From NCBI GenBank assembly GCA_900088475.1, contig FLMG01000941.1, positions 186,001 through 250,000 of the forward strand: DNA of 64,000 nucleotides. The letters are read 5' to 3'. This stretch comes from Hyphochytrium catenoides. Taxonomy: Eukaryota; Protista; Hyphochytriomycota. This document shows, piece after piece, positions 1 through 64,000 of the stretch. The notes beneath the pieces are model-generated. The model was not told where the DNA came from. It saw only the letters and a list, made by a program, of their open reading frames with translations, and did not search any database. Each line of letters opens with the position of its first letter. The first letter of the stretch is position 1. A program made the position numbers and the translations under genes.

Positions 1-3879
<3,879 letters not shown>

Positions 3880-4220
3880 CTTCCGTTTACTCTGTATGGG
3901 CCGCAACTGCTGTCAGCAAGGCAGAGATGCTTCGCGAAGTGTCTCGTCGACTCTTGATCTATTGTGCCTTACCTTAGAGGCGAGGGCCAGATGCCTGAGC
4001 GGTGGTTTCCTCTCCCCGCTTGTCAGCACCTTCCTTGTTCAGTGAGTGATCTCGGATGTGGAAGAATGTCAACAGATTAGGAGCTCTGTTAAGTAAGTAG
4101 CTGGGGATGCAGCAGGTGATGCAGCAGCGGGTTGAGAGGGAAAACCAGACAGCAGTGAAGACACTTGGCTCAAGAAATCTCTCTTGCTCAACAATGAACA
4201 ACCTCAAACTCTCCTACACT

Positions 4221-4311
4221 CCTCTCTCTCTCTCTCGTCTCTCTCTCTCTCTGTCGCCTGCGCACTCTCTCACACTCTCTCACACTCTCTGTCTGTCTGT
4301 CTGTCTGTCTC

Positions 4312-4360
<49 letters not shown>

Positions 4361-4388
4361 TCTCTCTTATCTCTCTCCCTCTTTCTCC
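4221..4388. repeat. (CT)n/(CTGT)n microsatellite
   Basis: Dinucleotide run read directly. Confidence 0.95.
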
Positions 4389-4808
4389 TTGTCTGTTGGT
4401 CCAGCATTCGGCAGATTCGGCAGCACCCACCAGCCATCATCTCAAACATATCCACTTCTCAACCCGGGTATGACCCGATTACATCATATATAATATAATG
4501 TCTTTCGTTCCATACACCCGGGTATTTAATCGTCACATCCCCCTAACTACTCACCAGGAATAGTACCAATCTACCCGAGACTAGCCCGAGTAGCAAAGCA
4601 CAATACAGACAGCATTCCACATGTACGACGTCCTAATAAATGCCAGAGGCAATATTCCTCTCGATAGTGCCCTTGAGGACAAAGGTTATGATGAAAGTTA
4701 TTCTCCGAAATTTCCATTATGAAACTCTCACTTTTGCAGACCTACCCACGACACAAAGACGTGAGAATTTGTTTCAATGAACGTCAAATTTATAGTTCTA
4801 TTGTGTAC

Positions 4809-5061
4809 TGTTGGAAGGTTGAATGTTTCGTGCCGTTAACAACCTTCCATGTGAATAGTTATCATCTATTGCGGGGCATTGTTCTTCTTAGCGGCTTGGG
4901 ATTCCGATTCCCCGCTTCTGTCCTTGGTAGAAGAGGACTTCGCAATTTTCTCTGTAAGAGAGATCTGCATCTCTAGAATTGCCAATAAAGAGCTCTGTTG
5001 AGCTCCCAGCGCGTCTTCAATAATTGATTATCAAACGGACAGGGGAACCTATCCGTTAACG
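4809..5061 (+). repeat. 5' LTR (TGTTGG...TTAACG)
   Basis: Matches 9332-9584. AATAAA at 4984-4989; hairpin TGGAAGGTTG/CAACCTTCCA at 4812-4849. Confidence 0.95.
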
Positions 5062-5074
5062 TGGTAGCTGAGCG
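5062..5074 (+). other. Primer-binding site, initiator-Met tRNA-like
   Basis: TGGTAGCTGAGCG immediately follows the 5' LTR. TGG is complementary to tRNA CCA, and the site resembles TGGTAGCAGAG/TGGTATCAGAGC tRNA-iMet PBSs. Confidence 0.7.
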
Positions 5075-5085
5075 TTCTCCGTGCC

Positions 5086-6897
5086 ATGAGAAAGCTCAAT
5101 CGATTGGAGAAGAACCGGCGTCGCAACGTATCCTTTGTTCGGAGAGAATCGGGTGAAGGATCGCAAGCTGGTCGGATTACCAGATCTGAAGGTCAGTCAG
5201 AAGAGCAACCAGAGATGGATAGTGCCTCTTTGGTGAATCAGATGGCTACCCTAAGGGGAGAGGTAAAAGGGATGACATCCACTTTTCAACGAACAGTTAA
5301 GAAGCTGGATAAGTCCATGAAAAGCATGGGCAAGAGGGTTATGAAACTCAAAGAGGAGTTAAAAGACCTCAAGCTTGCTCGGGTAACAGGAAGAACTGAG
5401 TTAGAGGGTGCAGCAAGCCCTAGGAGCTCGGCGAGGCAGAGACCAGCTAAACGTGTGCGCTTTGCTGTTGATCCTCAGCCTTCTTCTTCGGATGGGGCAT
5501 CTTCTTCTTCTATCAATGAGGATAGAATGGATGTCACTGAAGAAGAAGTAGAGCAAGGTCCAGTGAATGCTGCACACACTGGCTCTTCTGCAGAGGCTGG
5601 GACAAGTGGAGCTGCTTCATCTCTATTATCTTCTTCTGGGAAGGATGATTCTTCTAATTCTGAACCGGAGGTTGATCCTGAGGACAGTGCTGACTCATCT
5701 GCTGACTCCTCAGATGAGGAAGAAGAATATGATGAGCAGGTAATGGCTGTTCTTGGAGATTCACAAACCCCTACTGGTTCAAGTCCAGCGTTGACAGGTG
5801 ATGGAAGAGCCATCGCTAGACCAACAGGGAGATTAGAGAATCTCTCACAGATTCCTGACCTTTATGGTTATGAAGGGGATAAAGGTGAGCATCCAAATAT
5901 CAAGGCGTACTTTACGCGCTTTGATAGGATTACAGATGCGAATAACTATTCACCAGAGCAGAAATTGCTGGCTCTGACCCTTAAGGCCAAGGGCAAGGCC
6001 AAAGTTTACATAGAGACCTTGGCATTGAAGGAGGACTTAACATCCTACAAGAGGCTATCAAAAGCCTTATTGCAGTATTTCAACGTTAAGGTTCATCCTT
6101 CAGAGATGGAAGTAGCCAAAGCTTTTTCAGAATTAGACAGAATGGTGCCTACGGCTGCTATTAAGTCTTTCCAAGAATGGCAGGACTTCATTTTTGAGAA
6201 ACATGGAGCACTTATAAAACTGAGGAGGGTACACAGGGAGAACAAACTAAAAAGCCCCAAGTATTCCTTCTTGGCCTCGTGCTTCGTAAATGGCCTGACG
6301 GATGAAGAGAAAAGGTCTTTGAATCCCACGGTATCTAAAGTGAAGAGCAAGGCCGATCTTAATAAACTAGCAGAAGAGTTGAAAACATTACGGTCGTTGC
6401 CAATGGCCAAGGAGAGGAAACGGAAGCGGTTCGAGAATGAGAGAGAGGAAATTAAACCTCAAGGACCTCGACCATCGACGGACTCTCCTAAGGTTAGTCT
6501 CTCAAAAGTACAATGCTACAATTGCGGTGATTATGGCCATAGAAGGGACACATGTCGTCAACCTAAGGTTTCTCAAGATGTTATTTTGGAGAAAAGACGT
6601 GAATTTCTCAAAAGACAGCGTCGTGACGCACAGCGTGGACCGAAGGACCACAGTGATGATCAATCATCTAAGAACCGAGAGGCTAAGTGTACGTTCTGTG
6701 ACGGGAAAGGCAAACCACACTGTGAAGCTAATTGTCCTGAGCGCAAGTGGGCCAAGAAGCTTGTTGCCAGAGCTAAAGAAGAGCAACGACTGAAGATCAA
6801 AAAGTTCCACAAATCCGATTCTGGGGAAGGCGGGCCCAAAGAGGAGCCTCGCCAGCCTCTAGACGGGGGTTTGGGAAACGACAGCCGGAGCTGCTGA
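5086..6897 (+). CDS. gag: Retrotransposon Gag-like protein (603 aa)
   Basis: Intronless ORF inside the LTRs. N-terminal coiled-coil, capsid-like YFTRFDRI segment, CCHC knuckle CYNCGDYGHRRDTC and a second knuckle CTFCDGKGKPHCEANC. Confidence 0.9.
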   Translation: MRKLNRLEKNRRRNVSFVRRESGEGSQAGRITRSEGQSEEQPEMDSASLVNQMATLRGEVKGMTSTFQRTVKKLDKSMKSMGKRVMKLKEELKDLKLARVTGRTELEGAASPRSSARQRPAKRVRFAVDPQPSSSDGASSSSINEDRMDVTEEEVEQGPVNAAHTGSSAEAGTSGAASSLLSSSGKDDSSNSEPEVDPEDSADSSADSSDEEEEYDEQVMAVLGDSQTPTGSSPALTGDGRAIARPTGRLENLSQIPDLYGYEGDKGEHPNIKAYFTRFDRITDANNYSPEQKLLALTLKAKGKAKVYIETLALKEDLTSYKRLSKALLQYFNVKVHPSEMEVAKAFSELDRMVPTAAIKSFQEWQDFIFEKHGALIKLRRVHRENKLKSPKYSFLASCFVNGLTDEEKRSLNPTVSKVKSKADLNKLAEELKTLRSLPMAKERKRKRFENEREEIKPQGPRPSTDSPKVSLSKVQCYNCGDYGHRRDTCRQPKVSQDVILEKRREFLKRQRRDAQRGPKDHSDDQSSKNREAKCTFCDGKGKPHCEANCPERKWAKKLVARAKEEQRLKIKKFHKSDSGEGGPKEEPRQPLDGGLGNDSRSC

Positions 6898-6931
6898 ATG
6901 CGGGGAGGGAGCTCCGGGAGGATAAGCCCTC
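6873..6931 (+). promoter_or_regulatory. Putative -1 programmed ribosomal frameshift signal
   Basis: G_GGA_AAC in the gag frame (6873-6879), 5-nt spacer, then stem CCGGAGCT (6885-6892)/AGCTCCGG (6910-6917). Loop GAGGG (6905-6909) can pair with CCCTC (6927-6931). Confidence 0.7.
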
Positions 6932-7108
6932 TGTCTTTTCGAAGGTAGAGGACGTCCCCGTAAAGTATTTAAAGACAATAGATGGATGTTTGATAGATGT
7001 TACATTATCCTCGGGAGATATGGTTAAGGAGAAGCAGTACAGTCTCGTCAGAATGAGGAAGGGAAAGAGCCCATACCTCAGCTACGAGAAAGAGCTCGTA
7101 GTGAACGG

Positions 7109-9241
7109 ATGAGAGAAAGAGCTCGTCATCCAGGGAAAGAGCCCGTACATGAACAGCGAGAAGGAGCTCGTGGTTGTTATACGCGAGAAAGAGCTCGTGT
7201 TGAACAAAAAAGCGGGAAGCAAAGAGGCTTACCCGAAGACGATAGGGAGCAAAGAGGCTCTCTGATTGATGACCAATATGACTTTGCAAAGGCAAGGAGG
7301 CCAGGGCAAGCAGTTGGCCATGATTCCTTATTCGACGGAAGAGAGGCGAAGGTCCGAGGCGTTCAGCGGGGGAGTAGTGCTGGTATTACTTCTGGTGAAG
7401 GAGACAGAGGCAAGGGCCCTGCCAATGAAGCTCCTACATTCAGAGGTAGTAATATTAGTGCTGATCCCAAGTCTGACGAGGGACAAAGAGGCCTAGTCGA
7501 AGAGAAGGAAGAGGTTAGGTGCTTCACTGATAGCCGAGAACGTCGTCAGATAGATCTCTGGGGGGAGAAGAATCTGGCTGATGTCTTGTCTAACAGTTTG
7601 GAGTTTGACCTACCTCAAACCCCCCGATATATAGGTAGAGCGATGTCGCTGTCGGAGGCTAGACAAGAGATCGTTGCAAAGACAGCAGCCTCTAAGGAGC
7701 GGGATGGACAGGTGAGAGAAGAAGAGAACAGAAAGACGAGTAAGGGTTCTGGCTATTCAGGTGGAATGAGCTTAGCTCCTGAAGCTTCTGTCAAAGCAGT
7801 TCGAAGTGACAATAGGTCACTAGAGCTGAAGACCGGAGCTTGTGAAGGAGGATCGCCGTTCGCCAAGAATAGTTTAGGAGCTGGATCGTCACAGCTCTCT
7901 GATGAAGCTCGCAGCTTGTCCAGCTCTGAAAGAGAGGGAGGAAAGGCATCGGGAGTCCAGCAGGCAAGCTCTGTGGCAGACGAGATGCAAGGCTCAGAAG
8001 GGAACGCTAATGTCATTGAACCGGGATTAGGTGATGTGATTCCCCTTCTAGAGCAACTCAGAGTGGTAATTCCAGCTAGGTTAAGACATTGGCTCATGGA
8101 GGAGACTCATTGTAGTCCTCTAGCTGGAGGTCATTTAGGGATTACGAAGACTTATGAAAAGCTTCGTAGACGATTCTATTGGCCGAATATGTACCGAGAC
8201 GTGAAGCAGTTCATATCGAGCTGTTTGCTTTGTGCTAAACACCCATTCAGCAGGAAGACGCAAGGGGAGATAACTTCATGGAAGGCCACTTACCCTAACG
8301 AGAGCATCCAGGTGGACTTCATTGGTCCTCTCAAGTGCTCCAGGTCTGGCAACATCTACATCCTCGTGATCATTGACGTCTTCTCTCGATGGGCTGAAGC
8401 ATATGCAGTGAGAAGCACTGAAGCCAAAGTGGTGGCCAGGATAATTGTTGGAGAATGGATTGCTCGGTACTCAGTCCCTAAGGTGATCCTTACGGACAGC
8501 GCTAATTCTCTGAATCGGTCGAAGATTATGGAGGAGGTTAATTCCTTGCTTGGTTCTCAAGGGAAGGCAGGTGTCCCCTACTCTCACGGAGCGACAGCAG
8601 CAGCAGAGAGGGTGATCAGAACAATTCGTAGCTTTCTGAAAAAGTATGTCAACGAGGACCATACTGACTGGGATGAGAACATCAATCTTTTGATGGGTGC
8701 TTACCGCATGTCTCAGCACAGCACAACGCAGTTCTCTCCTTTCAGACTCTTCTTCGGTAGAGAACCAAGACTTCCTTCGGACCTTATCCTGGAGACGGAG
8801 TTTGGAGAAGCTAAGTTTGAAAGTATGTCTGACTACGTGCAGGAAAGTCTCAGACAGTACCGCAAGGCCCTCTTGGAGGCTAATCTGAATACTGAACGAG
8901 CTCAGGAGCTTCAGGAGCTGTATCACAATACTGAGGTGCTTAAGCACAGAGTCACTCCTACCTTTCAACCTGGGCAAAAGGTACTTAGATATATACCTGT
9001 GAAGGCTGCAGGTCAGACCAAAAAGTTGGAGACGTTCTGGATTGGGCCTTATGAAGTCATCAGACAGATGAGTCCCGTCATTTATGAGATCAAGCCAACG
9101 AGAGAGTTGATCCAGACATGGCAAGAGAAAGGCCTAAGAAAGCAATGGGGCAGGAAAGCTGTCCACGTCAAGCATCTGAAAGCGTATCCTACTCCGTCAT
9201 CTCCTCCAACCTGTATTCCTTCTACTGGGACAAGTACTTAA
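7109..9241 (+). CDS. Integrase-containing ORF: about 310-aa low-complexity N-terminus, then HHCC, rve core and GPY/F tail
   Basis: THCSPLAGGHLGITKTYEKLRRRFYWP...CLLC; VDFIGP, LTDS and AERVIRT supply the D,D,E residues; WIGPYEV near the end. The frame is open from 7028. No YxDD RT motif and no D(T/S)G protease motif seen. Confidence 0.9.
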   Translation: MRERARHPGKEPVHEQREGARGCYTRERARVEQKSGKQRGLPEDDREQRGSLIDDQYDFAKARRPGQAVGHDSLFDGREAKVRGVQRGSSAGITSGEGDRGKGPANEAPTFRGSNISADPKSDEGQRGLVEEKEEVRCFTDSRERRQIDLWGEKNLADVLSNSLEFDLPQTPRYIGRAMSLSEARQEIVAKTAASKERDGQVREEENRKTSKGSGYSGGMSLAPEASVKAVRSDNRSLELKTGACEGGSPFAKNSLGAGSSQLSDEARSLSSSEREGGKASGVQQASSVADEMQGSEGNANVIEPGLGDVIPLLEQLRVVIPARLRHWLMEETHCSPLAGGHLGITKTYEKLRRRFYWPNMYRDVKQFISSCLLCAKHPFSRKTQGEITSWKATYPNESIQVDFIGPLKCSRSGNIYILVIIDVFSRWAEAYAVRSTEAKVVARIIVGEWIARYSVPKVILTDSANSLNRSKIMEEVNSLLGSQGKAGVPYSHGATAAAERVIRTIRSFLKKYVNEDHTDWDENINLLMGAYRMSQHSTTQFSPFRLFFGREPRLPSDLILETEFGEAKFESMSDYVQESLRQYRKALLEANLNTERAQELQELYHNTEVLKHRVTPTFQPGQKVLRYIPVKAAGQTKKLETFWIGPYEVIRQMSPVIYEIKPTRELIQTWQEKGLRKQWGRKAVHVKHLKAYPTPSSPPTCIPSTGTST

Positions 9242-9320
9242 GCTTCCTCTGCTCACTTCCCTAGATGCTATTGAATTGTTTGAGACTGGTGAGAAAGAGC
9301 TCATCGAGTCTTCCTCAGTT

Positions 9321-9331
9321 CAGCGGGGGAG
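9321..9331 (+). other. Polypurine tract adjacent to 3' LTR
   Basis: CAGCGGGGGAG lies directly before the TG of the 3' LTR. Confidence 0.75.
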
Positions 9332-9584
9332 TGTTGGAAGGTTGAATGTTTCGTGCCGTTAACAACCTTCCATGTGAATAGTTATCATCTATTGCGGGGC
9401 ATTGTTCTTCTTAGCGGCTTGGGATTCCGATTCCCCGCTTCTGTCCTTGGTAGAAGAGGACTTCGCAATTTTCTCTGTAAGAGAGATCTGCATCTCTAGA
9501 ATTGCCAATAAAGAGCTCTGTTGAGCTCCCAGCGCGTCTTCAATAATTGATTATCAAACGGACAGGGGAACCTATCCGTTAACG
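9332..9584 (+). repeat. 3' LTR
   Basis: Direct repeat of 4809-5061, followed by GTAC. Confidence 0.95.
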
Positions 9585-9872
9585 GTACTCGTAAGCACTG
9601 AAAGAAAGATGGGTGGCAACATTTTTGTTTCAATGAAATTGAAAAAAACAAGTGTCGTAAGGCCTTACGTTCCTGTTGTTTTTCATTGAAAGCTGAAGAA
9701 GTTGGCGAAGTCTCTCTCTCACTGACAACTTCCACCTCTTTCAGCCCACGCTGTCAGAAATTCAGAGCTCAGACGCAGAACTGAAGCTTCGAATTCGCAT
9801 CTCTACATGGTATTCTATCACATTTAGTATAGGAGGGAGGGATCTCACGCCATCCCTGACTTGCAAGAGAAA

Positions 9873-11090
9873 ATGTATGCTTCACTGCTAGAGTTTGATG
9901 CAACTGAAAACCCATCTTGGCGTAAGAATGGCGTTCCTTCGACGTCAAAGATGTTAGAGCAAATTGAGGCCTGGGTGGTAGAGTCTGAGGGTTTACCAGA
10001 TTCAGCAAAGCAGTTTGTCAACGAGGTATTCGTGAAGTCCATGGTCGTGAACTATGTGCTCATCTCCAACATGTATGAAAACGTGGGAACCAAGTCGCTT
10101 GCAGACACGCAGAGTGTGATTCAGGATCAACTCAAAGCCTCAGCCGCGAAGGAAAAGGACCGGGACTCTTCTACTGCTGAACGCATCAAAGAAAAAGAGA
10201 CGCTGCAGACATATTTGGCTTTGACGAAGTTCCATGAGCTGTTTCTGCGGAAAGATAAGGAGAACCACGATGGACCAGAGCCTTACAGAAAGACTCATTC
10301 GAGCTTTATAAGTGAAGAGGAGCTCTGTGCCATTCACAAGGTGCTAATGGATGGTCTGACAAAGGAGCCTACAGCAGCAGGAAGAACTCGTCGCGGCTTT
10401 GATACCGTCTCCACTAGAGATAATAATGGGGAGGTTTTCTACTATCCCGACCCGAAGGATGTCGATTGGATGATGGACGGGTTTGTCAACAGATTCAACC
10501 TCTTACTCGATACACTCCACAGTCGGAACTCCAAAATCAAGTATTACTTCAACCTTTGTGGATGGGCACTTTTGAACTTTCTCACGATCCATCCATTTGT
10601 CGATGGTAATGGACGTATGGGTAGACTATTGGTGAATCACGTCCTACGGTTGTTCACTCCATTCCCCGTCAACATGGGATTAGGTATGGATGTGGCCAGG
10701 AGTGAGTATTTAAAGGCGCTCTCTGAATGCCAAAGAAGTCACTTCGAGCTAGGCCATCCTGCCGATCTCACGGCAATGATCATCGAAGGAGCCTGGCGCG
10801 GCTGGCGCGATCTCTACAGTAACTTGGATCGTCTCGGGCTGCGAAAAGAACACAGAGTCTTTCGAGGAGAGGTATTCATCGCTGATCTGCACGATTTGTG
10901 TAGCAAGTATAGGAAGCTTCGAAAAGTAGCCGATCTGGACTCTTTTCAACAAGACGAAGAAGTAAACTTGTTGAGAAAAGGGATTGAAGAGATGTTAGAG
11001 AAGGGCAAGAGTAGAGGGGTGGTTATGCTTCTGAAAGACTCCTATTGCAAAGTAGAACTCTACCTGCCACATCAAAATATTGAGGGATAA
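9873..11090 (+). CDS. Fic/DOC-domain protein (putative AMPylase, class II with N-terminal inhibitory motif)
   Basis: Canonical HPFVDGNGRMGR motif, LCAIHKVLM helix, and SNMYEN matching (S/T)xxxE(G/N). Uninterrupted ORF with first ATG at 9873; an upstream exon is possible. Confidence 0.9.
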   Translation: MYASLLEFDATENPSWRKNGVPSTSKMLEQIEAWVVESEGLPDSAKQFVNEVFVKSMVVNYVLISNMYENVGTKSLADTQSVIQDQLKASAAKEKDRDSSTAERIKEKETLQTYLALTKFHELFLRKDKENHDGPEPYRKTHSSFISEEELCAIHKVLMDGLTKEPTAAGRTRRGFDTVSTRDNNGEVFYYPDPKDVDWMMDGFVNRFNLLLDTLHSRNSKIKYYFNLCGWALLNFLTIHPFVDGNGRMGRLLVNHVLRLFTPFPVNMGLGMDVARSEYLKALSECQRSHFELGHPADLTAMIIEGAWRGWRDLYSNLDRLGLRKEHRVFRGEVFIADLHDLCSKYRKLRKVADLDSFQQDEEVNLLRKGIEEMLEKGKSRGVVMLLKDSYCKVELYLPHQNIEG

Positions 11091-12039
11091 GTGCCAACTT
11101 TCTGTCGAGGACACAATATGAGGAGGCTAAGGTAAGCTCAGGACACTTCATTCTTATCAAACTTAACAAGGTTTCTAGCTAGAGTCTTTCTTTACCAGCG
11201 AATTACGATGTAGTAGGACAAATGCTCTCATGAAAGCTCTCTTTTCCTCTATAGATGCCCGTTGTTGTCACATTCAAAAGCAGACTTATGCTGCAACCAA
11301 CAGCAGTGTCTCCCGCTAGTTAATGTTGTATTGAGCCGTTCTCCCGAGTCTGCACACCTCACACACTCTCTGCATTTTTATTTTACAGAGGCTCTCGCAA
11401 TGCTTATGAAGTAGGAGACCTGGTCCAGATAAAAAACACCCTTCCAGTACAGCTTTTCTTTTACATCTCTGCTCAAGACTCGTCGTCGACTACTGTTTTT
11501 ATAAAAATAAAGAGGAAGGAAGATATGAAATATTATGCACTACTAAAAAAAAGGAAGAGAAACAACAAGAGAGACAAGTAAGAAGGCCAGACAGGGAAGA
11601 AAAGAAAGGAAAGAAGCATGAGGGAGCTGGCCGGGGAGGATCCTCAGGTAGCGGCTGCGGGTGTGGCGGCGGGAACTCCGACGAAGATGAAGCGGCGAAT
11701 TCCTCGTCCTCACCAATAATGCGAGAGAGAAAAAATTCTTGATTCTCCGCTGGAACGACAGCCGGTTTTTCTCCAAACAACGTCGTCAACCTTATGTACT
11801 TTCTTTCTTCTTTCCGTCGGCACGACCTACCTCATCTTACGACCTCATCCTAGATCACCAACTATACAACGAGAAAGAATCCTATGTAGAACTGATTGTC
11901 GGTTATTAGGTCATATTATTATCTGTCTCGGTTTCGTCTTTGGCGTTGGGCTAGTGGGTCATGAGCTCGGGGCAGCTGTTCTTCTATTGTGTAGCTTGTT
12001 GTGTCTCTTGATTGATTGATTGTCCTCTCTATGAAGTGT

Positions 12040-12260
12040 GGAGATTAGCCCCTCATTCAGGCTGGTGAATCCAGCGGTCTTGAGCTTGGCAGCATAGAAG
12101 AGAGCGGTACAAGCGTAGGCAATAAGATCCGAAAGCTTGAACTCTCGTCGGCTGCAGCAGGCACGGTTCTTTTGTCGACAAAAAAAAACGACTCTCTTTT
12201 TGCTCCAGATTGCAGCCATTGGAGTTGGGAGTTTTCTTCGCATACCGTTATTTTTCAGCA
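12040..12260 (+). pseudogene. Possible decayed pogo/Tc5 (DDE_1) transposase fragment
   Basis: One frame with several stops reads SGW*...AW...LVGCSRHGSF...SRLQPLELGVF, echoing the GW / LxxDGHxSH / LQPLDxGVF motif order. Confidence 0.3.
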
Positions 12261-12912
12261 AGAATGCTAACAAAGCGTGGGTGGTGCTGGTTCATCTGCT
12301 GCAAAACTCTCTGGAAGGAGTATACTATCCCCACTCAAGCCACAGCCGCTTGTTCATTGGATAGTCTGCCTTTTAGCTAGTGAGTGACCTTGTAGTTCTT
12401 CTAACGAAGAGTATCTTCTACGAGCAATTTGTCCTTCTTTAACCTCTAATTCGACCATAACGGCATGGTAAGGACCGCAACTTCATTATCCTGTCCAGAA
12501 GGCGCTGTCACCATCTGCTGGACACACAGCAATCTGAAAAGTCTGAACAGCGAGATGTGACCGCTTCCGCTGAGAAACCTTGTACTAGGGTACGCAAACA
12601 TTAGAGGAGCAAGTGTGGCTAGAAGAAATAATGCACTGCATTAATACTTAGGGCGATCTGTGTACGCAAGACAGGTATTCCAATAGCTCGTGTCATAGTC
12701 TCAACCTCAATATGGACATGAGAGCCGACTAATGTGACTGACAGGCAATATTTGGCAATAGTTGCCCATGACATTAACCGCCTATTGTCTCCCTGTATGC
12801 CTTGTGAGGGATTACGTTGGTAATGCAACCTCAGCCAAGGAAATAATAGGGACAAGTTAGGCAATCACCACATTGATCTGGCTCAAGCATCTCCGCTCAA
12901 TCTTCCTTGAGG

Positions 12913-13938
12913 TCAAGGTAGACAGAGAAGTGGCAGACCAGCTGCGAAAACAGAGTTAGGAGAAGCGATGCCCAGACTAAACATCTGCTGGGCATTCGAA
13001 ATAAAAGCCTTAATCTGGGTCATAAGGCAGAACACGTCAAACTGGAAGTCCACAGACCGAATCTTCGTAGAGTCATCTTTGAAGCTAGTGAAAAGCATCC
13101 CGGTGGTGAGAATGAAAGTGGAACCATTGTTGTACATCGTCTTCGCTAGCAGAGACCATTTGCATGCAACGCCGCTTGTCGAGGAGAGTACCTCATCAAC
13201 GCGAAACTCGACGTCCACTTCGTAGCCACAAGATACGGTAAGCTGGCCAGCGAGACCGCAGAAGAGCTGCGTGTCGTCGATCAGTCCTTGAATACCCTCA
13301 ACAGATATTCTCCCAGGACCGCAGGATTTGCTGCCTTTCCCCGGAACTTGTCCGAAGGTAGAGACAGGAGAAGTGACGACAATGTTGCTTTCGACAACCT
13401 CTGCCCATTGAGCAGGGTCGGCTTCAGAAGAGCACCGGAGGGTAAGAAACATCTCAACCGCTTGGCGACGGAGGATTTCTGTCTCTGATGTGATGCCGGA
13501 CTTGCTGCTCTTCTCAAACAGCTCAAGCTTTCTTCTGAGGTCTTCAATGTAGGCTTTCTTCTTCAAACGCGTGCGGCGTGCATGCTCTCGGTTTCTGTCT
13601 CTGCTGATCTTCAGCCTCTCATCTGGGGTAAGCTTTCTGCGTGGGCGACGTACACCAGTGCGCTTTGCTGACTTCGCATCTTTCTTCGAGCCGGAGTCAG
13701 CCTTGCCATCGCTCGCAGCAGACTTGGATGAGTGCTTGGCAGTAGTCGATCCAGTAACTGATGCTGTGCTTCTGGTGGCATCCTCATCAGAGGAGGAAGT
13801 GCTGTCGGGAGTTAACTCGGGATCAAATAGCTTCATGAGGTCTGCAGAATCAATAAAATTATCCGCAGAAAACATAACTTCCTGCTCCCACAGGAAAGGA
13901 GATTCGGACTGTGTAGATGGGTTGGACTTCGCAGACAT
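12913..13938 (-). CDS. bZIP transcription factor with uncharacterised C-terminal domain
   Basis: ERLKISRDRNREHARRTRLKKKAYIEDLRRKL basic region and short zipper. ATG at 13938; single coding exon. Confidence 0.9.
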   Translation of the reverse strand: MSAKSNPSTQSESPFLWEQEVMFSADNFIDSADLMKLFDPELTPDSTSSSDEDATRSTASVTGSTTAKHSSKSAASDGKADSGSKKDAKSAKRTGVRRPRRKLTPDERLKISRDRNREHARRTRLKKKAYIEDLRRKLELFEKSSKSGITSETEILRRQAVEMFLTLRCSSEADPAQWAEVVESNIVVTSPVSTFGQVPGKGSKSCGPGRISVEGIQGLIDDTQLFCGLAGQLTVSCGYEVDVEFRVDEVLSSTSGVACKWSLLAKTMYNNGSTFILTTGMLFTSFKDDSTKIRSVDFQFDVFCLMTQIKAFISNAQQMFSLGIASPNSVFAAGLPLLCLP

Positions 13939-14224
13939 GGCGGCAGAAGTCACAAGCAATCTGTTCCTGAAATTAAGGCAGGAGCACAGACAGTCAGCAT
14001 ATCATAGCGGAACCCTAGTGACTTCCTCTTTGACTCCAACTTACCAGTTCCCGGTTCTGCTTGAACTCTTAATGTATCATCTAAGCACCAAGCTCCCCAG
14101 CTCAGTGCTAAAACGAACAATCTCGTACTAGCGCTGCTTAAAGGAAACGCTGTAGCGGGCGGCGCAAAGGCCGTCTACGAGGATAGCAAGAAGTGAAATG
14201 AGGAGAGAGGAGGACGCATGCTCT

Positions 14225-14332
14225 TCTAGCTTCTCTTTCCTCCCTTCATTCTCTTCTCTCTCTCTCTCTCGCTCTCTCCTTCTCTCTCTCTCTCTCTCTC
14301 TCCTTTTCTCTCTCTTTCTCTCTCTCTTTCTC
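14225..14332. repeat. (CT)n microsatellite
   Basis: Read directly. Confidence 0.9.
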
Positions 14333-16580
14333 CAACCCGTCTCGCGGCTGTGCGGAGCGACAGGCCCAAGTCTGAGGAAACAACCGGACCACCCAGAGCT
14401 TGAGAAGAAGTCTCCCGCTCTTTCTTCTTCTCTAATCTCCTTGTCTAGCTGTCCGGCCCACCCACACACCCGCATCTCTTTCTTTCTTGCGCCAAGGGAC
14501 CCTCTCCTCTCGCATTCTTCGCTTTCTTCTCTTTCCTTCCTAGTGTTTCTTTCACTCTGTTTCGATTCTGACCTCTCTTAGGACTAGCTTCTCAGCATCT
14601 CTTCACACACTCAGAATGTTTGCCTGCACAGTTCCCCTTAACATGTCGTTATTCGTCGTGCTCTCATTGCATCAGCTAATAAACTCAAGTCTATCTCTCG
14701 GGTCTCACCCACTATCACTTGTCAAAAGTATACAACGTTTTAGTGTGATTGGAATCTCACACACCTCTATTTGCTGTGATCTTTCTCCTCTATGTAGGCC
14801 AAATACAACCTTTCTTGACCGTTCTGTGTCGCACGAAAGTGTGGGACTGGCCCCTAAAACATGTTGGTCTTCAATGGGTGGAGAGGAAAAGGAAGTGGTA
14901 AGAGAGGAAAGGAGAGGAGAGACTGAACGGCTCTTGTTTCCCTCGCAAAAGAGAAATTTAGATTATCGCCATTCAGATAACAGTCTATTAGGTAAATAGC
15001 ATAATGGATCTAGAATAAACCCTAGTGGGGTTTGGGCCTTGTAGAGTTTGTATGCCCTTTGTACTTATCGTTTCACTGTGGCTGTTATACTCTGTCTCGA
15101 CGATCAGTTACCACCCATCCCGTATCCTCTCTCTCCTACCTTTCTTCTCCTCAGAAAATGGAGGGATGAAGAGCGCCCATTTATCTCATTCTTTCTCTTT
15201 CCTTTTGGTCTGTCTTCCCAGTCAGTAGTTCCATCTATTGTACTGTCATGCAGTAGGGAACTCTTCACTCTGTCTCTTCTTATTCCAACATTCCTCCATT
15301 TCAGTATCTTTTTCCGCAGACCACCCATCCCTTGAGCTTCACTCCTTCTTTCAGAGAACAACAATGTCACTTCCTAACCCCAACCACCTTCCAACCTTCG
15401 AGAACCAGCCAATCGAAGGAGCGACAGGCGCCTGTCTACCGAACTTTGTTCACTTCGCTCTGTATCCTCCTGTAGAGCTGGCCCAGAGCAAATGAGACAG
15501 AGCCGAGGGATACAGTGAAAGGTTTCAATAAGAACATTTGAACAAATTGAAACGCAAACCTAGAAAAGTAGAAAGACGGAGGAAATTTATACGAACAATT
15601 TCTTTCTTTCTTTAATGGTTTCACTTACGCCAGAGATCTGTTGAAGTACAGCGAGCTTTTTTACTCAAACGATTCCACATCCCATCCACCTGCAACGCAC
15701 AAATTCTCCATATTATCACCCCTGTCCCACCCAGCCGCTGAGCTGGTGAGGGGTCTGGTTGTGCTCACACTGCAGCTGTCGTGCTTCTCTTCCTTCATCA
15801 CAGGTCTAATAATAATAGGGAGCACACAACTTCGTCTTCAGTTCTACCTGATAATTCCCTAGCAAAACACGTGAGTGGTTAGTGAATCTCTCTTTTCACT
15901 TCTTCCAATCCAGAATACCAGTAGAATGGACACTTGACACCTCATGATTAGTTTTAGCAAGTCCGTAGTTTTTCCAAGTATGACTCAGAAATGGTTACTT
16001 ACTTGTAAGTGTTCCGGGTATTCTGATTTCCATTCAAAACGATCGATAAACAACGGTTACTGAGTCTGTGATATATCTGATAACTACTCTGCATACCTGG
16101 CTGGCCCTGTGGCTGGTGGTTGGATGAGAGAGACAGAACACTCATCATCCGCGTTTGTTGACGTCTTCATCATCATACGAACTCTTCAAAAGCTGGCAAG
16201 CTCTAGAACTACCCTTCTACCCTTTGCCAACCGCCTTCACGCCGCTTGGTCATCCACGCCTATCGCTCTCGTCTCGCTTCGCTCGGTGGGGCGGCTCTAC
16301 AACGAAAGTTGGCTGGTTCTACTGGCGCGCATCTCGTCCTGGGAACCTCCAGCCATCTTGCATTATTTCGGTCCCTAGCCAGCAGCGGGACGTGGTCCGG
16401 CTGGAGTTTAGGTGTGGCCGTTGTGTTGGCAGTTGCCATTCAGCAGCGACGGGCAATCCACCAGCAGCACCCTGAGTGGCGTTGTGGGGAGGACAAAGGG
16501 GAGCCCTCGGTTGAAGCAGGAAGTACAGAAGGTTCTTTCTGAGGGGTGGCCTATAAACGATGCCCCCGCAGACAGGAGAG

Positions 16581-18040
16581 ATGCCCGGAGAGGGTGTTCA
16601 AGTACTGGGAGGGACGCAGAACCTGGAGTGGGCCACAGGTTATTGCACGTTCTGTCTTATTGCTAGATGAGATGAGTTAGCTGACGGAGCCACTTCTCTT
16701 GTCTCTCGTCTGCCATAGATAAGAGTAGTTTTGGCTACAAAATGCTGACGAAGATGGGATGGACCTCAGGAAAGGGTTTAGGAAAGAATGAAGATGGTAT
16801 GAACACGCACGTCAAGGCGACCAAGAGAGCGGAACAGCTTGGGCTCGGCTATGAGGTAAGTGGAGCATGTGGTGGCGAATTGGAGGAGGAGTAATAGGCA
16901 AAAGGGACGAGCAGCAATATCTCTGTGGATATAAGAGAGGGAGAGCTTCTGGTGCTTCAGCAGAGACAGTATTATGCAGTCAACGTAGTTCCCTCAGAGA
17001 AAGAGAATGTAGCACAAAGATTATCCATCTTTCTCTCTCCTCATACAGTGCTTATTGTACAGGTTGATAAGGTTGGACATGGCGCATGGGAAGGCACGTC
17101 AAAGTCCTTTGGTGATATTCTGCAGTCTTTGAATCAGGCTTATGGCACAGAGAAGTCAGGTCTGTCCCTATCATTGGTTTCCTCCTTGTAACCAAAGCTT
17201 TAGTGGCTAATGGCGGCTATATGAACAGAAAAGAAAGAGAAGAAGAAGCTCAAGAAGGAGAAGAAGGCCAAAAAAGAGAAGAAGGAGAAGAAGAAGAAAG
17301 ATCGTAAGAAAACGAGGGAGGAAGAGGACAAAGGAGCCCCTTCTTTAAGTGGGAGAAGACTACAGTACGTATTGCTTAGCTCTTTTAAGCCCCTCCTTCA
17401 AGTTCTCTCGCTCTTGAAGCTGCCTGAGGAACTCTTTCCCTATCCAAGGGACTGTTCAAAAGAGTTGAATGTAGTCTGTCTTTACTGGCTCTTCGCTTTC
17501 AGTATTAAGTGCTTTTCGCGGCTACTCACTCCTTTAGATATTCTGCCCTCTTTTCCGCTTCGTATGCCTGCTTTGGCTCCTTGAAGGTCTTTCGACTTCT
17601 TCTCTCATGCGCTTCGTACCATGACTGGCTTTGCTTTTCTTCCTCCCCCATCCCCCCTTTCTCTTCGTGAGCGAAGTTATCACAGGTTCATCCGAAACAA
17701 GAACGTCAAGAGCTATAACAGCCAAGACCTAGCGGCCATATTGGGTGGAGCGATAAGCACGACTCCAACAGATCCGCCTTCGCACAAGAGAAAGCGCTCA
17801 GTGGACAGCAACCTGGACTCTTCGTCGGCCGAAGAAAGAGAAGCTAAGGGAGACGAAGAGCAGACTATCGTGAGACATAAGAAGGCGAAGGCTGACAAGA
17901 AGAGTAGACGGAAAGAGCTTGAGATCTCGGCTCCAACATCACACAAGAGAAAGCGCTCAGAAGATAGCAATCTAGACTCTTCGTCAGAGGATGACGAAGG
18001 TTCATCCGCCACTAGGCACAAGAAGAGCAAATCTTCGTAA
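16581..18040 (+). CDS. PINX1: G-patch protein PinX1/Gno1/Pxr1-like
   Basis: Spliced: NLEWAT-DKSSFGYKMLTKMGWTSGKGLGKNEDG...GLG, then FGDILQSLN, a KKE-rich exon and YHRFIRNKNV. Stop at 18040. Confidence 0.85.
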
Positions 18041-19264
18041 ATGTCTTGATGTGGCGACCTGTTCAACCGGTATTATCATGGGTTCATTGTTGCCTGTGCT
18101 TCTCTCAGGCAAGATTGGCTTCGACGCTTAAGGCCGCGATGCTGCTGCCCTCGTCATAGTGAGCGTGAGGAATGCACGAAGGACACAGCTCGGAAAGAGT
18201 GCTGTTAACCCTTTACTTCGCCGCGTTTGTCCTGGGTGGGCATCTTTGTACTAGTAGCAGCTGTAGTGAGATGGAGGTAGAATTTCATTTTGTACACTAG
18301 AGAATCTAATGATAAAGTTCTTCGTGCCTTTCCCTCTTCCCTAGATGTGTCTCACGCGCAACTGCCCGTTCGCAGTTGCATGTTAGCAAACTATCTCAGC
18401 CAGTTCGGATCCGATGCTCCAAAGTTTAGCACCGCTCATCAGCTGTCCATAGATCCACGCTCAACTTTAGTGACAGTCTAGGGTCACGCCAAGGATCAGT
18501 AGTCGTTGGTGTCACTTTATTCGGAGTGCTAAAGAGTCACAATAACCTTCTTGTCATGGTCGAGAAGTGCTCTCTAGAGGTTGCCACTCATGAGACAATG
18601 GAGCACGATATGTAGCAAGTCAGGCATCTTTCATCTATCTCATAAAGTGCTAAGAGCACAAGCTCGGCTGCTCAAATGGTATAGGTTGCAGCAGAAGCGT
18701 CAAACAAACAGCTATCAGTCTAATGCTAAGCTATCCATTTGCAGCAGCACCATGTGGCGCAAAATGAACGCTAGGCTGATGTTAGCCCACAAGTTCCCAC
18801 TTGTTCTTGAGTCCACCATCAGGATCCCATCATAGACCTATGTAGTCATCCTCTTCAGGTGCTGGCTTGCTGGCAGGCAAGGTGTTTGTCTGACCTCATC
18901 TACTCTTCGATTCAGGGCATTCTAACTGACGCTAGGCACACTCTTGCAGGAGGAGGACAGAGTGAGACATCTCCACTCCTTCTTTGGCTTGGGCCAGCTT
19001 CTTGAAGCGGCTTCTATGCCATCAATGCTATCATTCAATAGCCTCTCACTCCTTGAATATCATGCACCATTGCCGGTGTGCCATCCATCTTCTTCGCAGT
19101 AACGTGCCATGAGAGAGGGAGATAGCTTGATAATGACGAGCGGCTCTGCCGTCAATGGAACGCTGAGACGATGGTTCATGACTATCGAACGGTCAGCTAA
19201 GAGATGAAGACCGTTGTTATCGCATTCAACAGTGTTGCTAGAGGGGAGGCGTTCTTTAGGATAG

Positions 19265-19939
19265 GAAAGAGAGAGAGAGAGAGAGAGAAAGTTTCAGGAC
19301 AGGACACAGATGGATCAGAGAGAGAATAGGTATGAGAAAGAGGAGAGAGCTTGAAGAGAGCAGAAGCAGAGAGAGAGAATTGGTGAATATGGTGAAGAGA
19401 GAGAGAGAGAGAATAGAGAGAGAGAGGAGAGAGAGAGAGAGAGGAGAGAGAGGAGAGAGAGAGAGAAAAAGAAAGAGAGATAGAAAGAGAGAGAGAGTGA
19501 GAGGGAGAGAGAGAATGAGAGGGAGAGAAAGAGTGGGAGAGAGAGTGAGAGAGAGAGAGAGAGGGGGAGAGAGAGAGAGAAAAAGAGAGAGAGAGAGAGA
19601 AAGAGAGGAAAAATTTTCTCATCAAAGAACCTTTTCATAACTAATCGTCAATACCCACCCGCCGGTATCAGGCTCCTAAACATAACATGGGGGGTAATCA
19701 TGTAGAACGCCCACCCATCCTCGAATAAACCACTGTGCTAGCCGTTAGCTGCTATACTCCACCCCTCTCATGGGTTCTTTTTGTCACGATAACTCTCCAT
19801 CTCTCTCTTTCTCTCTCTCCCTCTCTCTCTNNNNNNNNNNNNNNNNNNNNNNNNNNNNNNNNNNNNNNNNTCTCTCTCTCTTTAGTTCTATTTCTCTCTT
19901 CCTCTCATCCTCTCTTCCCCGCTCTCTTTCCCTCTCTTC

Positions 19940-19972
<33 letters not shown>

Positions 19973-19985
19973 CCTCTCTCTCTCT
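19265..19985. repeat. (GA)n tract, about 170-bp unique island, then (CT)n tract (partly N-masked)
   Basis: Read directly. Confidence 0.9.
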
Positions 19986-20493
19986 GCTGTAGCTCTCCTC
20001 CTGCATTCTGGTTCTGCTGCTCTGTCTCTTGACATCTTATGCCCTCCTTCCCCTTTGCTTCATTCCTTCTGTCTGTAGAACGTACGGAGAGAGGCACAGC
20101 GTTTTTGCTGTGGCACAACAGCGAGGAGGAACTGCTTGTCATGCTGTTGCCAGGAACGGCAACACTGACAGCGATCATAGGAGAGAAGGCGCTGGCAAGG
20201 AGAAGAAGAGGACGGCAGGAGAGACCGCAGCCCAGCCTAGCTAGTGCAGGAGAGAGAGGGAAGAGGAGATAGAGAGCGCACAGTATCAGACGTTACGGAT
20301 CGCCGCCTTCAGGGCCAGCCGAATGACTTCACCTCTGCCGAAGAGAGACTCTCAAAACCTCTAGGAAGTCTCTCTCCATCGAGCTCGTCTAGTGATTACT
20401 TCTAGGGAGATTAGAGGAAGAGAGGGGAGCCGAAAGAGAGAGAGAAGAAGAGAGCCTATCTCTGCTCCTTCATCTCCTCCTTCACTCCTAACC

Positions 20494-23400
20494 ATGGCGT
20501 CGGGGTCAGAGCCTCCACCGCCTTCTCCTCCTGTCTTCGTTCACGGCCATTCCTATGATCCCAAACTGCACAGTGGCGCTCCTCTCCTGTATCACGCGCC
20601 TTCAGAGGGAGCCGTCCCTCGCCCACGGCATCAGACGATGGCGCTAGACGGGCCTGTGGAAGAAGAGACTCAGTTGCAGACAGTGCTCTTCCAGGTGCAG
20701 ACGGCGCTAAAGACAGATCTAGGACTGATCGAGAAGCTGATACCTTTGCAGAAAGACAACCCAAGCCCTGAAAAAGTTTTGATCTTTCACTCTCCGGACT
20801 ACCATGAGCGCTCTAGACTGCTAATTATTATGTCCAATCAGTATCCAGGCATCTGGAGCCGCAGTCTCATCTCTAAGGGCGTCAATGACAGCGGGTCTAT
20901 GATGCCTTACCTTAAAAAAGCGAGGAGAGAAGGCTATGGAGTCATTGTTCTCAATCCAGCAGGAGCGGCAGACGCTGCCCGCCTCTTCGGTGTGCAGTTC
21001 AAGGGCAAAACAGCAGCGGATGTCCATGTAGAGATTGTATGGGACGAGCTAGTGAAGCCTCTCGCTTGTGATCTGTACGTGTTGGGCTATGCAAGGGGAG
21101 GCCAGTACGTCAAGCATCTGGTGCAGTATGATGGGGGAGAAGGGGCATTGGAAGACAGACTGAGGGCCATCGCTCTTATAGAAAGCAGTCACATGATGAC
21201 CAAGCAGGATTCAGACTTCGTCCGGTCCGTCTTCTCATCCAAGGCCACGGCGTGGATGAAGGATGATCACGAGATAGGGTCATTAATCTCAGATAAGTAT
21301 CGCCTGGGCTGCACATGTTTGTCATCAGGACCAGTTCAAGCCTTCAAGGACAGCAAGAACTCTGCCTGGATTATCAACCAGGTAGGAAAACTCTGCCAAG
21401 GAGGAGTATGGCTCGTCCCGGTAGCGGAGCAACGCCCTAACTCCTGTGAAGCTTGATCGTCTTCTCTTTCTTCTTCTACTGCTTATTTGACTTTGCGTTC
21501 TCTCTCTCCTTCGGCGGCATGAGCAGGTTCTTGTTCAGGTCTTTCTCTCCTTCGAAGCGAGATTTGATGGCGAGCGCAACTCTTCATCATCCAGCTCGCA
21601 GCGATCGTCCAAGCCCGAGAACACTGAGAGTATCGAGCGGCTCGTGGGAAAGGTAACGCTGCGCTCTTGCGCTTGCATGATGTCTGCAAATTGCTATCTT
21701 TTGACTTTTCAATGTTCAACCTCGTACATGCACCCCTTAGTAGCCCTTCCACTTATTGTTTCAGAGCTGCGCTCTCAACCTCGTCCTCACAACGCCTGGG
21801 ATGTGCCACTCATCTTGTTTTGACACAGATCAAGCGCCGTCTGGTGCATGACTATAGTTTCCGGAAGTACCAAGTCCCTCTGGCGCGAGATGGCACAGGC
21901 GCTCTACAGCAGGTTCCTCTGCTAGTCACCTCCAATTATAAAACAAGCAAGAAGATCCTTGTTATCTTCTCCAGCAGCTTCATGGGCGTCTGGAGTCGCT
22001 CCGCACTTTTGGAGGGAGATGAAGGAGCAGGCAGCATGCTGCAGTTCATCCAGGAGGCTTCCTCTCTCTCCTTCGCCATCATTATCGCCAACTTCTACGA
22101 AGTGGTGGACGTGGCGCGGCTAAGTGGCTCGATGAGCTGTGCCACGGCTATCGACAACCACATCAAGATCATCTGGGAAGACTTCGTGAGCCAGAACCCC
22201 TCCGCAGACCTTTTCTTCTTTGGCTTCTCGAAGGGCGGACAGTATTTGAAACGATTTATCGAGGTAAGGGCAAAAGATGTACTGAAGCAAGGGGTTGGGG
22301 GCTCCTTCGACGAACTTTTCGTTTTCGAAGTTAACAGCAGAACCTGCCGTGTGCCACTCTACGTTCTGATCACCTTGGTAGGTCTACGACCGCAGTGAAG
22401 AGTTAAACCAGCGCGTGCGGGCAATCGCCTTCCTAGAAAGTAGTCACTGGGTGGACTTCAAGGATACATACTATGTCAGGCATATGCTTGCCAGAAAGGC
22501 GGTGGCATGGGTTCTATCAAGGTATGTGGCTGGTGCCTCCTGCCTAGTCTCTGCTTCGGCTGGTCAGCACATTGCTCGAGGCCCTGTGCTTGCTTCTGTA
22601 GCCTCTTAAGCTTAGATCGTCAGCTAACAGCGGTCACACTTTACTTCTCATTCCTCCCACAGAAAACCCCCTGCCACAAAGCTTACCGACTACCAGCGCA
22701 CCCTGGGATGTGTTACTCTTTCTGCGGGTGAGCTTTCGAACATCAGTGGGAACTACGTCTACCTGATGCAGAGCGTCCTCCCCATGCTCTTTGGAGCATT
22801 TCTCGCTAGGCTCGGGCCGTCTGTAGCTTCACAGCTGGCTAAGGTGAGCAGGACATTGAGGAGGAGAGGTTAACGAGGGATGTATCTAGATAGTTCAAAG
22901 GAAAGGCATGTGGTAGGGACTAGATAGCTTCGGATCTTCGTCAAAGTATTACCGCTTATCTATGCCTACTTAGTTCTTCATATTTGTGTTGCTGGCTATC
23001 TATGTTCGTGCCGCTTGCCGCCTTGACCTCGCGTTCTCAGATCTGCAGGCGCCGTTTCAACCTCAAACTAAAGTTTCGCGGCTCTGTTCATCGCTGACTC
23101 CGCTCTTTCTAAATGTCTCTTCGCCGTCTTCAAACCTTGCTGCTCGATACTATTCTTTTTCCCGGCGTCCCCTTAGAAGCAGGCAGGGCGCTGCGCAATT
23201 TGTTGCAAACCCTTCAAGCTGTTCACCTCAAAACAGCGATGCAGCTGGTGCAGGAATGTCTGCTGTGCATATGAAAATATGGAGGTCATGGAGGTGAAGC
23301 ACTCAAAAGTGAAGCTCTGTCCCGTCTGCAAGGTTCTTCCTCTCCTCATGAGCGAGGGAGAGTCGTCGTTGGCTGCCTCTTTAGGTCTAGGGGGAGGAGG

Positions 23401-25660
23401 AGGAAGAGAACCAACGGAGAAAGCAACGAAGGATCATCAGCTGTTTAACAACAACAACAATGGAACGAGAAGTGCAATGACTTCTCTGTGTATCCGGCAG
23501 CCTTTTGAGGACTCCTCGACTCAATCTACAATGCTGGATGACTTTGAGATAGTAAAGCTCATTGGCAAGGGGGCATGCGGGAGAGTGAAGCTTGTTAGAA
23601 AGGTGAGGCAACTAAGCGCGCACGCAGGGCTTAGAGTGAGCCATAGACGGAGACGTAAGAATGGCTATACTGGTCAGAGAGATGGTTGAAGGAAGTAGAG
23701 AAGGAGGGAAGGCAGAGAGAGGGGTGTTCAGAGGGTGGGAGTCGGAAATAGAGACAGATAGCATGTATGAACAGCAGAAAGAGGGAGAGGCAGAGAGAGG
23801 AAGAATGTATCGTCTTGTCTCTCACCACCCGCCGTCCTGTTCGAAGCAGAAAACAGGGAAAGATGAAGGCATGCTGTACGCTATGAAATCTCTGCGGAAG
23901 AAGCGCATCGTGGAACTGGGACTGGTAGAGGCTACAAAGTTGGAGAGAAGGATTATGTCCAGAGTAAGGAGGAAGACTGCCGGTTGCTGGACCTCTCCTA
24001 CCAAGTTGTCTCCTCCCTCTTACTTCACTAAGAATCCTCTATATGCTCTCTCCAGCCTTGACGAGCTGTGGGAGGCTTGTTCCTCCTCTCGGACTCATTC
24101 TACCTCTCTCTTCTCCGTCTCTCCTTCCTCAAGCATCTCCTCTTTTGCAATGGCTAAGGTTGTATGGCCTCCCCCTTCGCTCACTTGCAGACGAACCATC
24201 CGTACATTTGTGCCTTGCGGTACGCCTTTCAGACAGAGAGTAAGCTGTACCTGCTTCTGGACTACTATCCAGGTGGAAACCTCCTCGATCTTTTGAGAAG
24301 AGTCAGACGGAGAGACATCTCGGCACAGCAGATCAGACTCTATCTCGCAGAGGTGGTGTCCGCTTTGGCACACGTGCATCAGGAGGGCATTATGTACAGG
24401 TAACAAGGGTCCTATGAATCTGACCTCCTCCTTTCCTCTCATGACATTTGGCTGTTCTATCTTCGCTTCGTTGGCCATCATGCTTTGGTCTCTCCCGTAT
24501 ACCTTCCGTTTCTATCCTATTCTCTTTCATCGCCTTATAAACGATCTGGGCATATCACACAGGGATGTCAAGCTCGAGAATGTCCTAGTAGGAGCTGACG
24601 GACACGTCGCCTTAACGGACTTTGGCATGTCGAAAGATCTGAAGCTTTTTGGAGGGGAAGACAGAGCGACCACCATGCTGGGAACATTTCAGATGATGGC
24701 GCCTGATATATTGAATGGCAAAGGGTATACGAAAGCTGTGGACTGGTGGGCTCTCGGCTGTATGATGTTCGAGCTCATTGGAGGACAGCTGCCCTTCAGG
24801 TAACAGAGACAGTAAATTCATGTGTAGCTCTATCGCACGTGCTTTCGTGGAAAACGGAAAGGAGAGAGAGGGAGAGAGGGTGCTCGGAAAAAGTACCTTC
24901 AGCTCAGGAACTGGGGACACGACTTGGTTTGAACTACGAGTAGAAATGGAAAGAGAGAGACAGAGACAGAGACAGAGACAGAGACAGAGAGGGGCAGAGA
25001 CCACTGGCGGGAACTTATGGCTGATGATGCGTGGACAGAGAAGATGTACGTATAGATTCTCTCTGTAGAGGATTAACTCCAAGTGTCTATTCCATCTACA
25101 GAGGAAAGAATCACTCAGAAATTGAGAAGGAGATCCGAAACGCGCCTCTAGTGTTTAATGACCGCTGGAATGGAGATGTTGCTGCTAAGGATCTCGTCAT
25201 GCGTCTTCTGGATAGGAATGCGTCCTCGCGCATCGGGAGCGGTGCTAACGGCCATGAGGATGTTATGTCTCATCCCTACTTCAGAGACATTGATTGGGCC
25301 GCGCTGATGAGGAAAGAGATTACGTTCCCAGGGCAAGAGGCTTTTGCAGCGAAGCACATCCGGCCCATGACCACTGAGGATGTGATGGAAGTCTTGATGG
25401 CCAGTAGGAATGTTCCAGTGGACACCCCAGACCATGCTGAATCGGTGCTAGAAAGCCGATTCTCAGAGTTCGAGTTCACACGGCCGAGCTTAGATGAGGG
25501 CAACCCCGAGGACGAGGAAGGGCTCAAAGTCTATGGTGAGATTGAAGACTTGGCAACGACAAAGCAGCTGGTGGAGAATGCGGCGATAGACGAGCTGGAA
25601 GAACTCAGGGAGCTAAGCCTGCAGCCCCATGGGCGAAAGGGTAGCCAGCGGTCGCTGTAG
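20494..25660 (+). CDS. Multidomain protein: two Arb2/FAM172-like alpha/beta-hydrolase domains + degenerate FYVE-like Zn finger + AGC (RSK/S6K-like) Ser/Thr kinase
   Basis: Ten GT-AG exons join in frame by eye. Repeat 1: GIWSRSLI..SGSMMPYLKKARREGYGVIVLNP..HVEIVWD..GYARGG..RAIALIESSH. Repeat 2: GVWSRS..GSMLQFI..HIKIIWED..GFSKGG..RAIAFLESSH. Zn finger: CAIC..F.LF..RCSWC..VC..CPVC. Kinase: GKGACG, YAMK, YRDVKLEN, DFG, DWWALG. Confidence 0.85.
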
Positions 25661-27130
25661 ACTAGCAGCCAGCCTTTGATGTGGTTCGCTTGAGAGAGAG
25701 ATCTCTCTCTCTTCGCTTTTGTAAGCTCCTCAGCTTACGGCAGAGTCATTTCTCTTTCTGTTATCTCTTGATCTTTCTTCCCTACACTACCCTCTCTCTC
25801 TCTCTTTCTTTCTTTCTCTCTCTCTCTCTCTTTTTCTCTTTCCAGTTCACTGACTGCCTGCATGCACGCGTTGGTCTGTTCTCTCTATCTCGCCCTATTG
25901 TCGCAGTGAAGGTCGATTGGGTTCCAAGAGTTTTTCATCTAAGTTATTATGAACTATTGTTTCCTTTCTCGGCGCCTGAAGGAAGGCCCTTCGCTGACTA
26001 ACACACTGTTCCAAGACTATTGATCAGTGGCACGAGTATCCAGCCACCGGGTAGAGCCCTTAGTCAGCCTTAGCTCTGTCTCAACTCAGAAACGACAGGC
26101 ATCTGAGTAATTTAGATTATGGGGCTGGAACTCTACTGGCTGTGGAAAAGGATAGAGAACAAAAGAACGGTTCTGGGAGGAGACCGGGCCGAAGAATTCT
26201 AGTGCTGGGTGGACACAGAAAAGCCATTGACAGCATACGTTTTCTTGTCCTTCTGATCCTCCCCACCTCCTTATTACCTCTTCCCTGCGCTACCGACGGT
26301 ACAGGGCTTCAGGTTGAGGATGGACGAGAGATCACACGAGGCTCTCCTGAGAAGATTGTGCCTCATACTTGGCCTCGTACGTTCATAAAAGTCATTGACC
26401 TGAGACGTTGTACACTATCCTGGAGACTCAAGCTAGGGACCAAAGCCTATCGCATCTTCTTGAGCCCTCGGACTGGAGAAGAATGACGGCGCCATAGGCT
26501 CGCTGCGTGCGCCCAGACGCAGCTTGAAGACACGATGACGATGGAAGGATTCTGAGCTTTTGCAGAAGGCAAAGATTCTGACGTGACTCCCAGACAACGA
26601 TGCCTAGTCTACTTCCCGTATTATTACGGTCGCTAGGGTCCTGATATGTTAGAACTAGAGCTATCCCGTCGGGTGTATTATTCTGAAGCGTTTCCTTGAG
26701 ATAAAGAGGAAAGAAGTTGGGGGAGACAGAGTAGGGGTAGAGACACAGTGCTCTTTACGTTAAAGTAAGGGTAGGCCGAGAGAAAGAGCAAGAATGAGAT
26801 ATGTTTGGAGAGAAGAGAAGATTGTGCGATCTTCAGAACGGAACCGCCCTGTCCTTCAGAGATCTTCCGCTTCCTCTGGCAAGTTCGGATGCAGATCGCA
26901 TTCTGAAGCTTTCTGCCTTTCTCTAAGGAACTAAGGCACAAGAGCGCTGATTCTCATTCGAGTCACAGGTGACACAGCTTTTCCTAGATATGTTCATCTT
27001 GCAATGTCTATCTGTTCCCAGCAGTTCGCTGACCCCCTGCTCATATTGACCTCCCCTCGCTCACTTGACTGCATTGTTGATGCTGACCTATCTTCTGCTG
27101 AAGTGCGAATTGCAACGTGAAGTCACAAGC

Positions 27131-28728
27131 ATGGTGTTCAGTAGGACCTTGGCAAGATCGGCTGTGGCCATTAGGAGAGTAAGTCCAAGACCTAAATGCT
27201 CAATTGTGGCCGGGATTCAGGGTTAATCTTCCTAACTCAAGTCCTGCCTGCCATATCGATGGCTGCTTTAGCCTAGAATGCCATGAATTCACTTCTTACT
27301 TGCCTCTCTCCCCTCATCAGGCCGCCGCATCGGGCAAAACGGCAGTTGCATTCCGAGCATCAGCCCTTTCGCTGAAGCAGGAGGCTCTTCCTTCACTATC
27401 CCTCCTGCCATCTTCTCTTCAATCCTCCTCGTTCACTTCGTTCACCTCACCGCTGAGAGACGATGACTTCTCCTACGACTTCACTTCCATCACCTATCCT
27501 CCTCCAGAGGCGGCCATTGGAGAGATGGCGCCGTCTTTCTCTGCTCCAGCGGTGATTGACGGAGAGATCTCCTCTCTTTCCCTTGACGACTTCAGGGGAA
27601 AGTGGGTTGTTCTTTTTTTCTATCCCAAGGTAACCAAAGACTGAGCTGCTCTTCTTTTTTGCTTGGGGATCACCTTACGATCGTTCTTTGGTTATCGGCC
27701 CAGAAGAATCGGCTGACATCTCTCGCTAAACCTTTCCGCGTCCGAGGTGACGGCTACTGACGGTCCTTCTTCTCTTCCTTACACTCGCTTTTGCTCCGGT
27801 TCTCCCCTTACCCACTTTCTTTGTGTTCTAGGACTTCACTTTCGTGTGCCCGACGGAGATCATCGCCTTTTCTGACAGATCCAAGGAGTTCGAAGCACTC
27901 GGCGCACAAGTCATCGCAGCAAGCACTGACACTGAAGAAGTGCATCTTGCATGGATCAGGTAAAAGAGAATAAAGAGAGAGAGACACGAGAGGGCAGAGG
28001 AGCGGCAGCCGAACTAGATGCTCTGGGACGAGCGGGATGAGTGATAGGAGGCATATAGTGAATGAGCTTTATAGAGACTGGAGACGCATGTGGGCAGAGA
28101 GGCAAAAATTCTCTGTTGTTTCCTCCTCCTCTCTTCCTCCTTCCTCTGTAACTCCGACCTCGTTTCTTCATTCGTTCAGAACCCCTCGCAAACAGGGTGG
28201 TCTAGGGAAGATGCAGATCCCTATCATCGCAGATACCACCAAGATTATAGCAGCCAAATATGGAGTGCTCCTTCCCGACCAAGGCGTCGCCCTGCGTGGT
28301 CTGTTCCTCATTGACCCTGATGGAGTGCTACAGCAGATCACCATGAACAATCTTCCAGTGGGAAGAAGCGTGGAGGAGACGCTGAGACTGCTGCAGGTAA
28401 GAAAGGGGGCTTTAAGAAGGGGGCAAAAGGTTAGGGGTGGCTGCCGACATCTGGAGAGGAGAAGCTGATACAAGGACCAGGTGAAAGATCGGATGAGAAA
28501 GAGACAAGGCCAACATTGAACGCTTAAGTTCGCCACCGTATATAATCCATAGAAGGGGATTAGTGTAGCTTGGTCACAAGTTGCATAAGAGCCGGAATCG
28601 AGACGAAGAGGAAACACGACAGCTAAGGGCGAAGCACCATTTCCCCTCAGTGATAGAGATGATAGACTTCATTGGGCTTTGATCTTCCGCATAAGTCTTA
28701 CATACTTCTTTCTCTTTCGTTGGTTTCT

Positions 28729-28792
<64 letters not shown>

Positions 28793-29643
28793 ACGGTCTC
28801 GCGACCCTCTCTTATCTATGTCTCCTCTTTAACGCCATCCTTGGCATGCAACTGTTGGATTTAGGCTTTCCAATTCACTCGCGAACACGGAGAAGTCTGC
28901 CCAGCAAACTGGACTCCAGGAGCAAAGACGATGGTTCCCAATCCTGAGGATAGCATGGTAAACACTCTTGCCTTCCTTGTATCCGGTCGTCTTTGTTGCT
29001 ATTTGCTGGTCTGTCTGTCTCTCTCTCTCTGTCCCTCTAGAATATGAATTGTCTCCTTCTGGGAATATGTTTCCGTGTCTATGAGGTCCTGTAGGAGAGA
29101 CTACTTCTTGGTCTTCCTAGCCCTCCTGCTAACGGGGTTCATCATAGACCTACTTCGCCTCCGGAGCTACAGAGGCCCAGGAGGAGGAGGCTGCAGCAAC
29201 CTCGGTGCAAGAGATCACCTCTCCCACTGACTTCAAGGAGGCAGTGAAGGGAAAGAAGGTTGTCGTCAAGTTCTATGCCCCGTGGTGCGGCAAGTGCCAG
29301 CAGATCAAGCCTTACTATGAGAAGCTAGCAGCTGAGAATTCCGACGTGGTAAGATGTCCTTGCTTGGGATGCGTTATGCTTCTTCGGCATGCCGGCTGCC
29401 TCGTGTAGTGGCTGCTCATTGCTTACAACTGATGTAGACAGTCCCTAACCTTCTACTCTCGTTTGCCCCAACCAGACGTTCTTGGCATGCAATACTGACG
29501 ACCCTCAGCTGAACCAGCTGTTTGAGGGTTTGGGCATCTCTGCTATGCCTGCCTTCGTCACCTTCAAAAAGGGCAAGCAGGCTGGAGAACCTATCATTGG
29601 CTATAAGAAGAAACCTCTTGCGGAAGCCGTAGAGAAGCTTTAG
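27131..29643 (+). CDS. Typical 2-Cys peroxiredoxin (AhpC/Prx1) fused to a C-terminal thioredoxin, with putative mitochondrial presequence
   Basis: [16 protein letters not shown]; [14 protein letters not shown]; GGLG; EVCPANW; M-TYF; then in the same exon [10 protein letters not shown]. Last exon has AMPAF and ends at TAG 29641-29643. Confidence 0.9.
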
Positions 29644-30386
29644 GAGATAGGAGAGGAATAAAGCTTAACATGACGGCAGACAGTGGAGGAAAGGTTACGT
29701 GGGTACCTACATATCCAATGATATAAACCGTGAAAGCGTATTCTTCTTTGGCACATTTATAGCGGTTGTCGGGCAGTGTCACCCTGAGAATTGCCAAGCG
29801 CTACCTAATCGTGGGTTATAGGCTCCTGTAGGGCCCGTCTCCGATTTACTATGATCCGCTCTAAGGCGCTAGCGCATAGACTTTATAGTTCCTGGCAGGC
29901 TCTTCAAAGCAAAAATCAACTCTAGGGAAGAGGAATCATATCACCAGCACCAAGCTTGCTCCCTTTCCCCATTTATCGTCAGAGTTCCCCTCACATTACT
30001 CTCTTTGCGGGCACAAAGGCCAAGGCCATGAAAGCTGCCCAACACTTGGACAGTCAGGCAAAGTCAAGTCCAAAGAATTGAATCTTCCTATTCACATGCC
30101 TAGCTTTAAGAGGAATGTAGAAGTCACACGCAAAACATTCAAACCATACAGAGACCAGATGCGGATGCTGGCTCGAATAAATAAGGATAGAGAGATAGAG
30201 ACATAAGAGGGACCTGATATAAATATGCTGACCGCTGGACTCGGCCCATGACCTCAAAGATAGGGAGGTTAGACCGGGTGCAAGTCATGAAACAGAGAGA
30301 GCCCAAATAGAGCAAAATCAGAGGGTGATGACCCCGGGAGAGAGAGGAAAAGTCGGGGAGGAGGTCTCCCGCAGTCTCTCCAGCAT

Positions 30387-31263
30387 CTAACTGAACTCCG
30401 AGCCCCAGACAGGCAAGCCCAAAAGCTCATCCTCAATGTTGAAGAAGAACATATTGCTGTTCATCAGGTCCTCGGTCACCTCCGACGTAGAAGGTGTAGC
30501 GGGTGCTAGAGCACTCTCGTCTGTCTGACATGCAGCGCTCTCGAAGGTAGGCCGACAGTCAGTCGTCTGTGTCTCTGAAAGCGTGGACAGGTTGATAAGG
30601 GAGACAGAACCCTTAATATTCAACCCATCCGTTGACCCAACATCACCCAGAGGGAAGATCTTCCCATCTGGTATCGGAGAAATCTCTTCCTTGGTAGAAA
30701 AGAGAGGAATCTCTTGCAGGAAATCGAAAAGCAGTGAAGGGTTGAGTGGATCAAAGTCCACCTTGGGCTCAGGTGCAGGCTCCTCGGACAAAGAAGCCGT
30801 GCTCGCATTGCTTGATAGAGACGGGGAGCTTAGCTTCTCAAGAGGAGCAATACTCTGCGGGGCGGCCATGGAACTTAGGATAGGCTCAGACTGAACTTTG
30901 CGGATCTTGCTCGCGACTGAGCAATCCAGTTGAACGGGCTTTTGAAGGTTCGACACCAGAGATTGAGTCTCCATTAAAGCTCTCTTTCGTCGGCGGACAG
31001 CTCTCTGGATGCGGTTAGCTTGTTGGCGATGGTACTCGCAAAACTTATGAGGCAAGCCGTTGTCCTTGATCGCGGCCTCTTTCTGGCAGTTGCCTCGGCC
31101 ATCTGCAGATGACAATGGAAGAAGCGAGAGACAAGGTTAGAAGTGAGAGCCAGACGTCAAAAGCGAGCTTTTCAACAATTTCCGTACATTTGCAGAGCGT
31201 GGCCGAGCGAAGCTGACCATGAGAAGCGCTCTTCTCAACCTTCGCTTTGAGCTTGATCTCCAT
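30387..31263 (-). CDS. Putative transcription regulator with C-x-Y-x4-C...H-x2-C-x2-H zinc-binding motif and acidic tail
   Basis: Two exons give CKYGRGNCQKEAAIKDNGLPHKFCEYHRQQANRIQRAVRRRKR, which resembles a repeat family I recall from oomycete proteomes. Confidence 0.7.
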
Positions 31264-32360
31264 TTCTTTCAGCTCACAATCTGGCTTTCGTCTCTTATTA
31301 TAAGGTCTTGTCGAACCTTGAAAGGCAGATATCCGACTCTTTTTCCAGAAGAGCTTGTCTCTCTCTCACTTGAGCTTTGCAGATGTCAAAAGCTCTGTCA
31401 ACTGGACGATAAGATGCTTTGTCCTGGGCTGGTGAGATCTTTGAACGACAGGTGGCGCGCTCCAGCTCAAGAAAGCGAGTAAGACCCACACAGAAGAAGA
31501 AGCGTTCTGCCTGGCAAGGCCATTCGAAGAATGAGCTTCATCACCCAAGAAGAGAAAGGACGGCCAAAACTTTGGATGAAAGAGAGAGATTGAGGGTGCG
31601 AGCGAGCAAGAGAGACAGACGAAGAGGCGGCAGGGAGGAGAAAGGGCCGTGCGGTCCCATAGAGAGACAGCTGTAACCTGATAGGATGGATTGTGCTGAG
31701 GTATCATAGAGAAAGAGAGAGAGAGAGTGGGGGAAGAGAGAGACAAAGAAAGGGAGAGGAGACAGAGAGAGAGCGAAAGAGAGAGAGAGAGAAAGAAAGA
31801 GAGNNNNNNNNNNNNNNNNNNNNNNNNNNNNNNNNNNNNNNNNAGAGAGAGAGAGAGAGAGTAAATAAAAAGTGTACAGGAACAAGCGTGACCAAAATCT
31901 GGTGGAGGACGAAGAGATAAAACTTTCTAAGGTACAGAGTAGGAGAGAGAGACAGAGTGAGAAGAACCTTAGTAAAAAACAGGATACTTATTAGTAGAGA
32001 ATGACAAAGAGCTATAGATGCAGCGATAGGAAGAGCGAGACAGAGCGCGAGATACCGCTATTCGGACTGAAAACCTTAGGGGAGAAGAGAGACAGAGTGG
32101 AGAACAACAGAGTGAAGGAAGTACAAAAGGCGGGTAGAAGTGATGAGTGAGGACGGGTGGGCCAGTATATTTCCAGTAAGGAAGACCCAGGACTTGATAC
32201 CTTCAGGCACCTTCCCATAGATCTAAATGGCGTCACGCACCTAGACGGCCCCACCCATCTTTGTCCTAACCTAGATTCTTTACTGTGTGAATGTTAGGCT
32301 TTTGAGAGCCCCGCCATTCCCTTTTTCCTCCACCTTTCAAACCCTCTCATACTCATTCTG

Positions 32361-32441
32361 CCTCTTATCCAATAAGAGGCCGTATCGTCACCCTCCTCGC
32401 ATTATGATTGGACAGGACAACTCGTCCTTGATTTTGATTGG
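32361..32441. promoter_or_regulatory. Cluster of three CCAAT boxes
   Basis: CCAAT at 32369; ATTGG at 32407 and 32437. They lie in a unique island between GA tracts upstream of the 30387-31263 gene. Confidence 0.35.
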
Positions 32442-35052
32442 ATGGCTCAAGGCTAAGGGCCACAAGGGATGCTGACGTCTCAAAAATAGTCCTTCGAGCG
32501 CCCTTTCTGGCCGCAGGGGTATTGGAAATTAATGAAATGAATAAAGAGGGAATGTATCTTTGGAGTAAGTAATCTCTCCAGAAAGTCATAATTTCAAAAT
32601 GAAGACTTCAAGACTGCAACTAAAGGGCGAGGAAAGTATCCGAAGAGGAGGATATCGAGATTGATGGAAGAAGTACTTGAACCATGGAGGAGAGAGGCAA
32701 GGGCAAAGAGACAGAGTGATAGAGGGAGGGAGACAGAGTGGTGGTAAGAGAGAGACAGAGTGAAGGTGAGACACGCCGATATTCCTACACGGAGAGAAAG
32801 AGAGAAAACAAGAGTGAATCCGAGCGAGCAGTCTATGGAGCGAAAGATAGGTGCGGAAGAGCGAGGGAGAGGGAGAAAGACATAGAAGGTTTCCTAGTGC
32901 AGGATACGGCCAGTCTCTCTCCTCCTTAGTCTGTGAGGCTAAGACGCTTTGGGGCTTAGCTTCTCACACACAGGGAGTGAGAGGGAGAGAGAGAGACAGA
33001 GAGAGGCAGAGAATGAGACAGAGGGAGAGAGAAAGAGAGGGGGAGAGAGATAAAGAGAGTGTGTGAGAGAGAGAGAATGAGACAAAGAGAGGCGGGAGAC
33101 GGAGAGAGAGAGAGTAAGAGAGAGAGTGAGAGAGGAGCATACTACTATGGGGCTAACCTATGCTCCTGAGAGATCGGCAGCGGCTCTGCTGGCATCATCA
33201 AGCTGCCATGATGATGCCAGCACCTCTTGACTTCGACCCTCACAGCCGAGGGACAGCCACCGACAAGCCCGACAGGCAGCTTTGAACTCAAGAGGAAGAA
33301 GCAGTACTTGTAGAACTAGAACTTGTAAAAGGTGGTGGTAGAAGCGTCGAACCTCATCATCACAGTTGCTGTCGGATGATTGGATAAACTAAGCACCATG
33401 CCAAGGTCGGACGCGGAGCCCGCTGCTACCTTGTTTCGAGACAGAAGAGAGCAGATCGATGCCCACCAGATAGCAAGGAAAGCTGCAGGGAAGCGGAACA
33501 TTTTTCCCAGGAAGCAGCAGCAAGACGCCTCTGCTCTTCCACGTCCTTGTCCGCTCTTTCCCTCGTCGTCTTGTCAACCCCAGCAATCCAGTGGAGTTGA
33601 ACCAGTGTGTCCGAAGCCTATCACATTTTGAAGTTCTTTTTGTTCCTTCTCCTCCTAAGAACGTCCAGCACGCTTTCTTACCTCAATTCAAGCACTAGTT
33701 CTACAGCCCTTATTCCTCTTGTTGCTTCGGCTATAGCGCACCCAAAGTGATAGCTCCACCTGTGTGTTATCCATAACAGCGAGTTCTTTTAGAGTCCAGT
33801 TCCAGCAGTTGAAGTGCCCTCAGTTCCGTCCTAGGCAACGCTTCTAGGACAGCTTCTGTCTCGTTTCCTAGAGAGAATGAGCTGCCCACCAGCAGGTCTC
33901 TTAGGAAAGAAGTACGAATCGTTCTACGGAGCTATAGAACTATGTTATGGGAAGAGGAGGAGAAGCTCTTTTGTGCATTTCTCTTGATGGCACAGATAAC
34001 ATGCCGACCCTGCTGCCGCCCAAACAGAGGAACTTCTCTTATATTTGGTCCTCGCGGCTTGATAGATAGCGGGCTCCTTTCTAGTCGTCAGCATCGAAGC
34101 GGTCGAGCCCAAGATCGGTTCTCCGATCTGGCGGTCCTGCATCTGACGCCAGAATGTCGTCCGGTGTCTGGGTCCTCCTTGTTTGACGACGGATTGCGGG
34201 CAAGACGCGCTCCATGAGCGAAAGAAGAGAGAGCGAATCTGCTGCGAGTCAAGAGAGAGAAATGGATCCACGTGTCTCACAATGATTCGAGCTTCTATTC
34301 CCATTTCGTATCAGCTGCCATCTGACTTCCAGATGCCTGCATCTAATGAGAATAAGGTAAAGGATAAGAAACTCCACATCTGCTTGCTTCTGTCGTGGTC
34401 CAGCATCCGCCCTTGAGCACCTCGAATGAGGCGTAGAAACGTCATGGCCATTCTTGCAGGCAACCATTCCCAAGAGAAGGTGAACACCAGCCCCATTGTC
34501 GTGCCCCATTCTCATCGACGATGAGCTGTGATGAGTCGCGGTGGTTCATCATCTTCAGTTATACTTGTATAGCGTAGTGAGCTTTTTTAATCTCTTGCAT
34601 CTTCGCTCGTCTGGAGCCCAAGTGTCTTGCGGCAGTTAGCTTCATCAGTTCCCCGAGATTGAGCTCATATCATGAGCGTAGAAGGAGACATGAGTCAGAA
34701 CTGATTGTGAACCAGCAGCTGCCAGCCGAGACATTCATTCTTCTGATGAGAGGATGGAGAGCGAGTGGTATGACGCATTGTTTCGTCTCTGCCTCCTTGA
34801 CGTGCCACTGGTCGCCCTTCCTGCGTCATGATTCTAGCGGATGGGGACCGTTGTGCAGTCAAATACGCGGCCTGTATTCACAAGCTAGGTCCAAACAGCC
34901 CAGTCCCTGATTCCTGTACGCAACTACTGAAGTGCGGAAGCTGCTTCGTCCACCGTCGGCGATAGGATGGGGGCTAAAGAGGCTATCTGGGAAGGAGAAT
35001 AAATTATTGGATGTTAATGGTCCTAACAGCTTTATAAACAAAGACAACTCTT

Positions 35053-37052
35053 TCATTTGCCAAAGCGTCTCTTTCTCACGTTGAACTGCTCTAGAATGTG
35101 CAGTAAGTCCTGGCGTTGCATCTCTGGCCAGTTCTTTTCTATAAAGAAAAACTCTGCATAGGCCAGCTGGTAGAGAAGAAAATTGCTCAGCCTGTGCTCG
35201 CCTGAAGTCCTAATGACTAGGTCAGGGTCCGGCGCTTCGCTGTGCAAAGCCAAGCAGAACGTGGTCAGCTTTGCCCGGTCTAGATGACTAAAACAGAGTG
35301 CAAGGTGCACAGGCAAGCGCTAGGGCGACAAGGAAGCTAAGACACAGAGACATAGATCATTGAGTCATCTGGAAAATCGTATGAAAGGAGCCCAACGTCT
35401 GCCAAGAAAGGTAGAGCATGGACAGTCGCACGATACCTCTCAAAAAGGAGTCGTGGCGAGAAGAGAACAAACTCAATAAAGGAACACAATGCTAAGAAAT
35501 TGAAAGCAGAGAGCTGAAGATAGTACCTTGTCAAAAGGTGCTGCCTTAACAAGGTCTCGTCAATGCTATTAACATCGACTTTACCATCCACGCAGAGCTG
35601 CGCTATCTCTTTGCAGGCCTTCGCAATCTCACCTCTCGATCCGTAACTGTTGCAAGGACAAAGCCGCTTAGACAGCCAGCAGCCCACTGCCCCTCGAAGG
35701 AAGTTGAAACAGGCACAGACACTCAAGAGAAACAAGAAGGGTCTCTATAGCGATTAGGAAGGGGACGAACAAGCGCCAAAGAGACAGAGGGCCTTAGTCA
35801 AAACAACTTACCTGATGCACAAGTTAAGGACCAGACCGTCACAATCTTTGGAGAAGTCTACCATCTCATCCATCTTCCTTTGAACATCTGCTGGGAGTCG
35901 TGACGGGTCCGAGCTGAGACACTGAATCTTGACGTTATTCTCCCTGCTGCCGCTAATAATGTTATCGAAGTAATCGATGAAGAGCTTCATTAACGTTGAA
36001 ATCTCTGCTTCACTTCGTCCCCAGTTTTCTATCAGTGGACAGTCAGACGGCTGCAGACTAATACTTTTAGTCTGAAGACAAAGGTCTCAGAGCCAGGAGT
36101 AGCTTGCACACAACGGAAAGCACCCCTCCATAACGACTAAAGATACTAAACAAAAGAGATTCTTCCATTCATGGCTAGAGACTCGATGAGGGAGTAGACT
36201 AGCGTAGGGAGACCTTGGCTCAACTCTTGAGTAGACTAAGGCGGTAAGCTGCAACTGATGCAACAACAGCTCCCGTAGCGTCGCGGTTACTTACCAGTGG
36301 AGAACGCGTAGACAGTCAGGTACTTGATCCCTAGCTCTTGACACCATGTGATACAGTTTGACAATGCAGTGCCGCCGTCCGCGTGGCCTTTCAATGGGTT
36401 TCCGTACTTTGCCTTCCCATAGCGTCGGTTGCCGTCCATGATAATGGCGATATGCTGAGGCAGCTGGAGAGCAGCGAACTTGAGAAGTCCCGAAGAGAAA
36501 GAGACAATCCAGGCAGTTGAAGAGAAGCAATGAAAAGCACGGAGCGCAGAAAAGAGGAAACAACAAAGGACAATATGCTAAAGGACTTCATCGGACGGAG
36601 AGGCTACAATGCTAACAGAGGTCCAATTCCTAGCTTATCAGGTCAAGTCACAAAGCACCTGGTGATAGTACCGGTAGAGAGACACCAAGCTAGGCTCTTA
36701 CCATCCCAACAGGTTGCGTTGTATATTGCCCATCCCTCTCACACCCTCTTGACAGCAGTCTGAGCCCCTCCACAGCCTTGAGACACGCTTTACTAGGGTT
36801 CCAGCCTTGAGTGCAGATCGCGACGCTGAAACCGATGATAGCACCGGCAGCTAGCAGCAGCAACAGAAGTTGCACTGTGTAGGCCGGTGCTGGCAAAGTA
36901 GCTAGCAGCTCTCCCTGCGGCTCATACAATGGGCCAGCATGCCGCTGATTCGCGCCTTCGATGGCCTGAATGCAACCATTTCGCCGTGCGTCTACAGGAG
37001 AATGAGACAGAGAGAGGACGACATCCTCGAAGGAACTCAACAAGAGGACCAT
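35053..37052 (-). CDS. cis-prenyltransferase (UppS/DHDDS family) with N-terminal hydrophobic segment; start uncertain
   Basis: [66 protein letters not shown] and C-terminal RRFGK. Confidence 0.92.
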
Positions 37053-37439
37053 CCTCGAGCGACGGGAGCTTGATGATGGTTAGGCTCTGGCCATCCGGAC
37101 GAAGTTTAAAGACTCTGCAGGTGATACCCTAGTCTGCAGGCGCTACTCTGCGCTAGGAGCGGGCAAGATCAAAGTGCCGGGGTTCTAGTTACAGCTCATG
37201 AGGATGTCAGGCAGTAGATGCCATCTTTTCTAACGCTATCGTGTTGTCGTTTCCTGCCTCCTCTGCCCGCACTCGTCGTCACTCACACAGTTGATCAGTC
37301 TCCCACGCCGAAGAGGCAAGCCCCACACTGAAGAGGTTTAGGTGTCTGTGGCCTTTCTATGGGAGGGAAGAGAGAGGGAGCAAGAGAATCAGAGGAGAAA
37401 GCGTGAGGTAGATAGAGGCGGTGGGAGCTGGCGAAGCGA

Positions 37440-37546
37440 GAAAGTGTGAGAGAGAGAGAGAGAGAGACACACAGAGCGAGAGAGAGAGAGACAGAGCGAG
37501 GGAGAGCGAGAGAAAGAGTGAGCTAGAGAGAGGGAGAGAGAAACAA

Positions 37547-37577
<31 letters not shown>

Positions 37578-37680
37578 GTGAGAGAGAGTGAGAGNNNNNN
37601 NNNNNNNNNNNNNNNNNNNNNNNNNNNNNNNNNNNNNNNNNNNNNNNNNNNNNNNNNNNNGAGGAGGAGGAGGAGGAGGG
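37440..37680. repeat. (GA)n/(GGA)n microsatellite, partly N-masked
   Basis: Read directly. Confidence 0.9.
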
Positions 37681-38066
37681 AAAATAGGGTGCGCTTGGAG
37701 GTGATGGAAACTACCGATAATGATGGATCTTTGAGAACGCCAACTCCTTGAAACATTCCGTATCTTTCCATATCTCTAGAGCCGATTTTCATGAAGAAAC
37801 ATTCCAAGGTTCCATCTGGAAAACTACAGCATCAGTTATTCAGAACATTGAAGCTCCATTGGCTTGTATAAGTGAATAAGGTATGTCCTATTAGGGATAG
37901 GCTTAGACGCACAGCACCAACCGAAGAGATCCGCATTGGGATTCTGATCGCCAGCTTCCCAGTCTCTCACATCCATTTCTGGAGCTTTCGGACAAAGATC
38001 ATCGTGTCCTTTGACCTCTAACTCAACCCGCTGTAGCCAGAGATCTAACAACACATAGTACATAAG

Positions 38067-39012
38067 ATGGCAGGAGTCCTTAGAAACCTCGCCTCCAAGC
38101 AGGTGGCCAGCAAGATTGTTCCAAAAGCTGCTAGAAGCATCTCCACCAGCCTCCGTGCTGCTCGTTCTCTGGCTCGCGCCCCTGTTGTAGCAAATGCCGT
38201 TGGGAAGTCCTTTGCTCCCATCCAGCAAGTAAGATTCAGCTCAACCTTGAAAGACATTGTTGAGGTAAGTCTTCGTCATCTTAGGGACCGATCTTTGGCG
38301 GTTTATTTACCTCTTGTCAAACCTAGCGTGAGCTTGACGAGGAGAGGGCGAATTGCAATGTCTCTCCAGAGCTCCAGCAAGTGCAGGAGCAAGTGGAGGA
38401 GGATTTTGAGGTTATCGAGTCTCTTGGCAACAACCTTGTAAAGCTGAAGAGAGATTACAACGGAGAAGAGGTGGTGGTTGAGTTTGAAGCTGAGCTAGAG
38501 CAAGACGAAATCGAGGATGAGCAGCAGGAGGACGAGGACATAATGTCTCTGAGAGTTCCTTTCCAGGTGACAGTCCAGAAAGGCAACACCAAGCTTGCGT
38601 TCGCCTGCATTGCTGCCGGAGAGGTATGTGCGGGATGATCTATCTCTCTTACTCTTCAAGTTCTGTTCTGGTCCGTCGGCGCTCTATATAATGTAGTGAC
38701 TAGACTCCTTTGTGACCTTCAATGTTCTGAGGAGCATGAACGTGACACTAATCTTGCATTGTTGCTGCTGTGTATTAGCTCTATGTTGCCAGAGTCACGA
38801 CGGTGCCTGTATCCACTAACGGAGAGCTCCTAAACTATGAGGGCCCAGAGTTCGACACTCTGGAGCAGGATATGCAGGAGGCTTTCATGGAGTATCTGAA
38901 TGAACGTGGCGTCAATGACACGCTGGCATCCTTCATTATCATGTATGCGGAGCTGAAGGAGCAGAGGGAATACGTTAACTTCCTTGAGCAGACTTCCAAG
39001 CTCGTCTCCTAA
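38067..39012 (+). CDS. MAM33: Mitochondrial acidic matrix protein, MAM33/p32 (C1QBP) family
   Basis: Arg/Ala/Ser-rich presequence; VKLKRDYNGEEVVVEF; YEGPEFDTLEQDMQEAFMEYLNERGVNDTLASFI...KEQREYVNFL. Confidence 0.92.
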
Positions 39013-39646
39013 GTTATTAAGCCTATATATATGCGATCTGCTCCTTGGTTGCTGGATACCATGCGTTGGTCTGGGGTAATATGCATTAGCTAGCAGTCTC
39101 CTTCACTTCGTCCTCATCCACCCTAAGAGCTTGTACAGCGAGAGGGTGCGTGCCGCCTAGGCTCAGACATCAGAGCACTTCTCTTCTTCTCTTTCATGAT
39201 GAGTCTCTGCTCTCGGTCCATCCAATAAGAAGGCCAAAGATGAAGACATCCGTACTATTGGGCTGCCGTTAACGCCTAGGATCCTGCAGCTGTTTGCCCC
39301 AGAGCTTCGAAGTTCGAAGGCCGCTGCGCTGCTTCTTCTGAGTCTTCTGATCTTTGCCTGGAAACGCACGGAAGGAAGCCTCGTCCACAGCCATCCTTCT
39401 ACTATCGCTTGCGTCTCTGAGTGAGGCTCCAGGCCAGGCGACTTGTGCACTTATTTGACGCTTTCTTCCCTGTCCTCAGCCTGCTCTGAAAGAGTATCTC
39501 TCGTTTCTAATGTGGGCTAGTAGGCGAGAGTAGTTGTCCTTGTCGTACTTGACGGGCGAATCTATCTGCATAACTTCTGCTGGTATCTTTTGAAGTTTTT
39601 TGCCGGCATTGCGCCTCTAAGTGAGCGCTCAGTCAGACATAGAAAG

Positions 39647-42490
39647 ATGAGCATCCACAGTGAGGATCTAGTTAATGTGCTGATGGTGGGCACCGGCGAG
39701 TATACTACTGGCTATGTCGATGGCAAGGCCTCTGATTCCGATAAGGGAGCAGGCGGTAAGCTCTCATTTGGCAGAGTCCGCGCGGAGTGTGCCTTGTGGT
39801 CCTAGGTCTAATCATCCTCCTCCAATCCTCTCACCCTTGCCTCTTCACTGCCCTTAGCGTTCCATCCTCCTCCTAACTGGGTCATTCTACCTCCTTCCGC
39901 ACCCAGCGCCACTAGCGGCATCTCCCGGCCCTGCTCACCCGTTCTTTTCTCGTTCTTCTTTTCTGTTCCTCGCTCCTTCGCCCTCTTGTTCTCTCGTTCT
40001 TGTACCATAGTGGTAGCGTTGGTCATGCTTGACCTCCGAAAGAGAGGCAAGACAGGACGGCTTGCTCTTTGTGGAGTGAACGGGAGGAAGGTACCGACAT
40101 TGGACGAGGACAGTTTGCTCCTTCTGGTTCCATACGCTGTTTGACTCTCGGTCCTCTCGATAGTCACCTCAAACATATGGTCGTCCTGCTATCTAAGTCT
40201 CGACCTCTATACTTGGTGTCCCATCCCTTTACCGCTTCTCACCATCTCCACGGCATAGCTTTGTCCTTTAATCTCTTCTTCTTTTAGTTTCCCGGTATCA
40301 GGAGGCATATGCAACGAGCCATAGGGGCCGTGTATAAAGGGATGGACCTCAGGATGGAGACCTTTCCCGAGGACGAGGCTGTGGACCCTGCCGCCTACAT
40401 CAAAGCGATGGACAGCTTCAAACCGGGAGATGCTGTCATAATCTTCACACCGGTTTGCCGACTATCTTCATCGTCCCAACTCGTAGTTCTTGTTCACCTA
40501 AAGCTGGCCGAAGCTCGGCCCTCTACCTCTTGTTGGTCTATAGCTCAACGCTGTCTCGCTTCAGTTCCCTAGCCTTTCTCATAAAGTCTCTAACTCCCGT
40601 TCTGGCCATGACCGACTGTACTCTGTCTTCTGTGCTAATGAAGCTAATAACTCATGGCTTCCTTCTGGCACTCTCCAATCCTTCCTTTGCTTTCTTGGCT
40701 CTGAACAGGATGATACGCATTACGAGATAGCAAGGGCTGCAGTGGAAAGAGGTCTACACGTTCTTGTTACCAAGCCAGTGGTCAAGACTCTGGAGGAGCA
40801 CAAGAACCTCTGGCAGGCAGCAAGGGAAAGAGGAGTGCTGGTAAGTATTGACCTGGTTGTCGTTCCTTTCTCGTCGAAGAGTACCAATAACTTACTGCTT
40901 TTGATAGATTGCCACTGAAGTCCACAAACGCTGGGATCCAATTTATGTGGACGCTAGAGATCGGATACAGGTCTATTCCATGCGTTTTCACACTCTACAT
41001 TGCGTCTCCATTGAACGCTCAATCATTCCCTCCTTTCACCGCTTGCCAAGCTTGCCTCTTTCCCTCAATCCTCTTTCGTCACACCTCTCCCCTCTCCTTC
41101 CACAAATCTAAATCGTGAATGACATAAGGTAGAGAAGCCGTATTCAGAGGTTTATCCTTAACCTTTGCTGTCGTAGGGATTAGGAGACTTCTCCTTCTTG
41201 ACCTCGTACATGAGCCAGCCGAAGCATCAGTTGGATACGTTCAGGAGGTGGGCAGGCAAATCGAGCGACATCAGCTATTACCTCAACTCGCATCATATAG
41301 ACTTTCACGAGGTAAGTGAACCTTTCTGCCTTCTCCTGGTTGCAAGTCTTGCATTGATGTCCTGCCACCGGTTACTCCTCTTCGTTCCTTACCTATAGAC
41401 CTGGAACCATTGGTCCTCTGCTTGCTCCTCTCCCACATAGAGACTGTTCTTGAACGTCGGTCCTCCTCAGTCTCTGGCTCTACTGCTGATTCTACTCATT
41501 ATCTCTCAATTTCCAGTGGGTTGTCTTGGGGCGTAGCCGGCCAGTCAGGGTCACAGGTGAGCCCCAGACTATTCAGACCTTGATGTCTATCCTTTTACAA
41601 TGTTGGGCTCCAGCTTGTTAATGCCGCGAGATATGGGCTTCGCCTTTTGCACCTCTCATGGTTCGCACCATCTTATCGCGTGGATACCAATCTCTGGTGC
41701 TACTTTGCAAGGTTGCACACTCAACCTCTCACGGATGATGACGGTTGTTCTGTTCAGCTCTCGCTTCCACAGGGGTCGCCACTGGCAAAGCTCCTCCGAT
41801 CGAGACAGAGGACACGATAACTCTAAGTGTTCTTTGGCAGAACAACACCGGGACGCAAGGTCATGCAATTTACACCGCGTCATGGGCTGCTCCCCGCTCG
41901 GACGTTCACTCTCAGCAAAGATTTTTCTACATGGGTCACAAGGGAGAAATCAATGTGGACCAAGCTCATAGAGGCTACTCTCTTTCAACGGATGAGAAGG
42001 GCTTTAGCAGTGCAAACCCTTTATTTATGAAGTACACTCCGAGCAACGGGGAGTTCGCTGGCCAACTCGGATACGGCTATCGAAGGCATGTGTGCACAAG
42101 CGTTATCACATCTTCGTCTTCTTATACTCGTGAAACTCCTGGCTTTGGTCATCTATACTAAGCTGTTCTCTACATTATTTGCCTGCAGTTTGGAGGCTTT
42201 TATCGAGGCTGTGGCCCAGATAAAGAAGAAAGAGGCAGTTCCGAGCGACTATGACGGTTGCCTTGCTACTTTAGGTCAGTGCAATGGACTATGGAAAAGT
42301 GAGGGGGGAAGCCTTGCCCTTGACAGTCGCTTTGTCATTACTAGAGAAAACGATGTATACTACTGCTATACTGGAGGCTGGACGACGAAGTCTCGACACC
42401 GGAGGTTTGCCAATGGATATCGTCTATCCTTCTGGCGCTTCTTTTGAAGCCTATCCCGAAAAGCTTGTACCAAGTAAACCCACTCAGTGA
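39647..42490 (+). CDS. Gfo/Idh/MocA oxidoreductase, similar to fungal D-galacturonate reductase GaaA
   Basis: [113 protein letters not shown] and [11 protein letters not shown]. Confidence 0.85.
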
Positions 42491-43416
42491 AACGGCCCCA
42501 AAAGGGCCCAAGAAACATACCACCTATCAACAGCTCAAACTCTTCCTGGGTACCCTTGAACCTTGGAATCATTGGCTGCCTTTACGAAGAAGCTCAATCG
42601 AGCTGTCGATGTCCACATCCTTGTCCTGCCTAACCCTAACCCTATAAGCTTTAATCACCTATAGCGCTTTCTCTAGAGCTACTATCGCGCTCATCATCAT
42701 CAAATCTGCATATTATTGGCTCATAGATACAGGATCGCGCACAGACCTCCCCCAGTATATTTTGATCATTCTGCATTTGACGGATAGTTGTCAGGGATAA
42801 TAGCGTTTAGTTTGTTCTTGATGTTCCAGTTTCAATGATTTCGGCTGGGATGCTTCCCGCCACAAATTCTCCCGCGAAAACCTAAGGAGGCTGAGAGGCG
42901 TTATTTCTCTCAAGTGCCTTAGAGTTTCGCCCCTAATAGAGCCGCAAAACACCTTACAACCAACTTTCTAGCGGAAATTCCGCCAACCCAGAGAGAAACC
43001 TTCACGAAAAAAAATGGATTTTGAAGCCATTGAAGGTTCTTGGGAGGTACCGCTAACGGTGTGTGGTTGTGGATTCTTGAGAAGGGGAGGAAGGAAGAGC
43101 GAAGTTTTGACAACAGAAAGTCCGCGCCTTGGCGCCACCACACGGGCGATGAGGGCGACAGAGAGAGTAGACAAAAGAGACGCAAGGAACGCAGTGCATC
43201 CGCGCTTGGCAAAGTCTTCTTGGACTGTCAGCGGTACTCTCTCTAGAGCTCGCCAAGCTGATCCTTGCAGGCCTGCTGTGGCACTTTAGGACCGCCATCG
43301 TGTCTGAGCCGCCTTGGCTTGTTATATACAGGTTCAATCCGGTAAACAGGAGTGAGCTTCATAGTCCACCTCCGTGACTGTGGGCTACCAGCGTGCGTGT
43401 TAGCGCCGCAGGAGAG

Positions 43417-51032
<7,616 letters not shown>

Positions 51033-52075
51033 ACGCTTTACCTCAGAAGCCCTTTGTCTCTCTAGTGTCCTTGTCCTCTCTTCTCTCGACTACCTTTTTC
51101 TCACAAAAGAGCGCTCTAAGACTATTACCTATGACCAATGGACAGTTCTGCAACTGTTGCCATGTCCAACCCCTTAAGCTAATCCATTATAACGTGCAAC
51201 TAACGAGAGTAGCGTCGGTTTCCTGCTCAAGTCTACATGTTCAGTGAGGCCTGCAGCCTAGGCTAGGAGTCTTATGCAAGAGACATATTGAGAGTTCGCG
51301 TACCGAGGTTCAGTTGACTCACGTTTTTGAATGGTCGACCACCACATACTAGTTATTCTTAACGAGGATGAGAGAGAGAGAGGTAGAGACTCCACGGAAG
51401 CCACTGCTTAGTGCTATTTGTATACTCTTGAGACAGAAAAAACAGGTGTTCATGGCGATGCAATAGTCGTTAGTCTATCAGGACAGCCTACACGATAGGC
51501 AATCCAGGGAGCTCCACCAGCGGCAAGCATTGAATCAGTCTCAATAGGCCTACGCTTCCGTAAGACTTGCTCCATAGCGTGCTGTTATAAAGTTCCAAAA
51601 GATGACTTCCCGTGAGGTGGATGCCACGGATAGTGCACTCCCGTTTGTCGTCAAGAACTCGTCTACTGTTCCACGAAAGGGAAACGACCCTAACCGTGCC
51701 TGCTGCCCCGTACTGGAGTCAGTCAGACGGCCTTCCAGTTCAGACGGCGGGCGCCCATAGTAGGCTTTGCCCAGAACCTTCTACATACTACGGAAGAGAC
51801 GGCAGAAGACATAATGCGTTTATTCTATGCAAGTACGCCTGATGATTTACCCCCAGTCTCGGGTGCTTTCTGGTCCTGAGATAAGCAGCAGATATTTAGC
51901 AGAGTGTCGAGATCCCGCGCCGCAAGAGCGAGAGACGGAGAGTGTGTGTATGTGTGTGTGACAGAGAGAGAGAGAGAAGAGAAGAGGGAGAGAGGGGGAG
52001 AAAAACCGGAGAGAGAGAGAGAGAGAGGGAGCGGGAGAGAGAGAGAGAATTGGTGATAAATTAGACGACGGATGC

Positions 52076-52924
52076 TCAGTGGTTAACTCCTATCTAGGAG
52101 CTTCAGGCCAGAAGATAGATAAGAAAAACAGGCAAGGTCAACTAACGAGATGTACTGGAGAAGGCATCTCTAACAGGAAAGAATAGGAACTGGAGACAAG
52201 CATGGAGATCGGCCGAGGACAAAGGAGAGTGACCGAAGAAAAATAATGAAGATGTAGCATATCTGAGGACTCTACCTGTGTCTTTTTCTGCGCCATAGCC
52301 TCTTGGTGTGTGCGGATGTTAAATCTCTTCTGCCAAGCGGCCGCCTCCGCCTCTTTTTGCTTTAGCCGATCTGTGAGCACCTTGATTGAGCCATTGATCT
52401 GCAGCGAGGGAGGGAGGAAGTCAGTAGAGGAACAGACAGATGCCAAAAGGAATGAAGGCGGAAAGAGCAGAGGAACGCAAACAGCGAGGCCCTAGAGGTG
52501 GCAGCTAATCCCAAACTCTGGGCAGTCGCTTTGTTTCTTCACGAAGAAGAGCTTACATTATTCTTGCTATCCACTACGGCCGGTAGGACTTCTCCGACGG
52601 TCCGTTCCACAAGGATGCCACCCACCAGGCGGAAAGCCTTCCTATTCTTCTCTAATGGTTCTAGTGTGCCAATAACCAAACTGCCACACAGAGCGGGACG
52701 GTTAGCTTCTTCCTGTGCAGATGTGGATGCACGAGCCACGGGGTTGCAAGCCAAACGAGAGCGAAGGCACAGGCAGGATGTCACGATGCCAGCCGGCAGA
52801 TAATGACTTACTTGTGCTCATTTTCATCCAGTTCTAGCTCTGCAATCTTCTGTGCTATGGCAGATATCTCTTGTCTCATACCCTTGTATCTGTTGATCAC
52901 CTCGGCCTCCGTAATCTGCTCCAT
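52076..52924 (-). CDS. PFDN2: Prefoldin subunit 2; C-terminal exon(s) unresolved and may extend to ~51450
   Basis: KIAELELDENEHK-LVIGTLEPLEKNRKAFRLVGGILVERTVGEVLPAV...KRFNIR. Confidence 0.9.
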
Positions 52925-53685
52925 ACCCTCCGTGGGGCCTGGAACATTGGTACTGGACATGTTATCGGTAGCCTCCTGGTGAACGTACTCCCGTTTCGAT
53001 TAGCAAAGAGCAAGAACAAAGGCAAAGAAGAGCACTTCTTAACGTGCTTTCTTGAGGATGTTGAAGCTCTTATCCGATGAAGAGGAGCAATCCAATGCTG
53101 AGGAAGAAAGAGCACCGAGGACCGATAGCGAAGCTTTCCTAGCGCGCCAGCGCCATCACCAGAAGAATGGCAATGATCTTTTGCAGACATGAACCGTACA
53201 AGGTTATCTAAATATAGTTACTGTATGTCTCTTACATGATAATCAGACCTATATGTACGGAAATTTACAAACAATCTGAAATCTATTCTGTCGAACGCCT
53301 TCTATTACCACGCCACAAAAGGCTTATAACGCGGTATGAGTCTCGTATTACTACTGCGATAATAGTGTAAAAGGCCCTTTTTGACCTCTTTTGCCGGAGA
53401 CCTTTGAGGCTTCTGTTAGGAGGCTCTTGAGATGAAAGTAGCGGAAGGGCCTTTTCAGTGTCATGTATGGTGATCCCATAGAGTTCATCGTCTGAATTCT
53501 GATCCTCAGTGACCAACAGACTGGCGCCGGGACAAAGCTCCAGAACTCTCGGGCTTTCTTGATCTTCTGCAGAAAGAGCTGCTGCAGAGATCTACTGGGA
53601 GCATTAGCTGGCGTAAGAGGAGCTCGAAGGCAACGTGAGAAGCTATTTTGGATAACTCAGAGAACATTGAAGTGCAGTAACAGCC

Positions 53686-55459
53686 ATGGACAAGGGCAAG
53701 CAAGCAGTGAACAATATGAAGAACATCAAGATGCCACAGGGAGGAGGTCCCCTGCTGGCCCTTGCCAAGGGAGCTGTTGGCATTGGTGTTCTAGCTTATG
53801 CAGGCTATCACAGTCTATTCAACGGTGAGATTTTCCAAGACAGGTTAGATGGAGCTATTGGAGTTCTAACGCATCACTTCGACAGTGGAGGGTGGACACA
53901 GAGCCATTGTGTTCAACCGTCTTGTAGGTATTAAGGAGAACATCTACACAGAAGGAACGCACTTTATGATCCCCTGGATGGAGAGACCCATTATCTACGA
54001 TGTCCGTACTCGCCCACGTAACCTTCAGTCACTGACTGGAAGTCGAGGTACGCGATCATTCAGTTGCAGCCTCCCGAAAAGATATGCCTGATAGATCTTC
54101 TCTATAGATCTTCAGATGGTCAACATTACGCTTCGAGTGCTCTCCAAGCCCGAAATTGCTCACCTTCCTTGGATCTACAGGCGCCTCGGCACTGGTAAGC
54201 CAGCGAGAGTATAGACAAGAGAGAATATGCTTGTTTGCTTCTCTTGCCGCGACAGCTAAGATCTAAGATCCGCTGGCCANNNNNNNNNNNNNNNNNNNNN
54301 NNNNNNNNNNNNNNNNNNNNNNNNNNNNNNNNNNNNNNNNNNNNNNNNNNNNNNNNNNNNNNNNNNNNNNNNGTCCTCTTCGCTTTTTTTGCAGACTACG
54401 ATGAGCGGGTACTTCCATCTATTGTGCACGAGGTGTTGAAGCAGGTAGTCGCGCAGTTCAATGCTTCACAGCTTATCACTCAGAGAGAACATGTCAGCCG
54501 TCTCGTAAGGAGAAACTTGGTAAGCGGTTAGCCAGATGCCTTACCTCTCGCAATCTCCCTCTACAATTTGCGTTTGCTACGTGGGCTAGAGTGTTGTGCA
54601 TTGTTTTACTTGGCTGTAAGTGCATGCTCGTTGGCGATGTCCTCCGCCTTGAAGTTTATTCTCAAGACTCTTGTCCTGACCCTGGTCATCACTCTAGGTG
54701 GAAAGAGCTCAGGACTTCCACATTGTCCTCGATGATGTGGCTATCACCCATCTGAGCTTCGGCCGCGAGTACACCGCGGCAGTTGAGGCGAAGCAAGTTG
54801 GTAAGTAATGGCTCGGTATAAGGGGAAATATCAGGAGGCGAAGACTAAGATGCCAAGAAAATAATACTATTGATGGGAAACGGACTAGGGATGGAGCCCA
54901 TGTTTGACTTCAACCTTTCCCCTTACAGCCCAGCAGGATGCAGAGAGAGCCAAGTACACTGTAGAGAAGGCTCTCCAGGACAAGAAGAGTACCATTATTA
55001 GAGCACAGGGTGAGGCCAAGGCCGCTCAACTGGTGGGCGAGGCTCTCAAGAACAACCCTGGCTTCGTGGAACTCCGTCGTCTTATCACAGCGAGGGAGAT
55101 CGCTTCCACCATCTCTCACTCCAACAACAGAGTCTACCTCAACGCCGACTCTCTCCTCCTCAACCTGCTCAGCGACAGCGGAGCCATCTCGTAAGTGTCC
55201 AACCCATTCTGTTGAACCTGTCAGCTTTACGCTGTCATCCGCTATCGTTGGCCTATCTCTTCTTTCTGGGTCCATGCAATATCGGCAAGATCACTCTTCC
55301 CCGCAGCGTAGCCATGAACAGCCTACTTCTGTTCTTGTTGCTTCTGTCTTGCCTCATCATTCCGATCAAGGTCGAGCTCTGTTTGCTCGCCATCGCAATG
55401 CTCACATTTGTGCGTGCAGTCGTATGCAGGATGGATCCTCCTCAAGCAAGAAGAAGTAG
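53686..55459 (+). CDS. PHB2: Prohibitin-2
   Basis: [80 protein letters not shown] and [12 protein letters not shown]. Confidence 0.95.
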
Positions 55460-55935
55460 AGCCACTAGGAGGACAAGTCACTTTATCCAGCAGGTCCTAG
55501 GCTCAGTTATGTTGCCTATTCTTCTAAATTTGTAATGGAGACTCGCATATCCGAGTCAAAGCTTGCTATTCCAGTTGGTTCCCCTTGGATTGCTCAATGT
55601 TCCTTCTTTCCCTACTATCAACATCTGTCCGGGAGTGGCTCTATCTGCCCAATTGAGGTGGCTTGAAAGCTCGGCGATGTGAGCCTTAAACTGACCTTCA
55701 TAGCGCGGTCCTTACGCAGCTCTTTCGACCTTGAACCTCACAATTGGCTGGGTATTCTTACCAGCATAACGTCCAGGACCATACTCAGCCCCGATCCTTC
55801 ATACTTTTAACATCTTCTGCCATTTCCTTGTCGGTGAGAATTCGGAGTGAGATCTTGGCTTCGACAAGCTGCTACCAGCGGTGGCAGGCTCTTCATCCTG
55901 TCTAAAACAGATGATGGTGGGCATTGCACCACGAC

Positions 55936-56108
55936 TATAGATCCGTATGNNNNNNNNNNNNNNNNNNNNNNNNNNNNNNNNNNNNNNNNNNNNNNNNNNN
56001 NNNNNNNNNNNNNNNNNNNNNNNNNNNNNNNNNNNNNNNNNNNNNNNNNNNNNNNNNNNNNNNNNNNNNNNNNNNNNNNNNNNNNNNNNNNNNTAGTACG
56101 GATCTATA
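55936..56108. mobile_element. MITE, 173 bp as assembled (interior N-masked), hAT-like
   Basis: 12-bp TIRs TATAGATCCGTA (55936-55947) and TACGGATCTATA (56097-56108). 8-bp direct repeat ACCACGAC at 55928-55935 and 56109-56116. Confidence 0.8.
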
Positions 56109-56578
56109 ACCACGACTGCATCATCGTGCAGAGAGAAATCAGTTTTATTGTCTGGTGGCCGATTCTTAGGAGACTTAGCCGAAAGTAATAGCGAAGCATT
56201 CGCGAGTTAAGAGAAATCTTTACATTTTCTACGAAAACAATTAGTTGCAATAACAGTTGTAATCGTATTTTTTCAAGGTCCGAAGTTATTAAAAAAGGGT
56301 GCACGGGGTAACGAGAAAAGGAAGCGTTGGTGGTGTGCTGGTGATCAGAATGAGAGTTGATGGTTCTGATGGAGGCGAGTGGTAGAGCTTTTTCATCGCC
56401 AATCTGCAGTTCTCGGAGAGCTCCGCTGGACGCTTAGCTGACTATTGAAGATTTTAATTCATTATGAAGACCAGGGAGCGCCCTGCCTAAGCTTATGTCT
56501 CTCGGAACACTGAAGCAACGACACCACTTCTCTAGTTAGCTTACACGCCGATTAGGGCGGTCCAGAGGTTAAAGAAGG

Positions 56579-58147
56579 ATGAGGGTCCTCCGGGCAAAGC
56601 AGATTAGAAAGGCGCTCAAATTCTATAGAATAGCTTATGGGATCACCGAGCCCTATCAGGTCCACCATTTGAGGTGCCTCAGAGACTTCTTTCCTTCGTT
56701 CCTGACACCTTACTCTTCGTGACAGATTCTTTTAGATGGGAACTTCATTGTCATCGCCTTTCAGATGAAACTCGACATCAAGAGCCGTTTGCCCAAGTTC
56801 TTGCAGGCGGATAAGTACAAGCTGCTCACCACTCGCTGTGTGGTGAACGAAATGGAGCAGCTTGGCACCGCCTTTGAGAAGGCCGTGGTGTTCGCTCGGG
56901 AGGAGTGCAAGATCAAGAACTGTGGGCACAAGGAGCCTTTGGCTGCTAATGAATGCCTGCTTTCACTTATCGGTACATCCTTTGATTTCTCACAGCTTGA
57001 ACGCCTCGCTCCTCGCCAAATTGGCGCTTTGGCCCTTCTATCTCATGTATAGCACTCTTCTCCTGTTGTCTTGATCGTCCCTCTTCTTCCGTTCTCTTGT
57101 CTTTATGGTCTCTCATCCGCGACGATGACTCCCACACTCCACACTCTCAGCACCTGTCTCCACGCTATGAACTCTCTCTATGTCGTCTTGGCACTGGTGT
57201 CTAGTGTGCCCTTCCAAGGCTGTCTGCCCTTAGCAGTATAACCTACCTTTCTTGCCAACCATCACATCGGTCTGACCATCGACCTGCAATGTGTAAAAGG
57301 AAACGATAATCCAGAAAAGCTCTTCGTCGGCACACAAGATGAGGAGCTGAGAGGGTCGTTGAGGAGTGTCCCTGGCACGCCGCTATTTTATATGAATAGA
57401 GCGGTTTTAGTCTTCGAACAACCCAGTCAGGCGACCAAAGAAGCGTCAGAGAAGGTATATGTCGAGGTTGATGGGAAAGTAAATAGGTGCCCAGGCATAG
57501 GATTGAAGCCTTTCTCTTATGTCCGTTTCTGATCGTGTCAGCTCTCTGAGCGTTCTTGGCTTGATAACTGTGGCCTCCTTCTACTGCCTGCTCCCTCTTT
57601 CTTCTGCGTTGTCTGTAACTTCTTTTACGTGGTGGCGGCATATTCTCTCGTTCTTGCCCACCTCTGTACAAATATGCACGCTCCCCTATGTTTCTGAGTC
57701 ACATGTCACTAGCTTCTCCACTTCCGCAACCTGTGAGTTGTCAACTTGTGTCCATTTGCCTTGCCAATGATGGCACCTCATTCTGCTGCTACGCTTACTT
57801 CCGGGTTGATGCCCCTGCTCCTGCGTTGACTTTCTACCTCTTGTTTGCCTCTCCTAATGCAGAAAGAGCAGCAAAAGCTAGCACCGGCCAAGAGCATTGA
57901 GAAGAAACTTTTGGACGAGGCCAAGAAGGACGAAGCCCCTGCGACGCCTGTTACCCCTAAGTCAAGGTTAAAGAGGAAGGCGCATGGTCCAAACCCTCTC
58001 TCTTGCAAGAAGAAGAAGATCAAGACAAGTGGCGAGGAAGGAAACGGGCAACTAGGATCAGAAAATGGTCAGGATGGGGCTTTAGCTGGAAAGAAGAGGA
58101 AGCGTAAGAGAAAGAAGGGGAAGAAAACCACAGATGCGACAGCCTAA
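56579..58147 (+). CDS. UTP23: rRNA-processing PIN-domain protein Utp23
   Basis: MRVLRAKQIRKALKFY...EPYQILLDGNF, TTRCVVNEM, CGH...ECL, GTQDEELR...VPGTPL and KRKAHGPNPLSCKKKK. Confidence 0.93.
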
Positions 58148-59076
58148 CCCGAGGAGCGTTAGGCTTGCGACCCAAAGAGACAGGAGCCAGAAGCCTTACC
58201 CCAGTGGAAATATTGGACAAGGAGCTCTCCAGCATCATATGAACTTGAAGCTGCTTGTCACTGGTTCGCTTTCGCGGAATTCCTCTCATCCCAGTCGAGG
58301 AGTGAGCGGTCATCCACCTTGTATTAGAATGTCTAGTTATTTATAAGCACTCCACATCACAGCAAAACAGCGATCCAACAAGTATTTTTAGCTCTGCCTC
58401 TACCCCTCTCCCGCCTACTCGCGATGGTGCAGACAAGTGGCAGGAGAGGAGTCCTCGGTGGATGAGTAAGAACATCCCATTCATACTTGGAGATAAGATA
58501 TAGCATTGGACCTTCCGGCGGTGATAAGGTTGTTCAAACCTATGCTGAGACTACTCGCTCTGAGACTACTCGCCATGAAGAAGCTTACAAGCACTGACGG
58601 AGCAGCACACTGGATGAGACAACAAATCCACCATAGACCATAACAGACTCCCAAGAAGAACCGGAAGATAACGCAGCTGCTTAAGAAAAACCAAACAGCA
58701 GCCGCATTGCCGATATAGCATAACCCTCCGCCCCCGTTGTTTGTCAGGGAGTGCGTCATGCTCTACCTAGCCTGCTCTCTTTCGCTCACCTGAGACTTGG
58801 GCCAACTTTTCCCAATAGTCTTCAACAACAATTCTGAAGAATCTTTAGTTGGAGTGCTACAGTAACAGATATGCCTCATCCCTGGAAAGTTTCTGATTCT
58901 CTGCTCGGGAGACTCAAGAGAATTACGAATGCTCCGGCTCAGTCCTGGAGGAGCTCTGACGTGATGTCGTTTAGATTAGAGATGAGATTCGTGTGATGGT
59001 CCTCCACCCAGAAGGTAAGGTAAGGTAACACTCTTCTTCCTTCCATCACAGGCGAGGGAGACAGAGAAGGAGAGTC

Positions 59077-59138
<62 letters not shown>

Positions 59139-59388
59139 CGGACAGAAGAGAGAAAAGAGTGGAAGCGCTTTAGACGAGACACTTCTAGAAAAAAAGTAGC
59201 AAAGGAAGAGACAACAAGGCTCTGATAAGCCTCTCTTGCACCCTCCCCACAGCGGATTCATCCTATCATCACCTCAGGACATAAGAAATAGCGATTACCG
59301 CCGCAGCCTCTCACTCTCTACCTCTGTCAGTGCAGACTAGAGCTCTTCCTTACGTCACGTGACAGTATTCCTGCTGATACCGGCGACG

Positions 59389-61587
59389 ATGCCTATCAAG
59401 ACCTATATTCACTATGAAGAGGGGCCAGAGGAGCTCCACACTACCCTGAAGATGACAGTCCCCAAGAAATGGGAAGAGTATGAGGTAGAGAAGCTGAAGG
59501 AGGTACGCTGAGGCGCATACTTGCAACTAGTTACTTCGTCGCCAGACAACAGCTTTTTATCTCTTCATTAACGTATGCTGTAGCAGACACTTTCTCTCCT
59601 AGTCGCTCGCGGTTTGGGATGGCTGCCTTCTCTTGATCATAGTTGCCTTCTCCCTACTCATCTCTCCGTGTCTCTCGCTATCGCTATCTCTCTATCTCTT
59701 ACTCTAAGTTTCTTTTTCCTTCTTTCGCCATTGTCTCTCTTTCTCTCGCTCGCTAACGGTTCTTTCTGGCCGAATACTGCCATAGTTCTTCATTGAGTTC
59801 TACAACAAGAAGCACCCTTCAAACCTGCTATCAGCAGAGAACGTGCACTTTACGAAGCAGAGGTAAGAGCGATAGGGAAAGCTAATCGCTGGTCTATCGT
59901 CGTTGTTTACGTGATAACGTCCCTGTTTATGGTCTTGAGGTCCAGACCTCTCAATTGTTCGTTCTCCTTTTAGTGTGCTTCCCTTCAACTGGCGTCATAC
60001 GGTTGGCAGGTCCTGGGATCTCCCTATTTCTGGCCCACGGCTCACAGCTCTGCACTTCGTTGACCTAAAACAGTGGGAAGGTAATACGGGATCAGGCAAA
60101 GATCAATGCTAGCATAGAGGATAGGGAAGATATTTATATCAAGAAAGGTGGGAGCGCCCGCGCTGTCTGATTGCTTCCATTTCAGCGGCTTTGGCCCTCT
60201 GGTCTTCCTCTTTGTGGCTCCTCTCTTTTCCCTTCTCTTATATCCTAACCCTAGTCAACATCATACCTGGCGTTATGCTCCTTCAAACACTCCACCTTTG
60301 TGGGCTAGCTGCATTGTGTCTGTCTTCCTTCCGCTGCCTGGCAATACTGCTTTATTCTTCTTCGTTGTTGTTGTTGACACAACACACGCACTTGCTCTTT
60401 CAGGGGCAGCTCCGGCTGTTGTTGAAGAAAAAGTCCCTGAAGCGAAAGAGTCAACTGCCAAGCCCTCAGCCTCCGCAGGTATGCCGCGTGATGAGTGTTC
60501 TTAGGACTCCCTCTCTGTGTGAGATTCTCACCATTATAGCCTGTGATCTTGTGCAACTTGCATAGATTCTCCGGCCTGTTTCGTCTTGTTCCCAAAGTAT
60601 AGTTTTTAAGGTGTAACTCTGGGATAATTGTTATGATGCTCTGTTCTTATAGGAACTCTTCGTCTTATGGAATTCATATAGACTTCTTTTCATCCTACTT
60701 CCATGCGGTGTCTGTTTACTAATCTTTCCCCCTGCTCTCCTAGTACGCTGCAAGAACTATGGCTGCAATAAGATGTTTGAGCCGACTGAGAACTCTCCAA
60801 CAGCGTGCAAGCACCACTCCGGACCCCCTGTCTTCCACGATCTAAAGAAAGGCTGGTCATGCTGCCCGAAGATGGTCTATGACTGGGATGAGTTCGAGAA
60901 GTTAGAGGTATTGAGACCACCCCGCCGTCTCTCCTTACACACCCAGGATGTCTTTGGTGCAAGTTTCCCCTTTCCCACACTAGAGCCAGCGTTTCAAATT
61001 GACTGAGGATCTCGTCACAAACTCTTATCTCGCTTGCTTCATCTTACGCGCTCCTAGGAGATGTCTTATGCGTCGACTGCGAAGGCCCTCTGTCACTAGG
61101 CCAGTACTGATCCTCAGTCCGTCTTTGTTTACCCCAGGGCTGCTGCACGGGACCTCATGATACAACGGATCCCAAGGTCAAGTTCTCTCCCTCGCCAACA
61201 GTAGCAGCTGCTGCCGCGGCAGACCAATCTTCCTCGTCTCTCCCAGCCGCTCCCCCAGCACCTGTGCTGAAGTCCATCGACGACTATAATAAGGCCAATC
61301 CTACCGCAGTGACAGCAGCGGGACAAGCCGCCAAGAAAATGACGGCTCCGGCTCCAAAGAGAACAGATGGAAAAGCACGCTGTACGAACTTCGGTTGCTT
61401 CCAAGACTACGTGATAGCGGAGAACAATGACACAGCGTGCCGGCACCATACCCAGAACGGTGTGTTCCACGATGCGGCGAAGTTTTGGGGTTGCTGCTCC
61501 GATGTCAAGAAGTATGACTTTGATGAGTTTATGAAAATACCTGGCTGCGTAGTCTCAAGACATAATGATGGGAGCGGACAGGCATAA
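59389..61587 (+). CDS. CHORD-domain protein: two CHORD Zn domains after an ~85-aa N-terminal domain; no CS domain
   Basis: CKNYGC..CKHHSGPPVFHDLKKGWSCC..DWDEFEKLEGCCTGPH and CTNFGC..CRHH..VFHDAAKFWGCC..DFDEFMKIPGCVVSRH. Confidence 0.9.
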
Positions 61588-62569
61588 ATAAAAGTTGTCC
61601 ACGTAGGAGCTTCTAGATTGCGTGTCTGCCTTGCCCTTCCCTTCTCCTCCCTCGTTTTTTGTCCTCGCCATGTCACCCTGACAGCACGAGGGCTAGCGTG
61701 AAAGGGACGCTTTTTCTTGACGCTGCCAGGCATCGGAGGTATTTTTCAAATAGCATGCCAGGCAGCAGACAAGCGTCTCAATTATGGCGCATTGACTCTC
61801 TTTCTTCTTTCCACTTTCTCGGTCGTCTATGTAATACGCTTACATCTGGTCGACACGCGAGATCTCAGCTACTTCTTGATCCAGAGCGCGTCATGACATA
61901 CTCACACACACAGTGAGGTGCTGCCTTAGAGGCACACCAGCGCTTACCCTTGTCCTTGCGAGATGGATTGCAATCAGATGGTCGCGGAACCTGATGATAC
62001 CGCTTCTACAAGCGCTTTGTGCGCAGGCACGCATGGCCCGTTGTGAGCATCTAAACGCTGTCTCAGAGAAAACATTAAGTGAGATAAAGAAGCTGCTGTT
62101 CCGGACTTTTGAGAGTTGCTGGTCACGCTGCACTTGAGAGAGCGTTATTGTGATCACAGCGCGAGGAACCGCTGCAAAATCACGGTCACCGACGTTCTCA
62201 GTCACTTCTACTGATTCCGTCCTCGTGCTATGTATCGCCCTCCGATAGGGTATGAATTGCGAGCGAAGATGGATCATATGAATGGAGACAGAGGGACCGA
62301 TCGTGAGAAAGGGGCAGAAAGAACGTCAGCGGGTAAATTTGGTCTTTCTATTGTGGTAGATGATGGTATGATACCACGGTGGGTAAGGTATATTGTGGTT
62401 GAGTTCCCTGTGGATGCACTTGCAGGGAATCCGTCTCTACTTACAGGAGGAAGAAATGACTGAGAGAAAGAGGGATATTCGACAAGAGTGAAGAAGAAAG
62501 CAAACATATCACAGACTGGAGTGACACAACGAGAGAAGCTTTAAGCGAAAATTCACTAGGATGTGTCAG

Positions 62570-64000
<1,431 letters not shown>

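What the first reader, a model, noticed from the sequence alone, without database searches (positions are those of the whole stretch)
4809..9584. Recently inserted LTR element with Gag and integrase but no RT, RNase H or protease
Seen: LTRs identical by eye, an exact 4-bp TSD, PBS, PPT and two long stop-free ORFs. The stretch where PR-RT-RH normally sits is only ~1.1 kb of low-complexity coding sequence running in frame into the integrase. Known: identical LTRs indicate recent reverse transcription; familiar non-autonomous types keep no ORFs (TRIM/LARD), Gag only, or Pol only. Inference: a semi-autonomous family that supplies its own capsid and integrase and borrows RT in trans.
Basis: partly seen in the sequence, partly recalled or inferred. 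Interest (0 to 1): 0.75.

Follow-up and report, generated by a model that had tools for sequence, protein, structure and literature searches.

The report
LTR retrotransposon lacking protease, RT, RNase H
This is a very recently inserted Ty3/gypsy-type LTR retrotransposon that keeps gag and an intact-looking integrase gene but has lost protease, reverse transcriptase and RNase H, so it must have been copied by another element's enzymes; this is an ordinary kind of defective element, and nothing yet shows that it founds a new family.

Summary
The LTRs at 4809-5061 and 9332-9584 are 253/253 identical, flanked by GTAC. A TGG primer-binding site follows the 5' LTR and a polypurine tract precedes the 3' LTR. 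ORF1 (603 aa) is a gag with two zinc knuckles. ORF2 (open from 7028) ends in a complete integrase with zinc finger, D-D-E and SH3/GPY-F. No protease, RT or RNase H was found by Pfam, by tblastn with RT-bearing relatives, or by profile comparison.

Gag carries a canonical -1 frameshift signal (GGGAAAC, 6-nt spacer, 8-bp stem). The frame it feeds stops at 7112. ORF2 lies one further frame away, so no simple route translates the integrase.

The 345 codons before the integrase are truly open (0 stops against 19 expected), predicted mostly coil and without relatives. The nearest kin, P0019, shares gag and integrase and is fully autonomous.

Best reading: a non-autonomous internal-deletion derivative mobilised in trans. 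Two by-products: a central copy of the polypurine tract, and seven hairpins with an AAAGAG loop.

The parts
4805..4808 (+). Target-site duplication GTAC, left copy
   Evidence: identical to 9585-9588.
4809..5061 (+). 5' LTR, 253 bp, ends TG...CG. AATAAA at 4984. Hairpin 4812-4821/4840-4849.
   Evidence: 253/253 identical to the 3' LTR..
5062..5079 (+). Primer-binding site, starting TGG directly after the LTR. The tRNA was not identified.
   Evidence: No tRNA gene in the window. No self-priming complement in the LTR.
5086..6897 (+). ORF1 = gag, 603 aa. Acidic, serine-rich N-terminus, helical core, and two zinc knuckles at 6514-6555 (CX2CX4HX4C) and 6688-6735 (CX2CX6HX4C).
   Evidence: zf-CCHC E=0.003; residues 239-494 align with the gag part of the gag-pol polyprotein P0019, E=9e-12; also P0049, E=2e-4; knuckle coordinates.
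6867..6920 (+). Candidate -1 ribosomal frameshift signal. Tandem heptamers G_GGT_TTG and G_GGA_AAC (6867-6879), a 6-nt spacer, then the 8-bp stem 6886-6893/6913-6920.
   Evidence: both heptamers are in the gag frame; chance of any such heptamer in that overlap is 0.075; the stem is in the minimum-energy fold, but the fold z-score is only -1.07.
6777..7112 (+). Short ORF in the -1 frame, in the 'pol/pro slot'. It overlaps the gag end by 120 nt and ends at TGA 7110-7112. No protease motif. A possible relic of the first protease strands lies at about 6927-6971.
   Evidence: No Pfam hit. Protease N-terminus HMM, p about 0.02 by shuffling: weak.
7055..7205 (+). Array of six hairpins with the hexaloop AAAGAG (AAGGAG once). 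It contains a diverged 72-bp tandem duplication (7060-7126 and 7132-7198, 76% identical) and a second in-frame heptamer, G_GGA_AAG, at 7061-7067.
   Evidence: repeat D4; motif found 7 times against 1.5 expected.: -54.6 kcal/mol, z=-5.27, 0 of 200 shuffles; 75% of cells paired against 29-50% when slid; covariation reached by 9 of 500 shuffles.
7028..8062 (+). Pre-integrase part of ORF2, 345 codons. E, G, R, S and A make up 54% of residues. Predicted mostly coil. No homologue found.
7274..7330 (+). Possible relic of the conserved RNase H tail (YDF..RPG....D.L). Weak.
   Evidence: Best hit of hhalign (E=0.46). BLASTP against P0019 also picks it, among other equally weak chance-level hits (E=6.9). 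hmmsearch: 37 of 2000 shuffles score as well.
7361..7375 (+). Second exact copy of the polypurine tract plus the first LTR base. Candidate central PPT near the midpoint of the element.
   Evidence: 2 matches in 64 kb, 0 expected.
8051..9241 (+). Integrase. H2C2 zinc finger 8069-8239. Catalytic core from 8291, with D 8315-8317, D 8495-8497 and E 8606-8608. SH3/GPY-F module 8996-9181. No chromodomain.
   Evidence: Pfam; hhalign probability 100%, E=1.3e-73, 372 aligned columns, with the zinc and D-D-E columns conserved; coordinates.
9289..9306 (+). Seventh AAAGAG-loop hairpin, just upstream of the PPT.
9318..9331 (+). Polypurine tract abutting the 3' LTR.
9332..9584 (+). 3' LTR.
9585..9588 (+). 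Target-site duplication GTAC, right copy.

Best explanation
This is a non-autonomous internal-deletion derivative of a Ty3/gypsy (Metaviridae) LTR retrotransposon. Its lineage includes the autonomous gag-PR-RT-RH-IN polyprotein P0019.

Shown: the element has every cis signal for replication (identical LTRs, PBS, PPT and a central PPT copy), an intact gag with a canonical -1 frameshift signal, and an intact-looking integrase ORF. It has no protease, RT or RNase H.

Inferred:
- Its RNA was packaged and reverse-transcribed by proteins of a related autonomous element and integrated with a 4-bp duplication, so recently that the LTRs have not diverged.
- The PR-RT-RH block was lost between about 6970 and 7270, leaving the integrase part out of frame with the frameshift-fed pol frame.
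- The integrase ORF is therefore most likely a young relic rather than an expressed gene. Gag may still be made and could favour the element's own RNA in cis.
- The 290-345 codons before the integrase are read as an expanded, disordered RNase H-to-integrase linker that also carries RNA signals (the central PPT and the hairpin array).

Whether this copy is unique or one of a family is unknown.
For: Structure and youth.
Gag.
Integrase complete, with zinc-finger and D-D-E columns conserved.
Absence of PR, RT and RNase H in all frames.
Every checked relative whose sequence reaches far enough upstream has RT and/or RNase H directly upstream of its integrase.
P0019 shares both gag (E=9e-12) and integrase (37% identity, including the unusual HG[AS]T motif before the catalytic E) and is autonomous.
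Frame staircase, with stops bounding each frame.
Canonical GGGAAAC heptamer, 6-nt spacer and stem.
Two weak relics in colinear order and in the expected frames: protease N-terminus in the -1 frame (p about 0.02) and RNase H tail in the integrase frame (p about 0.02).
Homology to the RNase H-integrase linker of P0019 resumes at about 7898-8050.
Precedent for trans-mobilised, partly coding deletion derivatives: PMC6466679 (IAP 1-delta-1) and PMC13570524.
Against: The 290 codons at 7028-7900 are open, show coding-like codon-position composition and resemble no PR, RT or RNase H. A simple recent deletion of a P0019-like parent would leave recognisable flanks, so either the parent already had an unusually long linker or the lineage has evolved as a deletion form for some time.

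The two 72-bp repeat units differ by 24%, so that region is old relative to the insertion.

Both relics are statistically marginal and were tested after being seen.

Both frame overlaps carry X_XXY_YYZ heptamers (joint chance 0.007). This leaves open a designed double frameshift that would express the integrase.

No helper element and no second copy were found.
Confidence: 0.62

Rival explanations
1. A maintained semi-autonomous family makes its own Gag and, through two successive -1 frameshifts (a gag / short middle ORF / ORF2 staircase like the gag-pro-pol of beta- and deltaretroviruses), a Gag-X-integrase fusion. It borrows only RT, RNase H and protease in trans.
For: Both ORFs are intact, and the integrase keeps all zinc and D-D-E residues. 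The 345-codon extension is open at a level that 0 of 5000 shuffles reach, with coding-like composition. In-frame slippery heptamers sit in both frame overlaps, each followed by a hairpin; joint chance 0.007. The old diverged repeat array argues for a lineage history.
Against: The second heptamer ends in G, which from general knowledge is disfavoured in eukaryotes, and it is simply part of the repeated GGGAAAGAGCCC hairpin motif. Its spacer is 13 nt. Two sequential frameshifts would give very little product. There is no protease to release the integrase. The relative P0019 is a single ORF, not a staircase. No second copy was found anywhere that could be searched. Intact ORFs are expected anyway in a copy this young.
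Confidence: 0.17
2. A full-length autonomous copy inserted first and then lost PR-RT-RH by a genomic deletion (illegitimate recombination), so no trans-mobilisation ever occurred.
For: Only one copy is seen. An out-of-frame junction is what a random deletion gives. Short repeats (GAGAAAGAGCTCGT, four times) lie at the presumed junction.
Against: The deletion would have to be younger than an insertion with 0 of 253 LTR differences. The flanks of the gap are not recognisable PR or RNase H fragments, although the integrase next door scores E=1e-73. The junction-region repeats are 24% diverged, so they predate the insertion.
Confidence: 0.15
3. The middle 1 kb is foreign: host or other sequence captured by template switching, as in maize Bs1 (named from general knowledge) or retroviral transduction. 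It replaced PR-RT-RH and fused in frame to the integrase.
For: No homology to any retroelement domain. The frame is open and coding-like.
Against: No homologue of any kind turned up in the word search, which covered only proteins of 405-1290 aa, or in the rest of the window. The region contains an exact PPT copy and hairpins that recur in the element's own 3' untranslated region, so it looks native. It has the same purine-rich strand bias as gag.
Confidence: 0.04
4. Assembly artefact: a collapsed or chimeric assembly of a full-length element.
For: Identical LTRs are hard to assemble. The window has five runs of N elsewhere.
Against: There is no N inside 4809-9584. A collapse would not create 1 kb of unique, open, in-frame sequence. 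The TSD is exact.
Confidence: 0.02

Closest known systems
Autonomous Ty3/gypsy (Metaviridae) elements of the lineage represented by P0019, a 1719-aa gag-zfCCHC-PR-RT-RH-IN polyprotein from a Logan assembly
   Same: The gag core is homologous (E=9e-12). The integrase is 37% identical over about 390 residues, including the unusual HG[AS]T motif before the catalytic E and the NE..TDWD motif. Both have an acidic N-terminus and a CCHC knuckle.
   Different: P0019 has protease, RT and RNase H in one continuous ORF. The window element lacks all three, has gag closed by a stop with a -1 frameshift signal, and has about 270 residues between the putative RPG motif and the zinc finger, where P0019 has about 110.
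Mouse IAP 1-delta-1 proviruses (PMC6466679)
   Same: An internal deletion derivative of an LTR retroelement that keeps coding sequence on both sides of the gap. It is non-autonomous, needs proteins in trans, and is recently active. Its own residual protein may act in cis.
   Different: In 1-delta-1 the 1.9-kb deletion fuses gag and pol in one ORF, and many copies are documented. Here gag and ORF2 are in different frames and only one copy is known. The lineage also differs: a betaretrovirus-like ERV against Ty3/gypsy.
TR-GAG elements and other partly coding non-autonomous LTR retrotransposons of plants (PMC13570524, which cites Chaparro et al. 2015, PMC4350172)
   Same: They have LTRs, PBS and PPT plus a retained gag ORF, with replication enzymes supplied in trans. 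The sugar beet survey lists 15 families that retain at least one partly decayed POL-associated domain (RT, RNase H, integrase or chromodomain), eight of them together with GAG/PROT remnants.
   Different: TR-GAG elements by definition lack all enzymes. The beet POL remnants are described as partly decayed. Here the integrase is complete with catalytic residues, and the element is 4.8 kb.
Beta- and deltaretrovirus gag-pro-pol organisation with two -1 frameshifts; PEG10 and other Ty3/gypsy derivatives that use GGGAAAC (both from general knowledge)
   Same: Three ORFs, each one frame back from the last. There is a GGGAAAC heptamer with spacer and stem at the gag end, and a second heptamer with a hairpin at the next overlap.
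   Different: The middle ORF here offers only 63-80 codons and holds no protease. The second heptamer ends in G. The function of either site is untested.

Membership tests
LTR retrotransposon, Ty3/gypsy (Metaviridae) superfamily | Two direct long terminal repeats flanked by a short target-site duplication | tested here: met
   253-bp LTRs, 100% identical; GTAC on both sides.
LTR retrotransposon, Ty3/gypsy (Metaviridae) superfamily | LTR termini 5'-TG...CA-3' | tested here: inconclusive
   The LTR starts TG but ends CG (TGTT...AACG). One end is canonical and the other is not.
LTR retrotransposon, Ty3/gypsy (Metaviridae) superfamily | PBS next to the 5' LTR and PPT next to the 3' LTR | tested here: met
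   TGG... at 5062 and a purine tract at 9318-9331. Complementarity to an actual host tRNA was not testable, because the window has no tRNA gene.
LTR retrotransposon, Ty3/gypsy (Metaviridae) superfamily | Gag with CCHC nucleocapsid knuckle(s) | tested here: met
   Two knuckles. Gag homology to P0019, E=9e-12. The capsid fold is not confirmed: the AlphaFold2 model had pLDDT 42.7.
LTR retrotransposon, Ty3/gypsy (Metaviridae) superfamily | Integrase of Ty3/gypsy type (HHCC, D-D-E, GPY/F or SH3 module) | tested here: met
   Pfam Integrase_H2C2 and rve pass their cut-offs; SH3_Tf2-1 and Integrase_p58_C match below theirs (E=1.7e-4 each). hhalign E=1.3e-73 against Ty3/gypsy pol proteins.
LTR retrotransposon, Ty3/gypsy (Metaviridae) superfamily | Reverse transcriptase and RNase H, with RT before IN | tested here: not met
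   No RT or RNase H by Pfam at E<=1, six-frame tblastn or hhalign. The element can therefore be assigned to the superfamily only through gag and integrase.
Autonomous LTR retrotransposon | Complete PR-RT-RH-IN coding capacity | tested here: not met
   Only the integrase is present.
TRIM / LARD | No protein-coding capacity between the LTRs | tested here: not met
   Two ORFs of 603 and 710-737 codons with recognisable gag and integrase.
TR-GAG | Gag ORF retained and all enzymatic domains absent | tested here: not met
   A complete integrase ORF is present.
IAP 1-delta-1-like in-frame deletion derivative | The deletion fuses gag and pol remnants into one ORF | tested here: not met
   Gag stops at 6895-6897. 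ORF2 is in another frame, with stops at 6860, 6923 and 7025.
   One copy in the window. None in the metagenome, viral or prokaryote collections or the protein libraries.
   A single frameshift or readthrough is not possible. A second heptamer with hairpin exists but is non-canonical.
Ginger-type DNA transposons (gypsy-like integrase, 4-bp TSD; named from general knowledge) | Terminal inverted repeats rather than direct LTRs; no gag, PBS or PPT | tested here: not met
   The terminal repeats are direct, and gag, PBS and PPT are present.

The most novel reading that the evidence does not exclude
A retroelement lineage has evolved as a stable 'half-parasite'. It keeps gag and an integrase carrying a new 345-residue disordered N-terminal extension, expresses the integrase through two successive -1 frameshifts, and competes for a helper's RT by means of an amplified array of AAAGAG-loop hairpins that act as packaging or dimerisation signals.
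Probability: 0.12. Interest if true: 0.6.

Novelty: new member of a known kind. Interest (0 to 1): 0.3.

Why it matters
If it is only a young deletion derivative, it is a routine annotation item. It is still useful as a marker that an active autonomous Ty3/gypsy helper exists in this genome, and as an insertion about 280 bp upstream of a Fic-domain gene.

If copies with the same structure prove numerous and constrained, it would document a division of labour not yet named among LTR elements: capsid and integrase in cis, polymerase in trans. It would also give a natural system for asking which retroelement proteins act preferentially in cis. The hairpin array and the central PPT are concrete candidates for the cis signals that let defective elements compete for a helper's machinery.

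Tried and rejected
Searches that found no close relative:
- Word search with ORF2, gag and the pre-integrase part: only five distant integrase hits for ORF2, none for gag, none for the pre-integrase part.
- Full HMMER search of ORF2: 65,628 hits, but the top 150 all match the integrase only, at 38% identity or less.
- Metagenome scan: 11 distant loci. The four with enough upstream sequence carry RT-RNase H next to the integrase; one more shows only an RNase H fragment, and L001 has RT downstream.
- Viral and prokaryote collections with gag, LTR, PBS and PPT patterns: nothing. Phage megablast: nothing.

Structure prediction: single-sequence AlphaFold2 of the gag core and of the pre-integrase part gave low confidence (pLDDT 42.7 and 49.8), so no fold search was run.

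Other checks that gave nothing:
- Rfam: no family in the window.
- Self-priming (Tf1-like): rejected, because nothing in the LTR is complementary to the PBS.
- The protease C-terminus-like hit at 7550-7669 (E=0.013): rejected as chance, being non-colinear and E=0.35 in a larger set.
- Codon-position test on the 72-bp repeat pair, to decide which frame was selected: uninformative.
- Pre-integrase part against gag and against the rest of the window: no similarity.
- Host identity: not obtained. Neighbouring genes only show an intron-bearing eukaryote, not human-like.

Full report
**Observation**

- LTRs: the repeats at 4809-5061 and 9332-9584 are 253 bp each and identical at every position. Identity breaks on both sides at the stated boundaries.
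- Target-site duplication: GTAC lies on both flanks, at 4805-4808 and 9585-9588.
- LTR ends: the LTR starts TG but ends CG, so only one terminus is canonical.
- Primer-binding site: a TGG-initiated PBS follows the 5' LTR at 5062.
- Polypurine tract: a purine tract abuts the 3' LTR at 9318-9331.
- Copy number and gaps: there is a single copy in the 64-kb window and no N inside it.

**Coding content**

ORF1 (5086-6897, 603 aa) has two nucleocapsid-type zinc knuckles, at 6514-6555 and 6688-6735. Its core aligns colinearly, up to the first knuckle, with the N-terminal part of P0019, a 1719-aa gag-PR-RT-RH-IN polyprotein (E=9e-12; domains). It also aligns with P0049. It is a gag. A single-sequence structure model was all-helical but too uncertain to use (pLDDT 42.7).

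ORF2 is open from 7028 to 9241, with its first ATG at 7109. Residues 342-732 form a full Ty3/gypsy integrase:
- Pfam matches Integrase_H2C2 (1.3e-20) and rve (1.6e-9), and, below Pfam's own cut-offs, SH3_Tf2-1 and Integrase_p58_C (E=1.7e-4 each).
- Profile comparison with 14 autonomous relatives gives E=1.3e-73, with the zinc-binding H/H/C/C and the D, D and E columns all conserved.

**What is missing**

No protease, RT or RNase H is detectable.
- Pfam found nothing at E<=1 in the open frames between gag and integrase.
- tblastn of seven relatives (six of them carrying RT and/or RNase H) against all six frames aligned only the integrase.
- hhalign of the 345 pre-integrase residues against the PR-RT-RH-IN profile gave E=0.46.
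- BLASTP against P0019 found nothing.

By contrast, every close integrase relative that was checked, and every metagenomic locus with enough upstream sequence, has RT and/or RNase H immediately upstream of the integrase.

**The middle stretch**

In the integrase frame, 7028-8101 has no stop, where shuffles have 19.3 on average (0 of 5000 open). The first codon position is G+C-rich (0.62, against 0.41 at the third position). It is, or very recently was, coding.

E, G, R, S and A make up 54% of its residues. It is predicted mostly coil with two isolated helices, at low confidence.

It has no relative in the word search or among the 158 proteins fetched. It shows no similarity to gag or to the rest of the window.

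Recognisable similarity to the RNase H-integrase linker of P0019 resumes only at about 7898-8050. The window element lacks about 23 residues there, just before the integrase.

**Reading frames**

Gag ends at TGA 6895-6897. The -1 frame is open from 6777 to 7112, so it overlaps the gag end by 120 nt. That overlap holds two adjacent in-frame slippery heptamers, G_GGT_TTG and the canonical G_GGA_AAC (6867-6879). They are followed by a 6-nt spacer and an 8-bp stem (6886-6893/6913-6920) that appears in the minimum-energy fold. This looks like a normal gag-pol frameshift signal. That GGGAAAC is a proven heptamer is my own knowledge.

The frame it feeds ends at 7110-7112 after 77 codons and contains no protease motif. 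The ORF2 frame is one further step back. It has stops at 6860, 6923 and 7025, so it cannot be entered from gag directly.

The two frames overlap only in 7028-7112. That overlap holds a third heptamer, G_GGA_AAG (7061-7067), 13 nt before a strong hairpin. Heptamers in both overlaps by chance have probability 0.007. However, the second one ends in G and is part of a repeated hairpin motif.

The integrase is therefore either untranslated in this copy, or made in very small amounts by a double frameshift, by internal initiation or from a spliced RNA.

**Origin**

Two weak relics fit a deletion model.
- The -1 frame peptide at about 6927-6971 resembles the strands that precede a retropepsin active site (59 of 3000 shuffles score as well).
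- ORF2 residues 83-101 (7274-7330) resemble the conserved RNase H tail (YDF..RPG....D.L). This was the top hit of hhalign and hmmsearch and one of several chance-level BLASTP hits to P0019, and 37 of 2000 shuffles score as well.

They are colinear and each lies in the expected frame. Each is marginal, and each was tested after being seen.

They would place the loss of PR-RT-RH between about 6970 and 7270. That is the region occupied by a diverged 72-bp tandem duplication and four copies of GAGAAAGAGCTCGT. One out-of-frame deletion would explain why the upstream pol frame and the integrase frame differ by one.

Two things do not fit a simple, very recent deletion. The linker between the putative RNase H tail and the integrase is about 270 residues, against about 110 in P0019. 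The two repeat units differ by 24%, far more than a copy with identical LTRs could have accumulated since insertion. So this region was already like this in the source lineage.

**Relatives and family status**

- The full HMMER search found 65,628 integrase relatives. None exceeded 38% identity, and none of the top 150 matched the pre-integrase part.
- The exact ORFs are not in the 15-billion-protein collection.
- The metagenome, viral and prokaryote collections hold no copy.

The key test, copy number and a helper with related LTR and PBS, could therefore not be run. Absence here says little.

The host is an intron-bearing eukaryote with about 49% G+C. The neighbouring genes are housekeeping genes: adenylosuccinate synthetase, a Fic-domain protein, a bZIP factor, Arb2-domain proteins, peroxiredoxin and SPT16. 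It is not human-like, and its identity was not established.

**Mechanism**

Best supported: the element is a non-autonomous deletion derivative. Its RNA, carrying PBS, PPT and a central PPT, was packaged, reverse-transcribed and integrated with proteins of a related autonomous element. Its own Gag may contribute and may favour its own RNA, as shown for the residual protein of mouse IAP 1-delta-1 (PMC6466679).

Partly coding non-autonomous LTR elements form a continuum that is already described (PMC13570524). I therefore file this as a new member of a known kind. The maintained gag+IN family reading is kept at about 0.15.

**By-products**

- An exact 15-nt copy of the PPT plus the first LTR base sits at 7361-7375, near the midpoint of the element (0 expected). 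It is a candidate central PPT.
- The stretch 7055-7205 folds into six hairpins with the hexaloop AAAGAG (z=-5.27, 0 of 200 shuffles). A seventh lies at 9289-9306, just before the PPT. Their stems differ but mostly stay paired: 75% of cells against 29-50% in slid controls, with the covariation score reached by 9 of 500 shuffles. I read them as candidate cis-acting RNA signals (packaging, dimerisation or frameshift stimulation). This is inference only.

**Limits observed**

I name where the frames break but not any change that would join them. A bench mobilisation assay is referred.

Noticed in passing
window 7361-7375: An exact second copy of the 15-nt polypurine tract plus the first LTR base (GTTCAGCGGGGGAGT), near the centre of the element. 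Candidate central PPT; 0 matches expected by chance.
   Followed up: partly
window 7055-7205 and 9289-9306: Seven hairpins share the hexaloop AAAGAG (AAGGAG once). Their stems differ in sequence but mostly stay paired. The fold z-score is -5.27 for the array. Possibly a cis-acting RNA signal.
   Followed up: partly
window 4768-4788 and 9624-9644: A 21-nt direct repeat (86% identical, with 14 nt exact: TTTGTTTCAATGAA) lies 21 and 40 bp outside the two ends of the element, beyond the TSD. It may be a repeat in the target region or chance (about 0.08 expected).
   Followed up: no
window 9861-11090: A Fic/DOC-domain ORF (Pfam E=6.4e-14) starts about 280 bp downstream of the 3' LTR, on the same strand. 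The insertion sits in its likely promoter or 5' region.
   Followed up: no
window 5059-5061 and 9582-9584: Both LTRs end in CG rather than the CA dinucleotide that integrases usually process. The other terminus is the canonical TG.
   Followed up: no
window 4222-4402 and about 19197-19625: Long (TC)n and (TCTG)n microsatellites lie just upstream of the insertion and again near 19.2-19.6 kb, where they read as SLSLSL ORFs.
   Followed up: no
window 20392-21456 and 21667-22398: Two adjacent same-strand ORFs. The first matches the Arb2 domain (E=7e-20). By eye the second shares motifs with it, which suggests a tandem gene pair.
   Followed up: no
window 19831-19870, 31804-31843, 37595-37660, 54280-54372, 55950-56093: Five runs of N (assembly gaps). 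None is in or next to the element.
   Followed up: yes
L001 2938-5556: In this metagenomic contig the integrase match (2938-4065) lies upstream of the RT-RNase H match (4330-5556). That is the reverse of the normal order, so it is probably two adjacent or nested elements.
   Followed up: no

What the first reader, a model, noticed from the sequence alone, without database searches (positions are those of the whole stretch)
20494..25660. Tandem Arb2/FAM172-like domains + FYVE-like finger + AGC kinase in one protein
Seen: exons at about 20494-21381, 21528-21653, 21829-22263, 22382-22521, 22663-22843 and 23177-23602 splice in frame at GT-AG sites, and the Zn finger and kinase subdomain I share one exon. 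Known: FAM172A/ARB2A and fission-yeast Arb2 are alpha/beta-hydrolase-fold proteins linked to Argonaute, and the related domain of Hda1/Clr3 binds histones. AGC kinases usually carry PH, PX or C1/C2 modules. Inference: this could be a signalling kinase that is regulated by, or targets, Argonaute or chromatin complexes, or that uses hydrolase-fold pockets as ligand sensors. I know of no description of this architecture.
Basis: partly seen in the sequence, partly recalled or inferred. Interest (0 to 1): 0.85.

Follow-up and report, generated by a model that had tools for sequence, protein, structure and literature searches.

The report
AGC kinase with two Arb2 domains
This is a real ten-exon gene for a signalling kinase that carries two Arb2 (dead-hydrolase-like) domains and a small FYVE-shaped zinc finger. 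The one-Arb2 version of this design was described in oomycete water moulds in 2010, so only the doubled Arb2 domain is new.

Summary
Window 20494-25660 (+) gives a ten-exon, all GT-AG model of 1104 aa: Arb2 – Arb2 – FYVE-like finger – AGC kinase. Both Arb2 copies pass Pfam's cut-off. The first folds like the Clr3/Hda1 Arb2 domains. The finger folds like FYVE domains but lacks the PI3P-binding motifs and one of eight zinc ligands. The kinase keeps all catalytic residues.

Reads confirm only two kinase introns. One gene is otherwise inferred:
- One BLASTP alignment (38% identity, E 3e-164) runs from Arb2 #2 through finger and kinase of oomycete proteins, across the 22844-23176 intron.
- Exon 6 and exon 2 have no possible start codon.
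- Exon 2 is conserved in two related species and encodes the last helix of Arb2 #1 and the start of Arb2 #2.

The claim that this architecture is undescribed is wrong. Judelson & Ah-Fong 2010 list Phytophthora AGC kinases with Arb2 and FYVE, and many oomycete proteins carry Arb2 plus a kinase. The window gene is the orthologue of the PITG_16446-type group with an extra N-terminal Arb2. Argonaute, chromatin or ligand-sensing roles are untested. The scan also noted three other Arb2–AGC kinase genes elsewhere in this genome. Verdict: new variant of a known kind, modest interest.

The parts
20494..21381 (+). Exon 1: start codon, disordered N-terminus (aa 1-50) and almost all of Arb2 domain #1 (elbow GYARGG, ESSH)
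   Evidence: Pfam Arb2 3.7e-20. AF2 pLDDT 85, best PDB matches Clr3 and Hda1 Arb2 at Z 16-17. Conservation with relative L001 starts at the ATG and stops at the donor. dN 0.16, dS 2.5.
21527..21652 (+). Exon 2 (corrected borders): last helix of Arb2 #1 (VLVQVFLSFEARF), Ser-rich linker, first part of the N-terminal helix of Arb2 #2
   Evidence: AG/GT borders and phase 0. The block alone aligns to L001 and L002 and its protein frame is conserved. The W..V...F..F.AR helix motif is shared with Arb2 #2 and the oomycete domains. There is no ATG between the upstream stop (21488) and the exon end.
21829..22263 (+). Exon 3: core of Arb2 domain #2 (elbow GFSKGG)
   Evidence: Pfam Arb2 5.3e-14. 32% identical to Arb2 #1, E 4e-40. 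Conserved in L001 and L002.
22382..22521 (+). Exon 4: Arb2 #2 continued (ESSH motif)
   Evidence: Pfam Arb2 profile positions 216-256. Aligns to L002.
22663..22843 (+). Exon 5: C-terminal part of Arb2 #2 (LGCVTLSAG, helix LPMLFGAFLARL)
   Evidence: Collinear with the oomycete proteins.
23177..23602 (+). Exon 6: FYVE-like zinc finger (aa 591-650), low-complexity linker, kinase subdomain I (GKGACG)
   Evidence: Pfam FYVE is only sub-threshold. Homologous to the oomycete finger, 7 of 8 Cys kept. AF2 model pLDDT 79.6, and the top 16 PDB matches are FYVE or FYVE-related. A TAG lies directly upstream and there is no ATG before the finger.
23850..23963 (+). Exon 7: kinase subdomains II-III (YAMK Lys745, Glu764)
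   Evidence: GT-AG borders, phase 0. Motifs.
24191..24399 (+). Exon 8: kinase subdomains IV-VIa
   Evidence: Pfam Pkinase 4.1e-13. Its donor is confirmed by a spliced contig of RNA? run X4.
24563..24799 (+). Exon 9: catalytic loop YRDVKLEN, DFG, activation loop with Thr878, APD
   Evidence: Pfam Pkinase 6.3e-21. Both flanking introns are confirmed by spliced contigs of X4. Motifs.
25102..25660 (+). Exon 10: kinase C-lobe end, AGC tail with hydrophobic motif FSEFEF (aa 1039-1044), acidic tail, stop codon
   Evidence: Its acceptor is confirmed by X4.

Best explanation
One gene encodes a 1104-aa AGC (RSK/AKT/S6K-like) protein kinase. It is the orthologue of the oomycete PITG_16446-type Arb2 – FYVE-like finger – AGC kinases and carries an extra N-terminal Arb2 domain. 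The source genome is probably a hyphochytrid, the sister group of oomycetes; this is inferred, not shown. What is shown: the domain content, the collinearity with oomycete proteins, the Arb2 fold of copy 1, the FYVE-type fold of the finger, and intact kinase catalytic residues. What is inferred about function: the kinase is active and is switched on at its activation-loop Thr (a PDK1-type site). Its hydrophobic motif carries Glu at the phospho-acceptor position, so that regulatory step is probably permanently on. The two Arb2 domains are probably non-catalytic protein-binding modules. Arb2 domains of Hda1, Clr3 and FAM172A form homodimers, so the two copies may pair within one chain in place of the pairing between two chains expected for the single-Arb2 relatives. 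The finger lacks the PI3P pocket, so it more likely acts as a structural or regulatory zinc module between the Arb2 pair and the kinase than as an endosome anchor.
For: Gene model: ten exons, all GT-AG, one ORF. Introns average 206 nt and the first two are not multiples of three.

One gene: a single BLASTP HSP covers model 332-1056 against Aphanomyces P0003 108-821 (38%, E 3e-164) and crosses the exon 5/6 junction. A second HSP (57-352) crosses exon 1/2. There is no ATG upstream of the finger in exon 6 and none in exon 2. In relatives L001 and L002 only the exon blocks are conserved, with the same donors, acceptors and phases, and exon 2 is under purifying selection. Exon 2 holds the conserved terminal helix of Arb2 #1 and the start of Arb2 #2. 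Spliced contigs confirm two kinase introns.

Domains: Pfam, AF2 plus PDB searches, kinase motifs.

Orthology: the kinase clade with the oomycete group has support 100*, with the window gene as its sister. The Arb2 clade has support 100/99*. The GxGACG loop and the finger are shared.

Arb2 dimerisation in Hda1, Clr3 and FAM172A: PMC10205598.
Against: No read or transcript spans exons 1-2-3 or 5-6, and no RNA run of the source organism was listed. An in-frame ATG at 21712 could start a shorter Arb2 #2 – finger – kinase isoform. The tandem region could not be folded, so pairing of the two Arb2 copies within one chain is pure inference. Arb2 #2 keeps a perfect GxSxG elbow, so residual catalysis is not excluded. 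The finger has lost one canonical Cys and may be partly degenerate. No partner or substrate is known for any member of the family.
Confidence: 0.8

Rival explanations
1. There are two adjacent genes, or an internal promoter. One is a stand-alone FAM172/Arb2 protein (exon 1, with or without exon 2). The other is an oomycete-type Arb2 – finger – kinase gene that starts at the in-frame ATG 21712 and reads straight into exon 3.
For: ATG 21712 is in frame with exon 3, with no stop between them. L001 also has an in-frame ATG 36 nt upstream of its exon 3. All 30 or so Arb2-kinases found elsewhere have a single Arb2. No read spans introns 1 or 2.
Against: Exon 2 is conserved as coding sequence in three species. 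In the window it has no ATG and no stop. It carries both the terminal helix of Arb2 #1 and the first helix of Arb2 #2. The sequence upstream of exon 3 is not conserved, and in L002 a TAG stop directly precedes exon 3. Read-through tails after exon 1 differ between species. Introns 1 and 2 are 145 and 176 nt long, so the conserved frames join only by splicing.
Confidence: 0.1
2. The Arb2 domains, at least copy 2, are working serine hydrolases or small-molecule sensors that gate the kinase.
For: Arb2 #2 keeps a canonical nucleophile elbow, GFSKGG, and it is conserved in L001. The fold is alpha/beta-hydrolase-like, and hydrolase-fold receptors such as GID1 are among the structural matches.
Against: Copy 1 has Ala in place of the Ser (GYARGG). 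In the alignment the His of the metazoan-type 'SAG..HE' position is absent from both copies and from all the oomycete kinase-linked Arb2 domains. The solved Arb2 domains are described as lacking a triad and serving protein-protein contacts (PMC11878206).
Confidence: 0.07
3. The protein is an endosomal, PI3P-targeted kinase, with the finger acting as a true FYVE membrane anchor.
For: The finger model matches EEA1, Vps27, Hrs and other FYVE domains best (TM 0.6-0.7). The 2010 kinome paper labels the paralogues' finger FYVE.
Against: Pfam FYVE scores 12.7 bits against a cut-off of 27.8. WxxD, R(R/K)HHCR and RVC are all absent in the window protein, and the 6th Cys is replaced by Tyr. The oomycete orthologues also score below the cut-off and lack the HH pair.
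Confidence: 0.05

Closest known systems
Oomycete PITG_16446-type AGC/RSK kinases (for example P. infestans PInf_016979 = P0195, P. sojae PHYSODRAFT_345221, Aphanomyces euteiches P0003, Albugo candida CCI49691.1, Plasmopara halstedii 'agc protein kinase')
   Same: Collinear Arb2 – FYVE-like finger – linker – AGC kinase. 38% identity over about 725 aa in one HSP, and 59% in the kinase domain. Shared GxGACG glycine loop, GT(F/Y)QMMAP(D/E) activation segment and finger pattern. Kinase clade support 100*, Arb2 clade 100/99*.
   Different: The oomycete proteins have one Arb2 and this gene has two. The oomycete hits seen here mostly appear as uninterrupted ORFs, whereas this gene has nine introns. 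The window finger has lost the 6th Cys and the RR and RVC residues that oomycetes keep.
P. infestans PITG_01365 (FYVE, ARB2) and PITG_06776 (ARB2, C2, FYVE), AGC/AKT class, Judelson & Ah-Fong 2010 (PMC3019232)
   Same: This is the first published description of Arb2 plus FYVE plus an AGC kinase in one protein. The domain order is the same.
   Different: They are paralogous groups with a GKGAFG-type glycine loop and a single Arb2. The 2010 paper states that no orthologue exists in apicomplexans, ciliates or diatoms and did not cover hyphochytrids.
Arb2 domains of class II histone deacetylases Clr3 (5IKK) and Hda1 (5J8J, 6Z6F/6Z6O), and FAM172A/ARB2A
   Same: They give the best structural matches to Arb2 #1 (Z 16-17, about 205 aligned residues) and belong to the same Pfam family as FAM172-type proteins. 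These domains dimerise and bind protein partners.
   Different: Only 11-13% sequence identity, and they are attached to a deacetylase or stand alone rather than to a kinase. Histone or Argonaute binding is not shown for any kinase-linked Arb2.
RSK N-terminal kinase / AKT2 / S6K1 / MSK1 catalytic domains
   Same: These are the closest solved kinases to the orthologue P0003 (E about 1e-76). All catalytic motifs, the activation-loop Thr and an AGC hydrophobic motif are present.
   Different: The N-terminal regulatory module is Arb2 x2 plus a finger instead of a PH domain or a second kinase. The hydrophobic motif has Glu at the phospho-site (FSEFEF), as in atypical PKC and PRK (from my own knowledge).

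Membership tests
Arb2 domain (Pfam PF22749) | Profile match above Pfam's gathering score | tested here: met
   Copy 1 scores 72.8 bits and copy 2 scores 52.6 bits on exon 3 alone, against a cut-off of 26.8.
Arb2 domain (Pfam PF22749) | Alpha/beta-hydrolase-like fold closest to the solved Arb2 domains | tested here: met
   Copy 1 only. AF2 pLDDT 85. Clr3 5ikk Z 16.9 and Hda1 5j8j Z 16.1, above ordinary hydrolases at Z 13 or less. Copy 2 could not be folded because it is split over exons.
Arb2 domain (Pfam PF22749) | Binding to Argonaute or histones, and dimerisation | not testable with these tools
   Known only for Arb2, FAM172A, Hda1 and Clr3. No data exist for kinase-linked Arb2 domains.
Active alpha/beta serine hydrolase | Ser-acid-His triad | tested here: not met
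   By alignment only: elbow GYARGG (no Ser) in copy 1 and GFSKGG in copy 2, Glu at the acid position, and no His at the metazoan-type position in either copy.
FYVE domain (Pfam PF01363) | Profile match above the gathering score | tested here: not met
   12.7 bits against 27.8. FYVE_2 scores 13.9 against 27.2.
FYVE domain (Pfam PF01363) | Eight zinc-binding Cys and the PI3P motifs WxxD, R(R/K)HHCR and RVC | tested here: not met
   Seven of eight Cys are kept, with Tyr at the 6th position. The window has SKQRCSWC in place of RRHHCRxC and KLC in place of RVC, and no WxxD.
FYVE domain (Pfam PF01363) | FYVE-type fold | tested here: met
   AF2 pLDDT 79.6. The top 16 PDB matches are FYVE or FYVE-related (EEA1, Vps27, RUFY, Hrs, rabphilin), TM 0.6-0.7, rmsd 2.5-3.3 Å. 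E-values are weak (0.01-0.6) because the domain is small.
AGC protein kinase | Complete catalytic core | tested here: met
   GKGACG, Lys745, Glu764, YRDVKLEN, DFG and APD are all present. Pfam Pkinase matches exons 8 and 9.
AGC protein kinase | Activation-loop Thr and a C-terminal tail with hydrophobic motif F-x-x-F-(S/T/D/E)-(F/Y) | tested here: met
   Thr878 in TMLGT, and FSEFEF at 1039-1044. Pfam found no Pkinase_C on exon 10, so the tail is divergent.
Oomycete/pseudofungal Arb2 – finger – AGC kinase (PITG_16446 group) | Collinear full-length homology and a common clade for both kinase and Arb2 | tested here: met
   One HSP at E 3e-164. Kinase clade 100*. Arb2 clade 100/99*.
Oomycete/pseudofungal Arb2 – finger – AGC kinase (PITG_16446 group) | Single Arb2 domain | tested here: not met
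   The window gene and its two relatives have two. Every Arb2-kinase among the 150 best library hits has one.

The most novel reading that the evidence does not exclude
The two Arb2 domains pair within one chain, copying the Arb2 homodimer that lets Hda1 and Clr3 engage histones. This would make a monomeric, chromatin-docked RSK/MSK-like kinase, and the single-Arb2 oomycete relatives would be dimerisation-activated versions of the same device. If so, it would be a Pseudofungi-specific route from AGC signalling to chromatin or small-RNA machinery.
Probability: 0.12. Interest if true: 0.55.

Novelty: new variant of a known kind. Interest (0 to 1): 0.3.

Why it matters
Arb2-linked AGC kinases appear to be an innovation of the oomycete lineage. 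No function, partner or substrate is known for them, although they occur in major plant and animal pathogens. This gene extends the family to what is probably a non-oomycete relative and supplies a natural tandem-Arb2 variant. The variant gives a concrete way to ask what the Arb2 module does: does it dimerise, and does a tandem copy replace dimerisation? That is useful for kinome evolution in stramenopiles, but it is not a new kind of system.

Tried and rejected
- RNA evidence. No RNA run of the source organism was listed. The single read-laying run gave spliced support for only two kinase introns, from a run labelled as another organism.
- Full-length homologue search with the spliced protein. 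I used exon 1 and the orthologue P0003 instead.
- Folding the tandem Arb2 region, or Arb2 #2 alone. This was not possible for the same reason.
- Metagenome scan with exon 1. It found no relative.
- PDB sequence search with exon 1. Nothing significant was found, so fold comparison was needed.
Rejected: its borders are not AG/GT, and the other frame is the one conserved in relatives.
- An apicomplexan origin, my first guess from the GA repeats. Dropped: all close homologues are oomycete, and the intron statistics fit Hyphochytrium catenoides.
- Timing of the Arb2 duplication. Unresolved: the maximum-likelihood tree gives A1 outside (A2, oomycetes) at 85/77, and the alternatives are not rejected (p-AU 0.25 and 0.19).
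Full report
**1. What is in the sequence**

The window is eukaryotic and intron-rich. Between 20494 and 25660 on the + strand I built a ten-exon model with canonical GT-AG at every border and one open frame of 1104 aa. The exons are 20494-21381, 21527-21652, 21829-22263, 22382-22521, 22663-22843, 23177-23602, 23850-23963, 24191-24399, 24563-24799 and 25102-25660.

It keeps the overall frame only because its length is a multiple of three, and its own reading frame is wrong. The true exon, 21527-21652, reads VLVQVFLSFEARFDGERNSSSSSSQRSSKPENTESIERLVGK. The nine introns average 206 nt.

**2. Domains**

- *Arb2.* Pfam PF22749 matches exon 1 (E 3.7e-20, 72.8 bits) and exon 3 (E 5.3e-14, 52.6 bits) against a cut-off of 26.8, and exon 4 continues the profile. 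The two copies are 32% identical (E 4e-40).
- *Fold of Arb2 #1.* Exon 1 modelled with 77 homologues gave pLDDT 85 and pTM 0.81. Its best PDB matches are the Arb2 domains of Clr3 (5ikk) and Hda1 (5j8j, 6z6f, 6z6o). Foldseek E-values are 2e-9 to 6e-8. VIA-align Z is 15.3-16.9 over about 205 residues, and ordinary alpha/beta hydrolases follow at Z 13.3 or less.
- *Finger.* The finger (aa 591-650) reaches only sub-threshold Pfam FYVE scores. Its AF2 model has pLDDT 79.6, and its 16 best PDB matches are all FYVE or FYVE-related domains, with TM 0.6-0.7. It keeps 7 of the 8 zinc-binding Cys, with Tyr at the 6th position, and it lacks WxxD, R(R/K)HHCR and RVC. It has a FYVE-type fold but is not a PI3P-type FYVE domain.
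- *Kinase.* The kinase has GKGACG, Lys745, Glu764, YRDVKLEN, DFG, APD, an activation-loop Thr (TMLGT) and an AGC hydrophobic motif FSEFEF with Glu at the phospho-site.

**3. One gene or two**

Reads settle little. No RNA run of the source organism was listed. A run labelled as another organism gave spliced contigs across 24400-24562 and 24800-25101 only. The case for one gene therefore rests on comparison.

(a) A single BLASTP HSP joins model residues 332-1056 to residues 108-821 of Aphanomyces euteiches P0003 (38% identity, E 3e-164). Albugo and Plasmopara proteins give similar HSPs.

(b) Exon 6 is preceded directly by an in-frame TAG and has no ATG before the finger. It must therefore be an internal exon.

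(c) The less obvious junctions are exons 1-2-3, because Arb2 #1 could have been a separate upstream FAM172-like gene. Two contigs of related organisms bear on this: L001, about 72% nucleotide identity, and the more distant L002. They align to the window only at exon 1, exon 2, exon 3 and exon 4, with the same donors, acceptors and phases.
- Exon 2 is 81% identical in protein and 71% in DNA to L001. dN is 0.10 and synonymous sites are saturated.
- In the window it has no ATG and no stop.
- It encodes the conserved last helix of an Arb2 domain. That helix has the motif W..V...F..F.AR, which is also present at the end of Arb2 #2 and of the oomycete domains.
- A Ser-rich linker follows, and then the beginning of the first helix of Arb2 #2.

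So one conserved exon holds the end of one domain and the start of the next.

(d) Introns 1 and 2 are 145 and 176 nt long, so the conserved frames join only by splicing. In L002 a TAG directly precedes exon 3.

The remaining rival is a shorter isoform that starts at the in-frame ATG 21712. I give the two-gene or internal-promoter reading about 10%.

**4. What it is related to**

An exhaustive phmmer search with exon 1 returned 502 hits. After exon-sized ORFs of the two relatives, the best hits are oomycete proteins of 680-960 aa. About 30 of the 150 best hits contain an AGC kinase downstream of the Arb2 domain, and every one of them has a single Arb2. All named members are oomycetes: Albugo, Aphanomyces, Plasmopara, Saprolegnia, Thraustotheca, Achlya, Pythium, Phytophthora, Bremia and Peronospora. 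The ESM Atlas holds a 245-member 'Arb2/Protein kinase' cluster that is mostly Oomycota.

Judelson & Ah-Fong 2010 (PMC3019232) list Arb2 as a novel accessory domain of two P. infestans AGC kinases. Their Table S1 gives PITG_01365 as 'FYVE, ARB2' and PITG_06776 as 'ARB2, C2, FYVE'.

The window gene belongs to a third group, typified by PITG_16446 (AGC/RSK). The 2010 table lists that protein without accessory domains, but its present-day equivalents carry Arb2 and a weak FYVE match.
- In a kinase tree the window protein is sister to this oomycete group, in a clade with support 100*.
- In a careful Arb2 tree both window copies and the oomycete group form a clade at 100/99*.
- Within that clade A1 branches outside (A2, oomycetes) at 85/77, but the alternatives are not rejected (p-AU 0.25 and 0.19).

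The duplication is therefore old: it predates the split of the window species from L001 and L002. Whether it predates the oomycetes is open.

The genome is probably a hyphochytrid. Other first-stage notes call it a non-algal stramenopile with a kalium channelrhodopsin (untested). [quoted passage not shown] This is an inference, not a result. The same notes record three other Arb2–AGC kinase genes elsewhere in this genome. I did not check them.

**5. How it probably works**

Shown: a complete AGC catalytic domain, closest to RSK, AKT and S6K structures through its orthologue; two Arb2-fold domains; and a FYVE-fold zinc module without lipid-binding residues.

Inferred:
- The kinase is active and controlled at the activation-loop Thr. 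The hydrophobic motif mimics the phosphorylated state permanently.
- The Arb2 domains are most likely non-catalytic. Copy 1 has Ala in place of the elbow Ser (GYARGG). Copy 2 keeps GFSKGG. The His found in metazoan-type ARB2A sequences is missing from both copies and from all the oomycete kinase-linked domains. The solved Arb2 domains are described as triad-less protein-interaction modules.
- Arb2 domains of Hda1, Clr3 and FAM172A homodimerise. A reasonable model is that single-Arb2 kinases pair through this domain, and that the tandem version pairs within one chain to form a platform for an unknown partner.

Nothing here tests a link to Argonaute or chromatin.

**6. Verdict**

The architecture class has been published since 2010 and is widely annotated in oomycetes. 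What is new is the second Arb2 domain and the probable non-oomycete host. I rate it a new variant of a known kind, of modest interest.

Noticed in passing
window 19200-20100: Long (GA)n/(CT)n microsatellites surround a run of N (an assembly gap near 19830-19870) just upstream of the gene. Similar GA-rich tracts in intron 9 (24939-25001) and the 3' flank (25785-25900) produce false long-range 'joints' in the DNA runs.
   Followed up: no
window 20300-25900: DNA run X2 (2011) differs from the window at about 1.3% in this gene, while X1 (2017) is identical. Both runs hold two alleles at 21616-21751 (7 differences in 136 nt). This suggests a heterozygous source or two haplotypes.
   Followed up: no
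window 24373-25144: The only spliced reads come from run X4, which is labelled as a different organism (B), yet they are 95-99% identical to the window. The cause may be a mislabelled, mixed or closely related sample.
   Followed up: no
P. infestans PITG_16446 (PMC3019232, Table S1): The oomycete orthologue group of this gene is listed in the 2010 kinome table with no accessory domain. Present Pfam finds Arb2 and a weak FYVE in its equivalents. The published count of two Arb2 kinases in P. infestans is therefore an undercount.
   Followed up: partly
P0012 (Sycon ciliatum ARB2A-like, 617 aa) and P0026 (metagenomic, 702 aa): Tandem Arb2 proteins without a kinase exist elsewhere. The two halves of the sponge protein are almost identical, which points to a recent duplication or an assembly artefact.
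   Followed up: no
P0021 (Aphanomyces astaci, 2041 aa): This protein has two Arb2 domains, but in another strain it is split into neighbouring 1150-aa and 946-aa proteins. It is probably two adjacent paralogues merged by gene prediction.
   Followed up: no
window 27131-29643 and 62570-64000: Other first-stage notes on this window record a peroxiredoxin-thioredoxin fusion just downstream and a PKG-shaped kinase at the window's end. I examined neither.
   Followed up: no
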